Shown here: one piece after another, positions 1-64,000 of the stretch
Numbering within the stretch: the first letter of the stretch is position 1
Layout of the letters: each line of letters starts with the position of its first letter
NCBI GenBank assembly: GCA_001793895.1
Contig: MGIT01000001.1
Span: 106,508-170,507, forward strand
DNA: 64,000 nucleotides
Reading direction: 5' to 3'
DNA from: Candidatus Wolfebacteria bacterium RIFOXYB1_FULL_54_12
Lineage (GTDB): Bacteria > Patescibacteriota > Minisyncoccia > UBA6257 > UBA9933
Position numbers and translations under genes: made by a program
Notes under the pieces: model-generated
Seen by the model: the letters and a program-made list of their open reading frames with translations, nothing else
What the model was told of the DNA's origin: nothing
Databases searched by the model: none

Positions 1-8299: not shown

Positions 8300-10006
8300 T
8301 TAAGGGCAAATTTTGGGGGCAATATCCCGGGCAACGCCGGTAGTGCCAAGCAGCTCACCTACTTCGTTGTAAGTCGGCGTCTTGATCGTCTCTACCAAAA
8401 TAACATTACCTTTCGAGTCCGGCATGCCCTCTTCGATTCGTTTCTGCATGCGACCCTGCATAACGATCTTATCGTCAGCCATATATTTATCGGCGTACTC
8501 TTCGGGCCAGACATCGTGATCAGTCTTGCCAATGATATCCTCACGCCGTTTCCCTGCACGCGAAAGAAATGCTTCGTTGACCTCAAGATACTCGCCTGCC
8601 GCATTTTTCATCCACACCAAATCGGGAATGTTATCCAAACAAACGCGTTGCTGTAGCTGATACAGCTTCATCTTTTCCTCGGCGATAACCTGCTTGCTTA
8701 GATTCCACCCGGTACCGATGATCCCGATGTCGTTGCCCTTCGCGTCGCGCAACGGAGCAGCCGACCAGCGATACGGGATCGTTGTGCCGTCTTTTTTGAC
8801 AAGATGCGACCGAACCTCGGTATATCCTTTCACGTACGCATCATTGACCATGCCGATCACCAACGGTCGGTCGCGATCCGGAAGCAATTCAAATATCAAT
8901 TTATGGGAAAGTTCCTCCGCTGAATATCCGCTGGCGGTCTCTGCCATTCGATTCCACTTGACGATATTGCGCTCGGTATCCAATACATATACGACGTCAG
9001 GAATCGCATCCATAAGATTGCTTAGCTCGTTCAAGGATCTGCTAAGATTTTTTTCACTTTCCTGCAGATTGCGGTATGCCAATAGGCTCGTCAACCCGTC
9101 GGCCAATCGCCGGCTGATTTCCTGGAAAAGTTCCTGTTCGTCGGCCGTCCATACCCGTGGATGGGAGCACTGGTGCATGCCAAATATCCAAGGCTTGTCC
9201 AATTTTGGATGGACGGCGATAAGCATTTGAGATTGAACACCAAAGCGCCCTGTGGTAGATTTGTCTACCGGGTTTTCCGTACCGACGGTGTAGATCACCG
9301 GCTTCTGAGACGCCAAAACTTCACGCATGGCTTGGACCATGTCCGGACTATCCATCGGCACATCAATATTCAAGGCCTTGGCACCTGCATATTCCGGCTT
9401 GGTAACTTCCATGGGTATGCGATACGAGGGCGCTTCAGGATCGCACGGATAAAGAAGCCACGCTCGATCACAATCAAAAATAGAAAGTACCTTGCTGAGA
9501 ACATTGGTCAATATCTGCTCAGGATCAGTAGCCCCCTGCATTGATTGATTGATCTGATCCATGCTCTCAAAAAAGAGGCGCTTGGTCCGATCCTTTTCCT
9601 CTACATTTTTACGATCGGTAATATTGTCGAATGCGGCGGTAAAAAATCCCCGCTCGGCGCTATATACGGAAACGACGAACCACAGCTTGAACGGACTCAG
9701 ATAGATCTCTATTTTTTCCGGATTGCCGGTATCGGAGACCCGGGCATATGTTTCAAATAACTCGGGGTTGGTATTCCGTATATTAGGAACGAGCTCCGTA
9801 GCCCGCCTGCCGACAACCTGTTGTAGGCCGGTTAGCCATTCAAAAGAAGGGTTGACTTCAAGATACACAAAATCGACAGGCTTGCCCGCCTCGTCAAAAA
9901 TTATTTCACAATGGGCAAACCCGGAAAGCATGCTGTTAAACAACATTTGGTAATGTTCTATACCATGCTTCTTCATGTGATTTTTTACCTTCTCCGAGTA
10001 TTCCAT
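8300..10006 (-). CDS. Multi-PAS/GAF domain sensor protein with no recognisable output domain
   Basis: 568 aa with repeated PAS-like segments (e.g. MLFNSMLSGFAHCEIIFDEAGKPVDFVYLEVNPSFEWLTG). No HisKA/HATPase, GGDEF or HTH seen. Confidence 0.55.
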   Translation of the reverse strand: MEYSEKVKNHMKKHGIEHYQMLFNSMLSGFAHCEIIFDEAGKPVDFVYLEVNPSFEWLTGLQQVVGRRATELVPNIRNTNPELFETYARVSDTGNPEKIEIYLSPFKLWFVVSVYSAERGFFTAAFDNITDRKNVEEKDRTKRLFFESMDQINQSMQGATDPEQILTNVLSKVLSIFDCDRAWLLYPCDPEAPSYRIPMEVTKPEYAGAKALNIDVPMDSPDMVQAMREVLASQKPVIYTVGTENPVDKSTTGRFGVQSQMLIAVHPKLDKPWIFGMHQCSHPRVWTADEQELFQEISRRLADGLTSLLAYRNLQESEKNLSRSLNELSNLMDAIPDVVYVLDTERNIVKWNRMAETASGYSAEELSHKLIFELLPDRDRPLVIGMVNDAYVKGYTEVRSHLVKKDGTTIPYRWSAAPLRDAKGNDIGIIGTGWNLSKQVIAEEKMKLYQLQQRVCLDNIPDLVWMKNAAGEYLEVNEAFLSRAGKRREDIIGKTDHDVWPEEYADKYMADDKIVMQGRMQKRIEEGMPDSKGNVILVETIKTPTYNEVGELLGTTGVARDIAPKICP

Positions 10007-10065
10007 GATACATTCAGTATACTAAAGCAAATACCATGGGGCAAGGTCCCTGTGTGGCGGAAGCG

Positions 10066-10677
10066 TCAGAACCCCCGGTCAAATGTTGTCATTTGCTCAT
10101 TGAATGTGTCATTCAATTCATTGACCATGATCGATTCATCGTTGATCTTTTTTACCAACGCAGATACATCCGCACCAACCGCTTCCGGATCGCCGGTGAT
10201 CTTGCCTTTGATGATTACCAGCAGCTGGTTCAGATAGTCGTTATAGGTAAGCAAATGCCCTATGAGGGTGACTTCCGTACTGACCGCGCCCAAGGCCGTT
10301 TCTGCCGAAGTCTTTGGTTCAATAGAAGAAACACCGAGTGTCATGGTCTGCAGATGTCCGGACAATGCGATGGCCTTATCGCGGATCTGTCGATTGCGTT
10401 CAAGTTCCTGCTTTACCAATTCGAGCGCTTCGGCGTATTTTTTATCATTGTTCAATGCGGAAATATCGCCGATATGCTTCGCGGAATCTTTGGACATGCC
10501 AACAATGTCATGCGCAATAAGCGAAGCCTCCTGTCGCGCCTGCATGAAATCATCGGGAACCGTCTTTGTTTGGGCAAGCAAAAAGCGCCCCACAAAATAG
10601 GCAAAAAATACCATGATCAAAAGGATCACAAACAAACGGATCTTTCGGGGAACTCTAAAATACAATTCACTCATCAT
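10066..10677 (-). CDS. Hypothetical membrane-anchored protein immediately upstream of the PAS sensor
   Basis: N-terminal TM (LFVILLIMVFFAYFVGRFLL), then a soluble domain. Confidence 0.4.
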   Translation of the reverse strand: MMSELYFRVPRKIRLFVILLIMVFFAYFVGRFLLAQTKTVPDDFMQARQEASLIAHDIVGMSKDSAKHIGDISALNNDKKYAEALELVKQELERNRQIRDKAIALSGHLQTMTLGVSSIEPKTSAETALGAVSTEVTLIGHLLTYNDYLNQLLVIIKGKITGDPEAVGADVSALVKKINDESIMVNELNDTFNEQMTTFDRGF

Positions 10678-10760
10678 TAGGGATATTTAATAGCATTCCA
10701 GACCAAAAAGCAACAACGATCAAAGCAACAAGAAGTGCCAAAACCAAGCTTGTCAAGTCA

Positions 10761-12167
10761 TTGCAAAACCGCCCCCCCTTGCCATACAATGGAAGTATTA
10801 TTGCCATGTCCAAAGGAACCACCAAAGGAAATCTTGACCCAAAACTGCCGCCACAGGACATTGACGCCGAAAAGTCGGTCCTCGGTGCGTTGATGCTCGA
10901 CAAAAATGCCGTATTAAAGGTTCTCGATTTTCTCGAAGACCGGGATTTTTATATCCCCGCGCATCAAAAGATCTATCAGGCGATCATTGAGCTATTCGAA
11001 AAAAACCAGCCCATCGATGTACTGACCGTTACGACGAAGCTAAAAGATAGAAATCAAATAGATACCGTCGGCGGCTCGACCTACCTTACCGAGCTCATCA
11101 ACTCGGTTCCTTCATCCGCTCACGTGGACCACTACGGGGGCATCGTAAAGCAAAAAAAGGTATTGCGTGAATTGTTGACCACGGCCGCACGCATCAGCGA
11201 AGATGTGTTCCAAAATCAGGAAAATCCCGATGAGATGCTCGATATGATCGAGCAAAAGATCTTCGCGATCAACCAAAAGTCAAAGACATACGCATTTACG
11301 CCGATTTCCGACCACCTCAAGGCCGCGTACGAACGCATGGAAAAGAACTTAGGCATGCAAGGCCTTTCGGGCACCAGCTCGGGCTTCAAGGGGCTTGATA
11401 CGCTGCTTTCAGGGTTTCAAAAATCAGACATGATCATTCTCGGCGCGCGCCCGTCCATGGGTAAAACCGCGGTAACGCTCGACATGGTGCGCGGCGCGGC
11501 AAAGGCCGGCGCTTCGATCGCAGTGTTCTCGCTCGAAATGTCCAAAGAACAGATAATCGACCGTCTTATCGCCACCGAATCGGGCGTTCCATTGTGGAAC
11601 CTGCGCTCGGGCCGCATCACCGACGAAATGGACTTCCAAATGATCCAGGCCGCGCTCGACCGCCTATCACGCATGAAGATCTATGTCGATGACACGCCGT
11701 CCCCGACCGTACTGCAGATCCGCTCCATGGCGCGCAAACTCAAAATGGAACACGAACTCGACCTGATCGTCATCGACTATGTCCAGCTCATCCAACCGAG
11801 CCGCCACAGCGAAAACAGCGTTCAACAATTTACCGAGATCAGCCATGGCATCAAAGGCTTGGCGCGTGAATTAAATGTTCCTGTGCTTGCCTTGTCACAG
11901 TTGAGCCGTGGCGTAGAAAGCCGCGACGATAAAACACCGCGTCTTTCCGACCTGCGGGAAACCGGCTCATGGGAACAGGACGCCGACATCGTCATGTTCA
12001 TCCACCGTTTCAACCGCGATGCAAAGGACCTTATGTCAGCCGAAGAGAAAAACAAGTCGGCCCTGATCGTCACCAAACACCGCAACGGCCCACTTGGCGA
12101 TGTTCCGCTTTTGTGGAACCCGGAAAAGGTTTCCTTCACCGAAGTGGATACCGTGCATACGATTTAA
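10761..12167 (+). CDS. dnaB: Replicative DNA helicase DnaB
   Basis: N-terminal LPPQDIDAEKSVLGALMLD. Walker A GARPSMGKTA. RecA-like C-terminal domain. Confidence 0.9.
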   Translation: MQNRPPLPYNGSIIAMSKGTTKGNLDPKLPPQDIDAEKSVLGALMLDKNAVLKVLDFLEDRDFYIPAHQKIYQAIIELFEKNQPIDVLTVTTKLKDRNQIDTVGGSTYLTELINSVPSSAHVDHYGGIVKQKKVLRELLTTAARISEDVFQNQENPDEMLDMIEQKIFAINQKSKTYAFTPISDHLKAAYERMEKNLGMQGLSGTSSGFKGLDTLLSGFQKSDMIILGARPSMGKTAVTLDMVRGAAKAGASIAVFSLEMSKEQIIDRLIATESGVPLWNLRSGRITDEMDFQMIQAALDRLSRMKIYVDDTPSPTVLQIRSMARKLKMEHELDLIVIDYVQLIQPSRHSENSVQQFTEISHGIKGLARELNVPVLALSQLSRGVESRDDKTPRLSDLRETGSWEQDADIVMFIHRFNRDAKDLMSAEEKNKSALIVTKHRNGPLGDVPLLWNPEKVSFTEVDTVHTI

Positions 12168-12271
12168 CATTGGCAGTAGGTATACAGCAGCTCGTATACC
12201 GTATAATACGGCAGCTTATTTCTATTCCTTCTTATACCGAATACTGTATACCTAATACCCGCTACTCCCCC

Positions 12272-12871
12272 ATGCTTCCCAACCAGATCCGCAACTTCAT
12301 CGACGTATTTTCAAAGCTCCCCGGCATCGGCCCGCGCCAAGCGACGCGGCTCGCTTTTTTTATGATTGGCGGAGGCAAAAGCAAAATAAATGAAACCGCG
12401 CGTGCCATCGTCGATCTCGCATCTATCAAGGTCTGCACGAACTGCTTCTTTATCCACTCCAACCAAGAAGCCTTGTGCGACATTTGCCAAAATCCCGACA
12501 GGACCAAAGAAACGATCATGATCGTTGAAAAAGAAACAGACCTTATATCCATCGAACGCACGCGTAAGTTCAAGGGCAGATATCTTATCATCGGTGAGCT
12601 CACCAAAGGCGGCATCCTCGACGCCGTGCAACGATTGCGCCTGAACCACCTAAAAGACGTCATAAAGAACCAGCTCGACGGCCAAGCCGACGAAGTAATC
12701 ATAGCCACCAACCCCACAACCTACGGCGATATGAATGCCATGGTCATCAAAAACGAACTCGAAGGATACGCGAAAAAGTTTACCCGTCTCGGCCGGGGCA
12801 TCCCGACCGGCGGCGAAATAGAATTCGCCGACGAAGATACGCTTGAGCAGGCACTCGAACGACGCATATAA
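12272..12871 (+). CDS. recR: Recombination protein RecR
   Basis: Helix-hairpin-helix (LPGIGPRQATRLAFF), C4 zinc finger (CTNC...CDIC) and Toprim domain. Start MLPNQIRNFIDVF at 12272. Confidence 0.9.
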   Translation: MLPNQIRNFIDVFSKLPGIGPRQATRLAFFMIGGGKSKINETARAIVDLASIKVCTNCFFIHSNQEALCDICQNPDRTKETIMIVEKETDLISIERTRKFKGRYLIIGELTKGGILDAVQRLRLNHLKDVIKNQLDGQADEVIIATNPTTYGDMNAMVIKNELEGYAKKFTRLGRGIPTGGEIEFADEDTLEQALERRI

Positions 12872-12892
12872 TGCACTAATCATATTTGTAAC

Positions 12893-12926
12893 ACAAAAAA
12901 AGAGGCGGATCGCTCCGCCTCTTCAA
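12893..12926. terminator. Bidirectional intrinsic terminator hairpin between convergent recR and 12950..13291
   Basis: Sequence aaaaaaaGAGGCGGATCGCTCCGCCTCttc, flanked by A/T runs. Confidence 0.6.
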
Positions 12927-12949
12927 CATAGGTAAACATGCTATACCCG

Positions 12950-13291
12950 CTAATGCCGGGCTTTTTCTAGCTCTCGCAGAAAATCTTCGGCCCGCCACTT
13001 GGGAAAATTAGGAATTGCCGAGAATTTATACTTGACCATGCCTTCAATAACAACATTTTTCGGAAGGCCTAACCTCTCGACGGCTTCAGATATTTCCTTG
13101 ATAATCCTTTTCACTAACGCAATAAAGCATATAGTGAACACTATCTCGTACACCGCAAAGATAGACCAAAAGCCTTCTGCAAAAGACACTTTAAAGAAGT
13201 AATGGATGAGCCAACCGAGAATTGTTGAAATGCCGCACGCCTTAATACTATCCGCAAATACCATCATCAAAAGCCGCCAGTACAAAATCAT
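12950..13291 (-). CDS. Hypothetical small membrane protein
   Basis: 113 aa with hydrophobic segments. No motifs. Confidence 0.35.
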   Translation of the reverse strand: MILYWRLLMMVFADSIKACGISTILGWLIHYFFKVSFAEGFWSIFAVYEIVFTICFIALVKRIIKEISEAVERLGLPKNVVIEGMVKYKFSAIPNFPKWRAEDFLRELEKARH

Positions 13292-13515
13292 CGCGCATAC
13301 CTCCGTAAATAAATTAAAGTTGATAAAGTTTCTGAATATAGCATATGTTATATACTATATTTTGTCAATACCTTGTAATGGTTCAATGCCTTTGCAACAC
13401 CCTATAAACATACGAAGCAGCAAATTCGCTTCATCACAGGCTAAGCGTCCGAGGTTCTGCGCGAAAAGAATAAAAAACACGACGCCCGCGCGTCGTGTTT
13501 TTTAAACAACTATTT

Positions 13516-13947
13516 TTATTGGGTAATGGCCGCTTGCGCCTTCATACCCCTGCCCTGTCCGCGTCCATGCATGCCCTGGCCCACGCCTCCCTGCTCGCCC
13601 AAGCCAAGCTCCTGGCGAATGGCATCTGCCTGCCCCATCAGTTTATGCATTTCGACGAATCGCCCGAAGTTGGCCTCGGTAATGCCACTTGTCATGTCGG
13701 CTCCGCGTCCGTTGCCCGGGAGTAAACTCATGGCTTCTTTCCAAGCCGTATAGTCACCAGCCTGAATGGCCGCTTCCACCGCAGTACGATGGGCTTCCAT
13801 AGCCTCACGCTGTGCCGCAACCGCCGCAGTTGGCGCAACATTGCCACCCATCATTCCTCCGCGAGCATAGGTCGTGTTTGCCGCAATCCCTGCGACGCCT
13901 GCGACAATGGCCAACCCGGCTACCCCTACTGCAATTTTTTTGTTCAT
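13516..13947 (-). CDS. Hypothetical secreted Gly/Ala/Met-rich protein
   Basis: N-terminal signal peptide/TM (KKIAVGVAGLAIVAGVAGIAA). A terminator hairpin at 13477-13504 follows. Confidence 0.4.
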   Translation of the reverse strand: MNKKIAVGVAGLAIVAGVAGIAANTTYARGGMMGGNVAPTAAVAAQREAMEAHRTAVEAAIQAGDYTAWKEAMSLLPGNGRGADMTSGITEANFGRFVEMHKLMGQADAIRQELGLGEQGGVGQGMHGRGQGRGMKAQAAITQ

Positions 13948-14037
13948 AATGATATGCGTTAGATTATTTCAGGCAAAGCTACGGAGCAAAACAATGTGCA
14001 CGATCGAAAAGCAATGCAGCAAAGCCTTCATTGATTA

Positions 14038-14811
14038 CTACGAACGCAACGGCATTTTTCTTTCACGCATAAGCATCCCCCTGCCGTCAAATCGTTCGGG
14101 GATCATCATCGCGCCCTGTTTCGTCCAAGGGAACAGCTCGGTCGCGTGGAATACGCCCGGGGCAACCACGGAACCAAAAACTCGGATCCGTTCACCCGGC
14201 ACAGCCTCGATCGTTCCGCGCGAGACAACGGCATCAGTCTCGACGATCCATCTCATTCCCGTAAAATCTTCTATCGTCAGCGTAGTGGTCGCAGAGCCGG
14301 AAACAATCCTGCCGGCAATCACGCCTTCCTGCGGATGCATCCATAAGTGCATCTTGCGTGCATCCAATCCGCGATACTGCGGGACCACTTCGGCAAATCG
14401 TCGATCCACCAGCCGTCCAGCCCCGGCAGCATGCAACAATCCGCCAAGCACAATGCTAGCCAAAAAACTTGCGCCCACAATGGTCGCCATTCGATAGCGA
14501 TACCCGGCTTTGGTATGCCGCGCCTCGACATATGCCAAGGCACCGAACGCGATCATGACCAGCACCCAAACATACGGCAAGTAGGTAAACAGGAACGGGC
14601 CCGGATGCATGCGCATCATGCGCCCCATGCCTGTTTCAACCGCATCGGACAATGAAAACAAAATGACTGAAACGGATATGCCTCCGACAAGTACCGAAAG
14701 CAAAAAGGCACCGATCAGCCCCGCCTGTTGCGCAAAAAATATCCACCGGGGCAAAGGCTGTATGTTTTTCCGTTCTATGGTTTGTAAAATATTTTTGGAA
14801 AAATCTTTCAT
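14038..14811 (-). CDS. Membrane protein downstream of the ECF sigma factor (putative anti-sigma factor)
   Basis: Starts MKDFSKNILQTIERKN and overlaps the sigma-factor stop by 4 nt. One TM, then a periplasmic domain. Confidence 0.45.
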   Translation of the reverse strand: MKDFSKNILQTIERKNIQPLPRWIFFAQQAGLIGAFLLSVLVGGISVSVILFSLSDAVETGMGRMMRMHPGPFLFTYLPYVWVLVMIAFGALAYVEARHTKAGYRYRMATIVGASFLASIVLGGLLHAAGAGRLVDRRFAEVVPQYRGLDARKMHLWMHPQEGVIAGRIVSGSATTTLTIEDFTGMRWIVETDAVVSRGTIEAVPGERIRVFGSVVAPGVFHATELFPWTKQGAMMIPERFDGRGMLMRERKMPLRS

Positions 14812-14815
14812 AGTA

Positions 14816-15439
14816 TTAGCGGATTGTTGATAACGGACCGTCTTCGACCTTGCCCTTGAATTGCTTCTTCGCCCGATTGATAAGCGTGGCAATAGTGCCC
14901 ATCGGTTTCTGCAAAATGTCCGATATTTCGCGATAATCCTTGTCTTCAAGATATTTCAGAACAAGCACTTCACGATATTTCGGATCCATGGCATCAAGCA
15001 CAGCTCGAATGCGCATTGCGGTCATAGCACGATCCGCATCCCGTGCTACATCGACCTCGGACGCAAGCAATTCAAACACATCGTCATTCTCTTCGACCGA
15101 AACGGTCTGCGGTCGGGCGCGCCGCTTGCGGTGCTGGGATATGGTTTCGTTATGCACGATCCGGTATAGCCACGAAGAAAACTTGAGCGATGGATCAAAC
15201 CCATTCAAATTGCGATACGCGCTAATGAACGCATTTTGTAATATATCGGCAATGTCGTCATCCGAATAGCCAGAAATACGCCACACATAGCGGGCAAGTG
15301 GAGCTTCATAGCGACGGATCAAACACGCATATAGTTCACGATCCTTGAGCGTCAATGTGACCAGCTCCTCATCGGTTTTTTCGGCGCACTGCCCGTGGTC
15401 GGTCATATAGTTACAGTATACTACGCTTTTCAGCAACAT
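14816..15439 (-). CDS. ECF-type sigma-70 family RNA polymerase sigma factor
   Basis: Region 2 (YRxLNGFDPSLKFSSWLYRIVHNETISQHRK). Region 4 (REVLVLKYLEDKDYREISDILQKPMGTIATLINRAKKQF). The true start may be the internal Met at 15406. Confidence 0.8.
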   Translation of the reverse strand: MLLKSVVYCNYMTDHGQCAEKTDEELVTLTLKDRELYACLIRRYEAPLARYVWRISGYSDDDIADILQNAFISAYRNLNGFDPSLKFSSWLYRIVHNETISQHRKRRARPQTVSVEENDDVFELLASEVDVARDADRAMTAMRIRAVLDAMDPKYREVLVLKYLEDKDYREISDILQKPMGTIATLINRAKKQFKGKVEDGPLSTIR

Positions 15440-15461
15440 TTTCTTTCAGAGCTGTGCCATC

Positions 15462-15700
15462 CCCGCGCTCTGTCATTCCCGCGGAGGCGGGAATCTATTT
15501 AATACTGGATTCCCGCCTCCGCAGGGATGATACCGTCTCTAATTAATACATTACTCAGCGCATTGTCATTCCGGCCTAAGCCTGTCCGCCAACTGGAGGA
15601 AGCCGGAATCTTGTTGAAAGAACTCGAGATCCCGTGTCGAGGCACGGGATGACATCGGAGAGCGACACAGGAAGCAATCGGAATGAATTTATTAGGGATG
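15462..15700. repeat. Cluster of at least four palindromic hairpin repeats (GTCATTCC.../...GGAATGAC family)
   Basis: 15468-15530 is identical to 29024-29090. Further units gtcattccggcctaagcc...ggaagccggaatc and gatcccgtgtcgaggcacgggatgac. Confidence 0.8.
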
Positions 15701-15749
15701 GCATGGCAGCTACAAAAAATCGCCGAATATCATTCGACGATTTTTATCG

Positions 15750-16073
15750 TTAGGAAATTTTACCAATTTCTACTTCGGTATAATCCTGCCTATGCGTCTT
15801 GAACTTTCGATAGCGGTTCTTGTTGTGGTAGCGGAAGACGATCTTTTTGTCGTCCCGATCCTTGCTCAACACGGTCGCTTCGACTTTCGCATTGGCCACA
15901 TACGGAGCTCCGATGGTCGCATCGGCGCCATCTTTCTGCTCGTCGGCGACAAGCAAAACCTTATCAAAAACGAACTGCTCGCCAATGGCGGCCTCCAGTT
16001 TTTCTACTCTTAGCTTTTGTCCGGCGGAAACCTTGTACTGCTTTCCACCCGTTTCGATGACTGCAAATTTCAT
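15750..16073 (-). CDS. rplU: 50S ribosomal protein L21
   Basis: MKFAVIETGGKQYKVSAGQKLRVEKL... is the canonical L21 N-terminus. 107 aa. Confidence 0.9.
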   Translation of the reverse strand: MKFAVIETGGKQYKVSAGQKLRVEKLEAAIGEQFVFDKVLLVADEQKDGADATIGAPYVANAKVEATVLSKDRDDKKIVFRYHNKNRYRKFKTHRQDYTEVEIGKIS

Positions 16074-16117
16074 ATCACTTAAAGATACCTGAAGACCCTT
16101 AAAATGTCAACAGAATT

Positions 16118-16195
16118 GTCATTCCCGCGAAGGCGGGAATCCACTACGTTCATATAGATCCCTCCGCCAGTCGGCGGACGGGAATGACAGAAATA
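16118..16195. repeat. Palindromic hairpin repeats
   Basis: Sequence cattcccgcgaaggcgggaatccac ... ccctccgccagtcggcggacgggaatgac. Confidence 0.75.
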
Positions 16196-16321
16196 ACCTG
16201 CACCCTATCCGAAAAATTGGAAAAATGCCGTCCACGCCAAGTACTTCCGCAAGCTTCGGGACACCCTCCGTTGATGTTCAATGATTTTATTTCTACCAAG
16301 GTCAAATCGGAAACAGCCTAT

Positions 16322-16897
16322 TCATAAGATGAATTTTAAGATGCTGTCACGCACGATCGGAAGTTCATAAATGCCGGCAGCTTCGCTAAAATGCCCCATG
16401 TCATGCATAACCGTAACGAAACCGCCCAAACGATCCTCAAATAACCGCTTGTTTTCATCAAGTGCAACATATGGGTCATTGTCGGAAAGGATAACGCACA
16501 ACGGACGGCATCGCTCACGCACAAAGGCAAGATTAATCGCGGTATCCAACCACGGCCTTGCGATATCCTCCTCTTCGGCGTTTTCCAGACCTTGCAACGA
16601 AAACCAGCCGGCAACAAAAATGACCGGCACAGATACGCCGTCCCCGTACAATTCCAAATAGCGCAAAATAGTCTGACACCCGATACTATGGCCAACTAAA
16701 ATATCCGTAGACCGTAACTCACCGATCTCCGTATGGAGCGCGCCGACCCACTCATCGATTGTTGGACGCATCGTATCGGGCATCGCAGGAATATGCACCG
16801 CAAGGCCATACGGCTCAAGCTGGTCCGCGAGCCATGGAAACCATTCTCGATCCGGAGCTGCGCTCCACCCATGTACGATAAATATGCGCTGTTTCAT
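16322..16897 (-). CDS. Alpha/beta hydrolase (YdeN/RBBP9-like serine hydrolase)
   Basis: IVHGW...LVGHSIGC nucleophile elbow. About 190 aa. Start at MKQRIFIVHGW. Confidence 0.65.
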   Translation of the reverse strand: MKQRIFIVHGWSAAPDREWFPWLADQLEPYGLAVHIPAMPDTMRPTIDEWVGALHTEIGELRSTDILVGHSIGCQTILRYLELYGDGVSVPVIFVAGWFSLQGLENAEEEDIARPWLDTAINLAFVRERCRPLCVILSDNDPYVALDENKRLFEDRLGGFVTVMHDMGHFSEAAGIYELPIVRDSILKFIL

Positions 16898-16899
16898 GA

Positions 16900-17235
16900 T
16901 TAGAAATATAAATAATACACCACCGATCCGATGGCCAATAATGCAATGCATACCAAAACAGATAGGGCAATGATCACGCGTTCCTTTTTTGCATCTTCAG
17001 GCTTCAATTGCGCCTCTTGGGCAATGTCATTGAACACCTCATCGGCCTTTTTAAGAACATCCTCGCCGGAAACCTGGGCAGGTTTCGCATCGCCCGTCGC
17101 AAGCACCGCCTGCATGATAGCATCCACATCGGCCGGCTCGACGCCCCGATACACGAGCAGTTCACGAACCTGGTCCTGTCCGATGCCCCCCTTCAGCTGG
17201 TCTTTTGCGATTGTGATGAGTTTTTGTTTATCCAT
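16900..17235 (-). CDS. Hypothetical protein with a conserved N-terminal domain and a C-terminal TM anchor
   Basis: The N-terminal 45 aa are about 40% identical to the N-terminus of the next gene (xxQLxGGxxxxxVRExLxxRG). Confidence 0.45.
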   Translation of the reverse strand: MDKQKLITIAKDQLKGGIGQDQVRELLVYRGVEPADVDAIMQAVLATGDAKPAQVSGEDVLKKADEVFNDIAQEAQLKPEDAKKERVIIALSVLVCIALLAIGSVVYYLYF

Positions 17236-17279
17236 GGCTAAAATCTATTTTTCTATCGTTTTATTATTATGCAAACTTC

Positions 17280-17365
17280 GCTTATTTGTCATTCCGGCCT
17301 CCGAGCCGGAATCTTACCGTTTAACCGCGAGATCCTGAATCAAGTTCAGGATGACAGTCGTAGAC
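17280..17365. repeat. Palindromic hairpin repeats
   Basis: Sequence tgtcattccggcctccgagccggaatc ... gatcctgaatcaagttcaggatgacag. Confidence 0.75.
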
Positions 17366-17373
17366 GCATCATC

Positions 17374-19170
17374 CTATTTAGTTGCACTGATTTTAACCCC
17401 TAATTCCGCATACGGCGCCCGCACGGTTATCTTTCCAGTCTTTGGGTCGCGAAGCACGGAATAGCCACTCATTGTTGCCGTTCCCCTGCTCGGGTCCCGC
17501 GGCAATGCGCGCAGATACCACGGCGCAAGGCAAGACTCGATGGCATATCCGCTCGTACCCAGAACCTTTGCAGTCGTCGGCAACGGTCCGGCAGAACAAG
17601 TAAATGCGCCGTCGTTATCGGCTTCGTTTTTCTTGATGGCGTTGGTGATCGCTTCGACATCAAAACTCCTGCGGGCGTTGCGCTCCAGCGCGGTCTTCGG
17701 CGCGGGGATGCGCGCATCGCCGCCAAGCATCTGCGTGAACAACGATTGCAAAGCGCTATCGATCGATCGCGCATCTTCCGGAGGGAAAATGTCCACAGGC
17801 TTATCGAAGCTGTTACCGGTAAGCGTTACCAGAACGCTCGCACTGCGCGCGCTGTCTTGCGGATCAATCGCAATGTGCATCTGCACTTTGCGTGGCGCCC
17901 CGCCAAGTTTCCCGATCCACACGTGCAAATCATCAATGGCGACGTTGGATAGCATGTCTCGCGCTTCCGGTGAACCATTTTTTTCAAGCCAACGAATAAA
18001 AGCTTCCTTATCGAACGCAAGCACATAGTGCCGCGATGAAACACCGTCAATGACCTCGTCTGCCAATGTACTTTGCACGGTCAAAAATCGATGTTCTTTC
18101 CATGCGGCAATACTCGTACTGCGCTCCTGCTTTGAAAGCCACGGCACAAGCCCACTCGCAGGATCCGTAGGTGATCCAAACTGTTCATGCGCATCTTTGT
18201 CCGACACCATGAACCACTGTTGCTGCAATGCGCTCAAGTTGAGAAACCCAAGGCTGGGCATGGCCGTTATATTTACATAACTGACCCGGTCGATATTGTT
18301 ATAAATAAATCCAAGCGTCGCTTCGCCCACGGCCCACTTGTCCATGGTCGATACGGCGGTAAAGGCCAACCGAGGATCGCCTTCTTGCGTTCCGTCAAAA
18401 GAACCGACGATATTTGATGTAAGCGTCGCCGGCCCATCAGCGGCAAACATGCTCACGAACGGCCCTGCGGCTCCCGTCGTTGCGACCAAGCCGGTCTTTG
18501 CATTTGCCATTTCCACCACGATCTCGCTCGCGAACGTAAACGATTCCACGCTATGCAATCGCGACATAGCCCGATCGATATCCCGCTCGGGCGATATGAA
18601 ATAGGCGGCATAAGCAAACCAAATACCCAGCGCCAATACCGCAATGCCAACGATCGCAATGGCGGTAAATGTAATGATTTTTTTCTTGTTGCGAATTTCG
18701 GAAACAGGTTTTTCTGCAACAGCGGAAGCGGTTGCTTTAAAAACAGAGGCTAACGGAGGTTGCTGTATTCCATTGGCAACGGCAAACGGAACGGTAGGCT
18801 GCAAAGGTGGCACAGGGCGGACCACGCCATGCGCTTCCGTGCGTGCAGGCGCAGGCTCAGGCGACGGCACCGTCGGCTTTGTAATAGGAGCAACCGGGAC
18901 TGCTTCTTGTACCACAGGAACAATCGGTCCGGGAGCTGGCGCTGGTTTAGGTGCCGGAGTCGGCTCGGCAACGATCTCAGGGGTTGGGATGGGATCAGCA
19001 ACCACTTCCTTACGCGCCATGCCCGTAACTCCGGGCGATACCAGTTCAAATATCTCGCGTATTTCTGCTTCATCGGTTCCCCTCCTACGCAAAAACTCGC
19101 GGACTTCCGCTTCACTCACCCCTCCACCCAATTGGTTTTTCACCACTTCAATAAGCGCCTGTTGTATCAT
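17374..19170 (-). CDS. Large membrane-anchored hypothetical protein
   Basis: 598 aa. An N-terminal domain shared with 16900..17235, a Pro-rich linker, one TM, then a large extracytoplasmic domain. Confidence 0.45.
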   Translation of the reverse strand: MIQQALIEVVKNQLGGGVSEAEVREFLRRRGTDEAEIREIFELVSPGVTGMARKEVVADPIPTPEIVAEPTPAPKPAPAPGPIVPVVQEAVPVAPITKPTVPSPEPAPARTEAHGVVRPVPPLQPTVPFAVANGIQQPPLASVFKATASAVAEKPVSEIRNKKKIITFTAIAIVGIAVLALGIWFAYAAYFISPERDIDRAMSRLHSVESFTFASEIVVEMANAKTGLVATTGAAGPFVSMFAADGPATLTSNIVGSFDGTQEGDPRLAFTAVSTMDKWAVGEATLGFIYNNIDRVSYVNITAMPSLGFLNLSALQQQWFMVSDKDAHEQFGSPTDPASGLVPWLSKQERSTSIAAWKEHRFLTVQSTLADEVIDGVSSRHYVLAFDKEAFIRWLEKNGSPEARDMLSNVAIDDLHVWIGKLGGAPRKVQMHIAIDPQDSARSASVLVTLTGNSFDKPVDIFPPEDARSIDSALQSLFTQMLGGDARIPAPKTALERNARRSFDVEAITNAIKKNEADNDGAFTCSAGPLPTTAKVLGTSGYAIESCLAPWYLRALPRDPSRGTATMSGYSVLRDPKTGKITVRAPYAELGVKISATK

Positions 19171-19228
19171 GCCTGCTCAAAAAATAACTATACACTAAGT
19201 ATATCCGACAACGCCCAACAAAACAAAA

Positions 19229-19260
19229 ACCATGCATTAAAATGCATGGTTTTTGTTTTT
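19229..19260. terminator. Intrinsic terminator hairpin (copy 1 of a duplicated terminator)
   Basis: ACCATGCATTaaAATGCATGGTttttgttttt. A near-identical copy lies at 21898-21930. Confidence 0.6.
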
Positions 19261-19408
19261 GTGGTGTTTGTTTGAAAAAGTCAGAACCCATTTTGAGAAA
19301 GATCCCTAACCGCTCCGCTCGGGGTGCGGCGGAAAAAGAAAAAAAAAATTAGGGAGGCGGGAAGAATCCCGCGCCGTCCGAGTTAAAAAATTGGCACTGG
19401 GCGAATTT

Positions 19409-21829
19409 CTAATAAGTCGAATAGGCGTAGTCAAACACGGCATGAGCTACTGTCTCTAAACTTTTAGCACTACATTTATCGAGCGTATCGCCAGTCGTAT
19501 GATATGGCGGGTATTCAAAATCAATCAACAGGAAACTCGGAATTCCAGCTCGATTGAGCGGGGTGTGATCATCTTGGACACTTTGCCCAACCTTATCTTG
19601 AAAAACGTGGCTGTCCACTTTTTGCGCAATACTCCAAAATGCGTCCGCTTGAGACTGGGCATTTTGCACGGATGATTGCTCCTTGTAAATTCTCAAGTCT
19701 TTATCGCACACCATATCAAGAACAAGTGCGGATACCGGTATATTATTCCCATAAAGTTCGCTCAAATGTTCGGAAAAATAAGTAGAACCGAGAGGTCTCC
19801 AATTGCTATAATCACTGCCTTGATTTATATCTCCCTCTTCTCCATCAAAGAAAACGATGTCCACGCCAACACTCGGTATCACATGAGAATTGCCGAGTAT
19901 CCGCGCTAATTCCACAAGGACGGCAACACCCGAAGCAGAGTCGTTGCCCCCTGGCACTGGTTGATCTTTGTATACGTGATCCTTATCCGCAAGTTTTTTA
20001 CTGTCATAATGTGTCGCTAAAATAATGCGCCGTTCTTGGGTTGGGTATAGACGGCCTATGATATTCGATAATTTATGGATTTTACCGTCTGTCCCTTTGT
20101 AATCCCACGATTGTGTAATTACTTCGTTGGTTTGTTCTTTCATCTCCGCAATTAGAAATTTCTGCACGTTTTCATGCCCGGGTGCGCTCATGTGGCGCGG
20201 CCCATACCTTAGTTGTTGGTTTATCACGGCAAGCATTTCGTTGCCATCAATAAACGGTTTTTCCTTAAAAGTACGCCGGAGAACTTCGGACGTTAAGTAC
20301 TCAACCGGAGAAAAATTGTCGGTGAGAATTGGGTATGGAGACAAATTAAATCTGTCCAAGTTGATAACTTTATTTCGAAGCGAGCTAATGATTGAGTTCT
20401 CATTTTGCAGAATTGAAGCCGCGCTCAAATCAATTTTTTTATTACCATTCCATCCAACCAAAATAATATTTTGGGAATCTGTTTTTCCGGGAGTTTCAAC
20501 CGCAAAAAAATAACTATTTGGAAAAACACTTTGAAAAGTTTTTATCTCCGCAAAAATAAGAGATGGCTCTTGTCTTGATAAATCTCCGATTAAATTAGCG
20601 ATAAACAATCCATCGTCAGATAATTTCTCTTTTGCGATGGTAAAAAATTCCTGCGTTGTAAAGTGAGCAGGAATGGAAAAAAGAGAATGGTACGCATCGC
20701 TAAATATAAAATCATATTTTTTATTCGAATCCCAAAGCAGGCGACGACCATCTTCAGTATAATTGTATAGATTTGAATTGTCTTCTACGGCAAAATATTC
20801 TTTTGCTAATGCCAATAACGATGGTTCAATTTCTGAAACATCGAGTGTCGCGTTTGGCAACTCCGCTAAAAGGGCCTTCGGTATAGAATATGCGCCACCG
20901 CCTATAACTAAAGCATTTCGTACGTCCGGCTTGAAAACTTTGTAGAGAGAATAGTATTTCGTGTATTCATAAACGAGATCGGCCGGGTTATCCGAATCGA
21001 GAAACATCGCACCGGAACCACTCCGATCCTGTTGAAAAAATCTTGTCGGCCTGCTTTCAAACATACCATCGTAGATGGTGATTTTTTCGTAAATACCATC
21101 TTTGCTGTACAATACATCGCCTTTTGTTTGCTGAACCGCAACAATGGTAATAAGGGCTAAAGTGACAACGGCAACCAAAGACTGGGTTAGGCGTTTTTTG
21201 TCAAAACCAAATACCGTAAGTGGGATAAATCCGAGAAGGAAGAGAACAACTCCTGTGGCAATAAAAATATGGTCTATGCCAAAATTAGGTATAAGCACAA
21301 AACCCGCAAGTAGACTGCCAATGATACTCCCCAGAGTAGACCAAAAAAATATTTTACCCGAAACACTTCCCACTCCCTGCTCTGGTGCTTGAAGACTCTG
21401 TAATTTTATAGCATAGGGCGACAAAGTGCCGAGCAATAACGCAGGAACAAGGAACAGCAGCAAAGAAGAGATCAGTGGTCCGCTTGTAAGTGAAAGATTT
21501 TTGCTTAAAATTGGAAGAATTATCAAACCAAAAAAATGAAATACAAGGACAAGAAGACCGCTTACGAGAATTATCCCGAAGAACCACCGTAACGATGGGT
21601 GACGATCTGCAAATTTTCCGCCCACATAATATCCTATGCTAAGAGCTGCGAGTATAACACTTATTATACTTGATACAGTAAAAATTGTGTTTCCATAGTG
21701 AGGCGAAAGGACACGGACGGCAACGACTTCAATAATCAAAACACACGCCCCAGTGATAAATACTGAGATTGGCAGCAAATTTTGCTTTAAAAATTTGTTC
21801 ATGTATTTAATCATGGTAGCAGTTTGCAT
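19409..21829 (-). CDS. Fusion protein of three parts: a polytopic membrane domain, a spermidine-synthase-like (PABS-fold) domain and an M28-family peptidase domain
   Basis: About 200 aa of N-terminal TM helices. The PABS-like core (LVIGGGAYSIPKALL...DAYHSLFSIPAHFTTQEFF...DDGLFIANL). C-terminal M28 motifs (HYDS...GGNDSASGVAVLVELARIL...DIVFFDGEEG). Confidence 0.55.
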   Translation of the reverse strand: MQTATMIKYMNKFLKQNLLPISVFITGACVLIIEVVAVRVLSPHYGNTIFTVSSIISVILAALSIGYYVGGKFADRHPSLRWFFGIILVSGLLVLVFHFFGLIILPILSKNLSLTSGPLISSLLLFLVPALLLGTLSPYAIKLQSLQAPEQGVGSVSGKIFFWSTLGSIIGSLLAGFVLIPNFGIDHIFIATGVVLFLLGFIPLTVFGFDKKRLTQSLVAVVTLALITIVAVQQTKGDVLYSKDGIYEKITIYDGMFESRPTRFFQQDRSGSGAMFLDSDNPADLVYEYTKYYSLYKVFKPDVRNALVIGGGAYSIPKALLAELPNATLDVSEIEPSLLALAKEYFAVEDNSNLYNYTEDGRRLLWDSNKKYDFIFSDAYHSLFSIPAHFTTQEFFTIAKEKLSDDGLFIANLIGDLSRQEPSLIFAEIKTFQSVFPNSYFFAVETPGKTDSQNIILVGWNGNKKIDLSAASILQNENSIISSLRNKVINLDRFNLSPYPILTDNFSPVEYLTSEVLRRTFKEKPFIDGNEMLAVINQQLRYGPRHMSAPGHENVQKFLIAEMKEQTNEVITQSWDYKGTDGKIHKLSNIIGRLYPTQERRIILATHYDSKKLADKDHVYKDQPVPGGNDSASGVAVLVELARILGNSHVIPSVGVDIVFFDGEEGDINQGSDYSNWRPLGSTYFSEHLSELYGNNIPVSALVLDMVCDKDLRIYKEQSSVQNAQSQADAFWSIAQKVDSHVFQDKVGQSVQDDHTPLNRAGIPSFLLIDFEYPPYHTTGDTLDKCSAKSLETVAHAVFDYAYSTY

Positions 21830-21897
21830 ATGATTAGTCTATCCGCCATTGTATTTTTTAAGCGAGGACTATTTTCAAAATATTTCACAAAAACAAA

Positions 21898-21930
21898 GAC
21901 CACGCATTTTAATGCATGGTTTTTGTTTTT
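21898..21930. terminator. Intrinsic terminator hairpin (copy 2), abutting the tRNA-Ala 3' end
   Basis: ACCACGCATTttAATGCATGGTttttgtttttgtgg. Confidence 0.55.
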
Positions 21931-21931
21931 G

Positions 21932-22002
21932 TGGACCTAGGCGGAATCGGACCGCCGTCTCAGCAATGCGAATGCCGTGTTCTACCACTAGACTATAGGC
22001 CC
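21932..22002 (-). tRNA. tRNA-Ala (anticodon CGC)
   Basis: Reverse complement GGGCCTATAGTCTAGTGGTAGAACACGGCATTCGCATTGCTGAGACGGCGGTCCGATTCCGCCTAGGTCCA. A G3:U70 identity pair, A73, anticodon loop TTCGCAT. One D-stem mismatch and C55 in the T-loop lower confidence. Confidence 0.65.
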
Positions 22003-22059
22003 TTTTATTAGCCTTTTTATTATAGGGATATTGGGGTAAAAATCAACCGGATTGTCATA

Positions 22060-22185
22060 TACCGGCGTCCGCCCGCAACGATGTAGCAACTTCTGGCGGG
22101 GAGGCCGGAATCCGGTAGTATATTTCCACAAAGACACTTAGTACTCTGGATCCCGATTTTCATCGGGATGACAATACAAAAACTT
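22060..22185. repeat. Palindromic hairpin repeats
   Basis: Sequence ggccggaatccgg ... ggatcccgattttcatcgggatgacaatac. Confidence 0.7.
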
Positions 22186-22188
22186 GGT

Positions 22189-23457
22189 TTATTCGGGAAT
22201 TTCAACAAAATGGTAATTCTTCTTACCGCGCTTCACGATGATATATGTATTAAACAGGATATCGTCGTTACTCAATAGGGCGTCAACATCGGATATTTTC
22301 TTTCCGCTTATTTCAATCGCTCCGGATTCGATATCTTCCCGTGCCTGTCGCTTCGACAGCGGCGTCTTCCATGCAAGCGACGCGAGAAAATCGACGACGG
22401 TCATATCTTTGATGCTTGCGGCATCAATCTTTTGTACGGCAACATTCCCGACGAACAATGCTTCGCATTTCTTTTTGTCCGTCACAATCTCCGAAATATC
22501 TCCGCCAAACAGCGCCTCGGAAATATTCTGTGCCTGCTTCAGCGCTTCTTTCCCATGCACGAATTCCGTCACCGCTTCCGCAAGCGCCTTGTGTGCTTCG
22601 CGCTTCTCGGGTGCGGCCTGCAACGATCGTTCCAGTTCTGCAATTTCTTCAAGCGTCAAAAATGTATAGTATTTCAAAAATTTCACCACATCGGCGTCGT
22701 CAACATTCAACCAAAATTGGTAAAAATGATAGGGCGAGGTCAATGTCGCGTCGAGCCAAACAGCTCCCCCTTCGCTCTTGCCCATCTTCTTTCCGTCTGC
22801 CTTTGTGACGAGCGGCATGGTCAAGCCATACACTTCTTTGTGCAACGCCTTGCGAACCAACTCGATGCCCGCGGTAATATTTCCCCACTGGTCGGAACCG
22901 CCGATCTGCAATGCCACTTCGCGCGATTCATGCAGTTTCAAAAAATCATACGCCTGCAACAACATGTAGCTGAACTCGGTGAACGAGATGCCCGTTTCCA
23001 ATCGGCTCTTTACCGATTCCTTGGCAAGCATTTCATTGACGGTAAAATATTTTCCCGCATCGCGCAAAAAATCAACAAGCGGCATTTGCCCGAGCCAATC
23101 GTAATTGTTCACATATTGCGCATGTTTGAAATTAAATTGTCCGATTTGCTTTTCCAACCCGGCAGTCATCGATTCCACAACATCGCTTGTGTTAAGCGTA
23201 CGCTCCTGTGCCTTTCCGCTCGGGTCGCCGATCAGGCCCGTGGCCCCGCCCACCAGCATCACCGGCACCATGCCGGCATCCTCAAGCCGCTTGGCAAATA
23301 CGATACCCAAAAGACTGCCCACATGCAGGCTCGCCGCCGTCGGGTCGAAACCCATGTAAAACAGCCCGCCTTTGCGGTCTACGAGCGCCCGGAGCGCTTC
23401 TTCGTTGGATACCTGATAGATCAGTCCTCGTTCCTTTAATTCATCCAAAATATGCAT
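22189..23457 (-). CDS. tyrS: Tyrosine--tRNA ligase
   Basis: HIGH-type motif (DPTAASLHVGS). KMSKS (KMGKS). A C-terminal S4-like domain. 422 aa. Confidence 0.9.
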   Translation of the reverse strand: MHILDELKERGLIYQVSNEEALRALVDRKGGLFYMGFDPTAASLHVGSLLGIVFAKRLEDAGMVPVMLVGGATGLIGDPSGKAQERTLNTSDVVESMTAGLEKQIGQFNFKHAQYVNNYDWLGQMPLVDFLRDAGKYFTVNEMLAKESVKSRLETGISFTEFSYMLLQAYDFLKLHESREVALQIGGSDQWGNITAGIELVRKALHKEVYGLTMPLVTKADGKKMGKSEGGAVWLDATLTSPYHFYQFWLNVDDADVVKFLKYYTFLTLEEIAELERSLQAAPEKREAHKALAEAVTEFVHGKEALKQAQNISEALFGGDISEIVTDKKKCEALFVGNVAVQKIDAASIKDMTVVDFLASLAWKTPLSKRQAREDIESGAIEISGKKISDVDALLSNDDILFNTYIIVKRGKKNYHFVEIPE

Positions 23458-23498
23458 ATGTGTGTATTGTATCGCAAAAGGCCGGCCTTATGAAAGGG

Positions 23499-24440
23499 TT
23501 ACGGCACGATGCGGATTTCCTCCTCCAAAACGATCCCATACCGCCCAAGAGCCTTCTTTTTGGCGAGCTTGATCAAGCCGATAACATCGGCAAAGGTGGC
23601 CCGGTTTCGGTTGATGAAAAAATTGGGATGCTTTTCCGATATTTCGGCGCCGCCAATGCGCGACCCCTTCAGATCAAGCCGGTCAAGCACCGCGGCAACG
23701 GGAATCACAGGAAACGGATCCACCTTGACCACGCTGGCGAATTCTTTTCGCACCTGCGGGGTGACGGATGCGACGGGAATATTTTTGAATGTGCTTCCTG
23801 CGCTCGGATATTCGAGGGGCTGAAACCGTTCACGGTATGCGATGCATCGTTCCACTTCCGCACAAACCGCTTGCTTGTCTCCCGGCGTGGCACGCACCAC
23901 GACGCTCGCAATGATCTCGTTGCCGTTGCGCTTGAATACGCTATCGCGGTAACCAAACGCACATTCTGCGGCACTGCGAACACGGCGCTCTACCATTCCC
24001 GCTGCGCGATCATAAAAAATACTTTCCACCGAAACAACGCAGTCTTTCATTTCCCCGCCAAAGCACCCCGCATTCCCAAACACCGCACCGCCGACCGTAC
24101 CGGGCAACCCGCCTGCCCATGCAAGATCGTCGAGCCCCTGCGCCAAATGATAACGGACCGCATCCTGCATGGATGTCCCGGCGGAAATGCGCACGCCTCC
24201 CGCCTCTTTACGAATGTGCTTGTTTACATATTGCATGATCAATCCATCGTAACCCCGTTCGGAAAAAAGCATGTTCGTACCGGCTCCCAAAAAAAGAAAC
24301 GGGATACGACGCGCAAACGCCCATCGCACGGCACCGACGATATCGTGCGCGTTCTGCGGCTCGCAAAAATACCGGGCCTTTCCGCCGATCCGGTAATGCA
24401 TGCGCCGTGCAAGTGAAATGTTTCTTCGAATGGCTATCAT
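23499..24440 (-). CDS. murB: UDP-N-acetylenolpyruvoylglucosamine reductase MurB
   Basis: FAD-binding PCMH domain (FLGAGTNMLF). GGLPGTVGGAVFGNAGCFGGE. C-terminal MurB domain. Confidence 0.85.
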   Translation of the reverse strand: MIAIRRNISLARRMHYRIGGKARYFCEPQNAHDIVGAVRWAFARRIPFLFLGAGTNMLFSERGYDGLIMQYVNKHIRKEAGGVRISAGTSMQDAVRYHLAQGLDDLAWAGGLPGTVGGAVFGNAGCFGGEMKDCVVSVESIFYDRAAGMVERRVRSAAECAFGYRDSVFKRNGNEIIASVVVRATPGDKQAVCAEVERCIAYRERFQPLEYPSAGSTFKNIPVASVTPQVRKEFASVVKVDPFPVIPVAAVLDRLDLKGSRIGGAEISEKHPNFFINRNRATFADVIGLIKLAKKKALGRYGIVLEEEIRIVP

Positions 24441-26632
24441 GAGAGTTTCTTTCCGCTCCAGCGCAACAACAGCGCGTTAGCCGCAACGACCACCGTACTC
24501 AACGACATGAGCGCCGCAGAAAGGGCAGGCGAAAGCACGATCCCCTGCGAATGCAGTACGCCCGCGGCAAGTGGAATGGCAATCACATTATATCCGGTCG
24601 CCCAAAACAGGTTCTGCAACATCTTGCGATAGGTCAATCGGGACAGTTCAAATATCTTTGCCACATCGCGCGGATCGCTCTTGGCCAAAATGATCCCCGC
24701 GGATTCGATGGCCACGTTCGTACCGGCACCGATGGCGACCCCGACGTTCGCCTGCATCAATGCAGGCGCATCGTTGATGCCGTCACCGACCATGGCAACG
24801 CGATAGCCCTGTTCCTGATACTTTTTAACCTTCTCGACTTTTTCATGTGGCGATATGCGGAAAAAATATTCCTCAATGCCGAGATCTTGCGCGACCCACT
24901 CGGCAACCTCCTCGGAGTCACCCGTCATCATGATCGGCTTGATGCCGAGGCGCTTTAATGTTTCGATCGCTTCTTTTGATTCCGGGCGGATGACATCGGC
25001 AAGCGCAATGACACCGATCGGCGCGTCATCCACTACGACGTACACGATGGTCTGCCCTTTGCCCGCGAGCAATGCAACTTCTTGGCGCACTTCTTGTGGC
25101 ATTTGGTCGACGATCTTTGCCCCTACAAGCGCTTCTCCGCCCACTTCCACACGAAGCCCGCGCAATGTACCCCGCACACCCTTGCCGGGCAATCGCTCGA
25201 AGCCGGTCACCAGAAACAGTTCAATCTCGCGTTGCCGCGCTTCCGCCACGATCGCGCGGGAAACGGGATGTTCCGAAGCGGTATCAACCGAAGCGGCAAG
25301 CCGCAATATGTTTTCTTCGACACGAGATTCCACTACACCCTGCGCATCACCCTCAACAGTTTCTTTTTCAAACGGAATGATCTTGTGGACTCCATATGCA
25401 CCGGCGGTCAATGTGCCGGTCTTATCAAACAGCACCATGTCGATGGTTCGCGCGGCCTCAAGTGCAAGCCGATCTTTGACAAACAACCCGTTGCGCGAAG
25501 CAAGTGAAGTCGATATGGCGACCACCAACGGCACGGCAAGCCCAAGTGCGTGCGGACACGCCACCACCAACACTGCGACGACCCGACCCAATACGAACGA
25601 AGGGTCGGCGCCCAATGTACTCCAAACAATCGCAGTGGCCAACGCGGCAGTAATGGCGATTCCGGTCAAATAAGAAGCGGCCCTGTCGGCGAGAATCTGC
25701 ATATGCGATTTTGACATCTGCGCCTTGACGACCAAACGCATGACACCCGCCAAAAAAGTATTCCCTCCGATTTGGGTAATGCGTATGACCAACCGGCCAT
25801 CTGCATTGATGGTGCCTGCAACGACCCCGCCGTCTATCCGCTTCGCAATAGGAGCCGACTCGCCCGTGATCATGGCCTCGTTGACCTGCGATTCCCCTTC
25901 GACGACAATTCCATCTGCCGGTATTTTCCCGCCCGGCTTCACCACGACCATGTCGCCTAAGTTCAGTTCATCCAACGTCACGGTCTTGGTCTCTTTTCCT
26001 GCGACGACCTCGGCGGTATCGGGCAGCAGCGCGGCAAGCGTCTGCAACGCACGTTGCGCGGTATCGATGGAACGCATTTCTATATAATGTCCAAGCAACA
26101 TGATGGTGATCAATGTTGCAAGCTCCCAAAACAAACCATGCGGATCGCCGGTGGCAAACACATACACGCTATAGGCATACGCATTAATGATCGCAAGTGA
26201 AATGAGCGTCATCATTCCCGGAACCTTTGCGCGCAATTCACGCACGGCGCCGACAAGAAAGATCCACCCGGCATAAACAAACACAATGGACCCAAGCGCG
26301 GGCGCAAGATAACGCACGCCACGAAACACAGGCACAGAAAACCCAAATAACGTCTCAGGGAGTTCGGAATACAATACGATCGGAATGGTCAATGCAAGCG
26401 AAATCCAGAATTTTTTCAAAAATGAACCGGCGGTATGGCCGGCATGTGCATCATGCACCGGAGCCTGTTCGCCCGGCAGCGCGTGGTCAACAAACCCGCG
26501 AACGGTCAATACCATGCCGCACTTCGGACAATTGCCCGCGCGCTCGGAAGAAACATCGGGATGCATGGGGCAAGTATATTCGACTACCGGATCATTCAGG
26601 AGATCGTGGACCATATTACAGCAGTATACCAT
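24437..26632 (-). CDS. Heavy-metal translocating P1B-type ATPase (CPH-motif subtype with a His-rich N-terminus, CopB-like)
   Basis: N-terminal zinc-ribbon CPMHPD...CPKCGM. A His-rich stretch. TM CPH motif (VVACPHALGL). DKTGTLT. GDGINDAP. Confidence 0.85.
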   Translation of the reverse strand: MVYCCNMVHDLLNDPVVEYTCPMHPDVSSERAGNCPKCGMVLTVRGFVDHALPGEQAPVHDAHAGHTAGSFLKKFWISLALTIPIVLYSELPETLFGFSVPVFRGVRYLAPALGSIVFVYAGWIFLVGAVRELRAKVPGMMTLISLAIINAYAYSVYVFATGDPHGLFWELATLITIMLLGHYIEMRSIDTAQRALQTLAALLPDTAEVVAGKETKTVTLDELNLGDMVVVKPGGKIPADGIVVEGESQVNEAMITGESAPIAKRIDGGVVAGTINADGRLVIRITQIGGNTFLAGVMRLVVKAQMSKSHMQILADRAASYLTGIAITAALATAIVWSTLGADPSFVLGRVVAVLVVACPHALGLAVPLVVAISTSLASRNGLFVKDRLALEAARTIDMVLFDKTGTLTAGAYGVHKIIPFEKETVEGDAQGVVESRVEENILRLAASVDTASEHPVSRAIVAEARQREIELFLVTGFERLPGKGVRGTLRGLRVEVGGEALVGAKIVDQMPQEVRQEVALLAGKGQTIVYVVVDDAPIGVIALADVIRPESKEAIETLKRLGIKPIMMTGDSEEVAEWVAQDLGIEEYFFRISPHEKVEKVKKYQEQGYRVAMVGDGINDAPALMQANVGVAIGAGTNVAIESAGIILAKSDPRDVAKIFELSRLTYRKMLQNLFWATGYNVIAIPLAAGVLHSQGIVLSPALSAALMSLSTVVVAANALLLRWSGKKLS

Positions 26633-26665
26633 ACCGAATAAGCCCTTAAAACCGTCCCTTGTGGC

Positions 26666-27760
26666 TCAACGCATAACCCCACCTCCGATGACAACTCCAT
26701 CGGCATCGTAAAATACGGCAGATTGTCCCACGGCAACAAACCGTTGCGGTTCATCGAATTGCAACCGATAGGCCTCACCATCGGCGACCAATGTCGCCGC
26801 AAACAACGGCTGGCGATAGCGGATGCGCACCATGACCGGAATGGACTTCGGGGGGGCTATGGCGCACATGCCCATGAAATTAAGTTCAACAAGGCCAATA
26901 TCCGCACATGCCTGCTCAAGCAAATGATCATCATGCGAAACCGTGATGACATTGCTTGCGACATCTTTTTTGACCACAAAATACGCCGGTCCGCCCCCGA
27001 CATGCAATCCGTGCCGTTGCCCGATGGTATAAAACCACACACCCTCGTGCTCGCCCACCTTCACTCCGTCGACGGTAACAATGTCGCCCTTCCGTTTCGG
27101 CAGATACTGTTCCAAAAATTCACGCAACGATATCTTCCCCAAAAAACAAATACCTTGGGAATCTTTTTTCTGCGCCGTCGGAAGTCCCGCGGCCGCCGCA
27201 ATCTCCCTGATCTTCGGCTTTTCATAGGCACCGATCGGAAACAAACAATGCCGCAGTTGCTCCTGCGTAAGCGTCCACAAAAAATAACTCTGATCTTTAT
27301 TCCCATCAATCCCTTTCTGTAATGAGTAAGTAGTTTCCTGTTTTTTGTTATCGGTTATAGGTTGTAGGTTATAGGTTGCGCTTCGCGCATAATGCCCCGT
27401 CGCCACATAATCAGCCCCCAACGCAAGCGCCTTTTGCAAAAACACGCCAAACTTGATTTCCTTGTTGCACATCACATCCGGGTTCGGGGTAATGCCGTTG
27501 CGATACCCGTTGACCAAATATTCCACCACGAATTGTTTGTATTCTTCTTCAAGATCGATGACATAAAACGGGATGCCCAAATGTTCGGCAACGCGCCGCG
27601 CATCTTCCGCTTCGCGGTCTTGGCATCCGTCCATGTTATATCCTTTAATGAACGCGCCGATCACATCATAAGTCCCCTGCTCGCGCAACAAAAAAGCGGC
27701 GACACTCGAATCGACGCCGCCCGACATCATGACAAATACTTTTGGCTTTAAACCATTCAT
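26666..27760 (-). CDS. mnmA: tRNA-specific 2-thiouridylase MnmA, with an in-frame tandem-repeat insertion
   Basis: PP-loop SGGVDSS. ATGHYAR. KDQSYFLW. An inserted ATYNLQPITDNKKQ segment is encoded by the (GGTTAT)-type repeat at 27346-27379. Confidence 0.85.
   Translation of the reverse strand: MNGLKPKVFVMMSGGVDSSVAAFLLREQGTYDVIGAFIKGYNMDGCQDREAEDARRVAEHLGIPFYVIDLEEEYKQFVVEYLVNGYRNGITPNPDVMCNKEIKFGVFLQKALALGADYVATGHYARSATYNLQPITDNKKQETTYSLQKGIDGNKDQSYFLWTLTQEQLRHCLFPIGAYEKPKIREIAAAAGLPTAQKKDSQGICFLGKISLREFLEQYLPKRKGDIVTVDGVKVGEHEGVWFYTIGQRHGLHVGGGPAYFVVKKDVASNVITVSHDDHLLEQACADIGLVELNFMGMCAIAPPKSIPVMVRIRYRQPLFAATLVADGEAYRLQFDEPQRFVAVGQSAVFYDADGVVIGGGVMR
27346..27379. repeat. (GGTTAT/GGTTGT)n-type tandem repeat inside the mnmA coding sequence
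   Basis: Sequence ttgttatcggttataggttgtaggttataggttgcg. Confidence 0.8.
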
Positions 27761-27817
27761 ACTATCGGAAGCCTACCAAAAAAGACATAAAAGTAAACCC
27801 CCGCCGGTAAGGTGGGT

Positions 27818-28432
27818 TTATATGATGATGCTTGTCAGGCTTAATGCGGCAATAATGTATCCGGTCGATACAAGCGCGATTGCATACCCGATAAAAAACG
27901 GCAGGCCGAGCGCCGTATATGCTTCGCGCAAAAAAATGTCACGAATGAGGCTGATGACGACCACAGACAAAAACACGGCCGGCACGAACACCACAAAATG
28001 CGGCCACCCGACAACAAGTGCCAGCAACGCCCCAAGTTCCACTTCGCCTTCTTCAAAATAACGCGGATTATGCGCTCGCAACGCGCGCAGTACCGCAAAA
28101 AACAGCAAGGCCGCACCGATGGACACGATCGCGTTGAGCCAAAAATGGGTCCAACTGTAGTGCAACAGAACGGCAACGCTTTGATGTGGCGGCAGAAAAA
28201 ATCGCGTAAGTTCGGTTCGCATCCATGCATAATATTGCAATGCCGTTCGCACCCCCGCGAACAATAATCGAAAGACCGCGACGCCGAATGCAAATCGCAA
28301 GAATATGCGCCGTCTATCCGCCATTGGCCTGTAATACATAACGCATACCGCAATGGCAACCGCAAAAAGAGCGCCGGTGCGCACCCAATCGATCGAAGAA
28401 GAGAATAGAAACTGTAAAAATGATTCGCGCAT
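27818..28432 (-). CDS. Polytopic membrane protein, possibly a divergent A24 prepilin-peptidase-like protein
   Basis: 6-7 TM helices. EEGEVELGALLALVVGWP resembles the GGGDVKL...GW motif of prepilin peptidases with D-to-E changes. Weak. Confidence 0.3.
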   Translation of the reverse strand: MRESFLQFLFSSSIDWVRTGALFAVAIAVCVMYYRPMADRRRIFLRFAFGVAVFRLLFAGVRTALQYYAWMRTELTRFFLPPHQSVAVLLHYSWTHFWLNAIVSIGAALLFFAVLRALRAHNPRYFEEGEVELGALLALVVGWPHFVVFVPAVFLSVVVISLIRDIFLREAYTALGLPFFIGYAIALVSTGYIIAALSLTSIII

Positions 28433-28439
28433 GCGATCG

Positions 28440-29009
28440 TTACGCTTTTTCCACGCGCTCGGCGTACTCGCCAGTCTGCGTATTTACACGAATGATGTCG
28501 TTTTCGTTGATGAACATGGGTACATTCACCTTTGCGCCTGATTCAAGGACCACGACCTTAGTGCCGCCTTGTGCGGTATTGCCCTTGATGGCCGGAGGAG
28601 CTTCCGCAACCCGGTATTCCATTTTGACCGGCAACCGCACGGCGAATATCTTTTCGTTAAAAATAAGGGCGACCACTTCCATATCCGCCTTTAGAAAATC
28701 TTTTTGATCGCCGACAGTTTCTTCGGTCAAGCTGAACCGCTTGCCCGGATTTGCCGATTCGCAAAACCAAAACTCGCCTTTACTTGCATACAGATATTTC
28801 GATTTCAATTCTTCCACTTCGGCTTCTTCAAATTCGTCGGCCGGCTTAAAGTTGCGCGACAGCACCTGGCCGGTGCGCAGATTCTTCAATTTCGTCTGCA
28901 CGGAAGAACCTCCCCGTCCGACGTGCTGATGCGATATCTCGATCACGGTGAACGGATCTCCGTCCATAATGATAGAACTTCCTTTTTCCAAGTCGTTGAT
29001 GTCAAGCAT
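28440..29009 (-). CDS. efp: Elongation factor P
   Basis: 189 aa. KOW-like N-terminus and OB domains. Canonical EF-P sequence throughout (GKGGSSVQTKLKNLRTGQV). Confidence 0.9.
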   Translation of the reverse strand: MLDINDLEKGSSIIMDGDPFTVIEISHQHVGRGGSSVQTKLKNLRTGQVLSRNFKPADEFEEAEVEELKSKYLYASKGEFWFCESANPGKRFSLTEETVGDQKDFLKADMEVVALIFNEKIFAVRLPVKMEYRVAEAPPAIKGNTAQGGTKVVVLESGAKVNVPMFINENDIIRVNTQTGEYAERVEKA

Positions 29010-29019
29010 GTATTGTTTA

Positions 29020-29095
29020 TAATCTCTGTCATTCCCGCGGAGGCGGGAATCTATTTAATACTGGATTCCCGCCTCCGCGGGAATGACAACCTTTC
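29020..29095. repeat. Palindromic hairpin repeat pair, identical to 15468-15530
   Basis: Sequence gtcattcccgcggaggcgggaatctatttaatactggattcccgcctccgcgggaatgac. Confidence 0.85.
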
Positions 29096-29106
29096 TGATT
29101 CACTTA

Positions 29107-30858
29107 TTACAAATCCCCCTTCTCGCTCTTGTGTGGTTGCTTTGGTCGTTCTTCGGGGGTAGCTTCTTTTCTTTTTTGTAATGATTCTTCGATTGCCTTT
29201 TTCAGGTCATCAATATTGACCGCCTTTTTCTCGAACACATGTTTTGGCCTATCCTGCGGCATACTGCGAAGTCTATCGTCCATCGCTGGGCGATGCGGCA
29301 CAGGGCTGGCGCCACGATCTCCGCTAAATGGCCGCACGCTCGTCGGCCTATCGGTCAACGGCCCGTCCTGGGATGCCCGCGCAAACGACGGTCTGTCCTG
29401 CCTGCCCGCCGTAGTGTTAGCGGAGGAGGAATCCGCCGGCTGGCGGACGAAGGGTTTACGCTCGAAAGAAGGCTTCGGCGCTTGCGCACGAGGGGTTAGA
29501 GTCGAGCTCAACGACCGCTCGTCACGGCGCATAACCTTATCTGCCATGGATGTCTTACCCGACCCCATATATTCCTTGGCGATCATTTCATCCACCAACG
29601 CCTTAGGCATGGAATAATTTCTGCGGGAGTTTTCAATAATGACATCCTCGTAATTCGGCTGCGGGATTGGATACGGCGGCAAGGTCTCTGCCGAAAATGG
29701 TCTCGATGCCTGGCCGTCAACCAACAATTTAAGGTAAATATGCCGGTTTGACAAGCCGATCATATCTTGCGGCGTAAACTCGGGTTCGAATTCCTTTTCA
29801 AAAAATACGGCGTCGATGGCGCCAACGCGAAACATAGCCAAGGTGCCAATGTTGCCGACGATTGCCTCTGCAAGCCCTTCTTCTTTTTTAAGCTGATCGA
29901 CATACTGGTGGGCCAGCGTCAAGCCAAGTCCGTATTTGCGCGCCTCGGCGAAGATCTTCGTAAATGAACCGGTAGAAAAGTTTTGAAACTCGTCGATGTA
30001 CAAAAAGAACGGCCTGCGTTCGCTCTCGGGAATATCGATGCGGCTCATGGCGGCAAGCTGGATTTTGGTAATGATCATGGCGCCGAGCAATGCGGAATTG
30101 TCTTCGCCGAGACGGCCCTGCGAAAGATTGCAGATCAATATCTTGCCTTCATCCATTGCCTTGCGCATGTCGATGGTCGACTTCGGCTGGCCGATGATGT
30201 TACGGATGACCGGATTGGAACTGAACTGCCCTACCTTGTTCTGCAACGGTGCAATGGCCTCGGTCATGAACTTGTCGGTATATTTTGCAAATTCGTTTTC
30301 CCAGAACGACTTAATGACCGGGTCCTTTAAATTGGAAACGACCTTCAGGCGGTACTCTTTCTCCGCAAGCATGCGCATAATACTCAGTAAGGTCGTTCCC
30401 GGATATTCCAAAAGCGCCAACAGGGTATTGTTCAAAATATATTCCATGCGCGCAGACCATGCGTCCACCCAGATTTTTTGAAACACACCCATCACCGCCG
30501 ACGCGACAAGGTGCGCATGTTCGTCACCGACGCGTTCAAGCGGATTAAATCCGACCGGATTTTCGATATCGGCCGGATTGACATAAATGACATCCTTGAT
30601 GCGGTCTTCTGGCACATGCTTAAGCAACTCTTCGACGAATTCGCCATGCGGGTCGAGCACGGCAACACCAAATCCGTTCTTGATGTCGTTGATCATCAAG
30701 TTTTTCATCATGGTGGTCTTACCCGTGCCGCTCTTCCCGACGATGTACATATGCCGCAGGCGGTCGTTCATTTTGATGCCAAAATTAACGCTTTGATTGC
30801 GAAAATTCGTCTTTGCAAAAATTGAAATTTCTTTGTTGCTCATAGGGCTATTTGTCAT
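29107..30858 (-). CDS. P-loop ATPase of the TraD/VirD4/HerA (type IV coupling protein-like / DUF87) type, with a long disordered C-terminal tail
   Basis: Walker A (IVGKSGTGKTT) followed by VLDPHGE. Walker B (FFLYIDEFQNF). GLTLAHQ. The last 190 aa are low-complexity P/S/R/D-rich. Confidence 0.5.
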   Translation of the reverse strand: MTNSPMSNKEISIFAKTNFRNQSVNFGIKMNDRLRHMYIVGKSGTGKTTMMKNLMINDIKNGFGVAVLDPHGEFVEELLKHVPEDRIKDVIYVNPADIENPVGFNPLERVGDEHAHLVASAVMGVFQKIWVDAWSARMEYILNNTLLALLEYPGTTLLSIMRMLAEKEYRLKVVSNLKDPVIKSFWENEFAKYTDKFMTEAIAPLQNKVGQFSSNPVIRNIIGQPKSTIDMRKAMDEGKILICNLSQGRLGEDNSALLGAMIITKIQLAAMSRIDIPESERRPFFLYIDEFQNFSTGSFTKIFAEARKYGLGLTLAHQYVDQLKKEEGLAEAIVGNIGTLAMFRVGAIDAVFFEKEFEPEFTPQDMIGLSNRHIYLKLLVDGQASRPFSAETLPPYPIPQPNYEDVIIENSRRNYSMPKALVDEMIAKEYMGSGKTSMADKVMRRDERSLSSTLTPRAQAPKPSFERKPFVRQPADSSSANTTAGRQDRPSFARASQDGPLTDRPTSVRPFSGDRGASPVPHRPAMDDRLRSMPQDRPKHVFEKKAVNIDDLKKAIEESLQKRKEATPEERPKQPHKSEKGDL

Positions 30859-30970
30859 TCCGAATTTATTTCGGAATCTCGTGGTAAAATGCCAAGATCC
30901 TGTATCCGTCAGCCGACGAACGGAAGGATCTGTTTTGCATTGTCATACCGGCGGGTGAGGGCCTGTCCTC
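30850..30970. repeat. Palindromic hairpin repeats
   Basis: Sequence tgtcattccgaatttatttcggaatc ... gatcctgtatccgtcagccgacgaacggaaggatc ... attgtcataccggcgggtgagggc. Confidence 0.7.
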
Positions 30971-31029
30971 GACCTGATCGGGGACCTGTCAATTTCGTGC
31001 GATACGCACACCATAATAATGCATTCTAA

Positions 31030-31117
31030 TTCCGTTATCCGTTATCGGTCATCCGTTTTCGTTTTCGGTTATAGGTTATTAGTTGTAGGTTTTAGGTTAT
31101 TGGTTATCAGTCATTGG
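31030..31117. repeat. Tandem (CCGTTAT)/(GGTTAT)n repeat array abutting the stop codon of 31118..32461
   Basis: Sequence ccgttatccgttatcggtcatccgttttcgttttcggttataggttattagttgtaggttttaggttattggttatcagtcattggttattc. Confidence 0.8.
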
Positions 31118-32461
31118 TTATTCTATCGGCAAATTCTCCGGAGGCTCGCCTTTCTTTGCCTCGATACGGCGCATACTCGGCGCGGTAACCAACGATGACG
31201 GAACATGGTAAAGCGTAGCCAACTCTTCTATGGAAAAGACGGGAGCCTTCTTTATCATGATCCGCTGGCGGTATGCAAAGAACATTGCCCTCTTTTTCAA
31301 AAATTCCTGATGCTTTTTCCACGCCGGAAACAGCCATGCCTTGAAACCTTTCGGCGGGTTTACCGACGTATCCCTGTTTGGCTTGAACGAATTGATATGC
31401 TGGGAACCGAATTGCTTGAATGAGCCGATGATCCCCCCTATATAGGACTTATGAAACGTTTCCTGCCGATCGATAAACACTGCACGCACGCTCACTTCAT
31501 AGCACAGTTTGGATATTTTTCCTTCAATGCCTTCAAGTACTTCCTTTTCAGAAAAGCTCAAAGACGCAATCGTCTTGGGTGGAGCGTCGGATTTTTTCGG
31601 CGGCTCGGGCCATTCCGGAGTGCTTATGAATACAAGAAAAAAATTCTTGATCCACATGACAAGATGATCAAATATGCTCAATTTAGGAGCGACCTTCACC
31701 TCACGGCCTAACATTTTATCGACGATCGCCTGTCCCTTCTTTTTGTAGTCGCTCGTTTTTTCGCCGGTCGGCTTGGATATATATTGCACGAAGATCATTT
31801 CATTCTCGCGGAGCTTCGACATGGTTTCCAAAATGACCGTAAGCGGATCAAGTCGTTGCTCTTCCTCTTTCTCTTCAAAATAGGCGTATGTCTTAATCGG
31901 ATATGCGCTGTCTTTGTCGAGAACCATATCGACGCCCCATACATCATAAACATCGTTGGGCAACATCATCGGCAAGAAGCTGAGATAGTCTTCGACAAGG
32001 GCTATTTCCGCGGCGGGATATTGCGCAAACAATGCGGACTCCACCAAATTGCGGTGCTCGGCAGGTACGCGCACATAAAAATATACACCGCCGCTTCGCC
32101 CGACCATTTCAAACGAAAGGGCGTTTTGAACCTTCCCTTTGATATTTTCATCCCACCATTTGATCTCGCCGGCATAGGTGCCATGTACCGTGGCAAACAC
32201 CTGTTCCATGGATTTCGGACTGCGCAAATTTTCCTTGGGGATGCGCAATTCAAGCACGACCCACTTTTGCGCCTTCTTTGCCGCTTTTTTGTTCGAGTCG
32301 ATGTACAGGTCCCAAAGATAGAACGCCAAAACAACCGGAACGACGGCCCACCATACGTACGAAAAGACCTCGCCAATGCTTTGCGCAATGCCAAGGATGA
32401 TATTCTGCACGACCGGTGTGATCGAAAAATAGTCCAGTAGAAAGTCTGAAATGTTTGCCAT
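31118..32461 (-). CDS. Hypothetical membrane protein (N-terminal TM pair plus a large soluble domain), co-directional and adjacent to the TraD/VirD4-like ATPase
   Basis: 447 aa. TM region VVQNIILGIAQSIGEVFSYVWWAVVPVVLAFYLW. No recognisable motifs. Confidence 0.4.
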   Translation of the reverse strand: MANISDFLLDYFSITPVVQNIILGIAQSIGEVFSYVWWAVVPVVLAFYLWDLYIDSNKKAAKKAQKWVVLELRIPKENLRSPKSMEQVFATVHGTYAGEIKWWDENIKGKVQNALSFEMVGRSGGVYFYVRVPAEHRNLVESALFAQYPAAEIALVEDYLSFLPMMLPNDVYDVWGVDMVLDKDSAYPIKTYAYFEEKEEEQRLDPLTVILETMSKLRENEMIFVQYISKPTGEKTSDYKKKGQAIVDKMLGREVKVAPKLSIFDHLVMWIKNFFLVFISTPEWPEPPKKSDAPPKTIASLSFSEKEVLEGIEGKISKLCYEVSVRAVFIDRQETFHKSYIGGIIGSFKQFGSQHINSFKPNRDTSVNPPKGFKAWLFPAWKKHQEFLKKRAMFFAYRQRIMIKKAPVFSIEELATLYHVPSSLVTAPSMRRIEAKKGEPPENLPIE

Positions 32462-32519
32462 GTATCTCTTTTAGTATATCGCAAAATGGTCCAACAAAAA
32501 AGAGACACTCGTCTCTTTT

Positions 32520-32578
32520 TTGCATTCCGTTATCCGTTATCCGTTTTCGGTTATTGGTTATTGGTTATCCGTTATTTA
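32520..32578. repeat. Tandem (CCGTTAT)/(GGTTAT)n repeat array abutting the stop codon of 32576..33619
   Basis: Sequence ccgttatccgttatccgttttcggttattggttattggttatccgttatttacg. Confidence 0.8.
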
Positions 32579-33619
32579 CGCAACATGATATGTTCCGTTG
32601 TCCAATCGTTTGAAATATTTTTTGTTCTGCAAGTTAAGCAGAATGGTGTTTTCCTTCAAGAATCGCTGAGAGGAAACCAACTGCACGACCTCATGCTGGG
32701 CAAGCGGGCCATTGTCAACAAGCACCTGCTTGATGACGTCCTTTGCCGTACCCGGGAAAAATCCATGCTCGGTCAAACCATACATACCGCGACCTACAAG
32801 GACAAATCGTCCATCCTTGATCAATTCATTATGGATCGTCTGTGCATACACCGGCTTTTTATCGAACCCGACCGAATTGATCGTAGTGGCGATATCGCGG
32901 AAGTGCATCGGCTTGCCATGCTTGCGCAAGATAAGATATGCCTTTGCGCGCGCGGTCTTCGGCGTGATCTCTTCCCAATGGGAAAGACCAAAGTCGGAAT
33001 ACGGATTCACGGAAAACTGTTTCGAGATGCCGAGGTAGTTCATGCCGACGGCGCGGTCGACGTTCGAAGCGGTCGCAACCTGCTTGAAGTGCGGATCGAA
33101 TTGACCCTTGAAGACTATTTCTTCTTTCTTGCCGCCAAAGAACTTGACCGCCTTTTCAATGAAAGTCTCTGCCTTTTTGACGACAGCCTTGTCCGAAGCC
33201 CAAAACCCATAGGAATGATCGCTTTCAGCATGGTACATCGGCTCGCCGGCAATGCGGAAAAGGAAGCGGAACTGATACTTGTTCACGGTCGCATCTTTCA
33301 ACACCGTGCGCATGTCTTCGACAAAATCATCTTCCTTGCGAACGCCGCCCAAGGCAACGAGTTGCTCCTTGGCGATTTGCACCAGGCGATCGCCGCCTGC
33401 ATCGCTAAAACGTTCCCGCGCCAAACGAAGCCCTTCTGCCTCTATCTGGCGCACGCGCTCACGGGTAATGCCGTTGCGTTCGCCGAGTTCCTGCAGGGTC
33501 TTTTCCTGTCCATCGCGAAGTCCAAAACGTTCCTCGACTATTTCTCGCTGTCGAGCGGACAATGCGTGCGTTACCTGTTCGATGATATTGCCTGTGTTCT
33601 TCATAAGAGTTGAATCCAA
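32576..33619 (-). CDS. Sigma-70 region-4-like HTH domain protein fused to a C-terminal domain of unknown function
   Basis: The N-terminus LSARQREIVEERFGL...KTLQELGERNGITRERVRQIEAEGLRLAR is a region-4 HTH. The remaining about 270 aa are unassigned (possible winged-helix/HARE-HTH-like end). Confidence 0.45.
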   Translation of the reverse strand: MDSTLMKNTGNIIEQVTHALSARQREIVEERFGLRDGQEKTLQELGERNGITRERVRQIEAEGLRLARERFSDAGGDRLVQIAKEQLVALGGVRKEDDFVEDMRTVLKDATVNKYQFRFLFRIAGEPMYHAESDHSYGFWASDKAVVKKAETFIEKAVKFFGGKKEEIVFKGQFDPHFKQVATASNVDRAVGMNYLGISKQFSVNPYSDFGLSHWEEITPKTARAKAYLILRKHGKPMHFRDIATTINSVGFDKKPVYAQTIHNELIKDGRFVLVGRGMYGLTEHGFFPGTAKDVIKQVLVDNGPLAQHEVVQLVSSQRFLKENTILLNLQNKKYFKRLDNGTYHVA

Positions 33620-33634
33620 TCTACCGATTAGTGA

Positions 33635-34534
33635 TTAAACTTTACTTAATTTACGGGATAATGTCAAGAGGGGGCTCGCCACGAAGATCGAGGAGTAAGT
33701 TCCCATGGCAATGCCGATCAATAGGGTCAAAACAAAGTACTGCAAGGTAGCGGGCCCGTAAAAATACATAGCCACCAAAACAATCAAAACGGTCAATGAC
33801 GTGTTAATGGAACGGGCGATCGTTTGGTTGACGCTCTTATTTACGACGTCGGAAAACGAAGTATTCCCGCTGTGGTTAAGCACGTTTTCACGGATCCGAT
33901 CAAACACCACAATGGTGTCGTGAACGGAAAAGCCCATGACCACAAGCAACGCGACGATGAAATTCGTGTCGATCTCGACGCCAAACTTCCAACCCAAAAA
34001 GGCAAAGAAGCCTGCGGGTACGATCACGTCATGCAACAAGGTGATCAGCGTGATGATGCCGTACTTCCATGATTTCACCGGATAGGAAACCTTACGGAAC
34101 GCATAGGTCACGTACAGTGAGATGCCCAAAACGACATACAGCATTGCCCACAATGCCTTGTTGCGCAATTCCTGCCCCACGGTCGCACCGATGGACTGAA
34201 ACTGTCCTTCTTCGATGATTCCAAAGCGGGTGCGCATATCCTGCAAGTGCTGTTGATGTACGACCTCGGAAATGGCCGGCATGCGGATCAAATAGCTTCC
34301 ATCTTCGACGGGAAACATGGTGAAATTTTTATCTTCGAGCGTGGTGCCCAAAAAATCTTTCAGTGCGGTTTCGTTCATGACGACCTCGCCGGAAACCTGC
34401 CTTACCTGCCACATCGTTCCCCCGCGGAAATCAATGCCGGTCTTCAGACCGAATATGGCGAGCGCGGCGATGCTCACGATAATCAAGATCGTCGAGAAGC
34501 CGAGAAACCATGCTTTGTGTTTTATGATATTCAT
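33635..34534 (-). CDS. secF: Protein translocase subunit SecF
   Basis: GIDFRGGT motif. 6 TM. 299 aa. Confidence 0.85.
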   Translation of the reverse strand: MNIIKHKAWFLGFSTILIIVSIAALAIFGLKTGIDFRGGTMWQVRQVSGEVVMNETALKDFLGTTLEDKNFTMFPVEDGSYLIRMPAISEVVHQQHLQDMRTRFGIIEEGQFQSIGATVGQELRNKALWAMLYVVLGISLYVTYAFRKVSYPVKSWKYGIITLITLLHDVIVPAGFFAFLGWKFGVEIDTNFIVALLVVMGFSVHDTIVVFDRIRENVLNHSGNTSFSDVVNKSVNQTIARSINTSLTVLIVLVAMYFYGPATLQYFVLTLLIGIAMGTYSSIFVASPLLTLSRKLSKV

Positions 34535-34555
34535 AGACCGATTAAATGATGACGA

Positions 34556-35800
34556 TTAGTGCTTCTTTGTTTTTAGCGAAAACACATGCATGAGCAACCG
34601 GGTCACGGTAATGGCCGAGAACATGCTGACCAATACGCCGATGCCGAGTGTCAACGCAAATCCTTTCACAAAGCTGGATGTGGTAAAGAACAGAATCAAG
34701 CAGGTAATGCCCGTTGAAACGTTCGAATCGCGAATGGAAGACCACGCACGACGAAACCCTTCTTCAACCGCGGCCGATTTGGAAAGCCCGCGCTTCAGCT
34801 CTTCTTTGGTGCGCTCGAAAATAAGGATGTTCGCGTCCACGGCCATGCCGATGGAAAGTATGTAGCCCGCAATACCCGCAAGGGTCATGGTAATGCCCAA
34901 TTTGAAGATCGCGGCGGACAGTGCGATGTAAATGACCAATGCAACGGACGAATAGAGACCAAACCCGCGATAGTACGCGAGCATAAACAATATGATGGCG
35001 ATGGTGCCAAGATACCCGGCCTTGATCGCGTTCTTCAGCGATTCCTGGCCAAGGCTTGCGCCGACGGTCTGCTGGCTGATGAGCGACATCGGAGCGGACA
35101 ATGCGCCCGCGTTAAAACGCTCCACCATTTTGCGCGCTTCATCGGAAGTGAATTTGCCCGTGATCTGTGCGGTTCCGCCGGAGATCTTTTCCCGTACGGT
35201 CGGCACTTCGATAGGCTCTCCATCCAAAAAGATCGCAATCGGTTTGCCGATGTTGCGGGCGGTCAATTCTTCAAACAACGCGGCGCCTTCGTCATTGAAT
35301 TCAAGGCTTACGCTCGGCGTGCCAAGCGTTTGATCGAACGTCATCTGCGCATTTTTCAAATAACGGCCGGTGAGGCTGGTCGGCAAAAATGCGGTCGATG
35401 TGCCGACCTCATACACCTCACGAAAATCAAGCATCGGAGTTTCGCCGATCTGCTTGATGGCCTCCTCTACGGGAATGCCCGCGAGCTCCACGATCAATCG
35501 ATGCGACTCGCCTTCTTTCGCGGTAACGACCTGCGGCTCGCTGACGCCGAACATATTCACGCGACGTTCGATGACATCCTTGAGTCCGTTCATGACGGAA
35601 TCGCGATCTTTTACTTCGACGCTGGACATGTCGACCTCGTATACCAAATGGGAACCACCTACCAGATCAAGCCCCAGCCTCCATGGAGCGATCCTTGAAC
35701 CAAAATCAAACGGTTTTTTCGATATTGGGAGAACAAACACTGCGGCCAACACGGCCACAACGGCAATACCGGTTAAGATAAGTTTTGCGTATGTTTTCAC
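34556..35800 (-). CDS. secD: Protein translocase subunit SecD
   Basis: LGLDLVGGSHL. 6 TM in the C-terminal half. Adjacent to secF. Confidence 0.85.
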   Translation of the reverse strand: MKTYAKLILTGIAVVAVLAAVFVLPISKKPFDFGSRIAPWRLGLDLVGGSHLVYEVDMSSVEVKDRDSVMNGLKDVIERRVNMFGVSEPQVVTAKEGESHRLIVELAGIPVEEAIKQIGETPMLDFREVYEVGTSTAFLPTSLTGRYLKNAQMTFDQTLGTPSVSLEFNDEGAALFEELTARNIGKPIAIFLDGEPIEVPTVREKISGGTAQITGKFTSDEARKMVERFNAGALSAPMSLISQQTVGASLGQESLKNAIKAGYLGTIAIILFMLAYYRGFGLYSSVALVIYIALSAAIFKLGITMTLAGIAGYILSIGMAVDANILIFERTKEELKRGLSKSAAVEEGFRRAWSSIRDSNVSTGITCLILFFTTSSFVKGFALTLGIGVLVSMFSAITVTRLLMHVFSLKTKKH

Positions 35801-35899
35801 GATGAAAAGAATATATCACAAAAAATAAAAGGGTGCAAGAAACGGCGCAAAAAAAGAGGGGCCGAAGCCCCTCCATATGGTTTTACCGGTAGACCGGTG

Positions 35900-36940
35900 T
35901 TACGCCGCCGTAGCGCGGCGCCCCGCGACCACAGCCGCACTAAGAACGCGAATGAATTTGTCGGAAAATACCAACAGTTCGCCCGCAAGGTTCTTGTCGC
36001 TTGCGTCGCGACGGAACGATGAGAGGGAAATCCACGTCCCCTTGTGTTCGTTCATCCACGCCAACGTGCCGGCGCCCTTGCCGATCTTGATGATCGTCAT
36101 CTCGCCACCCTTGCCGATCTTTTTCTGTTCGACAGCGACGAGCGCCGCTCCGGCGCGGAAGACCTTTCCCTTGACCTCCCGATGGGGGAGGTTGAGGACG
36201 TAGGTTCCGACAATGCCTTTCCGCATATTGCCAAGATCGGCCTCTCCACTTTGCAGGATGTGGTCGATCTCGGCCTGCTCGGCCTTGCCGTCGTTTTTCT
36301 TGACAGCGCCGATGAACTTGCGCAACTCCGCTTCGAGCGCGCGTTGCGGGGCACCGGTGTGGACCGACAGATATGCCTTCTTGGCATAGAACAAGGTCCC
36401 CGAGGGGTACTTGTTGTCGGCAACACGGAAAGCCTGCTTCTCGGCATCGGTCGGTTCGCGGAACCGTCCGATCTCCACGGCACGCGCCAGAAAAGCGAGC
36501 GCGTTTTCTGCGCTGGCCACGCCAGAGCGGATCTCTTCAATGAAGAGCGCGAACCGCAAAGACTTCTGCAGCTCTTCATCGCCCGCGCCGAGGATCTTTT
36601 CCTCCTCGGCCTTGAGCTTCTTAAGCTCGGCGACATCACTGGAAGTCAGCATGCCACCACGCTCCTTGACCAGATTGATCTGGAGCTGGCGGGCGCGGAT
36701 CATAATGATCTTCTGCGCCGCCTTTTGGGCATACGCGCTACGCCCGCGCGCTTCCTTGATCTGCTCCTCAATGTCGTCATCACTGACGACCGCCACCTGA
36801 ATGGCGTCGAGGTCGGGCAGAACGGGTTTTACTTTTTCCTTGCTCCTCTTTGCGAGGGCAAGTTCAAACTGCTGGGCAAGCGGGGCGGTAAGTTTCTTGG
36901 TGGGGCCTTGGGGATCGGTTGATGCGGTTGATGCGTTCAT
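35900..36940 (-). CDS. Hypothetical protein in a compositionally distinct GC-rich ORF
   Basis: 346 aa, charged and Ala/Lys/Glu-rich. Local GC is clearly higher than the flanking secD and exonuclease genes. A long antisense shadow ORF (36044..36922) is typical of high-GC DNA. Confidence 0.45.
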   Translation of the reverse strand: MNASTASTDPQGPTKKLTAPLAQQFELALAKRSKEKVKPVLPDLDAIQVAVVSDDDIEEQIKEARGRSAYAQKAAQKIIMIRARQLQINLVKERGGMLTSSDVAELKKLKAEEEKILGAGDEELQKSLRFALFIEEIRSGVASAENALAFLARAVEIGRFREPTDAEKQAFRVADNKYPSGTLFYAKKAYLSVHTGAPQRALEAELRKFIGAVKKNDGKAEQAEIDHILQSGEADLGNMRKGIVGTYVLNLPHREVKGKVFRAGAALVAVEQKKIGKGGEMTIIKIGKGAGTLAWMNEHKGTWISLSSFRRDASDKNLAGELLVFSDKFIRVLSAAVVAGRRATAA

Positions 36941-37115
36941 CGTTCTTCCTCCGTTGTTTTTCTTCCAAACTTCCTTGGTTTCTTCCTGTAAACAACATTC
37001 CGATAATTAGCACTCTCCGATAATTCACCTCCTTGGTATATGGTTTTGTAAACGAACTGCGTATATTTAAATTAAAGCATATTTGTGGCAATAAGTCAAT
37101 ACCGCCAAAAAACGC

Positions 37116-37658
37116 TTAGAATGGCCCAAAATTGAAGGTCGCCCGTTCCGGCTCGTCGCTCCCCCACTGCGGAACCAACAAATAGCCCTGCGCGCGGGCA
37201 AGCTCATATAGATCTTTTGTTATGCGCACATCGTGCAAACAATAATCGGCAAGCTCCTCCAGCCTGCCCTCGCGATACATCACCGGAGCCTCAAGGCTAT
37301 GGTGCGTTTTTTGCGTTCCCAAATTTATTTTTGCCAAAAGATCCAAGCTGATCCGTCTTCCTAATTGCATTTCAATGTCATCGAGCAGATCGATGCGCGG
37401 CACGCCGAACAGGTTGAACTTGCAGTGCTTATTCAATACGGGAATGTCGAATCGGGTAATACTGAACCCGATGATGCATTCGGCATCGCGTAACAGTTCA
37501 CTGCATTCGATCATGTGGTGCTCGTCGAACGAAATATATTTGTCTTGCGCGTAGGAAAAAAGACCCACCACGGAAACCTGCAGGTCGTTGAAATTATCCC
37601 GCCCCACCTCGGCGAGCGTATTTTTTGTCTCGATGTCGAAAACGATAAAGTCGCGCAT
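37116..37658 (-). CDS. DEDD-family 3'-5' exonuclease (DnaQ/RNase T-like)
   Basis: FDIETKN (Exo I). HHSLEAPVMY...CLHDVRITKDL (Exo III His/Asp). Start MRDFIVFDIET at 37658. Confidence 0.6.
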   Translation of the reverse strand: MRDFIVFDIETKNTLAEVGRDNFNDLQVSVVGLFSYAQDKYISFDEHHMIECSELLRDAECIIGFSITRFDIPVLNKHCKFNLFGVPRIDLLDDIEMQLGRRISLDLLAKINLGTQKTHHSLEAPVMYREGRLEELADYCLHDVRITKDLYELARAQGYLLVPQWGSDEPERATFNFGPF

Positions 37659-37669
37659 ACATAAAAATA

Positions 37670-37710
37670 ACCTATGACCCATAACCAACAACCCATAACA
37701 AAAGAAATCG
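37670..37710. repeat. (GGTTAT)-type tandem repeat, plus-strand reading ATAACC
   Basis: Sequence aaaataacctatgacccataaccaacaacccataacaaaag. Confidence 0.7.
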
Positions 37711-37739
37711 GGATGCAAGGGTGAAACAGAAAGCAAACA

Positions 37740-37850
37740 TATGTCATCCTGATCCGTCAGCCGACGGATTCAGGATCTCCCCGCAAAAACACGAGATTCC
37801 GGCTCCCCGTATCGTGGTACGGGGCAGGCTCCGGGCCAGAATGACAACAC
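37740..37850. repeat. Palindromic hairpin repeats
   Basis: Sequence gtcatcctgatccgtcagccgacggattcaggatc ... gattccggctccccgtatcgtggtacggggcaggctccgggccagaatgac. Confidence 0.75.
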
Positions 37851-37865
37851 ATAAGAGTCGATACC

Positions 37866-38825
37866 TTACTTAATACCCCTCTTAAGCACTGTTGTCAATT
37901 TTTTCAATTGCGCATCATAGGTGGCCTTGTCGCGCGCTTCCACATTTAACCGAACTAACGATTCGGTATTGGAAAGCCGCACGTTGAACCACCAATCGGG
38001 ATCGGCAAAGTCCATGGCAATGCCATCGATCTTCGATATAGCCTTTGCGTCTTTTTTATATGTCCGTTCTATGTGCGCAAACAATCCGGCGGGCGCAATG
38101 GAAGACGAAACAGGGACATTGATCTCCGGCGACCGATACGTTTCCGGCAAGAGGTCTACGAATTCCGACAGCGCATACGGCAATCGCGCAAGCGCGTTCA
38201 GCACCGCGACGGCCGCCATGATGCCCGAATCGCAATAAAAAAAGTTTTTAAAATAATAGTGCCCCGATCGCTCGCACCCGAATTCGGCGCCATTTTTCCG
38301 CATGGCGTGTTTCATGGCGTAATGCCCTGTCTTGCCCGCAATGCGTTTTGCGCCAAGCAGCGACTCGTCCCGAGTGAAATCGAGGGATTGCCGACGCACA
38401 AGCCATCCGTCTTTTGCATCGGTCACAAATCGATTCGGACGCAAGGACCACAGCAACAGATACGCCACGACATCCGGGTCCACAAAACGACCCTTGTCGT
38501 CGACGAAGAAAACACGGTCTCCATCCGCATCAAAGATGACACCTATATCGGCACCATTGGAAACAACGCTCTTTTGTAACGCGCGCAACGAACCGGCATG
38601 CAACGGATCCGGCGCATGATTCGGGAAGTTCCCATCAGGCTGACCATTCAAAATAGCCCATTCCCTTTTTTCCTTTTTCCTTTTTCCTTTTTCCCTGAGT
38701 GCCTCCATGATCGGCCCTGTAGCCCCGCTGGAACAATCAAAAACAACATCAAGCGTTTTTGCATCGTCGCGCAAAAACCCGTTCAAAAACGAAACATATT
38801 CATCGACAAAGGGTGAGGTATTCAT
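37866..38825 (-). CDS. Phosphoglucomutase/phosphomannomutase family protein lacking the N-terminal catalytic domain I. Domains II-IV only, so possibly a truncated gene or pseudogene
   Basis: Metal-binding loop FDADGDRVFFVDD. Sugar-binding and C-terminal domains present. No TASHNP-type active-site Ser domain. No upstream ORF supplies it. An in-frame (GGAAAAA)n at 38664-38696 encodes KGKRKKEKR. Confidence 0.55.
   Translation of the reverse strand: MNTSPFVDEYVSFLNGFLRDDAKTLDVVFDCSSGATGPIMEALREKGKRKKEKREWAILNGQPDGNFPNHAPDPLHAGSLRALQKSVVSNGADIGVIFDADGDRVFFVDDKGRFVDPDVVAYLLLWSLRPNRFVTDAKDGWLVRRQSLDFTRDESLLGAKRIAGKTGHYAMKHAMRKNGAEFGCERSGHYYFKNFFYCDSGIMAAVAVLNALARLPYALSEFVDLLPETYRSPEINVPVSSSIAPAGLFAHIERTYKKDAKAISKIDGIAMDFADPDWWFNVRLSNTESLVRLNVEARDKATYDAQLKKLTTVLKRGIK
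38664..38696. repeat. (TTTTTCC)n / (GGAAAAA)n microsatellite inside a coding region
   Basis: Sequence cccttttttcctttttcctttttcctttttccc. Confidence 0.85.
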
Positions 38826-38874
38826 GCTTAAATATTGACTAATCCAGGAAAGTAGCCTACGATTACTTATATCA

Positions 38875-39471
38875 CTACGAAAAAGACCCTTGCAAGGTTC
38901 CGTCCTTGCCGGGGGCTTTTTTATTTAGTTCTATTTTATGCCGCACATCATGGCAATACACGATCGGCGCATCCGTTCGCTTCAACAGGATCGAGCACTT
39001 CTCGACCTTGCTCGGAGAAATAACCACTTCTAACTTTTCTTTCGTCTGCAAAAATTTTACCAGCCCGGCGTAATCACCATCGCTCGTGACAAGGACTTGT
39101 TTGTCGCAATTATTCTCAAATGCATCTACTGACGATTGCAATACGAGATCGGCATCGCAATTTCCCTTAGCCTCGCCCGAGCCATTATAAACGACCTCCT
39201 TGAATATCAATGTAAAGCCTGCCTTTTGCAAAGCGGTATAAAGATCTTTTTGCTTGGGAACAAGCCCTATAAAATAATACGCACAAACAACGCCATACTT
39301 ATCCGAAAGCCACCTTCTTAAGCGATACATGTCAACGCTCCAGCCGTCATTGCCCGTTCCGCGATACAAATTATTCCCGTCAATATACGCAAAATTTTTC
39401 TTGTAGCGATTCATGCCATACTCAGTATACCAAAAATAAAACCAAAGCCCCATGTCAAACTCAAAAACCAA
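38875..39471 (-). CDS. NYN (LabA-like, PIN-related) domain protein
   Basis: AYIDGNNLY...CDADL...VLVTSDGDYAGLV are the conserved NYN-domain acidic residues. Alternative start MNRYKK at 39411. Confidence 0.65.
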   Translation of the reverse strand: MVFEFDMGLWFYFWYTEYGMNRYKKNFAYIDGNNLYRGTGNDGWSVDMYRLRRWLSDKYGVVCAYYFIGLVPKQKDLYTALQKAGFTLIFKEVVYNGSGEAKGNCDADLVLQSSVDAFENNCDKQVLVTSDGDYAGLVKFLQTKEKLEVVISPSKVEKCSILLKRTDAPIVYCHDVRHKIELNKKAPGKDGTLQGSFS

Positions 39472-39501
39472 TCGTAAAAAATAGCACCCCCACGCTCATC
39501 T

Positions 39502-39535
39502 GGTGTCCAAAATGACGATCGTCATTTTGGACACC
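39502..39535. promoter_or_regulatory. Perfect 15-bp inverted repeat with a 4-nt spacer (GGTGTCCAAAATGAC gatc GTCATTTTGGACACC). Terminator or operator.
   Basis: Exact palindrome between the stop of 39619..39957 and the start of the NYN gene. Confidence 0.5.
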
Positions 39536-39618
39536 AAATTGAATTGTAGGTCTCGATACTATGCAATAAAAAAAGCCACGGGATGTCCGTGGCTTTTGCG
39601 CAATGGAACGTCGACACC

Positions 39619-39957
39619 TTATTCATGCATGTCGGATAAAAACCCTTCTGAGTAATTAGCAGGCTTAGGCATCATTTTGGTCGCCTCCGCCATAAGCTCC
39701 TCGATCAACTGCCCAAGAAACAAATAGCACGCGTTCATATCGGTCCCGTCGGAAGGCATGGCGGTGCGAATCTCTGACAAATGACGCGCCGCGACGACAA
39801 GATATTCCGCCGACTGCCATTCCGACATGCGCAGCAGATTCCCAAGCTCGAAAAGTTCTTTTTCATGCGCCTGCGATACACGCACCCGCTGTGCCTTCGC
39901 TTTCATCAGCTTGATAACCCCGAGATACAACGGCAACTTCCCTTCGATTGTATGCAT
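39619..39957 (-). CDS. Hypothetical protein
   Basis: 112 aa. No motifs. Confidence 0.35.
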   Translation of the reverse strand: MHTIEGKLPLYLGVIKLMKAKAQRVRVSQAHEKELFELGNLLRMSEWQSAEYLVVAARHLSEIRTAMPSDGTDMNACYLFLGQLIEELMAEATKMMPKPANYSEGFLSDMHE

Positions 39958-40211
39958 ACCGGCTCCTCCTTTCTGCGCTAATGATGAATAATGGAATAGT
40001 ACTAAGCCCAGTAAAGCGCATAGTGGAAGAACTTGTCAAATCCCGTAACCTACAAAAAATCGGAACATCTGTCCCGATTTTTAACATTATACAACCCTCC
40101 TATATCTTATGAAGCGCCAAACGGGGACATGGTCCGGAAACCCAAACGGAAGCGCAGCGCGAAGCGCGTGAGCGGGTTGACGGGCATGTCCTCGTTTGGG
40201 CGCCCCCACAC

Positions 40212-41219
40212 TTAACGCTTATTCAACAGCGTCCGCTTGTACACATCCAAATGGGTCAATATAAGCCCAGCGCCTTTTGCCACACAGAACAGCGGCTCTT
40301 CGGCGACATAGGCATTCACGCCCAACATGCGCTTCAGGAAGTCGGCCAAATACGGGATTTGCGCTCCGCCACCGGAAATGATAATACCTTTTTCCATGAC
40401 ATCAGCGACCAGTTCGGGCGGCGTTTCATTGAACACGTTCTGTACTTCACTTGCAATGTCGAGCAGGTACGGATGGATCGCTTCTGCGACCTCGTTCGAT
40501 GTGACCATGATATCTTTCGGCAATCCGGTAATAAGGTCGCGCCCGCGCACTTCCATAGTGCGCTTGTCTTTGGTCGTCAATGCGGAACCGATCTGGATCT
40601 TGATCGCTTCGGATGTTTGCTGTCCTATGGAAAGCGAATATTTTTTCTTGATGTAGTCGACGATGGCCATATCGAACTTGTTTCCCGCCACGCGCAAGCT
40701 CGCCCATGACACGATGCCGCCCAGCGAAACAACCGCAGTTTCGGTAGTACCGCCGCCGATATTGATGATCATGTTGCCCGCATGGGAATTGATCGGAATG
40801 CCCGCGCCCAATGCGGCGAGCATCGGTTCACGCACGATATAGGCTTCGCGTGCGCCCGCTTCCTTTGCGGCATTGATCACCGCGCGGCGTTCCGTTTGCG
40901 TAATGCCGGCCGGGACGGAAATGACGATGTCCGGCTTAAACACGTTAAATGACCCGATGGCCTTGTTGATGAAATATTTCAACATCGCCTTGGTAATATA
41001 GTAGTCGGCGATGACACCATCACGTAACGGCTGATAGGCCACAATGTCGCTCGGCGTTCTGCCGATCATTTCCTTTGCCTCCCTGCCGACGGCAAGCACC
41101 GTATTGTCGGGCGCGCTCAACGCAACGATGGTCGGTTCGTTAATGACAAATCCCTTCCCTTCCACAAATACGATGGTATTTGCGGTTCCCAAATCGATTC
41201 CAATTTTTCGTGTAAACAT
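40212..41219 (-). CDS. mreB: Rod shape-determining protein MreB
   Basis: IGIDLGTANT. Actin-fold phosphate and adenosine motifs. 335 aa. Confidence 0.9.
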   Translation of the reverse strand: MFTRKIGIDLGTANTIVFVEGKGFVINEPTIVALSAPDNTVLAVGREAKEMIGRTPSDIVAYQPLRDGVIADYYITKAMLKYFINKAIGSFNVFKPDIVISVPAGITQTERRAVINAAKEAGAREAYIVREPMLAALGAGIPINSHAGNMIINIGGGTTETAVVSLGGIVSWASLRVAGNKFDMAIVDYIKKKYSLSIGQQTSEAIKIQIGSALTTKDKRTMEVRGRDLITGLPKDIMVTSNEVAEAIHPYLLDIASEVQNVFNETPPELVADVMEKGIIISGGGAQIPYLADFLKRMLGVNAYVAEEPLFCVAKGAGLILTHLDVYKRTLLNKR

Positions 41220-41354
41220 GCGATTATTTCTTAAAAACGGGCTGATGCATAACGCAAAATCACCCGCGATATACTTGGTTATACTACTCGATACTACCCT
41301 TTTTTCCCCGATTGCACAAATCGCTCCCTCCTGCGCAGAAATTAAAAACGATCG

Positions 41355-42653
41355 TCAATCAACCCGCCGTATATCCGCCCCGATAGCACGCAATCGGGTA
41401 TCAAGATCTTCGTATCCCCGATCGATCTCTTCAATCCCCTCGATAGTCGATTCACCTTCGGCAACCAATGCGGCGATCATGTGCGCCATGCCGGCACGCA
41501 AATCGCGCACCTTGAGCGTGATGCCGGTAAGCGGCGTAGGCCCGGAAACAATGGCGCTATGCGGATGTCCTTGCCCATTATAACGACACGGCAGTTCGCC
41601 TAAACATTTGGAGAAGACTGCGATGTTCGCCCCCATAGCCCTCAATTCTTCAGCATAGCCAAATCGATCCTCATAGACGGTCTCGTGTATGACGGACGTA
41701 CCCACTGCTTGCGTCAACAAAATCAAAAATGGCTGTTGCCAATCGGTCATGAATCCGGGGTGCGTATCGGTTTCCACTTCGCTTGCCACCAGTCCATCTT
41801 TACGGAAAAAGGTAATGCCGTCGTCTTCGATACGGTACTCCCCGCCGATCTTGCGGACCGCATTCAAAAATGTGATCAGATCTTTTTGCACGGCGTTCTT
41901 TACTGTTACCTCGTTGCCCGGAAACGCCAGCCCAAGACAGGCGAACGAAACCGCCTCGTTGCGGTCGGGAAGAATGCGATGGCGCGCGCCATGCATTTTT
42001 TTGACGCCTTCAATATAAATCGTACGGTCGGAACCAAGTCCGATGATCGCGCCCATTTTTTGCAAAAGCAAAATAATGTCCATGATCTCGGGCTCGACGG
42101 CCGCGTTATGAATGACCGTGCGCCCCTTCGCCAACACGGATGCCAGTATAATATTTTCCGTGGCACCGACACTCGGATAACGCAGCGTGATCGTCGCGCC
42201 TGTCAATCCGTTCGGAGCGCTGGCGTAGAAAAATTTGTCGTCATGCGTGATCTCGGCGCCGAGCTGCTTCAATCCGTCGAGATGAATGTCGACCGGCCGG
42301 GCGCCGATCTTGTCGCCGCCCAACACGGGAACCTCCGCCTTGCCGACGCGGTTCAACAGCGGCCCAAGCGCAAGGATCGGAATGCGATTTCTGCGGGTCA
42401 ATTGCGTTACCCGATGACTTTTTATATTCGGAGTGCACAGACGCGCAGTGGAGCCGTCAATGGTCACGGTTGCCCCGATATGCTCGCACAGCTCTTTTGT
42501 GATCTCCGTATCTCCTATCGACGGAAAGTTTTCCAGCACGCATTCTTCGTCGGTAAGAAGCGACGCGATCATCATTTTCGTCGTGGCATTTTTCGAACCT
42601 TTGACCTCGATAGTCCCCCGCAATGGCTTCCCTCCGTTGATAATAAACCGCAT
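41355..42653 (-). CDS. murA: UDP-N-acetylglucosamine 1-carboxyvinyltransferase MurA
   Basis: Start MRFIINGGKPLRGTIEVKGSKNA. EPSP-synthase fold. About 432 aa. Confidence 0.9.
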   Translation of the reverse strand: MRFIINGGKPLRGTIEVKGSKNATTKMMIASLLTDEECVLENFPSIGDTEITKELCEHIGATVTIDGSTARLCTPNIKSHRVTQLTRRNRIPILALGPLLNRVGKAEVPVLGGDKIGARPVDIHLDGLKQLGAEITHDDKFFYASAPNGLTGATITLRYPSVGATENIILASVLAKGRTVIHNAAVEPEIMDIILLLQKMGAIIGLGSDRTIYIEGVKKMHGARHRILPDRNEAVSFACLGLAFPGNEVTVKNAVQKDLITFLNAVRKIGGEYRIEDDGITFFRKDGLVASEVETDTHPGFMTDWQQPFLILLTQAVGTSVIHETVYEDRFGYAEELRAMGANIAVFSKCLGELPCRYNGQGHPHSAIVSGPTPLTGITLKVRDLRAGMAHMIAALVAEGESTIEGIEEIDRGYEDLDTRLRAIGADIRRVD

Positions 42654-42728
42654 GGATTGTTGCTTAATTAGTGTTTTTATACTATAACATATATATTGCA
42701 AACGCAAAAAATTGCACAATAAGACACC

Positions 42729-44015
42729 ATGCCCCATAAGACACGCTTAATCCTTTTCTATCTGTTCGTAGCCGCTTTTCTCATGGGAGGAACCGGGGTG
42801 CTCCTCTACTCATACGGATGGCGATTTTCCACCGAAACAAGGATGTTTCAAAAAATCGGTGCGATCTATATCAAAACGAATGTCCGCGATGCCGCCATTA
42901 CGATAAATGGAAAACCGTACAAGGATGCGTCGGGCATCCTGCAAAGCGGCACGCTCATATCAAATTTACTACCCAAAACATATCGGGTGGAAATTACAAA
43001 AGATGGTTACCATACCTACCGCAAAACCCTTACGGTAAAACCATCGCAGGTAGAGGAGCTGTTGAACGTCCAACTTATTCCAAAAACCCCTGAGTCGGCA
43101 TTCGTGGCGCCAACCAAAGGAACGCGCTTTATCGACGCAACCCGATCGGCGGATAAAATGATCCTGCAAGATGCCGCGACCGGAATCTATTATTTGTACG
43201 ATAAGGCAAACGCGTCCAGCACGCTCAACCTAAGCCTTGCCGCTGCCAATGCACAACGGGGACTAAAGATCAAAAAGGTCATGTTCGTTCCGTTCAAGCC
43301 GACCCAGTTCATCATCGAAGACGCAACCGGCCTCAAGTTGTTCGATTCCGAAAAAAAGACGGTCGAGGTCTTGCTCAAAGGATCGCTCGCCACATGGGGC
43401 ATGCAAGATTCGACGATCGTCGGAGTTGAGCTGGTTGGCACCGGCGCACGACCGCGCACGCAAAAGGCATTCACGCTCAATCTGATCTTCAAGTCAAAGG
43501 CCTTGCTCGATGAATTGAACGCGCGCATGGCAACCACGACCGTCATTACGGCACTGTCCACGACCGGAAGCGGATCAATGGCGTTTTCCGACACGGCATA
43601 TGCGTTGTCTCTATTCGACCCAAAAACAAAGACGATCCGACGCGTTTCAAGCAATGTAACCTCGTTTACATTCTCTCCGGATGGAAAAAAGTTGGCCTTT
43701 GTCGAAGCAACCGGCGAAGCAGGTGTGCTGTTCATCGAAGATTTCAATGGCGACATCCGCAAAAAGGCGGGCGAACTCATTCCTATTACACTGCCACAAG
43801 AAAAACCGGTACAAACCGTTCGCTGGCATAGGGATTCCTATCACCTGTTGATCGAATGGACCGGCGAACTTGCGATCACGGAATTAGACGACCGAAAACC
43901 CCTAAATACATTTCCCCTCATAAGCGGGTTCACCGACTATCGCTATATTGCTGAAAACGATTTTGTTTATTTCATCGACAATAAAGGTATCCATACAATA
44001 CGCATAGAGCGTTAA
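42729..44015 (+). CDS. Membrane-anchored PEGA-domain protein with a C-terminal beta-propeller-like domain
   Basis: N-terminal TM, then a PEGA-like segment (IYIKTNVRDAAITINGKPYKDASG...YRVEITKDGYHTYRKTLTV), then repetitive beta-rich sequence. Confidence 0.45.
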   Translation: MPHKTRLILFYLFVAAFLMGGTGVLLYSYGWRFSTETRMFQKIGAIYIKTNVRDAAITINGKPYKDASGILQSGTLISNLLPKTYRVEITKDGYHTYRKTLTVKPSQVEELLNVQLIPKTPESAFVAPTKGTRFIDATRSADKMILQDAATGIYYLYDKANASSTLNLSLAAANAQRGLKIKKVMFVPFKPTQFIIEDATGLKLFDSEKKTVEVLLKGSLATWGMQDSTIVGVELVGTGARPRTQKAFTLNLIFKSKALLDELNARMATTTVITALSTTGSGSMAFSDTAYALSLFDPKTKTIRRVSSNVTSFTFSPDGKKLAFVEATGEAGVLFIEDFNGDIRKKAGELIPITLPQEKPVQTVRWHRDSYHLLIEWTGELAITELDDRKPLNTFPLISGFTDYRYIAENDFVYFIDNKGIHTIRIER

Positions 44016-45317
44016 ATGCGTACGACAATCCGTCTTCACTGCGCAATAACGCCCACCCCCATCATGCAAACCATCCGAACAACGACCGGCATCCTTATCG
44101 CAGCCCCGCTTCTTTTTTGGGGTGGATGGAACATCGGCAAAGCGGTCTATCCGGAACCCGCACAACAACTGGCGGCACAGTCGCAAGTGGCGACACTTTC
44201 ACGCCGGCTGATCGCCATGTCGCAAGAAGAAACACAAAAGAACATTTGCGCAGAAACGCTGCAATTGGCAGACGAAGCCGACCGGCATTACTGTTTTGAA
44301 GCCCCAAAATTGACCGAACAAAAAGGAGCGCAGATCGATCTTACGACGCAAAAGATTATTTTGTTTGAAAACGGAAAGATCGTCGACATACTGCCCGTCG
44401 CCTATCAATCGCCGGAAAACGTATGGTTTCAAACGCCGACGGGTTACTTCCGCGTGGGGTTTATGAACGAAAAGCACCGGTCTTCATTGTTTCCGGTCAA
44501 TATGCCCTATGCGATCCAGATAACCGAAGACTTTTTCATGCATGAGATCCCATTTTATGACGATGGCACAAAAGTGACATCGAAGTTCAGCGGCGGATGC
44601 CTGCGCTTCGAAACGGATATCGCAAAACGCTTGTTCGCTTTTTTGGATCGCGGCGACCAGCTTGTCATTTATAAGACCTTCGGAGACCGAACGATCAAAC
44701 CGACCTTACATGCGCCTGTAGCCATGGATCAATTCTGGATTCGTCAGCGGTTCTATAGCCCATTGCGATCCTTGTGGAATTACTCGGGTAACCTCGACAA
44801 ACTCATGCTCGATTACGATGAACACGCGGGCGTAGACCTTGCTCCGAACCGCGATGCGACGAACCTTAGCGCATATGCGATAACTGACGGAACGGTCATG
44901 CGAGTACAACCGAACGATGGAACGGATCATGGCATGGGAGCAACGGTCATCGTCGAACACACTATTGACGGGAAAACGCTTTACGGCGTCTATGCGCATC
45001 TTGCCTCGATAGCCGCATCGATCACGGAAGGCTGCACGGTACACGCCGGCGACACACTCGGAACGGTCGGTAACAGCGCCTATGACTGCCAAAACAACTG
45101 GAAAGTCGGTACCGATGGATGCGACAGCACCAACCCTGATGACATTCATTTGCATTTTGAATTGAAGACGAAGCCGGTATTGGAAAATCCCGAAGGCGAC
45201 GAAGCATGCAAACTGAAGACGACAGGCGAACCGCACGCGTGTTATGGCTACACGCCGGGCGATCCGCGCGATTACGGCTACCTCGATCCGATCAAGGAGC
45301 TATTCGATAAACAATGA
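44016..45317 (+). CDS. L,D-transpeptidase (YkuD) fused to an M23 (LytM) peptidase
   Basis: YkuD motif HEIPFYDDGTKVTSKFSGGCLRF. M23 motifs HAGVDLA...DHGMGATVIVEH...HLHFEL. Confidence 0.65.
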   Translation: MRTTIRLHCAITPTPIMQTIRTTTGILIAAPLLFWGGWNIGKAVYPEPAQQLAAQSQVATLSRRLIAMSQEETQKNICAETLQLADEADRHYCFEAPKLTEQKGAQIDLTTQKIILFENGKIVDILPVAYQSPENVWFQTPTGYFRVGFMNEKHRSSLFPVNMPYAIQITEDFFMHEIPFYDDGTKVTSKFSGGCLRFETDIAKRLFAFLDRGDQLVIYKTFGDRTIKPTLHAPVAMDQFWIRQRFYSPLRSLWNYSGNLDKLMLDYDEHAGVDLAPNRDATNLSAYAITDGTVMRVQPNDGTDHGMGATVIVEHTIDGKTLYGVYAHLASIAASITEGCTVHAGDTLGTVGNSAYDCQNNWKVGTDGCDSTNPDDIHLHFELKTKPVLENPEGDEACKLKTTGEPHACYGYTPGDPRDYGYLDPIKELFDKQ

Positions 45318-45319
45318 GT

Positions 45320-45505
45320 TTCAATTTGTCATTCCGAGCCTGCTGTCATCCTGAACTCGTTTCAGGATCTCGCGTACAAACAGTGAGCTTCTGAAATAAA
45401 TTCAGAATGACACTTTAAAAAATATTGTCATTCCCGTCCGCCCACCAGCAGAGGAATCCAGTACCCCGCATTGTCATTCCCGCGAAAGCGGGAATCTAGT
45501 ACACT
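45320..45505. repeat. Cluster of palindromic hairpin repeats, including an exact GTCATCCTGAACTCGTTTCAGGATC unit
   Basis: The same 25-mer also occurs at 563-587 and 47833-47857. Confidence 0.8.
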
Positions 45506-45513
45506 AAAAAAGG

Positions 45514-46236
45514 ATGTACCAAATAAACACCGCACAATTCACCGGCCCCATAGAAACACTGCTCGAAATGATCGAGGCGCGCAAATTGGAGATCACACAA
45601 GTGAGTCTTGCTTTGGTGACCGATGATTTTCTTAAATTCGTACAGGAAATGAATCTGTCGGGCAAGGAGCGCAACGAAGCGGAAATTCGGTTTCTTTCGG
45701 ACTTTGTCGCAATCGCATCGCGCCTATTATTGATCAAATCAAAAGCACTTCTTCCCTCGCTTGAATTATCGACTGAAGATCAGGAAGATATCAAAGATCT
45801 CGAACATCGCTTGAAGTTCTACCAACAATTCAAACCTGCCATGGTACATGTAAAAACGCTCTATGAACAAGAATCGGTGGCGGTCGCGCGTCCGCTTTTG
45901 CTCGGCCGGCCGACCATTTTCTACCCATCACCCGAAATAACACCGTCAACAATGCACGCGGCGATGGCAACCCTATTCGAAACCCTTAAAGCCGCGGCAC
46001 TTGAGTTCAAAAAGGTTGAGAACACGGTAGTAAGGCTCGAAGAAAAGATCGAGGAAATACTCATGAAGGTTACTGCGGGCATAAAAAGCTTCGGCAACCT
46101 GATCAATGAAAAATCAAAGAAGGAGGTCGTGGTCCTCTTTCTTGCGCTGCTTCACCTGCTACGCGACCAACATATTCACGTGGAACAACCCGACCGCTTC
46201 GGCGACATCGCCATCAAAAAATCCCCCCACGAATGA
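45514..46236 (+). CDS. scpA: Segregation and condensation protein A
   Basis: N-terminal FTGPIETLLEMIEARKLEITQVSLALVTDDFLKFV is the canonical ScpA. 240 aa. Confidence 0.85.
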   Translation: MYQINTAQFTGPIETLLEMIEARKLEITQVSLALVTDDFLKFVQEMNLSGKERNEAEIRFLSDFVAIASRLLLIKSKALLPSLELSTEDQEDIKDLEHRLKFYQQFKPAMVHVKTLYEQESVAVARPLLLGRPTIFYPSPEITPSTMHAAMATLFETLKAAALEFKKVENTVVRLEEKIEEILMKVTAGIKSFGNLINEKSKKEVVVLFLALLHLLRDQHIHVEQPDRFGDIAIKKSPHE

Positions 46237-46244
46237 TGCGGATA

Positions 46245-46292
46245 AAAAACGCTTAATAATATTGCTATAGCAATATTATTAAGCGTTTTTTA
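46245..46292. terminator. Perfect-palindrome intrinsic terminator after scpA
   Basis: Sequence aaaaaacgcttaataatattgctatagcaatattattaagcgtttttt. Confidence 0.65.
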
Positions 46293-46341
46293 TTTCAGAA
46301 TTTCTCTGACTCTTGTCGCAGTCATCCATGTCACCGCCCTT

Positions 46342-46393
46342 ATACCCTTTGGTGATAGAATATATCCACGATCAGGCGGTTATCGGGTTTCAT
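46342..46393. repeat. Left direct repeat, a duplicate of the last 17 codons and stop of the SDR gene
   Basis: 49/52 nt identical to 47041-47092. Confidence 0.85.
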
Positions 46394-46394
46394 A

Positions 46395-47030
46395 TTACAT
46401 CGGTATTAGTTTAGCGCCCTCACTTTGTATCTTCTTATATATTCTTTCTATTCCATCAATATGTCTCACCCCTCTTTCATTATTACCCGCTTGCGCTTCA
46501 TGAATATTTTTTATCCAATCTTTTAACATTAGGATGCCTCCTTGCTTAATCAACTCATAAAGATCCTTTGGTTTCACCATAATTACAAGAGACTCTCCTA
46601 ATTTATTAATTCCACTCTCATACTCATCAACTTCTTTATCAGAAAATTTATTCGACGCCAGCGCCATATAAATACCATCACTTTCATTAGATAACCCGAA
46701 GAAATGGACTAAGGAATTTCTAAGATGCCAAAGACGTTCACTGCTTAATTTATGCCACCGTGTATTTTTAACATATTCCACATTTTGGCCTATTAAACAA
46801 AATGTACGGAGCCAAGAAGTAAACCGCTTGCTTTGTGTTTCGCATTTTCCATCATATTCATACCAGTAACTTGCAAGAATATCTAACAAGCTAAAAACAA
46901 TTATCGCTTGAATTCTAGGAGAAGAAGGATAATCACATAAAAAAATACTGTTGATATCTCTTATCACATCGTTAATGAAATCAACCACCTCCTTCTTCCG
47001 CTCATTATGCTTTTCAATCATTTGAACCAA
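46395..47030 (-). CDS. Hypothetical protein encoded by an AT-rich inserted cassette; possible HEPN-like (R-x4-H) motif
   Basis: 211 aa, Lys/Asn/Ile/Tyr-rich, GC far below the surroundings. RNSLVH motif. Sits exactly between two 52-bp direct repeats. Confidence 0.5.
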   Translation of the reverse strand: MVQMIEKHNERKKEVVDFINDVIRDINSIFLCDYPSSPRIQAIIVFSLLDILASYWYEYDGKCETQSKRFTSWLRTFCLIGQNVEYVKNTRWHKLSSERLWHLRNSLVHFFGLSNESDGIYMALASNKFSDKEVDEYESGINKLGESLVIMVKPKDLYELIKQGGILMLKDWIKNIHEAQAGNNERGVRHIDGIERIYKKIQSEGAKLIPM

Positions 47031-47038
47031 ATATAATA

Positions 47039-47770
47039 TTATACCCTTTGATGATAGAATGTATCCACGATTAGGCGGTTATCGGGTTTCATTTCTCCGA
47101 TGACCGTCTTGTAAATGACCTCCGCGACATCTGCGGGCGTATGGTGCGCCTCTGTGCCTTTGAACAGTTCTTTGAACATGTTCGTCCCTACTGACCCGGG
47201 GGTAATGGTGATCACATCGATCCCCGACTGCACCAGCTCGGCCGACAACGCCTGCGTAAACGCGATCACGCCGGCCTTGGTCGCCGAATAGACGGCAAGC
47301 TCGGGAATGCCACAGAGTCCCGCTCCCGATGAAATATTAATGATGCATTTTCGTTTCACGGTACAACCGTCATGATCGGTTTCCGCAACGCCGGTATCCA
47401 TGCTCTTCAAAGCCTCCTGCGTAACAATAAACATGCCGCCCAGGTTCACATTGACCATGCTTTGCCACTCGGCTTCCGTCGTATCCGCAAATCGCTTGCG
47501 CTGGGCAACGCCCGCATTGTTGATAAGCACATCGATGCCGCCAAAACGCTTCTTCGCTTCCGCAATGGCAAGGGCGACCTGCGCCCGATCGCACACATCC
47601 CCTTCTATGACCAATGTGCGATCAATAGGAAGCGTCATCGCTTCCGAGCTTGTCGCACCATGGGAATAAATGACAACATTCGCACCTTCGGCAATGAACT
47701 TTTTCGCGGTTTCCAATCCGATGCCCGTCGCCCCACCGGTAATGAATACTGTCTTTCCTTTGATATCCAT
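47039..47770 (-). CDS. Short-chain dehydrogenase/reductase (SDR) family oxidoreductase
   Basis: TGGATGIG Rossmann motif, NNAG, catalytic YxxxK (YSATKAG). Start MDIKGKTVFITGG at 47770. Confidence 0.8.
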   Translation of the reverse strand: MDIKGKTVFITGGATGIGLETAKKFIAEGANVVIYSHGATSSEAMTLPIDRTLVIEGDVCDRAQVALAIAEAKKRFGGIDVLINNAGVAQRKRFADTTEAEWQSMVNVNLGGMFIVTQEALKSMDTGVAETDHDGCTVKRKCIINISSGAGLCGIPELAVYSATKAGVIAFTQALSAELVQSGIDVITITPGSVGTNMFKELFKGTEAHHTPADVAEVIYKTVIGEMKPDNRLIVDTFYHQRV

Positions 47771-47794
47771 AATGGTATTAGTATAGCATAACTT

Positions 47795-47920
47795 TTTGTC
47801 ATTCCGGCGGAGGCCGGAATGACAACATAAGAAGTTTGTCATCCTGAACTCGTTTCAGGATCTCATGGTAGTGCGATGAGATTCCGGCCTCCGCCGGAAT
47901 GACAAATGCGCGGTTCTATT
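47795..47920. repeat. Palindromic hairpin repeat cluster
   Basis: Sequence gtcattccggcggaggccggaatgac ... gtcatcctgaactcgtttcaggatc ... gattccggcctccgccggaatgac. Confidence 0.8.
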
Positions 47921-48014
47921 AATAGAACCGCGCATTCACCACCCTCCCACAAAAACAAAGAATCCGCTCGTCCATCAAATGGCGGACGAACAGATCCGGT
48001 AGAATTTCGCATCC

Positions 48015-48050
48015 CTGTTATTAGTTATAGGTTGCTGGTTGTTAGCCTGA
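48015..48050. repeat. (GGTTAT)-type tandem repeat 3' of rplK
   Basis: Sequence cctgttattagttataggttgctggttgttagcc. Confidence 0.65.
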
Positions 48051-48087
48051 AGTCAAATAAAAAACGCCTATGGCGTTTTTTATTTGA
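48051..48087. terminator. Intrinsic terminator hairpin downstream of rplK
   Basis: Sequence gtcaaataaaaaacgcctatggcgttttttatttgac. Confidence 0.65.
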
Positions 48088-48502
48088 CTTCGATTCCCAT
48101 CGATCGGGCTGCGCCCTTGATGATCTTTGCGGCCTGCTCGACGTCTTCAGTGTTAAGATCCACCATTTTCTTTTCGGCGATCTCACGCACCTGCGCCTCG
48201 GTAACGGTTCCCACCTTGATCTTCAGCGGATTCGCCGATCCCTTGGCGACGCCTGCCGCTTTGCGCAACAGATCGGATGCCGGGGAGGTCTTCAGCTTGA
48301 AGTCGAAGGTTCGATCTTCATAGATGTTGATCTCTGCGGGAATGATGCTTCCGACCATATCTTTGGTCGCTTCGTTGAACTGCTGGCAGAACTGCGCGAT
48401 ATTCACGCCGTGCTGACCCAATGCCGGACCAATCGGAGGAGCAGGGTTTGCCGCGCCACCCGGGATCTGAAGCTTAATGATAGTTTTGATTGCTTTTGCC
48501 AT
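48080..48502 (-). CDS. rplK: 50S ribosomal protein L11
   Basis: [35 protein letters not shown] is canonical L11. Confidence 0.9.
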
Positions 48503-48609
48503 ACTGTATATGAATTATGAATACTAAATAATGGATTATGGTAAGGAATATGTCAAGAATCTCATCTGCATTCATTCATTATTCATGATTCATGCTTCTT
48601 GATTCACGC

Positions 48610-49206
48610 TTATATTTTTTGCAACTGCAACGAGTCCAACTCGACCGCAGTCTCTCGCCCGAAGATCGGCACAAGTACCTTGATCTTTGCGTGCTCCTGA
48701 TCGATATCGGATATCTTTCCTTCGTAGTCTTTGAACGGTCCGTCGGTGATCTTTACGATATCGCCAACGACATAATCCAAGGTAATTTTCTTCTCGCCAC
48801 CTTCCATGCGGGCGAGCAGAAAATCAACCTCTTCCTTCGACAACGGCGTCGGCTCGGTAGAATCCGATCCGACAAAACCGGTAACGCGCGGCGTATTGCG
48901 CACGACATACCATGAGTCTTCGCCCATGATCATGTCAACAAGCACATACCCGGGATAGATCTTTTCCTCGACTTCCTTGCGCTTTCCGTTCTTGATCTTG
49001 ATGCTCTTTTCCTTGGGAACGACGACGTTAAAGATCTTGTCATCCATTTCCAAAGAATCGACGCGCTGTTTCAAATAGCGCGCGACGGCATCTTCGTAGC
49101 CGGAATAGGTGTGCACGGCATACCAATGCCGCTCCCCTTTTTGGGAAAGTTCCTTTTTCTTCTCGGCCTTCTTTTCCGAAGTCGGTTGTGATGTTGTTTC
49201 AGTCAT
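48610..49206 (-). CDS. nusG: Transcription termination/antitermination protein NusG
   Basis: NGN domain (WYAVHTYSGYE) and C-terminal KOW (GDIVKITDGPFKDYEGKI). Confidence 0.9.
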   Translation of the reverse strand: MTETTSQPTSEKKAEKKKELSQKGERHWYAVHTYSGYEDAVARYLKQRVDSLEMDDKIFNVVVPKEKSIKIKNGKRKEVEEKIYPGYVLVDMIMGEDSWYVVRNTPRVTGFVGSDSTEPTPLSKEEVDFLLARMEGGEKKITLDYVVGDIVKITDGPFKDYEGKISDIDQEHAKIKVLVPIFGRETAVELDSLQLQKI

Positions 49207-49243
49207 GAATAATGTGCATTAATGCGCCACGCGCAATTCTTTG

Positions 49244-49465
49244 TTATATGAAGTACTGGACAAGCGCATAATTAAATACCATGTCCAATACACCCAAAAA
49301 GACGGCGAATATGAGCGAAAGTCCAATAACCATGCCGGTTAATCGAATGGTCTCCTGCCGGGTTGGCCAATTGACCCGCTTGAATTCGAGCTGCGACTCC
49401 TGAAAATACGAGGTAAGACGTGAAAACATAAGAATATAATAAGTTAGACAGTAATTACCATACAC
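49244..49465 (-). CDS. secE: Preprotein translocase subunit SecE
   Basis: EFKRVNWPTRQE followed by one TM. Canonical position upstream of nusG. Confidence 0.8.
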   Translation of the reverse strand: MYGNYCLTYYILMFSRLTSYFQESQLEFKRVNWPTRQETIRLTGMVIGLSLIFAVFLGVLDMVFNYALVQYFI

Positions 49466-49490
49466 TAAACCTTGAGAAAATGCAAGCCAT

Positions 49491-51494
49491 TTAAGTTATA
49501 TCCAAGTTGCGCACCAATGTTGCATTTGACTGGATGAACTGCTTGCGTGGCGCGACTTCGTCGCCCATCAATATCTCAAACAATCGATCGGCTTCCTGAG
49601 CGTCATCGATCTCAACCTGAAGCAACGTACGGAACTCCGGATTCATAGTCGTTTCCCAAAGCTGGTCGGGGTTCATTTCACCAAGACCCTTATAGCGCTG
49701 CACATTTACGTTCGACTCGCTCTTTTTACCGGCGGTCATTTCCGAAACGGCCTTGTCTTTTTGCTCGGGCGTGTACACATAGCGCACATCCTTACCAAGC
49801 TGGAGGCGGAACAATGGCGGCTGTGCAATGTACAAGAAACCTCCATCGATCACCGGGCGGAAGAAACGATAGAACAAGGTCAATAACAATGTTCGAATGT
49901 GCGCTCCATCAGTATCGGCGTCGGTCATGATGACAACTTTATGGTACCGCAACTTCTCGATATCAAAGCTATCGGAAATGGCAGTGCCGAGCGCAATGAC
50001 CAATGACTTGATTTCGTTATTGACAAGCATCTTGTCGAGCCGCGCGCGCTCGACGTTCAAGATCTTTCCCTTAAGCGGAAGAATGGCCTGGAACCGGCGA
50101 TCACGACCCTGCTTGGCCGAGCCTCCGGCAGAATCGCCTTCGACTATGTACAGCTCGGAATCAGCAGCTTTGCGACTGGAACAATCGGCAAGCTTCCCCG
50201 GCAGAGTCATACCCTCGAGCATGCCTTTGCGCAACACGGTATCCTTTGCGGCTTTTGCGGCCTTACGGGCCTTTTGGGCCAAGATACATTTTTCGATGAT
50301 CGCTTTGCCATCACCCGAATATTTTTCAAAGTATTCCTTTAGCGCTTCAGAGAGCACGGACTCCACTGCTCCGCGCGCTGCCGGCGTTCCTAAGCGGGCC
50401 TTGGTCTGCCCCTCGAATTGCGGATCGCGCAGCTTCACGGAGATGATCGCCGTAATACCCTCGCGCACATCATCGCCGGTCAAGTTATCTTCCGTTCCTT
50501 TTAATGCATTTATGTTGCGCGCGAATTCATTCAACGCGCGCGTCAGGGCCGTGCGAAAACCGGTCACATGCATACCGCCATCCGATGTATAGATATTGTT
50601 TGCAAAACTCAACTCACGAGCATCAGGGTCGTCGTTATAAATAAATGCCGCCTCAACATCAATACTCTCGTAACTTTTATGCGCATAGAAAGTCTCCTTG
50701 TGCACTGGGGTATGATTGCGATTTACATAACGGACGAACGAAATAAGTCCCCCTTCAAAATAGAAGGAGTAATAGAATGGAAGATCCTCTCGATCATCAA
50801 CGATCTCGATGCGGATCCCTTTGGTCAAAAACGCCTGTTGGCGCAAATGGCTTACGATTTCTTTGCGGTCGAATTCGAGCGTGGAGAAAATGGACCCGTC
50901 CGGCTTAAATAAGACCTTTGTTCCGTTGGCCGTGCACTTACCCGCTTTCTTTACATCGTATTGCGGTTTGCCGATCTTATATTCCTGCACATACATCGTG
51001 CCTTCTTTGCACACTTCGATCTTCATCCATGTCGAAAGTGCGTTTACGACCGAAAGGCCCACGCCGTGCAGACCGCCGGAAACCTTGTACGAATCGCCGT
51101 CAAACTTACCGCCGGCATGTAATGTAGTAGCCGCGGTTTCGAGTGCGGATTTTTTTGTCTTCGGGTGAATGTCTACGGGGATACCGCGCCCATCGTCGGC
51201 AACCGTAACCGTGCCGTCTTTCAACAGCTCTACCTTAATGCTCTTGGCATACCCAGCCATGGCTTCATCGAGCGAGTTGTCAAACACCTCCCAGATCAAA
51301 TGATGCAATCCCTGTTCGCCGGTCGAACCGATATACATACCGGGGCGCTTGCGCACCGGCTCCAATCCTTCGAGTACCTGAATATCCTTCGCGCTATACG
51401 AAGCATTCCCCCTGTTGTCGGTCGGTTCGTCCAACTTTTTGGCAGCCGCTTTCCGAGGCTTTTCTTCTTCTATGTTTTCTGCTTTTTTCGCCAT
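49491..51494 (-). CDS. gyrB: DNA gyrase subunit B
   Basis: GHKL ATPase (GLHHLIWEVFDNSLDE...DDGRGIPVD). Toprim (EGDSAGG). C-terminal domain. 667 aa. Confidence 0.85.
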   Translation of the reverse strand: MAKKAENIEEEKPRKAAAKKLDEPTDNRGNASYSAKDIQVLEGLEPVRKRPGMYIGSTGEQGLHHLIWEVFDNSLDEAMAGYAKSIKVELLKDGTVTVADDGRGIPVDIHPKTKKSALETAATTLHAGGKFDGDSYKVSGGLHGVGLSVVNALSTWMKIEVCKEGTMYVQEYKIGKPQYDVKKAGKCTANGTKVLFKPDGSIFSTLEFDRKEIVSHLRQQAFLTKGIRIEIVDDREDLPFYYSFYFEGGLISFVRYVNRNHTPVHKETFYAHKSYESIDVEAAFIYNDDPDARELSFANNIYTSDGGMHVTGFRTALTRALNEFARNINALKGTEDNLTGDDVREGITAIISVKLRDPQFEGQTKARLGTPAARGAVESVLSEALKEYFEKYSGDGKAIIEKCILAQKARKAAKAAKDTVLRKGMLEGMTLPGKLADCSSRKAADSELYIVEGDSAGGSAKQGRDRRFQAILPLKGKILNVERARLDKMLVNNEIKSLVIALGTAISDSFDIEKLRYHKVVIMTDADTDGAHIRTLLLTLFYRFFRPVIDGGFLYIAQPPLFRLQLGKDVRYVYTPEQKDKAVSEMTAGKKSESNVNVQRYKGLGEMNPDQLWETTMNPEFRTLLQVEIDDAQEADRLFEILMGDEVAPRKQFIQSNATLVRNLDIT

Positions 51495-51535
51495 GTCTTA
51501 GAAAATAAAAGGCCATTGTCTGGCGCTTATGTAAA

Positions 51536-51572
51536 TTCTGTCATTCCCGCGGAGGCGGGAATCCATTACCAT
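51536..51572. repeat. Palindromic hairpin repeat
   Basis: Sequence tgtcattcccgcggaggcgggaatccat. Confidence 0.8.
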
Positions 51573-51714
51573 TATGATAGCAAAAACGAGCCAAAAAAGC
51601 CAGCGGCCAGAGGAGTAAAGCCCCTTCAAAACAACCGGGACGCTACAACAAAAAAAGCCCGATGGCACACCCTATAAAGGTGCCCACCGGGCTTTGCCCT
51701 AAAAAGAAAGGGGG

Positions 51715-52329
51715 CTATTCCAATGCCAACGGGATGCAGGAAGGGACGTCTATTTCACAACCCTCCCGATCCAAACAGATCGTGGTCCAATTGACCTCCG
51801 GCGAATATGATTTTCCAATGATCAAGCAACCCGTCGCCAGCACATTGCCCTCAGTCAGCTCATTCGGAAACTTGGACCGTTTATTACTTCGCAGGGCAAT
51901 CGGAAGTCGAGGAGCCAACTCCACCCAGCCGGTTTTATCAAGACGGATAAGAACCGAGCTATTAAACCCCCTGCGCGGAGCTTCAACGACGATCTCACCA
52001 CTACCTGTTAAAATATCTCCCGGCATAAGCGCCCGCGGCTGGGAAATTGTCGGCGTGCGCAACATGCTTGAACCGTTGCTCTTTTGCCTCTCGTAATATT
52101 CGCGAAGATCGTATGAACGCTCGTGGATCTCGTCGGGCCAACCGGGAGTTTCCAGCTCGGCCAGTCTTCCCGCTCTCATAAGGATCATTGTATTGCTTTT
52201 GCTATCAGCAAAAACGATCCCGACATGATCGCAGGCCTTGTTAGTCCGGATGACGCAATGCTTTCCTTTGTGCTCGCCCGAAATAATACGAAATACCTTA
52301 CTGTCCGGCCTAATGATAGACATGCCCAC
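51715..52329 (-). CDS. Hypothetical protein
   Basis: 204 aa. No recognisable motifs. Confidence 0.35.
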   Translation of the reverse strand: MGMSIIRPDSKVFRIISGEHKGKHCVIRTNKACDHVGIVFADSKSNTMILMRAGRLAELETPGWPDEIHERSYDLREYYERQKSNGSSMLRTPTISQPRALMPGDILTGSGEIVVEAPRRGFNSSVLIRLDKTGWVELAPRLPIALRSNKRSKFPNELTEGNVLATGCLIIGKSYSPEVNWTTICLDREGCEIDVPSCIPLALE

Positions 52330-52426
52330 ACCCTCCTCTTTCTATGGATATATATGTAAAATAAGAGCTAACTCAAACTAACACCTGCGTTGCGCACTGT
52401 CAAACGATATTTAAAAAAATATTTTG

Positions 52427-52497
52427 AGCGGGTAAAGGGAATCGAACCCTCGCTTCAACCTTGGGAAGGTTGCGCACTACCACTATGCAATACCCGC
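52427..52497 (-). tRNA. tRNA-Gly (anticodon CCC)
   Basis: Reverse complement GCGGGTATTGCATAGTGGTAGTGCGCAACCTTCCCAAGGTTGAAGCGAGGGTTCGATTCCCTTTACCCGCT. U73 discriminator. Confidence 0.8.
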
Positions 52498-52839
52498 AAA
52501 AACGATACAGGCATTATAAAGAACAACCGGACAAAAGTGAAGTCATGGAAATAAAAAAACGACCTCTATGGTCGACGCGAATAAAGAAAACAAACCCGGT
52601 TGATGGCGATCGAACGAACCCAGTATTCCACGCAAGAAGAATGTAAGAATTCCCATATGAAATTGTCTGCCCATGCGCACAATAAAATACTGTATTTAGT
52701 ATAGGGCAACCAAATAAGATATACAACACCCGCACACCTTTTCTGTAACCCCGGCGGAGCTCGCCACGTGGAAAGTAGAAACTTTCTTTACGTGGGCCGG
52801 AGGAGTCCAGCGTTTTCCGCGATAGCGGTAGCTGGACAT

Positions 52840-53290
52840 TCAGACCCTAACAATGCCGGGAATGACGATGCGAGATTGGGTGTCATCCCCGTCCGTCCGC
52901 CAGCCGGCGGACGGAGGGATCCATGGTTTTTGCAGTAGTAGGGCTGGGATACCCAGACTCTGGATTCCCGTTTTCACGGGAATGACAATACCGAGGTGAC
53001 AAAGCAAGAAAATACTCATACAAAAAGGTTGTGACCCCGGCGGAGCTCGCCACGTGGTCCGCCAATGGCGGATCGGAATGACACCATCCACGCATTGTCA
53101 TGTCGACGCCTACCCGCCTTGGTCGGGAAGGCCGGTATCCGGTGTCTTGCATTGTCATTCCGAGAGTAGCGGAGCGGAGCCAAGGAATCTGTTTTTAGTA
53201 CGGATCCCTGCTCCACCTCCGCCAGCTGGCGGATATGGCGGCACGCGGTCGATTTAATTCCGCTTCGCTATATTGCACTCGGGATGACAG
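52840..53290. repeat. Dense array of palindromic hairpin repeats in a roughly 1-kb ORF-free region
   Basis: At least six GTCAT...ATGAC-type units. A 24-nt direct repeat accccggcggagctcgccacgtgg occurs at 52748 and 53033. Confidence 0.8.
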
Positions 53291-53476
53291 AAAGAACTGC
53301 TATCGAATTAGTAAACAATTTGCCGTGTTTATTACCACCGCTTGAATTCGTTTGGTATGCGCGTTAGCTAAGCAATAATTGACTACAGCCAATAAGTGTT
53401 CTATACTTGTTCTATATTAGAATAAATACATTGAATACTGCTCACGTTTTATTGTTCTATCTACGTTCTAACATAT

Positions 53477-53938
53477 ATGTCCATAACAAAAACACAAAAA
53501 CAAATATTGGATATCTTTGAAAAAAATGGCGGGGCACTTCCTTCGTTTCGCGAAATAGCCCGTCAGATTGGAGTGTCGTCGACAAACACTGTCTCCTATC
53601 ATATAGAGCGCCTGCGAAAGAATGGCTACCTCGATATCGGACACTCCCCCCAAGGGATGGCAAACCTGTCACTTAAAACGATTCTTGCCTTGGATGCGAA
53701 GCCGGGAGTCTACGTGGTTCTCTGCGCGAACAAACCATTTTATATTGGGTCGTCCACGAACATCCGAAAGGACATTCTTGAAACGGTCATTGGCATAGAC
53801 CGGTCCCCGTTTCCACAGATCGTCGGCAAGCCGGAAGAACTGTCCATTGCCTACCACATCATCGAAAGCGAACCCGAACGGGCCGACCTCAAACAATACC
53901 TGCTCGAATTTTACCAAGCCAAGGGCATCGACATATGA
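53477..53938 (+). CDS. LexA-type winged-helix DNA-binding domain fused to a GIY-YIG nuclease-like domain
   Basis: N-terminus LTKTQKQILDIFEKNGGALPSFREIARQIGVSSTNTVSYHIERLRKNGYL matches the LexA DNA-binding domain pattern. It is followed by GVYVVLCANKPFYIGSSTNIRKDI (GIY...YIG...R). No S24 peptidase domain. Confidence 0.6.
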   Translation: MSITKTQKQILDIFEKNGGALPSFREIARQIGVSSTNTVSYHIERLRKNGYLDIGHSPQGMANLSLKTILALDAKPGVYVVLCANKPFYIGSSTNIRKDILETVIGIDRSPFPQIVGKPEELSIAYHIIESEPERADLKQYLLEFYQAKGIDI

Positions 53939-53980
53939 ACAATAAAACGGTCCGCCAACATGGCGGACCGTTTTATTGTT
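53938..53980. terminator. Bidirectional intrinsic terminator hairpin
   Basis: Sequence aacaataaaacggtccgccaacatggcggaccgttttattgtt. Confidence 0.65.
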
Positions 53981-53984
53981 TTTA

Positions 53985-64000: not shown

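Follow-up and report, generated by a model that had tools for sequence, protein, structure and literature searches.

A horizontally acquired gene behind tRNA-Ala in a Wolfebacteria lineage encodes a predicted membrane-anchored fusion of a spermidine-synthase-fold domain and a glutaminyl-cyclase-like domain

How does a single gene for a three-domain protein come to lie between two nearly identical hairpins directly behind a tRNA gene, and what might its product do? We addressed both questions in a 64,000-nt stretch of Candidatus Wolfebacteria bacterium RIFOXYB1_FULL_54_12 (GCA_001793895.1, contig MGIT01000001.1, positions 106,508-170,507 of the forward strand), hereafter the window. An initial annotation had read the longest ORF as a protein of three parts, and this was borne out by Pfam, NCBIfam, PDB profile and structure evidence (Table 1). 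Homologs and nucleotide conservation point to the methionine of MNKFLK at position 21802 as the likely true start, giving a protein of 797 aa, and the in-frame ATG further upstream, at 21829, falls within the leader region. The leader also contains an extended -10-like element, TGCTACCAT, at 21813-21821, which reads TGCTACAAT or TGCTATAAT in relatives.

Table 1. Features of the locus in window coordinates
Feature	Position	Strand	Remark
Hairpin copy 1 (distal)	19220..19264		45-nt palindrome
Non-coding tail of the block	19265..19408	minus	144 nt, stop codon to hairpin copy 1
ORF of the three-domain protein	19409..21829	minus	longest ORF, 806 aa
C-terminal M28 domain, type II glutaminyl-cyclase-like	19409..20260	minus	residues 524-806 and stop
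Middle domain, spermidine-synthase fold	20261..21121	minus	residues 237-523
N-terminal seven-helix membrane domain	21122..21802	minus	residues 10-236, from the MNKFLK start
Leader and promoter region	21803..21889	minus	putative promoter role, from sequence
Hairpin copy 2 (proximal), tRNA-Ala terminator	21890..21934		45-nt palindrome
tRNA-Ala(CGC)	21931..22002	minus	ARAGORN; Rfam tRNA 57.2 bits

A foreign block inserted behind tRNA-Ala

The two flanking hairpins described in the initial annotation are indeed near-identical (45 nt, 91% identity in direct register), and copy 2 overlaps the 3' end of the tRNA by 3-4 nt instead of abutting it as originally described. Their assignment to a direct orientation is ambiguous, since each copy is palindromic: the two loops are reverse complements of one another, and in the inverted register the similarity reaches 79 nt at 80%, most of it the palindrome itself. 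The hairpin core occurs exactly twice in the 64 kb, where shuffled sequences give an expectation of 0, and flank-to-flank similarity is limited to the hairpin. Each copy folds with -28 to -33 kcal/mol (z -5.5 to -7.3) and carries a U-run on either strand. This combination of stem and U-run, with conserved pairing, is that of an intrinsic terminator, and an outgroup (L096) has compensatory changes in the stem, from CCATGCAT/ATGCATGG to TCACGCAT/ATGCGTGA.

Relatives of this genome preserve the locus in its empty state. In two sister contigs (L094 and L095), whose flanks are 90-96% identical to ours, window position 19264 is joined to 21890 through one hairpin, and the order of tRNA-Ala, one hairpin and the neighbouring gene, with nothing between them, is seen in the sister genome and in three outgroups. 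The outgroups (L096, L098 and L099) keep TyrRS, tRNA-Ala and a homolog of the neighbouring 598-aa protein and lack the three-domain gene; tRNA-Ala lies ahead of the 598-aa homolog in all three as well as in L095, and in L096, which has a single hairpin, the neighbour protein is 74% identical. The right arm of hairpin copy 1 and its flank, GTTGGGCG, match the continuation at the empty site of the sister genome, while the right arm of copy 2 differs from the single hairpin there by two substitutions. All 10 of the fetched filled contigs, from several samples and assemblies, have the hairpin doubled (14 contigs carry the three-domain protein in all), and each empty contig has it once. The initial annotation had allowed that it might just be a reused terminator; this does not agree with a hairpin that is single in the sister and outgroups, double solely with the block, and found beside no other gene in the window or in the 95 fetched loci. 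The block so delimited, 19265-21889, spans 2,625 bp and consists of a putative promoter with leader, one gene and the 144-nt tail. The tail gave 0 Rfam matches and 0 partial tRNAs at E<=10, has no relative among the fetched loci and is missing at the empty site of the sister.

The composition and the wider distribution of the gene tell of its origin. Its GC content is 0.41 against about 0.51 in the flanks, and homologs that are 75-85% identical lie in unrelated gene neighbourhoods and have a GC content of 0.40-0.44 despite host values of 0.34-0.53; over the whole family, gene and host GC correlate with r=0.89. Nucleotide similarity to six of the related loci (L011, L013-L017) begins 5-40 nt ahead of the upstream ATG (21829), which puts it some 30-70 nt before the MNKFLK start, and ends ~8 nt past the stop codon. 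No neighbour gene is conserved across the family loci. A tRNA lies within 500 nt at 36 of 76 loci (background, 0.06 tRNA per kb), and its 3' end points toward the gene in 36 of 44 cases. Flanking repeats around the gene were seen in none of the other genomes, which counts against an insertion.

A history with no insertion at all would have the hairpins reused independently and the gene ancestral here, the sister having lost it by recombination between the repeats. Such a deletion would leave exactly one hairpin, and the sister hairpin can be read as a chimera of the copy 2 left arm and the copy 1 right arm. We nevertheless hold this history to be very improbable: three progressively more distant syntenic outgroups are also without the gene, its GC content (0.41, in a genome of 0.51) is the one that close homologs have in unrelated genomes, and no other terminator in the window or among the fetched loci has the hairpin. 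The suggestion in the initial annotation that the repeats mark an acquired block is thus upheld by the empty site in the sister, by the three outgroups, by the contrast in GC content and by the varied neighbourhoods of close homologs. This Wolfebacteria lineage acquired a foreign block immediately behind tRNA-Ala(CGC), the insertion duplicated the hairpin, itself a host sequence, and the gene has recently passed between distantly related Patescibacteria. Because the 45-nt host hairpin was duplicated, the tRNA and the new gene each end in a terminator; copy 1, which follows the inserted gene and precedes the 598-aa gene, is now predicted to act as an intrinsic terminator in both directions. For gene gain in a streamlined genome, nature has here provided an experiment of unusual clarity, with filled, empty and outgroup states all available.

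Candidate routes of integration

The locus shares with tRNA-associated integrative elements the repeats, the position at a tRNA 3' end and the precise empty site in relatives. Such elements also have a substantial 3' part of the tRNA in the repeat and an integrase or recombinase of their own; here the repeat takes in just 3-4 nt of the tRNA, the block is one gene, and no integrase or recombinase Pfam family was found in it or among the called genes within +/-10 kb. An insertion sequence or transposon was also considered and rejected, as a transposase is missing, the palindrome makes up most of the inverted similarity, and the duplication is 45 nt long; target duplications of insertion sequences are far shorter.

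Two further duplications, of 44-54 nt, occur in the 64-kb window, also at gene 3' ends. This gives three footprints of similar style close to one another, at tRNA-Phe, tRNA-Ala and a dehydrogenase gene, none of them with a recombinase.

The target was the 3' flank of tRNA-Ala(CGC), at its palindromic terminator. The palindrome may have served as an att-like site for recombination by an enzyme supplied in trans, or its base may have been cleaved in a staggered fashion, again by an enzyme in trans. These two routes are the least certain part of our interpretation.

General recombination could also have produced the block. The donor would have been a close relative in which the gene already followed this tRNA-Ala terminator. 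Its DNA, once taken up, would have entered either through homology-facilitated illegitimate recombination or as a circular fragment integrated by one crossover (~50 nt of homology), and the repeats would then be a trace of that homology, with no att site or staggered cut involved. In favour of this, the repeats are 91-94% identical and of host type, and at 44-54 nt they are about as short as RecA-type recombination allows; the block has no recombinase, and an A-tract motif, AAAAACAAAAACAAGCAC, like the left arm of the hairpin, lies downstream of the gene in two related loci (L013 and L015) and partly in a third (L014). Against this, the motif is not enriched family-wide, and the scheme merely shifts the original acquisition to an unseen relative. 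It must also account for three unrelated targets in one window, all at gene 3' ends and with similar repeat length, a regularity that argues for a mechanism that measures length itself or prefers certain sites. We consider general recombination unlikely, and keep to an att-like or staggered-cut integration as the preferred route.

Islets that lack an integrase and lie between att-type direct repeats at tRNA or protein-gene 3' ends occur as cis-mobilizable elements (CIMEs) of Streptococcus ICEs and as tycheposon remnants in Prochlorococcus. As in those, low-GC cargo lies behind a tRNA gene between direct repeats some tens of bases long, relatives have a precise empty site, and the block has no recombinase. 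The repeat here differs in being palindromic and nearly all terminator, with 3-4 nt of tRNA, and the cargo is a single gene; a cognate integrase or parent element was not found.

Domains of the fusion protein and their family

The AF2 model places the seven helices of the N-terminal membrane domain at residues 2-45, 49-76, 80-111, 117-147, 153-183, 185-206 and 211-234 (pLDDT 91.9). Pfam MFS_1 matches residues 23-208 below its gathering score, and a profile search found no PDB relative of this domain. Lys and Arg are distributed unequally over its loops, with 10.2 per sequence on the N-terminus and loops 2-3, 4-5 and 6-7 and 0.24 on loops 1-2, 3-4 and 5-6. Together with C708 and C786, invariant or nearly so among 98 family sequences, this pattern would place the N-terminus in the cytoplasm and both catalytic domains outside the cell.

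The middle domain was identified by Pfam Spermine_synth (PF01564; residues 299-451, E 6e-7, above the gathering score), and residues 28-512 match the NCBIfam model NF037959, 'fused MFS/spermidine synthase', from end to end (E 5.8e-73, 246.2 bits against a cutoff of 40, model positions 2-480 of 480). An N-terminal beta domain followed by a Rossmann fold, as in spermidine synthases, is present. In place of the GxG(D/E)G of true spermidine synthases the protein has GGGAYS, and position 313 is Ala in 90, Val in 6, Ile in 1 and Ser in 1 of the 98 sequences and never acidic. E333, D360 and D378 are invariant or nearly so, E333 being aligned to the EID/EIE motif of METTL13, and the D(S/T)xDP putrescine motif lacks its second Asp. 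The acidic residue of GxG(D/E)G selects dcSAM over SAM and separates the fungal methyltransferase NHMT from spermidine synthases (PMC10349129). Judged from the alignment, the transferase domain has intact cofactor-binding residues and lacks the acidic residue at the dcSAM-specifying position. The PABS/aminopropyltransferase label of the initial annotation is right as to fold and calls for a qualification, since the domain lacks this residue, by which dcSAM-using spermidine synthases are defined (PMC10349129).

The C-terminal domain matches Pfam Peptidase_M28 (PF04389; residues 589-801, E 3.6e-28, 99.1 bits against 21.3), a family that includes cyclases too. Its best PDB matches are 3gux (1.3e-31) and 6qro (1.3e-29), followed by 4fuu and 6qql; cyclases score 1e-25 to 1e-31 and aminopeptidases just 1e-4 to 1e-10. 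Foldseek gave target-normalised TM scores of 0.87-0.90, the whole domain being modelled as the cyclase alpha/beta fold. By PDB matches and structure, glutaminyl-cyclase-like, which the initial annotation had offered as an alternative, is the better label than peptidase. The equivalents of the human zinc ligands D159, E202 and H330 (D630, E665 and H777) and of the catalytic E201, D248 and D305 (E664, D705 and D754) are all present. Inspection of the catalytic residues of both enzymatic domains, as the initial annotation had recommended, thus found the cyclase set in place and the dcSAM-specifying residue of the middle domain missing. Zinc chemistry is not universal in the family, since D630N and H777A occur, as linked changes, in 20 of the 98 members. 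Ser follows the bridging Asp in 94 of 98 sequences (S631), as in animal cyclases, where bacteroidal enzymes have Gly and aminopeptidases Asn or Asp (PMC7948796). Position 776, equivalent to human W329 and PgQC W298, is Phe in 60, Tyr in 29, His in 5 and Trp in 2 of 98; the Trp that precedes the His ligand in type II cyclases is thus replaced by Tyr or Phe, closer to aminopeptidases, which have Tyr here (PMC7948796). A co-catalytic M28 aminopeptidase is disfavoured by the Ser at 631, in place of Asn or Asp, and by scores nearer to the cyclases.

Taken at face value, the database names imply that a membrane-bound aminopropyltransferase for polyamines, possibly working with an MFS-type transporter of polyamines, is fused to an ordinary M28 aminopeptidase. 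The name of NF037959, the Spermine_synth match above the Pfam cutoff, the weak MFS_1 match, the fold with its N-terminal beta domain and the presence of five of five M28 metal-site positions are all compatible with this. We consider it quite unlikely, given Ala at position 313 in 90 of 98 sequences and an acidic residue in none, the missing putrescine-motif Asp, and scores far under the spermidine-synthase equivalog cutoffs (TIGR00417, 32 against 249.6; PRK00811, 31.9 against 260; PRK03612, 67.4 against 472; PRK04457, 67.7 against 304). The nearest solved relatives of the middle domain by profile are 3gjy (1.6e-17), which has GGGA too, and the C-domain of the N-terminal methyltransferase METTL13 (1.2e-14), with true spermidine synthases at about 1e-12. 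The membrane domain has seven helices against 12 in an MFS transporter and matches no transporter in the PDB, the C-terminal domain is closer to cyclases than to aminopeptidases and carries Ser next to the bridging Asp, and both catalytic domains have a predicted location outside the cell. The name 'fused MFS/spermidine synthase' is probably misleading.

The initial annotation called the architecture rare. It is in fact common in Patescibacteria: the three-domain form makes up at least 120 protein clusters at 90% identity, and 263 related loci, three- and two-domain forms counted together and nearly all in Patescibacteria, were found among 185,579 species-representative genomes. The two-domain members belong to the same clade, and their proteins stop at the domain boundary. 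The fusion protein thus belongs to a large Patescibacteria family with a predicted 7-TM anchor, a transferase domain and an optional C-terminal zinc domain resembling type II glutaminyl cyclases. A search of the literature found no paper describing the three-domain architecture.

Proposed function and comparison with known systems

The overall explanation that we favour, and regard as reasonably probable, is a foreign block behind tRNA-Ala that would encode an extracytoplasmic N-terminal-modifying enzyme and may have integrated by an att-like or staggered-cut route. By analogy with NHMT and with the cyclases of Bacteroidetes, the function may be modification by pyroglutamate formation and N-alkylation. 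Both catalytic domains, outside the cell, would work on freshly exposed N-termini of exported proteins: the cyclase domain would convert N-terminal Gln (or Glu) to pyroglutamate, and the transferase domain would alkylate, most likely methylate, an N-terminal amine or a side chain, much as NHMT, a 7-TM enzyme of fungi, does. Surface and secreted proteins would thereby be shielded from aminopeptidases. Gln is at +1 in 8.4% of 203 signal-peptide candidates, 2.6x background, among 1,087 ORFs of carrier genomes, by a crude and unreliable predictor; as far as such a predictor can show, this is no clear Q-rule like that of Bacteroidetes, which weighs against the proposed function. So does the cofactor, which would have no obvious source for a SAM-dependent domain on the outside of a bacterial cell.

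Patescibacteria live attached to other cells and rely on surface and secreted proteins, about whose maturation, to our knowledge, very little is known. A widespread and horizontally exchanged fusion of a cyclase with an NHMT-like transferase offers a testable hypothesis, the N-terminal capping of exported proteins. A bolder proposition, possible but on the doubtful side, combines an unrecognised N-terminal capping machine with a lineage that integrates promoter-bearing single-gene cassettes at gene 3' ends. The capping machine may be a bacterial counterpart, and likely a relative, of NHMT whose 7-TM domain would pass a SAM-type cofactor across the membrane; the cassette mechanism may duplicate about 45-55 nt of target. 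We know of no described transposase or integrase class that obviously yields single-gene insertions with duplications of ~45-55 nt.

Among known proteins, those of NF037959 are defined by a model and a name that leave out the cyclase domain, and the polyamine synthesis and MFS transport implied by that name are unsupported by the sequence features. The best solved relatives of the middle domain, the METTL13 C-domain (an eEF1A N-terminal methyltransferase, 5wcj) and the orphan 'spermidine synthase' 3gjy, likewise share the fold of spermidine synthases and lack the acidic residue that specifies dcSAM, but are soluble and cytoplasmic and about 20% identical.

The type II cyclases PgQC, TfQC and BtQC of Bacteroidetes are membrane-anchored and cap the products of signal peptidase I (PMC7948796, PMC5837995, PMC10653852). 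Our protein shares with them the zinc triad and the catalytic Glu and Asp residues, and is also predicted to be membrane-anchored and to act outside the cytoplasm. They differ in their anchor, a lipid instead of a fused 7-TM transferase, in the second ligand (Asp in the bacteroidal enzymes, an animal-like Glu here), in the residue after the bridging Asp (Gly, against an animal-like Ser here) and in having Trp before the His ligand, where our protein has Tyr/Phe.

The fungal enzyme NHMT (Aspergillus nidulans AN4663; Batth et al. 2023) consists of a 7-TM domain and a spermidine-synthase-like methyltransferase that acts on signal-peptide-cleaved proteins, and its authors report the 7-TM sequence to be restricted to filamentous fungi (PMC10349129). 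It is eukaryotic, ER-resident and without a cyclase domain. In both proteins seven N-terminal helices precede a soluble METTL13-like domain of the spermidine-synthase fold. Both have the acidic residue of GxG(D/E)G replaced (I322 in NHMT, A313 here), conserve the cofactor-binding Glu (E333 here) and are annotated as 'spermidine synthase family'. These likenesses suggest that the architecture of fungal NHMT has a large bacterial counterpart.

A block bracketed by two hairpins at the tRNA-Ala site

Rifle groundwater yielded the Candidatus Wolfebacteria MAG that holds the window, and the protein is encoded on 14 contigs from several samples. The two hairpins, the tRNA-Ala and the three-part ORF described in the initial annotation were all found again, but the "direct" orientation given to the repeats is ambiguous because each hairpin copy is palindromic. 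The loops of the two copies are reverse complements, and the inverted register stretches the similarity to 79 nt at 80%. Similarity between the flanks is confined to the hairpin, whose core occurs at only two sites in 64 kb (shuffled sequence gives 0). Each copy folds with an energy of -28 to -33 kcal/mol (z of -5.5 to -7.3) and carries a U-run on either strand; owing to this stable fold and the U-runs on both strands, each looks like a bidirectional intrinsic terminator.

Positions of the gene, the hairpins and two further duplication sites in the window
Feature	Position	Strand	Remark
Longest ORF, 806 aa	19409..21829	minus	
Likely CDS, 797 aa	19409..21802	minus	chosen because most homologs start at the MNKFLK methionine
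tRNA-Ala(CGC)	21931..22002	minus	same strand as the ORF
Hairpin copy 1, 45 nt	19220-19264		one palindrome, 91% identical to copy 2
Hairpin copy 2, 45 nt	21890-21934		
ORF, 208 aa	46395..47021	minus	GC 0.34, the lowest in the window; no Pfam match
Short-chain dehydrogenase gene	47039..47842		
Direct repeat, 44 nt	7608-7868		95% identical, spacing 217; brackets 173 nt behind tRNA-Phe

The GC content of the gene is 0.41 against 0.51 for its flanks. A search pattern that leads from the 3′ end of tRNA-Ala, over one hairpin-sized gap, to the region upstream of the 598-aa neighbor gene, which lies beyond copy 1, matched two metagenome contigs. In the sister contig L095 (893 kb), which shares its JGI sample with the filled contig L007, the equivalent of window 17390-19264 runs directly into that of 21890-22049, the two sharing a single hairpin, with flanks 90 to 96% identical to the window. 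Three outgroups, located through homologs of the 598-aa neighbor (74%, 45% and 41% identity), keep the synteny of Cu-ATPase, MurB, TyrRS, tRNA-Ala and the 598-aa homolog and lack the gene; the nearest of them, L096, has a single hairpin with compensatory stem changes. The acquired block proposed initially is thus strongly supported by the empty sister site, three gene-less outgroups, the GC contrast and the single versus double hairpin. The hairpin pattern is present twice on each filled contig, once on each empty contig and in no other place in 95 loci; it is thus the host tRNA-Ala terminator, doubled on arrival of a 2,625-bp block (19265-21889). No further repeat-bracketed inserts were found at the sister and outgroup loci.

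Two other irregularities were seen at this site. The spacer between tRNA-Ala and TyrRS cannot be aligned between the window (22050-22162) and L095 (10104-10217), both flanks being 90 to 98% identical, and each version has its own GTCATCCCGA...GGGATC-type palindromic element. In outgroup L096, a duplicated tRNA-Ala 5′ fragment (GGGGCCTGTAGTCTAGTGGTA..., 6735-6760) precedes the intact tRNA-Ala by ∼80 nt, which suggests an earlier rearrangement at the same locus.

Transfer of the gene and possible routes of insertion

Sequence comparison indicates that the gene has moved recently between lineages. Homologs of 75 to 85% identity sit in unrelated neighborhoods and hold a GC content of 0.40 to 0.44 while their hosts span 0.34 to 0.53; family-wide, gene GC tracks host GC (r of 0.89). 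Nucleotide similarity to close relatives begins no more than ∼70 nt ahead of the conserved start and ends ∼8 nt past the stop codon. It takes in a conserved TGCTACAAT-like element just before the MNKFLK methionine, and the cassette appears to bring its own promoter. A tRNA is found within 500 nt of the gene in 36 of 76 loci, the background being 0.06 tRNA per kb, and across the family the tRNA 3′ end points toward the gene in 36 of 44 cases. Other genomes showed no repeats flanking the gene apart from the likeness of neighboring tRNAs.

How the block was inserted is the least certain part of our reading, and three routes can be inferred. A recombinase acting in trans may have used the palindrome as an att-like site for site-specific recombination, the palindrome may have been cut with a stagger at its base and the ends filled in, or the block may have entered by recombination through ∼50 nt of homology with DNA of a close relative. 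Neither the block nor the genes called up to 10 kb on either side of it include a recombinase. An integron-type reading was rejected, as the GTTRRRY-like GTTGGGC beside copy 1 stands in the empty site as well and we saw no IntI gene, and phage carriage was set aside, as the viral contigs of IMG/VR gave no relative.

Several candidate remnants were also discarded. The tail of the block (19265-19408) has no relative at any fetched locus, its CCCGAGCGGAGCG element occurs once in the window, and Infernal gave no partial tRNA at E ≤ 10 for a degraded tRNA 3′ half there. A 21-nt repeat resembling a tRNA 3′ end upstream of the gene in L013, which carries an 83%-identical homolog, received no Infernal call as a tRNA fragment and fell within the flank-repeat null; it is only suggestive. 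An A-tract motif downstream of the gene in three homolog loci (L013, L014 and L015) showed no family-wide enrichment (0.22 versus 0.13 per kb), and most near matches to it are the window's own hairpins. Ahead of the gene, locus L013 also contains a large segment duplicated in inverted orientation (883-6587): ORFs of 425 and 141 aa, genes for T4SS pilins, tRNA-Lys and tRNA-Leu are all present twice, the two copies being inverted. The duplication is either genuine or a product of misassembly.

Other duplications and repeats in the window

A second single-gene, low-GC insertion is recognized by sequence comparison at 46340-47092. The 208-aa ORF sits exactly after the dehydrogenase stop codon, and behind it the last 54 nt of the dehydrogenase gene recur at 94% identity; in the sister (L100) and the outgroup (L101) at this site the ORF is absent and the dehydrogenase directly adjoins ScpA. 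Behind tRNA-Phe, the proximal 44-nt copy consists of the final 20 nt of the tRNA and 24 nt downstream, and the 173-nt insert holds a terminator hairpin and another fragment resembling a tRNA 3′ end, in opposite orientation. This stretch resembles an att-type footprint left by an insertion long ago. Taken together, the three duplications of 44 to 54 nt, each at the 3′ end of a gene, suggest a common mechanism in this lineage.

Repeats of other kinds were observed as well. A 29-nt REP-like palindrome, TTGTCATTCCCGCGGAGGCGGGAATCCAC, has seven dispersed copies (1450, 1684, 15470, 16116, 45471, 47796 and 51538), and a related element, TGTCATCCTGAACTCGTTTCAGGATCTC, occurs at 45344 and 47837, with similar elements in sister L095 at 6451 and 8036. 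Heptamer-periodic arrays (GGTTATA/GGTTGTA/GGTTATT), possibly iterons or regulator binding sites, lie in three intergenic regions (27307-27401, 31042-31129 and 32517-32590), on either side of the genes that encode a coupling ATPase of VirD4/TrwB type (29107..30858) and a DUF8128 protein. A perfect 52-nt palindrome between convergent genes (46242-46293; ATAAAAAACGCTTAATAATATTGCTA / TAGCAATATTATTAAGCGTTTTTTAT), also present in sister L100, is probably a bidirectional terminator.

Domain organization and proposed function

Pfam assigns Peptidase_M28 to residues 589-801 (3.6e-28) and Spermine_synth to 299-451 (6e-7), with MFS_1 below threshold, and residues 28-512 match the NCBIfam model NF037959, "fused MFS/spermidine synthase" (5.8e-73). 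That name is probably misleading, and all spermidine-synthase equivalog models score far under their cutoffs. Public annotation calls the protein "hypothetical" or "Peptidase M28 domain-containing." An AlphaFold2 model built from 98 homologs is of high confidence (pLDDT 91.9, pTM 0.88). In it, seven membrane helices take up residues 2-234; a beta domain of four strands and a Rossmann domain come next, and an alpha/beta domain forms the C-terminal part.

The C-terminal domain retains the zinc triad Asp630, Glu665 and His777 and the catalytic Glu664, Asp705 and Asp754. The residue directly after the bridging Asp is Ser631, which is shared with animal cyclases, the aminopeptidases having Asn or Asp there (PMC7948796). 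The Trp preceding the His ligand is Tyr or Phe here, and Cys708 and Cys786 are (near-)invariant in the 98-sequence family alignment. In 20 of the 98 three-domain sequences, Asp630Asn and His777Ala are linked, removing two of three zinc ligands while Glu664, Glu665 and Asp705 stay; the cyclase-like domain of this subclade is probably metal-free or repurposed.

Among solved structures, the middle domain is matched best by 3gjy (1.6e-17) and by METTL13 in its N-terminal methyltransferase domain (1.2e-14); genuine spermidine synthases follow at ∼1e-12. Its glycine motif is GGGAYS, residue 313 is acidic in none of the 98 sequences, and Glu333, Asp360 and Asp378 are (near-)invariant. A PDB profile search gave no relative of the membrane domain. 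Because Lys and Arg number 10.2 per sequence on the N terminus and loops 2-3, 4-5 and 6-7 and 0.24 on the remaining loops, the N terminus is predicted to be cytoplasmic and both catalytic domains extracellular.

The protein is a novel variant assembled from known domain types, and we found no published description of the three-domain architecture. It was first taken to be rare; the cluster and genome-scan counts show instead that it is common in Patescibacteria. The top 120 clusters (90% identity) are nearly all ∼770 to 830 aa, with M28 in all and the spermine-synthase domain in all but one, and a scan of 185,579 species-representative genomes gave 263 related loci, of three-domain or two-domain form, nearly all in Patescibacteria of many classes and a few under other labels. 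The two-domain form stops cleanly at the domain boundary, and no separate cyclase gene lies within 8 kb of it. There is no conserved neighbor or operon partner; leaving aside a generic GTPase cluster (15 loci), any one family recurs in at most 7 of the 77 loci.

The fusion of cyclase and transferase, predicted to face outward, is probably a dedicated enzyme that caps the N termini of exported proteins, a functional hypothesis open to testing. A crude Q-rule test gave no strong or clear signal, and we know of no cofactor supply outside the cell. By analogy, such a role fits the fusion of both domain types, with their predicted outward orientation. The type II glutaminyl cyclases of Bacteroidetes are anchored to the inner membrane on its outer side, where they cyclize the Gln uncovered by signal peptidase I cleavage and so stabilize exported proteins (PMC7948796, PMC5837995, PMC10653852). 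The fungal N-terminal histidine methyltransferase NHMT, whose substrate is the N-terminal His of secreted LPMOs, combines seven helices with a METTL13-like domain of spermidine-synthase fold carrying a non-acidic residue in GxG(D/E)G (PMC10349129). The first two domains of the Patescibacteria protein share this layout, and the comparison is one of layout.

Follow-up and report, generated by a model that had tools for sequence, protein, structure and literature searches.

A translated heptanucleotide repeat in the mnmA gene of a Wolfebacteria genome and its counterparts across Paceibacteria

The window, by which we mean the whole 64,000-nucleotide stretch of DNA analyzed here, carries on its minus strand an intact ORF for the tRNA 2-thiouridine(34) synthase MnmA (Table 1). 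Pfam searches detected the three MnmA domains PF03054, PF20259, and PF20258 in the predicted protein (E values of 6e-72, 1e-23, and 1e-11, respectively), the PDB MnmA entries 2hma and 2der align with it over the full length (2e-89 and 3e-83), and the NCBI protein OGM93172.1 from Candidatus Wolfebacteria is 100% identical to it. The PP-loop SGGVDSS (residues 13-19) and the cysteines C98 and C205 are all intact, and they are invariant across an alignment of 29 orthologs. By its PP-loop motif SGGxDS, two conserved cysteines and three-domain architecture, the ORF is identified as MnmA, with enzyme activity being a prediction. The claim of the first-pass annotation that the reading frame and the downstream catalytic motifs of this gene are unharmed is borne out by these invariant residues.

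What sets the gene apart is a core array of five heptamers located between the ATGHYAR and KDQSYFLW blocks, where it encodes residues A128-K139 (ATYNLQPITDNK), reading A128 TYNLQPITDN K139. Both the sequence and the ORF confirm the in-frame translation between the two blocks that had been read from the DNA initially. TRF located the array at 27347-27377 with a period of 7, 4.4 copies, 87% matches, and a score of 48. The first-pass annotation had thus correctly placed a tandem repeat at 27346-27379 but had taken it for a hexamer, whereas the unit is the heptamer GGTTATN on the plus strand, or ATAACCN on the sense (minus) strand. Two further degenerate units, putative and falling below the TRF threshold, adjoin the core, and in an AACNNNN register AAC opens seven consecutive units of the array. 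The tract can be described as a tandem array of 35-49 nt.

The ATAACCN consensus contains the stop codon TAA. Each 7-nt step shifts the reading frame, such that any three units in a row place TAA in all three frames. In the mnmA array, the TAA triplets of units 2, 4, and 5 fall in frames +2, +1, and +2, respectively; a CAA codon occupies the one frame-0 position (Table 1). Judged from the frame analysis, this T-to-C change (TAA to CAA, in the unit ACAACCT) is what keeps the mnmA ORF open. A metagenome scan with ATAACCNATAACCNATAAC yielded 125 matches, none of which falls within a sense ORF of 150 aa or more, because three perfect units put TAA in all frames; 13 matches lie in antisense ORFs.

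Table 1. Positions of mnmA and of heptamer arrays in the window, with the state of the mnmA site on six related contigs
Feature	Position	Strand	Units or description	Basis
mnmA	26666..27760	-	tRNA 2-thiouridine(34) synthase, 364 aa, intact ORF	ORF, Pfam, PDB, NCBI match
Core heptamer array in mnmA	27345..27379	-	Five units, GCAACCT ATAACCT ACAACCT ATAACCG ATAACAA	Sequence, TRF, period-7 scan
Putative degenerate units in mnmA	27331..27344	-	Two more units, AAAACAG GAAACTA, encoding part of K139-T144	Direct reading
CAA codon (Gln133)	27362..27364	-	Sole unit with the consensus TAA in frame 0	Frame analysis
Intergenic ATAACCN array	7990..8022	-	ATAACCA ATAACTA ATAACCT ATAACCA, fills tRNA-Pro/tRNA-Phe spacer	TRF, sequence
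Longest ATAACCN array	31031..31122	-	About 13 units, ATAACCN grading into ATAACGG	TRF, sequence
ATAACGG/ATAACCA array	32526..32575	-	7 units	TRF, sequence
Short degenerate ATAACCN-family array	48017..48046	-	3' of rplK (48080..48502, -) and of its terminator-like hairpin	
In-frame (GGAAAAA)n array	38661..38698	-	Peptide EKGKRKKEKRE in PGM/PMM-like gene 37866..38825 (-)	TRF, scan
TGAATCA array	48569..48611	-	Fills nusG-rplK spacer, starts 3 nt past nusG stop	TRF, scan
mnmA site of L081 (P0002, 85% amino acid identity)			ATAACCG ATAACCA ACAACCA ATAACTA ATAACGG	
mnmA site of L082 (P0003, 80% amino acid identity)			L081-type array, ACAACC unit at the same array position	
mnmA site of L083 (P0007)			ACGAAAT x4	
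mnmA site of L084 (P0011)			ATGAGAT x3.7	
mnmA site of L085 (P0010)			AATTTCT x4.3	
mnmA site of L086 (P0004)			Array absent, 36 nt shorter	

Outside mnmA, we found the ATAACCN family in four intergenic arrays, in agreement with the initial observation that the same repeat recurs beyond this gene. At all five loci in the 64 kb, ATAACCN reads along the minus (sense) strand, and by TRF the copies vary in size from about 4 to 13 units. The longest array overlaps the TAA stop codon (31118-31120) of the ORF at 31118..32461 (-), and the array at 32526..32575 begins directly past the stop of a sigma-70-r4/HARE-HTH gene (32576..33619, -) and is followed at its far end by a terminator-like hairpin and T-run at 32500-32522. 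Heptamer arrays with other units are present as well, one of them in a spacer and another in frame within a PGM/PMM-like gene, where the alignment shows a 5-aa gap in the PDB reference at the position of the array. Elsewhere in the window, tsaD contains two in-frame copies of the peptide of another repeat. The idea that the mnmA array is a direct copy of the longest intergenic array was rejected: their unit order agrees at 32 of 35 positions, but unit-shuffled arrays do not match significantly worse (p 0.11-0.16), and the L082 ortholog matches at least as well.

Two lines of evidence bear on whether the tract could be low-complexity sequence arisen by chance or the product of faulty assembly, a reading for which the short length of the tract is the only argument. 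First, the motif GGTTATAGGTT, with at most one mismatch allowed, has 11 matches in the window against 0.5 expected, and a scan for at least four units with at least 85% self-identity detected six regions of period 7 in the window, none of periods 5, 6, or 8-11, and none in 20 shuffled sequences. Second, five independently assembled sequences (OGM93172.1, OGM96087.1, ENA, JGI, and SRC) encode an identical loop peptide, which argues against misassembly. Given these results and the orthologous arrays in relatives described below, we consider chance or artefact extremely improbable.

The same assemblies bear on a phase-variation (contingency) locus, in which gain or loss of one 7-nt unit would shift the frame and switch MnmA off or on. 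Heptamer repeats tune expression in some pathogens, and with a unit length that is not a multiple of 3 any single-unit change would cause a frameshift. However, the array is short and imperfect, neither length variation nor a frameshifted allele was detected among the five assemblies, and the motifs TGHY and KDQ[ST]YF lie in the same frame in 84 of 87 sequences (80 GTDB loci, 6 close relatives, and the window). These observations make phase variation highly improbable.

We searched about 5.8 billion proteins for orthologs and retrieved close ones (P0002-P0023) at 73-85% identity, all of them metagenomic, as well as more distant ones labeled Wolfebacteria or Paceibacteria. Their alignment is free of gaps except in the stretch from GHYxR to YALQxG, which is hypervariable in both length and sequence. 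As Table 1 details for six related contigs, two carry arrays of the same type as the window, three carry arrays of other units, and one carries none; besides this last relative (P0004), the close relatives P0013, P0014, and P0017 are without an array. TRF analysis of these six contigs (4-16 kb each) detected period-7 arrays only at the mnmA site, and a period-14 array in L084 is their one further match of period 7, 14, or 21. In P0126, a separate fragment from a metagenome, an N-terminus like that of the window is joined to a P0002-type loop.

The window, L081, and L082 share the unit order and the site of the TAA-to-CAA change, and the array therefore predates these lineages. The comparison thus shows an array already present in the common ancestor of the window genome and at least two sampled relatives, and no recent insertion. 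This result modifies the view that repeats colonize coding sequence in this genome: in-frame repeats are indeed found in mnmA, the PGM/PMM-like gene, and tsaD, but colonization as an event in this genome is not supported, given the positional orthologs carrying the same codon change. Where orthologs share the extra residues, they share them together with repeat-like DNA. That typical MnmA proteins are shorter at this position also holds, as the S. pneumoniae protein lacks 10 aa relative to the window MnmA in the PDB alignment, and the short orthologs P0004, P0013, and P0017 have 12 aa less. In distant relatives the units are unrelated to ATAACCN, and on this comparison the constant feature is the predicted hairpin-tip site and not the repeat family of the window genome. 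In a rough neighbor-joining tree of mnmA computed with the loop left out, array types and short forms are scattered, a pattern that could reflect rapid turnover, recurrent loss and gain, or recombination.

To place the tract in the protein, we built an AlphaFold2 model of the window MnmA with the ortholog alignment (mean pLDDT 88.6, pTM 0.85). Residues 125-132 and 142-149 form the two strands of the modeled hairpin that carries the tract. The hairpin tip, residues 131-140, has a mean pLDDT of 61, the lowest in the protein. The model thus shows the array adding about 12 residues at a low-confidence, predicted hairpin tip while the catalytic motifs stay intact.

We extended the analysis to species-representative genomes, a scan of which yielded 80 Paceibacteria loci that span mnmA with as much as 10 kb on either side. 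The loop between GHY and KDQ is 15-70 aa long (median 28), and the minimal 15-aa loop is found in 13 of 84 orthologs. Period 7 gives the top autocorrelation in many of these loops. Among 84 mnmA genes, TRF detected 58 period-7 arrays that are read in frame; 38 of the genes carry at least one such array, and 30 carry one in the GHY-KDQ loop. The arrays concentrate at four hot spots, corresponding to window residues of approximately 125-150, 250-258, 295-310, and 323-333, and recur there across orthologs of 42-85% identity despite changing units. In the AlphaFold2 model, each of the four clade-wide hot spots maps to a loop or a hairpin tip. Typical copy numbers are about 4.4-4.9, which are not whole multiples of three units.

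Densities were compared at a strict TRF cut-off (score of at least 36 and at least 3 copies). Arrays occur at 0.43 per kb in mnmA, 0.031 per kb in other long ORFs, and 0.11 per kb in intergenic DNA, and the 41 arrays observed in mnmA compare with 2.9 expected from other ORFs (Poisson p ~1e-32). When 1,089 long ORFs were clustered, the mnmA family accounted for 44 arrays in 85 genes (0.44 per kb), whereas each of 21 other ORF families with 8-32 members had 0 or 1 array. Under-representation in coding sequence, the rule for heptamer families, is therefore obeyed by average ORFs and broken by mnmA. Among in-ORF tandem repeats, period 7 accounts for 33 arrays in other ORFs and 41 in mnmA, while periods 6, 9, and 12 together contribute only a handful. 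Such dominance of period 7 is unusual in coding sequence, where periods that are multiples of a triplet are expected. Across 1.3 Mb of related loci, period 7 is also the commonest TRF period (182 rows), and 13 of 32 intergenic arrays lie within -7 to +9 nt of a stop codon.

Two further features of the survey concern how arrays arise and which ones are kept. The flanks of genomes with mnmA arrays contain 2.8-fold more arrays (rho 0.25, p 0.02), consistent with a lineage-level mutational propensity for arrays. In-frame arrays in loops are A-rich and encode hydrophilic peptides rich in Lys, Asn, Gln, and Ser, whereas those in hydrophobic segments are T-rich; this dependence of array composition on protein context supports a visible protein-level filter. 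Genome-wide unit families were weakly supported as a general rule, given that unit pairs with at most one mismatch are slightly more frequent within genomes (15.8%) than between GC-matched genomes (10.6%; 86 loci). Autoregulation through AAA, GAA, and CAA codons, which are read via the MnmA product, was discarded: the share of such codons is 23.8% in mnmA arrays versus 24.0% in arrays of other ORFs. An MnmA-specific basic loop was not supported, the net charge per residue being +0.18 in mnmA arrays versus +0.16 in others.

The explanation we favor, and regard as moderately probable, is that the tract is a slippage-type heptanucleotide repeat, similar to the STRR, TAACTGA, and GGGNATC repeats, that is tolerated at a permissive surface beta-hairpin tip of MnmA. 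Heptamer arrays would grow and turn over by replication slippage that strongly favors a 7-nt step in these genomes. Within genes, the survivors would be additions of a multiple of three bases, free of in-frame stops, in a tolerant loop, and the mnmA tract would be a passenger that is tolerated but has no function itself. In line with this explanation, 7 is the one period at which tandem arrays in the window reach four units, mnmA shares ATAACCN on the same strand with four intergenic arrays, and these intergenic arrays behave like published heptamer families. The site holds orthologous arrays, other units, or no array among the relatives examined, the modeled tip is of low confidence, and all hot spots are tips or loops. 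The protein-level filter and the flank enrichment fit as well, as does the lack of inverted repeats, target duplication, RNA fold, and Rfam family.

Several observations sit less comfortably with a slippage-borne passenger. Neutrality does not account for the outlier status of mnmA, with 0.44 arrays per kb against 0-1 array in each of the other families. In-situ slippage alone leaves the match between mnmA units and intergenic units unaccounted for, given that in close relatives the site is occupied by other units. Unit-wise slippage in a coding frame predicts multiples of three units, whereas the copy numbers are about 4.4-4.9. Lastly, slippage was not observed, as the five assemblies show no length variation. 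The density in mnmA loops exceeds even that of intergenic DNA and four specific ideas found no support, which leaves some probability, if a low one, to a selective or recombinational reading.

Under selection, mnmA arrays would be kept because longer loops aid MnmA or because the array is a cis regulator site on mRNA or DNA. In one variant, a lineage without accessory sulfur-relay proteins would gain from the arrays basic residues that bind tRNA; in another, a regulator would bind the arrays in cis, a role suggested for TAACTGA repeats. The strong outlier status of mnmA for in-frame arrays, the continued occupation of four sites despite changing units, and the basic character of the in-frame arrays all speak for selection, as does the shared sense-strand reading of the ATAACCN arrays in the window, which lie in transcribed spacers or 3' ends. 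Yet 13 of the 84 orthologs do with a minimal loop, and four close relatives have no array. The lack of conservation in the unit sequence makes a sequence-specific binding site unlikely, and arrays in mnmA equal those in other genes in charge and in AAA/GAA/CAA content. The window peptide itself is not basic, and its array RNA has no structure (folding z = -0.27). Taken together, these data leave selection, in either variant, an unlikely explanation.

A mobile or recombinationally dispersed repeat, inserted in frame like the Rickettsia palindromic elements, would account for ATAACCN at five loci in 64 kb and for the scatter of array types over the ortholog tree. The combination seen in P0126 hints at exchange, and tsaD offers a precedent for another repeat family being translated. 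We found, however, neither terminal inverted repeats nor a target duplication at the mnmA array, no inverted or direct repeats of note in its flanks (27200-27520), no fixed length or fold, and no matching family in an Rfam search with the array. An intact forward array, with TAA in three frames, would truncate any ORF it entered. Moreover, unit pairs are little more alike within than between genomes, in unit order the mnmA array resembles intergenic arrays no more than shuffled controls do, and the array is common to relatives, hence no recent event. We therefore judge mobility to be quite improbable, and less credible than selection.

Among known systems, the cyanobacterial STRR, described by Mazel et al. 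in 1990, are reportedly tandem heptamer families dispersed in the genome at mostly intergenic positions. They belong to another phylum and have other units, and we know of no recurrent in-frame occupation of one conserved enzyme by STRR. The TAACTGA repeats of Beggiatoaceae, Cyanobacteria, and Bacteroidetes (MacGregor, 2015; PMC4679880) also consist of tandem 7-nt units at many loci, with 2-6 or more copies per locus, and their unit has TAAC..A in common with the TAACCNA register of the window. They resemble the present arrays further in carrying stops in all three forward frames, in having no predicted RNA structure, and in often overlapping the stop of the upstream gene or filling short spacers, including those of ribosomal-protein operons (PMC4679880). 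Forward TAACTGA repeats are said to be unable to reach more than 18 nt into an ORF, the in-ORF cases in Beggiatoa are reverse-oriented or peripheral, and a regulator site upstream of start codons has been proposed for the Beggiatoa repeats (PMC4679880). By contrast, the mnmA array is forward-oriented in the middle of the ORF of a conserved enzyme, as allowed by the TAA-to-CAA change. In addition, the Beggiatoa unit is strict, whereas the units here are degenerate and differ between relatives.

The paper on GGGNATC/GGGGAYT repeats of Xanthomonas and Nostoc cites polymerase slippage for the 7-nt bias (Rehm et al., 2015; PMC4692102). Unlike those repeats, the arrays studied here are A/C-rich, are devoid of G-tracts, and are strongly over-represented in one gene. 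Rickettsia palindromic elements and MITEs provide a parallel of another kind, being repeat DNA translated in conserved genes without inactivation at fold-compatible positions (PMC10969869). Rickettsia palindromic elements, however, are about 100-150 bp long, palindromic, and conserved in sequence, whereas the mnmA tract is tandem and has neither inverted repeats nor a fold. The tract accordingly has the features of heptamer families, namely a 7-nt period, a dispersed unit, positions at gene 3' ends or overlapping stops, and stops in three frames, and lacks those of MITEs and palindromic elements, namely inverted repeats, target duplication, a hairpin, and conserved length and sequence. Our full-text literature search returned no paper tying heptamer or heptanucleotide repeats to Patescibacteria, the candidate phyla radiation (CPR), or Parcubacteria.

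Our preferred description of the tract is a heptanucleotide repeat, inherited and translated, at a permissive hairpin tip; it exemplifies a habit that mnmA shows across the clade. In cyanobacteria, Xanthomonas, and Beggiatoaceae, such repeats were recognized decades ago and are described as avoiding coding sequence. What our findings add is the presence of such repeats in the CPR, a stop-containing array that is read through in the middle of a conserved enzyme owing to a single stop-removing change, and a gene in which, across 84 related genomes, non-triplet repeats are about 14 times as frequent as in other genes. As a single locus, the window array is a modest curiosity; the clade-wide mnmA pattern is the part worth following. 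For annotation, the pattern explains the odd low-complexity peptides IQNSKFKIQN, ISNFKFQISN, and ITDNQQPIT as well as the large length variation of CPR MnmA proteins. It also offers a countable system for the origin and persistence of 7-nt repeats and for slippage-fed loop sequence in streamlined genomes. A bolder proposal, which we put forward as speculative and rather unlikely, is that Paceibacteria may have an active, strongly 7-nt-biased process that generates or maintains repeats and whose products are preferentially kept at four MnmA hairpin tips, either because recombination inside the conserved gene spreads the arrays among lineages or because selection favors longer loops of free sequence in this tRNA-modifying enzyme. 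If true, mnmA arrays would be a clade-wide feature of the gene, not incidental junk, and heptamer slippage would regularly supply reduced genomes with new loop sequence for their proteins.

Beyond mnmA (tRNA 2-thiouridine(34) synthase), a second in-frame heptamer array of the window lies within a PGM/PMM-like gene, with a repeat unit different from that of the mnmA array. The array is translated as EKGKRKKEKRE, opposite which the reference in a PDB alignment carries a 5-aa gap. The ORF encodes 319 aa covering PGM domains II-IV only, and domain I appears to be absent. Two further arrays occupy intergenic spacers; since they fill these spacers, they must belong to the primary transcripts.

Heptamer arrays, long loop inserts and their locations (loci with L-handles are mnmA loci of relatives with flanks)
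Locus	Position	Strand	Feature	Location
Window	7990-8022		Heptamer array	Practically entire tRNA-Pro/tRNA-Phe spacer
Window	48569-48611		Heptamer array	Practically entire nusG/rplK spacer
Window	38661-38698	-	In-frame heptamer array, sense unit (GGAAAAA)n	PGM/PMM-like gene 37866..38825 (-)
L020	4139-4163		T-rich heptamer array	Hydrophobic segment
L020	5281-5312		T-rich heptamer array	Hydrophobic segment
L038	3738-3759		T-rich heptamer array	Hydrophobic segment
L069	3778-3807		T-rich heptamer array	Hydrophobic segment
L007	6530-6557		T-rich heptamer array	Hydrophobic segment
L008	12082-12114		Heptamer array	GKGKTT P-loop protein gene
L024	2071-2102		Heptamer array	GKGKTT P-loop protein gene
L006	10352-10471		Long non-heptamer insert	mnmA GHY-KDQ loop
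L034	4514-4633		Long non-heptamer insert	mnmA GHY-KDQ loop
L013, L026, L028, L033, L065, L067			Long non-heptamer inserts	mnmA GHY-KDQ loop

T-rich arrays fall within signal-peptide-like or transmembrane-like hydrophobic segments, with peptides LLLTTLYLLPT, GIFYYLFF and YFVLLFIGII, whereas A-rich arrays are located in hydrophilic loops, a split that is consistent with filtering of arrays at the protein level. Besides mnmA, multiple arrays occur in just one family, a small one of GKGKTT P-loop proteins of about 180-200 aa, possibly CobA/BtuR-like, in which two genomes carry arrays at the same position. Their units, AAATTCA and AAATTCG, yield the peptides KFKIQNSKFKI and KFEIPNSKFEI.

In mnmA, we compared two SRR3989339 fragments, P0125 and P0126, whose N-termini (METPRPK...) are identical in the alignment. 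One has the loop type of the window and the other that of P0002, an ortholog with an ATAACCN-type loop, a difference that reflects either natural recombination inside mnmA or an assembly chimera. Immediately upstream of mnmA, the close relative L082 carries a tyrosine-recombinase (Phage_integrase) gene (122-937), in place of which the window has genes for a 204-aa membrane protein and efp.

The first-pass annotation mentions, in connection with tsaD, another repeat family, which is palindromic. The peptide DSRLRGNDN(AG), which occurs twice in frame within tsaD (813..1976, -), looks like a translation of this family. The peptide is also present in a spurious ORF (28704..29162, +), where a GGGAAT-type hairpin (29031-29050) adjoins it. 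In some other Paceibacteria, the MnmA loop in which the window has its heptamer array (the GHY-KDQ loop) contains long inserts of 40-70 aa that are not heptameric. A 'VSGATPK' motif common to the inserts of L006 and L034 suggests that the MnmA loop also hosts translated copies of another repeat family.

What the first reader, a model, noticed from the sequence alone, without database searches (positions are those of the whole stretch)
29107..32461. Two-gene module: a membrane protein of unknown function plus a TraD/VirD4/HerA-like P-loop ATPase with a long disordered tail
The co-directional genes 32461->31118 and 30858->29107 are separated only by repeat DNA. The ATPase has Walker A (GKSGTGKTT), the DPHGE box, Walker B (LYIDEFQNF) and the GLTLAHQ motif of FtsK/HerA/type-IV-coupling-protein ATPases. 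It also has a C-terminal tail of about 190 residues that is low-complexity and P/S/R-rich.

The partner protein (447 aa, N-terminal TM helices, large soluble domain) has no recognisable family. In organisms without a full T4SS, such pairs may drive DNA or protein translocation, e.g. DNA uptake or export, or host-cell interaction in episymbionts. It is a candidate uncharacterised translocation system.
Basis: partly seen in the sequence, partly recalled or inferred. Interest (0 to 1): 0.6.

Follow-up and report, generated by a model that had tools for sequence, protein, structure and literature searches.

The report
Split type-IV coupling-protein-like ATPase
The two genes are the two halves of one motor protein related to the ATPases of bacterial conjugation (type IV secretion) machines; it is a single chain in other ultra-small bacteria, some phages and actinobacterial plasmids, so it is a split variant of a known but uncharacterised family, not a new transport system.

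Summary
The window comes from a Candidatus Wolfebacteria genome (Patescibacteria/CPR).

The ATPase is a VirD4/TrwB-type coupling-protein (T4CP) homologue with no membrane segment. It has a disordered tail of about 150 aa that carries a conserved C-terminal helix motif.

The pair is a gene fission:
- In a Berkelbacteria protein of 937 aa the two parts are collinear, six residues apart.
- Fused forms also occur in Saccharibacteria, Falkowbacteria, Gottesmanbacteria and Bacillus phage G gp156, and probably in an Embleya plasmid T4SS cluster (weak N-terminal match).
- One PHROG profile covers both halves.

In 76 of 80 species-representative genomes that carry the split form, the ATPase gene directly follows DUF8128, within a conserved housekeeping block (SecDF, a sigma-r4/HARE-HTH protein, the pair, EF-P).

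A 2025 survey already catalogued orphan T4CP homologues in 96% of Patescibacteria genomes. What is new is the VirB4-like N-domain and the split. The substrate, and whether the motor depends on a T4SS, remain unknown.

The parts
31118..32461 (-). Gene for the DUF8128 (PF26449) protein, 447 aa. It is the N-terminal half of the split motor: a membrane anchor plus a cytoplasmic VirB4-like domain (by inference the N-terminal domain).
32306..32368 (-). Single transmembrane helix of the DUF8128 protein (about residues 32-52). Predicted topology is N-out/C-in.
   Evidence: This is the only N-terminal KD19 > 1.6 segment. There are 0 K/R before it and 6 K/R in the 22 residues after it. WWxVxP is nearly invariant in 40 homologues.
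31121..31228 (-). Conserved C-terminal junction peptide of DUF8128 (residues 412-447: EELATLYHVP...AKKGEPPENLPIE). In fused orthologues it runs directly into the ATPase.
   Evidence: E412 E413 L414 A415 T416 H419 P421 P441 P445 are invariant. The peptide aligns to residues 340-383 of the fused protein P0422, whose ATPase part starts at residue 390. The same motif is seen in phage G gp156 and the Embleya T4CP.
30859..31117 (-). Intergenic spacer of 259 nt, unusually long. Its first ~85 nt are heptad repeats (31033-31108). It also holds a weak promoter-like site at 31052-31023.
   Evidence: Sequence. Repeat pattern gives 11 hits against 0.02 expected. The median spacer in 69 relatives is 25 nt. 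Promoter-like site matches 9 of 12 positions.
29107..30858 (-). Gene for the T4CP-like (VirD4/TrwB-type) P-loop ATPase, 583 aa, with no TM segment. It is the C-terminal half of the split motor.
29563..30831 (-). Ordered motor core (residues 10-432): a RecA-like nucleotide-binding domain with an inserted all-helical domain (helices ~112-236). Walker A is at 30712-30738 and Walker B at 29977-30003.
   Evidence: AF2 secondary structure and pLDDT. Motif positions. 53% identity to the fused protein P0422 over residues 10-424. More than 100 invariant columns in 40 homologues.
29224..29559 (-). Disordered, low-complexity R/P/S/K-rich linker (residues 434-545). Its length varies between homologues (whole tail 57-276 aa).
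   Evidence: pLDDT below 50 over 434-451 and 453-545. Composition and length variation.
29179..29229 (-). Conserved C-terminal helix motif KKAVNIDDLKKAIEESL (residues 544-560). It is a candidate docking peptide.
   Evidence: Helix 549-565 with block pLDDT 80. L552 is invariant and L560 nearly invariant. The motif is visible in most of 40 homologues.
32576..33619 (-). Upstream syntenic neighbour: a 347-aa protein with sigma-70 region 4 and HARE-HTH domains. It may belong to the same unit in split-type genomes only, so its membership is uncertain.
   Evidence: PF04545 at 5e-13 and PF05066 at 2e-8. It lies immediately upstream on the same strand in 75 of 80 loci. It is absent beside the fused forms. 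A hairpin with a T-run, read by eye at ~32497-32520, separates it from DUF8128.

Best explanation
The two genes encode the two halves of one VirB4/VirD4-family translocation ATPase that has undergone gene fission in the Paceibacteria (Parcubacteria) lineage.

Proposed mechanism:
1. The DUF8128 protein sits in the cytoplasmic membrane through one N-terminal helix. It exposes a VirB4-like domain (by inference the N-terminal domain) to the cytoplasm.
2. Its conserved C-terminal peptide (EELATxYHxP...KKGEPPxxLP) is the covalent junction in single-chain orthologues. In the split form it most likely docks onto the N-terminal beta-hairpin of the soluble ATPase. This would rebuild a protomer of about 800 aa with the VirB4 domain plan (N-terminal domain plus motor) but a VirD4/TrwB-like motor sequence.
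3. The motor then presumably forms a hexameric ring at the membrane and uses ATP to feed a substrate (DNA or unfolded protein) towards a membrane channel.
4. The variable disordered tail with its conserved terminal helix would recruit a partner or substrate, as T4CP tails do.
5. The most likely channel is the monoderm-type T4SS that most Patescibacteria encode elsewhere, near oriC.

Shown here: domain identities, the fission/fusion relationship, gene adjacency, predicted topology, and T4SS-cluster context of fused relatives.

Inferred: physical docking of the two halves, hexamer formation, the substrate, and coupling to the T4SS.
For: Fission:
- phrog_5156 (824 positions) matches the partner at profile positions 43-313 (E 8e-10) and the ATPase at 392-807 (E 9e-70).
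- The Berkelbacteria protein P0422 (937 aa) aligns to partner residues 32-447 at its residues 9-383, and to ATPase residues 10-424 at its residues 390-801. The gap between the two alignments is 6 residues.
- About 90 of the 120 listed clusters are 725-1142 aa proteins that carry PF26449 together with at least one of PF10412, PF01935, PF02534 or PF12696. They come from Saccharibacteria, Falkowbacteria, Gottesmanbacteria and others.
- Phage G gp156 (825 aa) has an N-terminal part that matches the DUF8128 profile by hhalign (probability 97.9%, E 5e-13). Its C-terminal part is 28% identical to the ATPase.

Adjacency: the ATPase directly follows DUF8128 in 76 of 80 loci, with a median spacer of 25 nt.

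T4CP profile hits are above the Pfam cutoffs.

T4SS context of fused relatives:
- The Embleya plasmid cluster reads TrbL - PrgI - VirB4-like - 812-aa T4CP - Replic_Relax - NlpC/P60.
- In L090 the fused gene lies next to PrgI, a VirB4-like gene and an M23 peptidase.
- Phage G gp155 is VirB4/TraG-like.

Topology: N-out/C-in, which puts the domain in the cytoplasm with the ATPase.
Against: - No T4SS channel, relaxase, pilin or competence gene lies within the 64-kb window or near the pair in the 80 related loci. The context is housekeeping.
- In the published survey only 148 of 5,713 patescibacterial T4CP homologues lie near virB4. T4CP homologues occur in 2,918 of 3,026 assemblies, whereas the VirB4 clade occurs in 2,407. 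The homologue in S. epibionticum was reported as not essential although the T4SS genes are essential (PMC12102498). I did not show that the S. epibionticum homologue is an orthologue of this pair.
- The similarity of DUF8128 to VirB4 is structural only. hhalign against four VirB4/TrsD proteins and PDB sequence searches found nothing. The tools did not print which TrwK residues are aligned.
- All NCBIfam T4CP equivalog scores are far below cutoff.
- Docking of the two halves was not modelled.
Confidence: 0.72

Rival explanations
1. The pair is a T4SS-independent housekeeping translocase. The split motor was exapted from a conjugative T4CP and now does a core cellular job in Paceibacteria. That job could be pumping DNA at the membrane (chromosome segregation or clearance at division, or DNA uptake or export for nucleotide scavenging), or exporting a protein or polymer, without the VirB4 machine.
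For: - Synteny is strictly chromosomal and housekeeping: SecD - SecF - sigma-r4/HARE-HTH - DUF8128 - ATPase - EF-P/MnmA, across many orders.
- The motor is very conserved, 50-65% identity over ~430 residues, which is unlike mobile-element T4CPs.
- T4CP homologues occur in 96% of assemblies against about 80% for VirB4, and the authors themselves raise exaptation.
- A DNA-binding-type protein (HARE-HTH) is the constant upstream neighbour.
- The disordered linker plus motor is reminiscent of FtsK.
Against: - Fused relatives do sit inside or beside T4SS clusters.
- The HARE-HTH and SecDF neighbours are absent beside fused forms, so that synteny may only be inherited gene order.
- ComEC loss does not affect viability in the one genetically tractable Patescibacterium (PMC12857230).
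- I could not test whether this genome has or lacks FtsK or VirB4.
Confidence: 0.25
2. The pair is an anti-phage or anti-plasmid defence ATPase of the HerA/DptH/MADS type, with a membrane-bound sensor partner.
For: - PADLOC hits: mad8 at 2.4e-15, DndH at 1.7e-8, HerA models at 1e-7 or weaker.
Against: - These hits reflect the shared FtsK/HerA-type P-loop fold. T4SS ATPases score almost the same.
- The partner hits no PADLOC model.
- No nuclease, Sir2, methylase or other effector gene is nearby.
- The position is fixed and near-universal among housekeeping genes, which is the opposite of a defence island.
Confidence: 0.03

Closest known systems
VirD4-family type IV coupling proteins (TrwB of R388, PDB 1e9r; TrsK of pGO1; DotL; Cag-beta)
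   Same: - The motor has the same Walker A/B nucleotide-binding domain with an inserted all-helical domain.
- Pfam PF10412, PF02534 and PF12696 score above cutoff.
- A variable C-terminal tail could recruit partners.
- NCBI already names the homologues 'type IV secretion system DNA-binding domain-containing protein'.
   Different: - There is no N-terminal transmembrane domain in the ATPase chain. The anchor is on a separate protein and is followed by a ~380-aa VirB4-like domain that canonical T4CPs lack.
- The gene is not next to a relaxase or to virB4.
- NCBIfam equivalog scores are far below cutoff: 55.9 against 250 for CD1115, and 44 against 366 for TraD.
- hhalign to TrsK gives only 57% probability.
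VirB4 ATPases (TrwK of R388, PDB 7o42/7o43; VirB4 C-terminal domain of Thermoanaerobacter, 4ag5)
   Same: - The overall plan, a non-ATPase N-terminal domain followed by a RecA-like motor, matches the reconstituted pair.
- hhalign of the ATPase profile to pGO1 TrsE gives 86% probability.
   Different: - There is no sequence similarity between DUF8128 and VirB4 N-terminal domains.
- Pfam AAA_10 is below cutoff, and the local Pfam scan returned no family at all for the partner.
- Patescibacteria have a separate, bona fide VirB4.
- VirB4 has no long disordered tail.
Single-chain DUF8128-ATPase proteins: Berkelbacteria P0422, Saccharibacteria P0449, Falkowbacteria P0428, Bacillus phage G gp156 (AEO93416.1), SPO1 gp27.4, Embleya plasmid T4CP WP_331738717.1
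   Same: They are true homologues of both halves, in the same order. The junction motif ELAxxxHxP is conserved.
   Different: - They are one polypeptide.
- Some lack the TM helix (P0484, P0463, gp156).
- Several sit in T4SS-like or phage contexts with a VirB4-like ATPase and/or a Replic_Relax protein.
- They lack the SecDF and HARE-HTH synteny.
- None has been studied experimentally as far as the searchable literature shows. No paper mentions DUF8128.
pGO1 TrsD + TrsE (a VirB4 whose N-terminal part is a separate small protein)
   Same: This is a precedent for a T4SS ATPase whose N-terminal VirB4-like portion is encoded by an adjacent upstream gene (PMC12102498).
   Different: There is no detectable sequence relationship between DUF8128 and TrsD or TrsE. 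TrsD is 227 aa, and TrsE keeps its own ~250-aa N-terminal region.
EccE (with the FtsK-like EccC) of type VII secretion
   Different: The match is much weaker and shorter (117-150 residues). There is no sequence similarity and no ESX genes are present.

Membership tests
VirD4-type T4CP | FtsK/HerA-superfamily nucleotide-binding domain that matches VirD4/TrwB/TraG profiles | tested here: met
   [not shown]
VirD4-type T4CP | All-alpha domain inserted in the nucleotide-binding domain | tested here: inconclusive
   The AF2 model has a helical insert at ~112-236 between strands of the nucleotide-binding domain, and 306 of the 420 TrwB residues align. The per-residue correspondence of the insert was not printed.
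VirD4-type T4CP | N-terminal transmembrane domain in the same polypeptide | tested here: not met
   The ATPase has no hydrophobic window with KD19 above 1.6, and Walker A starts at residue 41. A single TM helix is supplied by the separate DUF8128 protein.
VirD4-type T4CP | Genetic linkage to a relaxase and/or T4SS mating-pair genes | tested here: not met
   None is present in the 64-kb window or beside the pair in 80 loci. Some fused relatives do have this linkage.
VirD4-type T4CP | Score above NCBIfam equivalog cutoffs (CD1115, TraD, TraG) | tested here: not met
   Best score is 55.9 bits against a cutoff of 250.
VirD4-type T4CP | Hexameric ATP-dependent substrate recruitment and translocation | not testable with these tools
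   This needs biochemistry or multimer modelling.
VirB4 | N-terminal domain with the VirB4 N-terminal-domain fold | tested here: met
   [not shown]
VirB4 | Sequence match to VirB4 profiles (CagE_TrbE_VirB, AAA_10, TIGR00929, CD1110) | tested here: not met
   The local Pfam scan returned no family for the partner. For the ATPase, AAA_10 scores 20.9 against a cutoff of 27.5, TIGR00929 scores 17.9 against 643, and CD1110 scores 26 against 325.
DUF8128 (PF26449) | Match to the Pfam model | tested here: inconclusive
   The identical protein P0001 and all 120 listed homologues carry a precomputed PF26449.1 hit. The local Pfam-A copy returned no hit for the window protein, presumably because it lacks that model.
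FtsK/SpoIIIE DNA translocase | FtsK_SpoIIIE motor profile, gamma (KOPS-binding) domain and multi-pass N-terminal membrane domain | tested here: not met
   [not shown]
HerA helicase / HerA-type defence ATPases, DptH | HAS-barrel N-domain and a NurA, Sir2, DUF4297 or dnd partner | tested here: not met
   NF040819 HerA scores 16.2 bits against 970. The PADLOC HerA and DndH hits cover P-loop regions only, and the partner has no hit. No effector gene is nearby.

The most novel reading that the evidence does not exclude
The DUF8128/ATPase motor is not a T4SS accessory at all. It is a near-universal, T4SS-independent membrane translocase of Patescibacteria, descended from a conjugative coupling protein with a VirB4-like N-domain. 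It would perform an essential cell-biological task, such as DNA pumping at division or DNA/nucleotide acquisition from the host. In Paceibacteria it would work with the constantly adjacent sigma-r4/HARE-HTH DNA-binding protein.
Probability: 0.22. Interest if true: 0.7.

Novelty: new variant of a known kind. Interest (0 to 1): 0.42.

Why it matters
Patescibacteria are a very large, mostly uncultured branch of bacteria that live on other cells. Their T4SS is the only secretion machine shown to be essential for that lifestyle.

A 2025 survey found that the T4CP homologue is the most widespread T4SS-like gene in the phylum (96% of genomes). It usually lies far from virB4, and its role is open.

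Three results from this analysis give concrete handles on that question:
- This homologue carries a VirB4-like N-domain (DUF8128).
- The same architecture is probably the coupling protein of at least one actinobacterial plasmid T4SS cluster, and it occurs in Bacillus phages.
- Paceibacteria have split it into an anchor and a motor.

The handles are a defined interface to test (the junction peptide), a candidate docking motif in the tail, and a domain annotation for about 3,500 DUF8128 sequence clusters.

It also hints that VirB4 and VirD4 share more than their motor domain.

Tried and rejected
Negative or unavailable searches:
- Sequence searches of the partner, and of its 40-sequence profile, against the PDB found nothing at E up to 10.
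- hhalign of the DUF8128 profile found no signal against pGO1 TrsD, pGO1 TrsE, the Embleya VirB4-like protein or phage G gp155 (probability below 1%). The VirB4 link therefore rests on predicted structure only.
- The afdb50 fold library was unavailable.
- R388 (BR000038) is not in the plasmid collection.
- tblastn of the partner against phage genomes found no match. Only the profile methods (PHROGs, hhalign) see the phage fusion.
- The literature search for 'DUF8128' returned no papers.

Readings considered and rejected:
- Defence system: PADLOC gives P-loop-level hits only, nothing for the partner, and no effector genes. Rejected.
- Structured RNA in the spacers: Rfam gives only sub-threshold hits, all in the ATPase/EF-P spacer.
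- A pilus, competence or secretion neighbourhood: 25 other window proteins were scanned and gave only housekeeping families or none. Clustering of 785 neighbour proteins from 81 loci found no further conserved partner beyond the sigma-r4/HARE-HTH protein, SecDF, EF-P and MnmA.
- The split as an assembly or frameshift artefact: rejected. There are separate ORFs with their own starts in 76 species, and a 259-nt spacer here.
- The ~205-aa membrane protein near the pair (27818-28432) as a system component: rejected. tblastn detects it in only 1 of 80 loci.
Full report
**1. Observation**

The two ORFs exist exactly as described: 31118-32461(-), 447 aa, and 29107-30858(-), 583 aa. The four ATPase motifs are at residues 41 (GKSGTGKTT), 69 (DPHGE), 286 (LYIDEFQNF) and 312 (GLTLAHQ).

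The window is from Candidatus Wolfebacteria bacterium RIFOXYB1_FULL_54_12. The partner is 100% identical to a protein of that genome.

The partner has a single strongly hydrophobic N-terminal segment, residues ~29-54. There are no K/R before it and 6 K/R just after it. This predicts an N-out/C-in topology with a cytoplasmic soluble domain. The ATPase has no membrane segment.

The 259-nt spacer is about one third heptad repeat (NATAAC[C/G], 31033-31108). That pattern occurs 11 times in the window against 0.02 expected. In 69 relatives the median spacer is only 25 nt.

**2. What the two proteins are**

*The ATPase.*
- It passes the Pfam cutoffs for TrwB_AAD_bind, DUF87/HerA, T4SS-DNA_transf and TraG-D_C.
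- It is far below every NCBIfam equivalog cutoff.
- Its closest solved relative by sequence is TrwB (E 4e-6).
- Its AF2 model has an ordered core to about residue 432, a disordered stretch at 434-545, and a helix at 549-565.
- The motor is very conserved, 50-65% identical across Patescibacteria.
- The tail varies from 57 to 276 aa but nearly always ends in the motif KKxV[ND]I[DE]DLRKAIxESL.

*The partner.*
- It has no hit in the local Pfam, NCBIfam or PADLOC libraries.
- All of its homologues carry the precomputed Pfam family PF26449, DUF8128.
- An exhaustive profile search finds 3,540 clusters (at 50% identity) with E up to 1e-3.
- Its AF2 model is good: pLDDT 81.8, pTM 0.75.
- Foldseek independently ranks five TrwK chains first (E 1e-5 to 3e-3, probability 0.96-1.0).
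- The partner has no P-loop, and its other matches are non-RecA alpha+beta folds. I therefore infer that the match is to the VirB4 N-terminal domain. The tools do not print the aligned range.
- No sequence-level similarity to VirB4 or TrsD was detectable.

**3. The pair is one protein split in two**

- A single PHROG family (phrog_5156, 824 positions) matches the partner at profile positions 43-313 and the ATPase at 392-807.
- Bacillus phage G gp156 (825 aa) has an N-terminal region that matches the DUF8128 profile by hhalign, including the ELAxxxHxP motif (probability 97.9%, E 5e-13). Its C-terminal region is homologous to the ATPase.
- SPO1 gp27.4 is similar but weaker.
- A search seeded with gp156 returns about 90 clusters of 725-1142 aa. 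These carry PF26449 together with at least one of PF10412, PF01935, PF02534 or PF12696. Named sources include Berkelbacteria, Falkowbacteria, Gottesmanbacteria and Saccharibacteria.
- Against the Berkelbacteria protein P0422, partner residues 32-447 align to its residues 9-383, and ATPase residues 10-424 align to its residues 390-801 (53% identity). The two halves therefore abut within six residues.
- The strongly conserved C-terminal peptide of the partner (EELATLYHVP...KKGEPPENLPIE) is the former junction.

The fused form occurs in several CPR classes, in phages and probably in Actinobacteria, and VirB4 itself has this plan. The split form is found with one shared synteny. From this I infer that the fission is the derived state, in the Paceibacteria lineage.

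**4. Co-occurrence and context**

Among the 80 best species-representative loci encoding a split-type DUF8128 (of at least 557 confirmed), counts are as follows:
- 76 have the ATPase immediately downstream on the same strand.
- 75 have a sigma-70-region-4/HARE-HTH protein immediately upstream.
- 54 have SecD and SecF before that.
- EF-P and MnmA often follow.

Three of the four exceptions have NusA downstream instead.

No other conserved neighbour emerged from clustering 785 neighbour proteins. The rest of the window is housekeeping: MreB, MurA, MurB, TyrRS, DnaB, GyrB, LeuRS, PPDK and others. There is no pilin, competence, T4SS channel or relaxase gene.

The sigma-r4/HARE-HTH and SecDF neighbours are absent beside three fused forms. 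That linkage may therefore be inherited gene order rather than function.

**5. Link to type IV secretion**

- In a 996-kb metagenomic contig, the fused gene lies back-to-back with PrgI, VirB4-like and M23-peptidase genes.
- On an Embleya (Streptomycetaceae) plasmid the gene order is TrbL-like, PrgI, XF1762, VirB4-like, an 812-aa T4CP, Replic_Relax, NlpC/P60. The C-terminal half of that T4CP is 31% identical to the window ATPase. Its N-terminal half aligns collinearly but weakly to DUF8128 and includes an ELAALAHLP motif.
- Phage G gp155, just upstream of gp156, is a VirB4/TraG-like ATPase. SPO1 gp27.3, just downstream of gp27.4, is a Replic_Relax protein.
- The architecture therefore appears as the coupling ATPase of at least one monoderm T4SS-type gene cluster.

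This fits the published finding that the patescibacterial T4SS is of the monoderm (MPF-FATA) type. That paper reports 5,713 VirD4-type T4CP homologues in 2,918 of 3,026 assemblies, with only 148 near virB4. VirB4 of the patescibacterial clade occurs in 2,407 assemblies. The paper notes that the homologue of S. epibionticum is not essential and that exaptation cannot be ruled out (PMC12102498). No searchable paper mentions DUF8128.

**6. Mechanism**

*Shown here:* domain identities, the fission, gene adjacency, predicted topology, and the T4SS context of relatives.

*Inferred:*
- The DUF8128 protein anchors the soluble motor to the membrane by docking through the former junction.
- The motor forms a hexamer, like its structural relatives.
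- The motor feeds DNA or protein to a channel, most likely the T4SS encoded elsewhere.
- The tail helix recruits a partner.

*Main rival (about 0.25):* a T4SS-independent housekeeping translocase. It is favoured by the housekeeping synteny, the strong conservation, and a distribution wider than that of VirB4.

A defence role is very unlikely.

**7. Verdict**

The interpretation as a novel two-protein translocation system is only partly right. This is a split member of a large, already catalogued but uncharacterised T4CP-like family.

The modest new points are the VirB4-like fold of DUF8128, the fission, and the conserved tail motif.

Novelty: new variant of a known kind. Interest: 0.42.

Noticed in passing
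window 31033-31108, 32529-32575, 7990-8022 (minus strand): Tandem heptads NATAAC[C/G] sit directly after the stop codons of the DUF8128 gene and the sigma-r4/HARE-HTH gene, and again near tRNA-Pro and tRNA-Phe. The pattern ATAACSNATAAC has 11 hits, all on the minus strand, against 0.02 expected. Function unknown. They could be a protein-binding array or a genome-specific repeat.
   Followed up: partly
window 29012-29108: A palindromic element lies between the ATPase stop and the EF-P start. It hits Rfam WsnRNA46 (39 bits, gathering score 65) and other families on both strands. It contains a GC-rich hairpin, ATTCCCGC-GGAG-GCGGGAAT. It looks like a REP-like or terminator element.
   Followed up: no
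window 30857-30877 (minus strand): A perfect 8-bp hairpin, AUUCCGAA-AUAAA-UUCGGAAU, has a 3' arm that ends in the first two bases of the ATPase start codon. MFE is -8.9 kcal/mol, z = -2.9 against shuffles. It could occlude translation initiation of the ATPase.
   Followed up: partly
window 32576-33619 (-): A 347-aa protein combines sigma-70 region 4 (residues 19-65) with a HARE-HTH domain (226-283). It lies immediately upstream of DUF8128 in 75 of 80 loci but not beside fused forms. Its function is unknown. In this window a hairpin with a T-run, read by eye at ~32497-32520, follows it.
   Followed up: partly
L087 (Bacillus phage SPO1 89200-98180) and L086 (phage G 87999-97321): Large Bacillus phages encode the fused DUF8128-ATPase next to other plasmid- or conjugation-like genes. 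SPO1 gp27.4 sits with gp27.3 (Replic_Relax) and gp27.9 (actin-like ALP/ParM). Phage G gp156 sits with gp155 (a VirB4/TraG-like ATPase). The role of T4SS-like ATPases in these phages is unexplained.
   Followed up: partly
[not shown]
   Followed up: no
L012, L015, L020 (downstream of the DUF8128 match); L059: In three related genomes the DUF8128 gene is followed by NusA, trigger factor and ClpP instead of the ATPase. In L059 about 870 nt with no ORF follows. Whether the ATPase has moved elsewhere or been lost in these genomes was not determined.
   Followed up: partly
window 19409-21829 (-), within the low-GC stretch 20001-22000: An 806-aa ORF combines MFS-like transmembrane, spermine/spermidine-synthase-like and M28 peptidase domains. 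It lies in the only markedly low-GC segment of the window, 0.398 against about 0.50.
   Followed up: no
window 17374-19170 (-) and 35900-36940 (-): Two sizeable ORFs (598 aa and 346 aa) have no significant Pfam family. The 346-aa ORF lies just upstream of SecD but is not conserved in the 80 related loci.
   Followed up: no
L091 (Sulfitobacter mediterraneus plasmid NZ_CP081110.1, 99994-101181): The closest plasmid relative of the ATPase (40% identity over 393 aa) is a stand-alone 395-aa ATPase core in an alphaproteobacterial plasmid. It has no DUF8128 part and is flanked by transposases. It may be a horizontally transferred fragment.
   Followed up: no
window 31118-32461 (-), residues ~261-279: A second hydrophobic stretch (LSIFDHLVMWIKNFFLVFIS, KD19 > 1.6) lies inside the soluble domain of the DUF8128 protein. 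It is modelled as a helix of moderate confidence. It could be a membrane-associating or interface helix.
   Followed up: no

What the first reader, a model, noticed from the sequence alone, without database searches (positions are those of the whole stretch)
37866..39471. Phosphohexomutase missing its catalytic N-terminal domain, carrying an in-frame (GGAAAAA)n tract, with an NYN-domain gene directly upstream
The 319-aa ORF starts in domain II of the alpha-D-phosphohexomutase fold (metal loop DADGDR present). It lacks domain I with the phosphoserine. No ORF upstream supplies the missing domain. Instead the upstream gene is an NYN/LabA-like (PIN-related nuclease) protein.

The ORF also contains a perfect (TTTTTCC)4-5 microsatellite (38664-38696) encoding KGKRKKEKR. 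The gene is either a decaying pseudogene or a split or neo-functionalised fragment. The microsatellite is a potential slippage site, giving phase-variable expression.
Basis: partly seen in the sequence, partly recalled or inferred. Interest (0 to 1): 0.5.

Follow-up and report, generated by a model that had tools for sequence, protein, structure and literature searches.

The report
Large half of a split sugar-phosphate mutase
The "headless" phosphohexomutase is an intact, conserved gene for the large half of a two-piece enzyme that is common in these tiny groundwater bacteria; the nuclease gene next to it is a recent insertion, and the short repeat shows no sign of acting as a switch.

Summary
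ORF 37866-38825 (-) encodes only domains II-IV of a PMM/PGM-type phosphohexomutase. It contains a perfect (GGAAAAA)4 tract, and an NYN gene lies directly upstream.

It is not a pseudogene. The window comes from a Candidatus Wolfebacteria genome. The ~300-aa architecture recurs in 110 of the 120 best relatives, down to about 40% identity. dN/dS is 0.13-0.19. The Mg, sugar and phosphate loops are invariant in 29 of 29 clade members, and the AlphaFold model (pLDDT 91) matches domains 2-4 of solved PMM/PGMs.

Stand-alone ~130-aa domain-I proteins with an intact catalytic serine loop are abundant in Patescibacteria. In five sister loci inspected they sit directly upstream of the II-IV gene. In the window's own clade (MurA-MreB-...-PGM-RNaseH-SecDF synteny) no domain-I gene is adjacent, and there is none in the 64 kb. 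I could not locate the partner, so "encoded elsewhere" is an inference, not a result.

The NYN gene is a species-specific insertion between the old PGM promoter and the PGM start codon. The repeat encodes a Lys-rich surface loop. It has four units in every available sequence and a same-length degenerate copy in a 77%-identical ortholog, so phase variation is unsupported.

The parts
37866..38825 (-). Gene for domains II-IV (319 aa) of a PMM/PGM-type alpha-D-phosphohexomutase; inferred to be the large subunit of a two-piece enzyme
   Evidence: Pfam II+III+IV only. 110 of the 120 best homologs are 227-358 aa and lack PF02878. AlphaFold pLDDT 91.4, pTM 0.90. Foldseek matches PDB 5bmn, 1k35 and 1wqa, TM 0.75-0.83 normalised to the query. 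dN/dS 0.13-0.19.
38667..38694 (-). Perfect (GGAAAAA)4 tract, in frame, encoding KGKRKKEKR in a loop after the first helix of domain II
   Evidence: TRF 100% match, 4.0 copies. Codon view and the same-length degenerate copy in L004. 1, 4 or 7 units keep the frame; 2, 3, 5 or 6 units truncate the product at 56-65 aa. The model shows helix 36-47 followed by coil 48-56, with block pLDDT 82-85.
38511..38528 (-). Codons for the Mg-binding loop DADGDR (residues 99-104)
   Evidence: Invariant in 29/29 clade members and 91/91 other relatives at the three Asp and the Arg. The role of the loop is taken from PMC3369874.
38875..39414 (-). NYN-domain gene (179 aa from the ATG at 39414); a species-specific inserted gene
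   Evidence: Pfam NYN 50.2 bits. The same gene and arrangement occur only in the same species (L092, 99.9% DNA identity). It is absent at this site in L001, L004, L005, L008 and L011. GC3 is 0.51 against 0.56-0.65 for neighbouring genes. Relatives at 55-68% identity lie in unrelated contexts.
39423..39455 (-). Promoter-like block (ACATGGGGCTTTGG...TTTTTGGTATACT) that sits directly upstream of the PGM start in relatives and now sits upstream of NYN
   Evidence: 91% identical to L001 9960-9992, which lies 10 nt upstream of the L001 PGM start codon; also present in L004. The promoter function is inferred.
39409..39416 (-). 8-nt direct repeat GCATGAAT, copy 1, containing the NYN start codon
   Evidence: The second copy is at 38820-38827.
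38820..38827 (-). 8-nt direct repeat GCATGAAT, copy 2, containing the PGM start codon; marks the other edge of the ~589-nt insertion
   Evidence: No terminator-like site on the - strand between the NYN stop and the PGM start.
39571..39597 (-). Intrinsic-terminator-like hairpin ending the upstream 112-aa gene; conserved position in relatives
   Evidence: 11-bp stem plus a T run. Equivalent hairpins are visible in L001 and L004.
39619..39957 (-). 112-aa hypothetical gene, the ancestral upstream neighbour of the PGM gene; not a domain I
   Evidence: 79%, 63% and 40% identical homologs in L001, L004 and L005. No Pfam or NCBIfam hit. hhalign against the domain-I profile gives probability 0.2%. No homolog upstream of the PGM gene in L007 or L008.
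37116..37658 (-). RNase_H_2-like gene (180 aa from the ATG at 37658), the conserved downstream neighbour
   Evidence: Pfam RNase_H_2. 98% identical to L001. It follows the PGM gene by 7-8 nt in L001, L004 and L005, but by 207 nt here.
37659..37865 (.). 207-nt spacer that is only 7-8 nt long in relatives; contains a heptamer array (37667-37699) and 15-nt inverted arms (37742-37756 / 37832-37846)

Best explanation
The ORF encodes the large (domains II-IV) subunit of a two-piece PMM/PGM-type phosphohexomutase, an architecture that is widespread in Patescibacteria (Paceibacteria/Parcubacteria). In this architecture domain I, which carries the catalytic phosphoserine loop TASHNP, is made as a separate ~130-aa protein. 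The active site is rebuilt when the two chains associate: the serine comes from the small chain, and the Mg loop (DADGDR), sugar loop (ERSGH) and phosphate loop (RLSNTE) come from this one.

What is shown:
- the short gene is intact, conserved, under purifying selection and correctly folded in silico;
- separate domain-I genes exist, and in sister Wolfebacteria and other Patescibacteria they lie immediately upstream of the II-IV gene, usually next to ftsK.

What is inferred:
- the two chains assemble into an active mutase;
- in the window's own clade, where the II-IV gene sits between mreB and secD and has no adjacent domain I, the small subunit is encoded elsewhere in the genome.

The NYN gene is an unrelated, recently acquired gene. 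It landed between the PGM promoter and the PGM start codon and is probably co-transcribed with PGM. The (GGAAAAA)4 tract is a slippage-born, in-frame insertion in a length-variable, Lys-rich surface loop. It is not a demonstrated switch.
For: Architecture and conservation:
- Pfam finds domains II-IV only.
- 110 of the 120 best homologs are 227-358 aa and lack PF02878.
- The MurA-MreB-...-PGM(II-IV)-RNaseH_2-...-SecD-SecF synteny holds in L001, L004, L005, L008 and L011, at 80% down to 45% PGM identity.

Selection:
- dN/dS is 0.19 (vs L001) and 0.13 (vs L004) at dS 0.56-1.09.
- The DxDxDR, ExSGH and RxSNTE loops are invariant in 29/29 clade members.
- 58 of the 67 sites that are at least 90% conserved in relatives outside this clade (those inspected carry an adjacent or fused domain I) keep the same residue at 90% or more in this clade.

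Fold:
- pLDDT 91.4.
- Foldseek E = 1e-27 to 1e-23 against PGM and PMM/PGM structures over about 320 columns.

Separate domain I:
- Two searches gave 2724 and 965 hits, and the best 120 of each were all 126-167 aa with PF02878 only.
- All 211 of these retrieved proteins keep the catalytic-loop motif.
- Gene calls show adjacency in L010 (19-nt overlap), L093/L094, L095/L096 and L119/L120 (4-nt overlap).
- Locus tags are adjacent for KGO95_03830/35 and HZB99_03590/95.

NYN insertion.

Repeat.
Against: No domain-I gene was found for this clade:
- There is none in the 64-kb window or in about 100 kb of clade loci.
- None of the 240 listed domain-I hits lies on the long contigs that carry clade members (893, 789, 608 and 377 kb).
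- By calibration, the clade's domain I should be about 55-62% identical to the query. That is at the edge of what those lists show, so the absence is weak evidence only.

The gene evolves 4-10 times faster, by dN/dS, than its housekeeping neighbours, and it has clade-specific indels. This also fits relaxed or changed function.

Assembly and activity of any two-piece phosphohexomutase are untested, and I found no paper describing one.
Confidence: 0.62

Rival explanations
1. Headless, neo-functionalised protein. The window's clade lost domain I when the II-IV gene moved to the mreB-secD locus. The protein now works without a phosphoserine partner, for example as a Mg/sugar-phosphate-binding or regulatory protein.
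For: No domain I in the window or in clade loci, and none on the clade's near-genome-sized contigs among the listed hits. dN/dS is raised relative to neighbours (0.13-0.19 against 0.01-0.05), with several indels, including a 9-aa insert modelled at pLDDT below 50 and a large insert in P0009. GC3 is lower than in neighbouring genes.
Against: Every residue that matters only for phosphoryl transfer chemistry (three Asp and an Arg of the Mg loop, ExSGH, RxSNTE) is invariant in 29/29 members across saturated dS. The conservation profile is 87% shared with relatives outside the clade.
Confidence: 0.27
2. Decaying pseudogene: a 5'-truncated remnant of a full-length mutase gene.
For: Domain I is missing, the gene evolves faster than its neighbours, and it contains a microsatellite.
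Against: The ORF is intact in every relative from 99% to 40% identity. dN/dS is 0.13-0.19, far from 1. Catalytic loops are invariant. The fold is predicted with high confidence. A conserved promoter block and conserved synteny are retained.
Confidence: 0.03
3. Phase-variable contingency gene. Slippage of the 7-nt unit switches the protein ON (1, 4 or 7 units) and OFF (2, 3, 5 or 6 units).
For: The unit length is not a multiple of 3 and the tract is perfect. Gain or loss of one unit truncates the protein at 56-65 aa. The genome carries several other heptamer arrays.
Against: There are only four units. All five protein variants of the species (window = P0338, P0001, P0339, P0340; about 14 contigs) and the L092 DNA carry exactly four. 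The 77%-identical ortholog in L004 keeps the same insert length with the repeat decayed by substitutions, which means long-term in-frame stability. Relatives have other Lys-rich inserts of various lengths at this loop.
Confidence: 0.05
4. NYN nuclease and the mutase fragment form a functional two-gene module.
For: They are 49 nt apart on the same strand with no terminator between them, so they are probably co-transcribed.
Against: The NYN gene is absent at this site in all five other clade loci inspected. Its closest relatives (55-68% identity, 22 loci) have none of the window's neighbouring genes (MurA, MreB, hyp112, PGM, RNaseH_2, hyp346, SecD) in their flanks. Its GC and GC3 are lower than those of its neighbours. 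The NYN gene in L008 is unrelated and sits elsewhere.
Confidence: 0.03

Closest known systems
Single-chain PMM/PGM and PGM of the alpha-D-phosphohexomutase superfamily (P. aeruginosa AlgC, PDB 1K35; Xanthomonas citri PGM, 5BMN; Pyrococcus horikoshii, 1WQA)
   Same: Domains 2-4 match in sequence (E = 4e-36 to 6e-29) and in fold (TM 0.75-0.83 normalised to the query). The Mg, sugar and phosphate loops are present. The best NCBIfam match is PMM/PGM (NF007088), aligned to profile positions 157-452.
   Different: There is no domain 1 and no phosphoserine loop in this chain. NCBIfam scores are far below the equivalog cut-offs (194 against 618 bits). The polypeptide starts at the domain 1/2 boundary.
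Two-ORF PMM/PGM of other Wolfebacteria and Patescibacteria (e.g. HZC33_00895 + HZC33_00890; UU85_C0004G0025 and its neighbour; COS61_01475 and its neighbour; AAB407_01680 and its neighbour)
   Same: The II-IV ORF has the same length, start point and loops, at 39-52% identity. An RNase_H_2-like gene is nearby in L093 and L119, as it is here.
   Different: In those genomes a 133-138-aa domain-I ORF lies directly upstream (a 19-nt overlap up to a 15-nt called gap), usually divergent from ftsK. Here the gene sits between mreB and secD, and the upstream genes are a 112-aa hypothetical and an inserted NYN gene.
Split genes of genome-reduced symbionts such as Nanoarchaeum equitans (mentioned in PMC3655853)
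   Same: A protein is divided at a domain boundary and its halves may be encoded at separate loci in a very small genome.
   Different: Different domain of life and a different gene. For this clade, trans-encoding of the halves is inferred, not shown.
Simple-sequence-repeat contingency loci of Haemophilus, Neisseria and Campylobacter (from my own knowledge)
   Same: An intragenic repeat whose unit length is not a multiple of three.
   Different: Only four units, no length polymorphism in the available sequences, and the same insert length kept in a diverged ortholog.

Membership tests
alpha-D-phosphohexomutase (PMM/PGM type) | Four domains in one chain (P. aeruginosa residues 1-154, 154-256, 257-368, 369-463; PMC3369874) | tested here: not met
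   Only domains II-IV are present. Query residues 19-316 align with residues 164-450 of 1K35.
alpha-D-phosphohexomutase (PMM/PGM type) | Catalytic phosphoserine loop (TASHNP; Ser108 in P. aeruginosa) | tested here: not met
   Absent from the ORF and from all six frames of the 64-kb window.
alpha-D-phosphohexomutase (PMM/PGM type) | Mg2+-binding loop DxDxDR in domain 2 (P. aeruginosa residues 242-246) | tested here: met
   DADGDR at residues 99-104. The Asp and Arg positions are invariant in 120/120 aligned relatives.
alpha-D-phosphohexomutase (PMM/PGM type) | Sugar-binding loop (G)ExSGH in domain 3 and phosphate-binding loop RxSxTE in domain 4 | tested here: met
   CERSGH at 184-189 and RLSNTES at 283-289. 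E, S, G, H and R, S, N, T, E are invariant in 29/29 clade members. The loop roles are from my own knowledge of the family.
alpha-D-phosphohexomutase (PMM/PGM type) | Fold of domains 2-4 | tested here: met
   Model pLDDT 91.4. Foldseek gives probability 1.00 and TM 0.75-0.83 (query-normalised) against 5bmn, 1k35 and 1wqa.
alpha-D-phosphohexomutase (PMM/PGM type) | Mutase activity with a bisphosphate intermediate | not testable with these tools
   Needs enzymology.
Two-ORF (split) Patescibacterial PMM/PGM | ~300-aa II-IV ORF that starts at the domain 1/2 boundary | tested here: met
Two-ORF (split) Patescibacterial PMM/PGM | ~130-aa domain-I ORF immediately upstream | tested here: not met
   The upstream genes are NYN and a 112-aa protein with no similarity to domain I. 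The same lack is seen in the clade loci L001, L004, L005, L007, L008 and L011.
Two-ORF (split) Patescibacterial PMM/PGM | Domain-I ORF somewhere in the same genome | tested here: inconclusive
   Only 64 kb of this genome is readable. The listed domain-I hits include none from clade contigs.
SSR-driven phase-variable gene | Intragenic repeat with a unit length that is not a multiple of 3 | tested here: met
   7-nt unit, 4 copies.
SSR-driven phase-variable gene | Repeat-number polymorphism within the population | tested here: not met
   Four units in the window, L092, P0001, P0338, P0339 and P0340. Reads were not available.
Pseudogene | Disrupted frame, or neutral evolution (dN/dS near 1) | tested here: not met
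   Intact ORF in all relatives. dN/dS 0.13-0.19.
NYN (PIN-like) nuclease, Pfam PF01936 | Domain match above the curated threshold | tested here: met
   50.2 bits against 24.2. The acidic motifs IDGNN, CDAD and TSDGD are visible in the translation (by inspection only).
NYN-PGM functional pair | Adjacency conserved across lineages | tested here: not met

The most novel reading that the evidence does not exclude
In this Wolfebacteria clade no domain-I gene exists anywhere in the genome. The II-IV protein has been kept for a long time with a complete Mg/sugar/phosphate site but no phosphoserine. It would then either borrow a phosphoryl donor from an unrelated partner or have a non-mutase role, making it a naturally headless phosphohexomutase.
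Probability: 0.25. Interest if true: 0.55.

Novelty: new variant of a known kind. Interest (0 to 1): 0.3.

Why it matters
The enzyme family is textbook, but it is described as a single four-domain chain in which all four domains contact the substrate (PMC3369874). Here a natural split at the domain 1/2 boundary turns out to be the dominant form in a large bacterial radiation, with thousands of stand-alone domain-I proteins. In one clade the two halves are no longer neighbours.

Three consequences follow:
- Annotation: these genes are currently named "hypothetical" or mislabelled "domain I". Metabolic reconstructions of Patescibacteria may score PGM/PMM/GlmM-type steps as missing or broken.
- Protein science: the split offers a natural system for studying fragment complementation.
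- Clade-specific biology: if the clade truly lacks domain I, it points to a new function for the fold.

For the scan itself, the finding is mostly explained and is not a decaying gene.

Tried and rejected
1. Domain I elsewhere in the window. tblastn with three full-length relatives and a domain-I HMM over all six frames of the window and clade loci found nothing. The weak tblastn hits near 43-44 kb fall in non-PGM ORFs.

2. The conserved 112-aa upstream protein as a cryptic domain I. It has no Pfam or NCBIfam hit. hhalign against the domain-I profile gives probability 0.2%. No homolog lies upstream of the PGM gene in L007 or L008. Rejected.

3. Locating the clade's domain I:
- A second and a third protein search listed only the best 120 of 2724 and 965 hits, none on clade contigs.
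- I picked GC-rich-composition candidates and looked up their cluster names. They came from Harrisonbacteria, Liptonbacteria or unnamed sources, not from this clade.
- The 50%-representative search cannot resolve organisms.
- The window does not contain the ftsK-recA locus that holds the pair in sister genomes.
- Result: inconclusive.

4. NYN as a partner or a mobile cassette. Relatives sit in varied contexts. No integrase or transposase was seen beside it in this window. The 8-nt direct repeat is suggestive of an insertion mechanism, but I cannot name one.

5. Rfam found only tRNAs in the window, and nothing in 39950-40260 at E <= 1.

6. Two full-text literature searches found no description of a split phosphohexomutase in Patescibacteria. 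This is absence from that library only.
Full report
**What is in the sequence.** ORF 37866-38825 on the minus strand encodes 319 aa. Pfam matches PGM_PMM_II (residues 8-112), PGM_PMM_III (158-228) and PGM_PMM_IV (234-304). There is no PGM_PMM_I match. Against solved structures, residues 19-316 align with residues 164-450 of P. aeruginosa PMM/PGM. That enzyme's domain 2 begins at residue 154 and its catalytic Ser108 lies in domain 1 (PMC3369874). The ORF therefore begins at the domain 1/2 boundary. Tandem Repeats Finder reports a perfect TTTTTCC x4 tract at 38667-38694. On the sense strand this is (GGAAAAA)4, in frame, coding KGKRKKEKR. The ORF 49 nt upstream is an NYN-domain protein.

**Where it comes from.** The protein is identical to P0338, which is named in Candidatus Wolfebacteria bacterium RIFOXYB2_FULL_49_7 and sister bins. 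Contig MGIU01000011.1 of GCA_001793905.1 (L092) is 99.9% identical to the window over 12.4 kb and carries the same NYN-PGM arrangement.

**The short architecture is a conserved form.**
- Of the 120 best homologs (796 in total), 110 are 227-358 aa with only domains II-IV. Ten are at least 440 aa and include domain I.
- Five other loci of the window's clade share the order MurA, MreB, one to three small genes (none called in L011), PGM(II-IV), RNase_H_2-like, a hypothetical gene (absent in L011), SecD, SecF. They are L001 (80% PGM identity), L004 (77%), L005 (59%), L008 (60%) and L011 (45%).
- dN/dS for the PGM gene is 0.19 against L001 and 0.13 against L004, at dS 0.56-1.09. This is clear purifying selection, though weaker than for MurA, MreB, RNaseH_2 and SecD (0.01-0.05).
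- The Mg loop (D-x-D-x-D-R), the sugar loop (E-x-S-G-H) and the phosphate loop (R-x-S-N-T-E) are invariant in all 29 clade members in the list.
- Of the 67 positions that are at least 90% conserved in relatives outside the clade, 58 keep the same residue at 90% or more inside it.
- An AlphaFold2 model built on 57 sequences has mean pLDDT 91.4 and pTM 0.90. It matches X. citri PGM, P. aeruginosa PMM/PGM and archaeal PMM/PGMs over about 320 columns, with TM 0.75-0.83 normalised to the query.
- A pseudogene is therefore excluded.

**Domain I exists as a separate gene in this radiation.**
- A search with domain I of the closest full-length relative gave 2724 hits. The best 120 were all 126-167 aa with PF02878 only.
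- A second search with a Wolfebacteria domain I gave 965 hits with the same picture.
- All 211 retrieved stand-alone proteins keep the catalytic-loop motif.
- Gene calls show the small ORF directly upstream of a II-IV ORF in L010 (19-nt overlap), L093/L094, L095/L096 and L119/L120 (4-nt overlap). In L093-L096 and L119/L120 the pair is divergent from ftsK.
- Adjacent locus tags (KGO95_03830/35, HZB99_03590/95) add two more cases.
- Among the best 150 representatives at 50% identity, 39 are 120-160 aa.
- The split at the domain 1/2 boundary is therefore a common, real, two-ORF architecture in Patescibacteria. Fused versions with long linkers also occur.

**The open point.** In the window's clade no domain-I gene is adjacent. 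None is found in the 64-kb window or in the clade loci, either by tblastn or by a profile HMM whose positive control scored E = 9e-65. The conserved 112-aa upstream protein is not a hidden domain I (hhalign probability 0.2%).

I could not read the rest of any clade genome:
- The protein searches list only 120 hits each.
- Composition-guided look-ups found nothing from the clade.
- None of the listed domain-I proteins lies on the 893, 789, 608 or 377-kb contigs that carry clade members.
- Calibration suggests the clade's domain I would be only about 55-62% identical to my query, which is at the edge of the lists.

The unchanged active-site and conservation profile argues that a serine-bearing partner still exists. 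I put about 0.6 on a trans-encoded split enzyme and about 0.25 on true loss with a changed function.

**The NYN gene is an insertion.**
- In L001 and L004 the 112-aa gene is followed by a terminator hairpin, then a conserved block ending in TATACT, and about 10 nt later the PGM start codon.
- In the window the same block (39423-39455) is followed by the NYN start at 39414, the NYN gene, 49 nt of spacer, and then the PGM start.
- The inserted ~589 nt are bounded by an 8-nt direct repeat, GCATGAAT, which contains both start codons.
- No terminator-like site separates NYN from PGM on the coding strand, so co-transcription from the old PGM promoter is likely. This is an inference.
- The NYN gene has GC3 0.51 against 0.56-0.65 for its neighbours.
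- Its nearest relatives (55-68% identity, 22 loci with GC 27-48%) have none of the window's neighbouring genes in their flanks.
- The NYN gene in L008 is unrelated and lies elsewhere.

**The repeat.**
- The tract adds nine residues relative to L001 (…ERLFSDSIILNG…). It lies after helix 36-47, in a coil with block pLDDT 82-85.
- L004 has an insert of the same length (KEKETRKKEKGG) whose DNA is a decayed version of the heptamer array.
- L008 and L011 have other Lys-rich inserts at the same loop.
- One, four or seven units keep the frame. Other numbers truncate the protein at 56-65 aa.
- All available sequences of the species carry four units.
- Slippage probably created the insert. Nothing indicates that it now acts as a switch, and only read-level data could show that.

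**Literature.** Two full-text searches found no description of a split phosphohexomutase in Patescibacteria. Public annotations call these proteins hypothetical, phosphomannomutase, or even "domain I".

**Verdict.** This is a conserved large subunit of a split PMM/PGM-type mutase, not a decaying gene. The NYN gene is a recent hitch-hiker on its promoter, and the microsatellite encodes a tolerated surface loop. Interest is modest. The one unresolved question is whether this clade still has a domain I at all.

Noticed in passing
window 40110-40208 (+ strand); also L093 5399-5504: A ~100-nt structured element lies directly after the mreB stop codon. It is absent at this site in L001 and L004. A second copy in a sister Wolfebacteria genome sits exactly between the domain-I and II-IV ORFs. 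The core CYGAAACCYAAACGGAAGCGCAG...CGTGAGCGGGTTGA is conserved. The 16-18-bp outer stem and the apical hairpin differ completely in sequence between the two copies but pair in both (MFE z-scores -4.7 and -8.7). There is no Rfam match at E <= 1, no further full-length copy in 368 kb of local loci (a 14-nt core match lies at the cut end of L010, 10886-10899), and no match in viral contigs.
   Followed up: partly
window 7990-8022, 27347-27377, 31031-31122, 32526-32575, 37667-37699, 48017-48028: Tandem arrays of the heptamer GGTTATN give 24 matches to GTTATNGGTTAT (up to 1 mismatch) against 0.79 expected. Most are intergenic. One lies inside the mnmA coding sequence and encodes ATYNLQPITDN in a variable loop. 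A strict version of the motif finds none in the relatives' loci L001, L004, L005 and L008. Eight of the 28 TRF rows in the window have period 7, so heptamer arrays are a habit of this genome.
   Followed up: partly
window 37659-37865: The spacer between the PGM stop and the RNase_H_2-like start is 207 nt here but only 7-8 nt in L001, L004 and L005. It holds a heptamer array and 15-nt inverted arms (37742-37756 / 37832-37846). Its predicted fold is not better than shuffled sequence (z = -1.0).
   Followed up: partly
window 39498-39539: A 42-nt near-perfect palindrome (core GGTGTCCAAAATGACGATCGTCATTTTGGACACC) lies in about 110 nt of extra sequence between the terminator of the 112-aa gene and the promoter block. 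It has no counterpart in L001 or L004.
   Followed up: no
window 38820-38827, 39409-39416, 39621-39628: The octamer GCATGAAT (minus strand) occurs three times within about 800 nt, out of five copies on that strand in 64 kb. The three sites are the PGM start, the NYN start and the stop region of the 112-aa gene.
   Followed up: no
P0360 (352 aa), P0345, P0358, P0489: Some domain-I-only proteins carry extra N-terminal parts. In P0360 a ~190-aa N-terminal region (unidentified; it begins with a DxDGV-type motif) is fused upstream of domain I. These may be other ways in which the free catalytic module is deployed.
   Followed up: no
L001/L003 1-581 (gyrB); L095/L096 1523-4957 (ftsK): GyrB in one clade relative carries an intein. 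FtsK in a sister Wolfebacteria carries an intein with a LAGLIDADG domain, according to the precomputed Pfam calls.
   Followed up: no
P0009 (344 aa, 62% identical): This clade member has an insertion of about 45 aa immediately after the sugar-binding loop (GHYYFK...). It could be an assembly artefact or another sign of loosened constraint in this clade.
   Followed up: no

What the first reader, a model, noticed from the sequence alone, without database searches (positions are those of the whole stretch)
46342..47092. AT-rich single-gene cassette flanked by 52-bp direct repeats that duplicate the 3' end of the adjacent SDR gene
46342-46393 and 47041-47092 are direct repeats, 49/52 identical. 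The right copy is the real last 17 codons plus stop of the SDR oxidoreductase (...MKPDNRLIVDTFYHQRV*). The left copy is a slightly diverged duplicate of the same coding segment, sitting after the scpA terminator. Between them lie 645 bp of strongly AT-rich DNA, far below the roughly 50-55% GC of the neighbourhood. It encodes exactly one ORF (46395..47030, 211 aa) that fills the interval.

This is the classic signature of site-specific integration into a gene's 3' end with target duplication, but there is no integrase in cis. The cargo protein has no obvious family and carries an R-x4-H (RNSLVH) motif of the kind found in HEPN RNases. A toxin or abortive-infection-type function is therefore a reasonable guess. 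It is a good candidate for a novel, trans-mobilised defence or addiction cassette.
Basis: partly seen in the sequence, partly recalled or inferred. Interest (0 to 1): 0.8.

Follow-up and report, generated by a model that had tools for sequence, protein, structure and literature searches.

The report
Foreign HEPN-like gene inserted after SDR
A 645-bp AT-rich piece of foreign DNA carrying one gene for an uncharacterised, probably HEPN-type (RNase toxin or abortive-infection-like) protein sits just after a dehydrogenase gene in a Wolfebacteria genome, bounded by a 54-bp duplication of that gene's end; a sister species has the clean empty site, and how the gene got in is unresolved.

Summary
The repeats at 46340-46393 and 47039-47092 are 54 nt long and 51/54 identical. 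The 645 bp between them are 33.8% GC, against 49.6% for the window, and hold one ORF (208-211 aa).

A sister Wolfebacteria species (L014/L067) has the exact empty site: the SDR stop codon is followed directly by the scpA terminator. The difference is exactly 699 bp, so this is a true insertion with target duplication.

Evidence for a trans-mobilised cassette is weak:
- There is only one insertion site, and it is filled in every informative contig that carries this strain's scpA.
- I found no other copy of the repeat, no attC-like fold and no terminal inverted repeats; the cassette holds no recombinase gene.
- One mosaic contig (L007) may show transfer by homologous recombination, or may be an assembly chimera.

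Verdict: a horizontally acquired single-gene island encoding a new HEPN-like family. The insertion mechanism is unresolved. Interest is moderate.

The parts
47039..47092 (-). Proximal repeat copy: the functional last 17 codons plus stop (MKPDNRLIVDTFYHQRV*) of the SDR gene
   Evidence: The repeat boundary coincides with the last base of the stop codon.
46340..46393 (-). Distal repeat copy: displaced duplicate of the SDR 3' end (encodes MKPDNRLIVDIFYHQRV*), 51/54 identical. It lies directly against the sequence that follows the SDR stop codon in the empty site.
46394..47038 (.). Inserted foreign DNA, 645 bp, 33.8% GC; absent from sister species L014/L067
46395..47030 (-). Cargo ORF, 211 aa from TTG (208 aa from the ATG at 47021 = P0001, 'hypothetical protein A2333_00460', Candidatus Wolfebacteria RIFOXYB2_FULL_49_7). 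Uncharacterised family, predicted HEPN-like all-alpha fold.
46704..46721 (-). R104-N-S-L-V-H109 (R-x4-H) motif. R and H are nearly invariant across the family.
47038..47067 (-). Promoter-like site (TGGATA-N18-TATAAT, 10/12). The -35 and TATAA lie in the SDR 3' end and the final T is the first inserted base. The empty site reads TATAAG. This is a consensus match only.
47039..47770 (-). SDR oxidoreductase gene (243 aa from MDIKGK), the target gene, left intact by the duplication
46242..46293 (.). Perfect palindrome with 26-nt arms: a bidirectional terminator shared by the convergent scpA gene and the SDR-cargo unit
45514..46236 (+). scpA, the conserved right-hand neighbour of the insertion site

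Best explanation
This is a horizontally acquired single-gene island.

Shown: 645 bp of low-GC foreign DNA entered the chromosome of this Wolfebacteria lineage immediately after the stop codon of the SDR gene. The site is the convergent SDR/scpA intergenic spacer, which varies among Wolfebacteria: no extra gene in L014, one here, four in L015. The event duplicated the last 54 bp of SDR, so SDR stayed intact and a decaying pseudo-copy was pushed downstream.

Inferred: the gene is read from the SDR transcript or from a junction promoter, and it uses the scpA terminator.

Its product belongs to an unannotated family of about 200 aa. The fold is all-alpha, most similar to HEPN-domain toxins and Abi proteins, and carries a nearly invariant R-x4-H. 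I infer a HEPN-type RNase acting as a stand-alone, trigger-activated abortive-infection or toxin-like defence protein, in the manner of AbiV or AbiD/F.

The repeats are a footprint of the insertion, not proof of an active mobile element. The most economical routes are (a) recombination anchored in the SDR 3' end with an illegitimate joint 54 bp upstream of the recipient's stop codon, as in homology-facilitated illegitimate recombination or 'C-terminal displacement', and (b) a Campbell-type single crossover of a circular molecule carrying the 54-bp segment. The data do not decide between these.
For: - Empty site in sister species.
- Exact 699-bp difference.
- GC 33.8% against 49.6%, and GC3 0.30 against 0.55-0.62.
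- Variable spacer content (L015/L068 hold four other genes and no repeats).
- Both repeat copies share AAA/CCC/CGC where L014 has AAG/CCG/CGT, and each copy has at least one private change. This fits duplication of the lineage's own sequence followed by drift.
- The repeat ends exactly at the stop codon. That is expected if homology with incoming DNA ended with the coding sequence.
- Family of about 123 clusters, with no Pfam, NCBIfam or PADLOC hit.
- AlphaFold model pLDDT 95.8, pTM 0.91.
- R104/H109 at least 90% conserved in 65 sequences and invariant in 24 distant ones.
- Sub-threshold Pfam hits to HEPN_Cthe2314 (3 members) and HEPN pEK499_p136 (1 member) are the only recurring families besides SEC-C.
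- Defence-like or variable contexts of homologues: next to an RM system, Bro-N and two Fic genes; 60 nt after a relB gene; in a tRNA-adjacent islet.
- HFIR and C-terminal displacement leaving orphaned 3' ends are documented: PMC5361080.
Against: - I could not superpose the model to check that R104/H109 overlie the catalytic residues.
- There is no PADLOC hit and no experimental data. Some HEPN domains are not nucleases.
- No partner (antitoxin or sensor) gene lies in the cassette, whereas several homologues abut an upstream gene. Those upstream genes are unrelated to each other.
- No microhomology is evident at the junctions, and the donor is unsampled: the closest homologue is 45-46% identical.
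- The HFIR route needs a donor that already had the gene right after an SDR orthologue, so two events rather than one.
Confidence: 0.55

Rival explanations
1. This is a miniature att-flanked integrative cassette (CIME-like). The two 54-bp repeats are attL and attR. A tyrosine or serine recombinase encoded elsewhere excises the 699-bp circle and reinserts it into the SDR 3' end, with the element's own copy restoring the gene, as phage 21 and e14 do at icd.
For: - Direct repeats duplicate a gene's 3' end, which is the classic integration signature (PMC3603311).
- Integrase-less elements that retain attL and attR are a recognised class, the CIMEs (PMC6323972).
- The ORF fits the interval to within 1 nt on one side and 8-17 nt on the other.
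- A clean empty site exists.
- A second low-GC single-gene island in the window has the same layout: 45-nt repeats at 19220 and 21890, next to tRNA-Ala.
- Mosaic contig L007 carries the cassette in a sister-species background.
Against: - No recombinase lies in or next to the cassette.
- Only one insertion site is known, and it is filled in every informative contig that carries this strain's scpA.
- No other copy of the repeat occurs in the window.
- A metagenome scan for the site returned only SDR genes, either empty or with unrelated downstream genes.
- The repeat has no inverted-repeat core and no secondary structure (z about 0).
- Both copies carry the host lineage's own substitutions.
- Other family members are not flanked by comparable repeats, apart from a 42-nt promoter-like pair in L012.
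- The two islands in the window do not share a repeat sequence.
Confidence: 0.15
2. The cassette was already present in the common ancestor. The 'empty' site in L014/L067 results from precise deletion by recombination between the two 54-bp repeats.
For: - A 54-bp direct repeat can support RecA-mediated deletion that regenerates exactly the observed empty site (inference).
- L007 may show that the L014-type lineage can carry the cassette.
Against: - The more distant L015/L068 also lacks the gene and has a single SDR 3' end.
- The unameliorated 34% GC argues for recent arrival.
- This idea changes only the timing. An insertion with duplication is still needed.
Confidence: 0.1
3. The cargo is not a nuclease or defence protein. 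It is a helical protein with another role (for example regulatory or ligand-binding), and the R-x4-H and the HEPN-like bundle reflect convergence or a non-catalytic HEPN domain.
For: - Foldseek found no hit.
- No curated HEPN family reaches threshold.
- Non-catalytic HEPN domains exist, for example in sacsin and in the substrate-binding subunits of nucleotidyltransferases (established knowledge).
Against: - The near-invariance of both R and H across very divergent members (18-46% identity) is typical of catalytic residues.
- Distribution is patchy and contexts are islet or defence-like.
Confidence: 0.25

Closest known systems
HEPN-domain abortive-infection proteins and toxins (AbiV; AbiD/F, Abi_2; HepT of HepT-MntA)
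   Same: - All-alpha bundle whose best structural matches are these proteins.
- Conserved R-N-x-x-x-H motif.
- Small single-domain protein, patchy distribution, low-GC islet.
- Single-gene organisation, like AbiV and AbiD/F.
   Different: - No sequence-profile membership in any Pfam HEPN family.
- About 211 aa, with an inserted beta-hairpin/helix segment (residues about 115-152) and two long C-terminal helices beyond the minimal HEPN core.
- No MNT, antitoxin or other fixed partner.
- A subset has an N-terminal SEC-C zinc motif.
- Activity is untested.
Rugutis (Lactococcus plasmid single-gene Abi-like system, pUCCL633_059, 359 aa)
   Same: - Single-gene system with an N-terminal SEC-C motif followed by a confidently predicted domain that had no significant PDB match. 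It is activated by phage large terminase (PMC11381338, PMC12184496, PMC13064643).
- About 19 of 65 members of the cargo family also start with SEC-C.
   Different: - Rugutis is about 100 aa longer than the SEC-C-bearing members here.
- The window protein itself has no SEC-C motif.
- I could not obtain the Rugutis sequence, so homology is untested. tblastn of family members against PLSDB plasmids gave only SEC-C motif hits.
- This is a lead, not a finding.
Prophage or element integration into a gene's 3' end with a replacement copy (phage 21/e14 at icd), and integrase-less CIMEs
   Same: Direct repeats that duplicate the 3' end of a protein-coding gene and leave the ORF length unchanged (PMC3603311). 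CIMEs keep attL and attR but have lost their integration genes (PMC6323972).
   Different: - The cargo is a single 0.64-kb gene that fits the interval almost exactly, not a decayed multi-gene element.
- No recombinase, no sign of a shared att site elsewhere and no excision evidence.
Homology-facilitated illegitimate recombination, or 'C-terminal displacement' (rhs, CDI and T6SS effector-immunity arrays)
   Same: Incoming DNA is anchored by homology in a conserved upstream gene, and new DNA is added downstream, displacing the resident 3' segment, which persists as an orphan (PMC5361080). This predicts a repeat that ends at the stop codon and a resident copy that decays.
   Different: - Here the displaced piece is only 54 bp and the gene is a housekeeping-type SDR, not a polymorphic toxin.
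- The donor arrangement is unknown.
- Competence and HFIR have not been studied in Wolfebacteria.

Membership tests
HEPN superfamily | Four-helix up-down bundle core structurally similar to known HEPN domains | tested here: met
HEPN superfamily | Conserved R-x4-6-H motif | tested here: met
   R104-NSLV-H109. R and H are at least 90% conserved in 65 sequences, invariant in 7 close sequences and invariant in 24 distant sequences.
HEPN superfamily | Motif residues placed at the canonical active-site position or dimer interface | not testable with these tools
HEPN superfamily | Match to a curated HEPN sequence family at threshold | tested here: not met
   Only sub-threshold hits: HEPN_Cthe2314 in 3 members (best E = 0.006) and pEK499_p136 in 1 member. 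No hit for the window protein itself.
HEPN superfamily | Metal-independent RNase activity | not testable with these tools
   Needs biochemistry.
Known anti-phage defence systems (PADLOC-DB v2) | Profile match to a listed defence protein | tested here: not met
   0 families at E up to 10.
Rugutis | Sequence or structural homology to pUCCL633_059 | not tested
Rugutis | N-terminal SEC-C motif | tested here: not met
   Absent from the window protein. Present in 18-19 of 65 family members.
Integrative element, including CIME | attL/attR direct repeats flanking the element, and an empty site with one copy | tested here: met
Integrative element, including CIME | Cognate recombinase, in cis or demonstrably in trans | tested here: not met
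   None in the cassette or in the roughly 8 kb around it. The rest of the genome was not scanned.
Integrative element, including CIME | Evidence of mobility: several sites, presence/absence within a population, or circular form | tested here: inconclusive
   There is a single site. Every contig that carries this strain's exact scpA and extends past it has the gene (8 shown, 10 similar not shown; the 2 short ones end at scpA). Mosaic contig L007 is either a recombinant or a chimera.
Integron gene cassette | attC site, an imperfect palindrome that folds as single-stranded DNA | tested here: not met
   The repeat folds no better than shuffled sequence on either strand (z 0.0-0.8).
IS or transposon | Terminal inverted repeats, a transposase and a short target-site duplication | tested here: not met
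   No inverted repeats at the insert ends. The single ORF is not a transposase. A 54-bp duplication is far longer than usual target-site duplications.
Diversity-generating retroelement (template and variable repeats at a gene's 3' end) | Nearby reverse transcriptase and adenine-specific differences between repeats | tested here: not met
   No reverse transcriptase gene. The three differences are G/A, T/C and C/T on the coding strand, so they are not confined to adenines of one copy.
Type II toxin-antitoxin pair | Adjacent small antitoxin gene | tested here: not met
   No other ORF of 34 aa or more inside the cassette and no Rfam RNA. One homologue (L062) follows a relB gene.

The most novel reading that the evidence does not exclude
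Wolfebacteria (and perhaps other CPR bacteria) may have an integrase-independent, or trans-acting, way of inserting single promoterless genes right behind the 3' end of a resident transcription unit, duplicating about 45-54 bp of that end. The SDR cassette and the tRNA-Ala-adjacent 806-aa gene island (19220-21934) would be two products. The 54-bp repeats would then allow excision as a circle and re-entry by short-homology recombination, moving a new HEPN-type defence gene between species, as contig L007 would show if it is real.
Probability: 0.1. Interest if true: 0.75.

Novelty: new member of a known kind. Interest (0 to 1): 0.4.

Why it matters
CPR bacteria have tiny genomes and few recognised defence systems or mobile elements, so each documented gene gain is informative.

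This locus gives a base-pair-resolved filled/empty pair for acquisition of a likely defence or toxin gene in Wolfebacteria.

It also defines an unannotated protein family (about 120 clusters at 50% identity, some fused to SEC-C) that is a good candidate for a new HEPN clade. The family may be linked to the experimentally validated but structurally unassigned Rugutis system. If that link holds, it would supply a mechanistic hypothesis (HEPN RNase) for Rugutis.

The repeat architecture, seen twice in 64 kb, is worth a systematic survey. By itself it does not show a new mobility mechanism.

Tried and rejected
- Assembly artefact: rejected. The same structure appears on at least 20 contigs from several samples and assemblers.
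- Chance repeat: rejected.
- DGR template/variable repeats: rejected. No reverse transcriptase and no adenine-specific pattern.
- Integron attC: rejected.
- IS or transposon: rejected. No terminal inverted repeats and no transposase.
- Decayed prophage or ICE remnant: unlikely, because one intact ORF fits the interval almost to the base.
- Homing-endonuclease-type mobility driven by the cargo: no resemblance to any homing-nuclease family, and HEPN domains cut RNA. Not pursued further.
- Phage origin: no relative in IMG/VR. BFVD gave only two weak hits to uncharacterised proteins.
- Plasmid origin: no tblastn hit in PLSDB.
- NQO1 match of the family profile (E = 0.004): the family's arginine aligns to Q in NQO1 and the fold is unrelated. 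Treated as spurious.
- A common partner gene: the upstream neighbours of four homologues do not align.
- Repeats around other family members: none convincing, apart from a 42-nt promoter-like pair in L012.
- Within-population empty site: not found.
- Searches that failed outright: the afdb50 fold library was unavailable; alignment A2 was too divergent for a locus scan; a short SEC-C query found nothing; the Rugutis paper has no held supplement.
- The 64-kb window was not scanned systematically for recombinase genes.

Full report
**1. The observation**

The window holds a 54-nt direct repeat at 46340-46393 and 47039-47092, with 51 of 54 bases identical. There is no third copy at up to 3 mismatches, and none is expected by chance.

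The right copy is the true end of a short-chain dehydrogenase (SDR) gene on the minus strand (47039..47770; adh_short E = 7e-51). The repeat stops exactly at the last base of its TAA stop codon. The left copy lies against a perfect palindromic terminator with 26-nt arms (46242-46293), which closes the convergent scpA gene at 45514..46236.

The 645 bp between the copies are 33.8% GC, against 49.6% for the window. This is the lowest-GC stretch of that size in the 64 kb. GC3 is 0.30, against 0.62 for SDR and 0.55 for scpA.

A single ORF fills the interval (46395..47030). Its stop codon is 1 nt from the left repeat. Its start is 8 nt (TTG) or 17 nt (ATG) from the SDR stop codon. Nothing else of 34 aa or more, and no Rfam RNA, lies inside the insert.

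**2. It is an insertion**

The protein is identical to 'hypothetical protein A2333_00460' of Candidatus Wolfebacteria RIFOXYB2_FULL_49_7. It occurs on at least 24 contigs, always in the order gyrB-secE-nusG-rplK-SDR-cargo-scpA.

A scan of species-representative genomes with the SDR protein found two syntenic relatives:
- **L014 (RIFOXYD12_FULL_48_21; SDR 94% identical).** The SDR stop codon is followed directly by the sequence that follows the left repeat in the window, and then by the scpA terminator. The window differs by exactly 645 + 54 = 699 bp. An 893-kb metagenome contig (L067) shows the same empty site.
- **L015/L068 (SDR 81% identical).** The spacer instead holds four unrelated genes: an unassigned 159-aa gene (no Pfam hit), a PNPOx-like gene, an unknown, and a periplasmic binding protein. 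There are no flanking repeats.

**3. What the repeats say**

Both copies share three bases (AAA, CCC, CGC) where L014 has AAG, CCG, CGT. They differ from each other at three transitions:
- CTG in the distal copy, as in L014 and L015, against CTA in the proximal copy.
- ATA in the distal copy against ACA in the proximal copy (L015 has ACG).
- CAC in the distal copy against CAT in the proximal copy.

So the duplicated DNA is this lineage's own, or that of a very close relative. Each copy has changed since the duplication, and the only non-synonymous change is in the non-functional distal copy.

The repeat has no secondary structure (z about 0) and no inverted-repeat core. The insert has no terminal inverted repeats.

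The junction creates a TATAAT box 18 nt after a TGGATA that lies inside the SDR end (10/12 match). The empty site reads TATAAG. This is only a consensus match.

**4. Mobility**

Every contig that carries this strain's exact ScpA and extends past it also carries the gene (8 of the 10 shown; 10 more similar contigs not shown; the two short ones end at scpA). I therefore saw no presence/absence polymorphism within the species.

The only hint of movement is contig L007:
- It is identical to the L014-type species, including that species' gyrB intein, down to window position 47291.
- From 47231 through the cassette to the contig end at 46281 it is identical to the window, with 0 mismatches in about 1 kb.

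This is either a real inter-species recombinant with a crossover inside SDR, or an assembly chimera that switched across 59 shared bases and broke at the palindrome. I cannot tell which without the reads.

No recombinase lies in or near the cassette. A metagenome scan for the site found only L067 and L068.

**5. The protein**

There is no hit in Pfam, NCBIfam or PADLOC, and only one weak PHROG hit.

An exhaustive HMMER search found 123 cluster representatives at E up to 0.001. The nearest is 46% identical. R104 and H109 (LRNSLVHF) are invariant among close relatives, at least 90% conserved in 65 sequences, and invariant in a distant subgroup of 24.

The single-sequence AlphaFold model was poor (pLDDT 46). 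With the 65-sequence alignment the model has pLDDT 95.8 and pTM 0.91. It is all-alpha with one small beta-hairpin region.

Structure and profile searches gave the following:
- Foldseek against the PDB found nothing.
- Across the family, the only recurring Pfam signals are an N-terminal SEC-C motif (18-19 of 65 members) and sub-threshold HEPN families.
- Sequence profiles find no solved relative.

I read this as a new, divergent HEPN-like family. Confidence is moderate, because I could not inspect the superposition.

**6. Contexts of relatives**

Homologues lie in unrelated neighbourhoods:
- After the tRNA-Thr/Tyr/Thr, rpmG and tRNA-Trp cluster, behind an unknown 179-aa gene (L011).
- 60 nt after a relB antitoxin gene (L062).
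- Beside an AcrVA2-like gene (L059).
- Next to an RM system, Bro-N, NUDIX and two Fic genes (L069).

The abutting upstream genes are not related to each other. No relatives were found in IMG/VR or PLSDB. This is the pattern of an accessory, defence-type gene, but it is circumstantial.

**7. Literature leads**

Rugutis is a Lactococcus single-gene Abi-like system. It has an N-terminal SEC-C motif and a confidently modelled domain with no PDB match, and it is triggered by the phage large terminase (PMC11381338, PMC12184496, PMC13064643). It resembles the SEC-C-bearing members of this family in architecture. I could not get its sequence, so homology is untested.

For the repeats, two known routes give the same anatomy:
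- Integration into a gene's 3' end with a replacement copy, as at icd (PMC3603311), including integrase-less CIMEs (PMC6323972).
- Homology-facilitated illegitimate recombination, or C-terminal displacement, which leaves orphaned 3' ends (PMC5361080).

**8. Verdict**

- Foreign insertion with target duplication: supported.
- HEPN-like protein: moderately supported.
- An actively trans-mobilised cassette: not supported by the available evidence.
- Toxicity and defence: inference only.

Most likely this is a horizontally acquired single-gene islet encoding a new HEPN-like family member, with the repeats as a footprint of the recombination that installed it.

A second low-GC single-gene island with 45-nt flanking repeats next to tRNA-Ala in the same window keeps open, at low probability, a more general insertion mechanism in these bacteria.

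Noticed in passing
window 19220-21934: A second low-GC (37-44%) single-gene island with the same layout. A 45-nt direct repeat (41/45 identical, a terminator-like hairpin) lies at 19220-19264 and 21890-21934. The second copy abuts the 3' end of tRNA-Ala(cgc) at 21931-22002 on the minus strand. Between the copies is one co-oriented 806-aa gene (MFS-like membrane region, spermidine-synthase-like domain and peptidase M28). The gene is present on every contig that carries this strain's TyrRS and extends far enough to show it. No related genome was available to look for an empty site.
   Followed up: partly
L007 (ANAN16-1 scaffold_371), corresponding to window 46281-50117: A mosaic contig. It is of the sister-species (L014) type from gyrB to window position 47291, then identical to the window from 47231 through the cassette to the contig end inside the terminator palindrome. 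It is either a real recombinant carrying the cassette into another species or an assembly chimera.
   Followed up: partly
window about 50118 (gyrB, 49491..51494 minus strand) versus L067/L007: The sister species carries an insertion of about 1.3 kb in gyrB. It is annotated Intein_splicing in L007, where GyrB is 1099 aa. The window's GyrB is 667 aa and lacks it. This is an intein presence/absence difference between closely related Wolfebacteria.
   Followed up: no
window 1444, 1678, 15464, 16110, 29020, 45465, 47790, 51532 and others; also 557, 30851, 45342, 47835: Families of short palindromic intergenic repeats (TGTCATTCCCGCGGAGGCGGGAATC, at least 8 copies, and TGTCATCCTGAACTCGTTTCAGGATCT, 4 copies), REP-like in appearance. 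Copies flank the scpA-cargo-SDR block at 45342-45500 and 47790-47905, where a 26-nt perfect inverted pair sits just upstream of SDR.
   Followed up: no
window 7971-8030, 27307-27401, 31042-31129, 32517-32590: Degenerate tandem arrays of a 7-nt unit (GGTTATN: GGTTATAGGTTATTGGTTAT...) in several intergenic regions. A similar tract (ttattagttataggttgctggttgttag) lies at 48019-48046, between SDR and rplK.
   Followed up: no
L012 189-230 and 1094-1135: The homologue P0006 (313-972) is bracketed by a 42-nt direct repeat, 86% identical, ending in TTTACTTGACA (resembling a -35 box). This could be a duplicated promoter or another insertion footprint. The contig is only 2.9 kb.
   Followed up: no
L069 1-9431: A distant family member (P0141, 260 aa) sits in a defence-island-like stretch: HsdR-like helicase, Bro-N protein, fused N6-methylase/specificity protein, small unknowns, NUDIX and two Fic proteins.
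   Followed up: no
L064 797-1603: The gene overlapping the start of homologue P0129 encodes a 268-aa protein ending in ...IIRDYRNFIHPV. This R-N-x-x-H-like motif might mark another nuclease-type domain. It has no Pfam hit.
   Followed up: no
window 46340-46393, minus strand: The distal repeat copy starts with ATG, 1 nt after the cargo stop codon (ATG TAA T ATG AAA...). It therefore forms an intact 17-codon mini-ORF that could be translationally coupled to the cargo gene. This is probably incidental.
   Followed up: no
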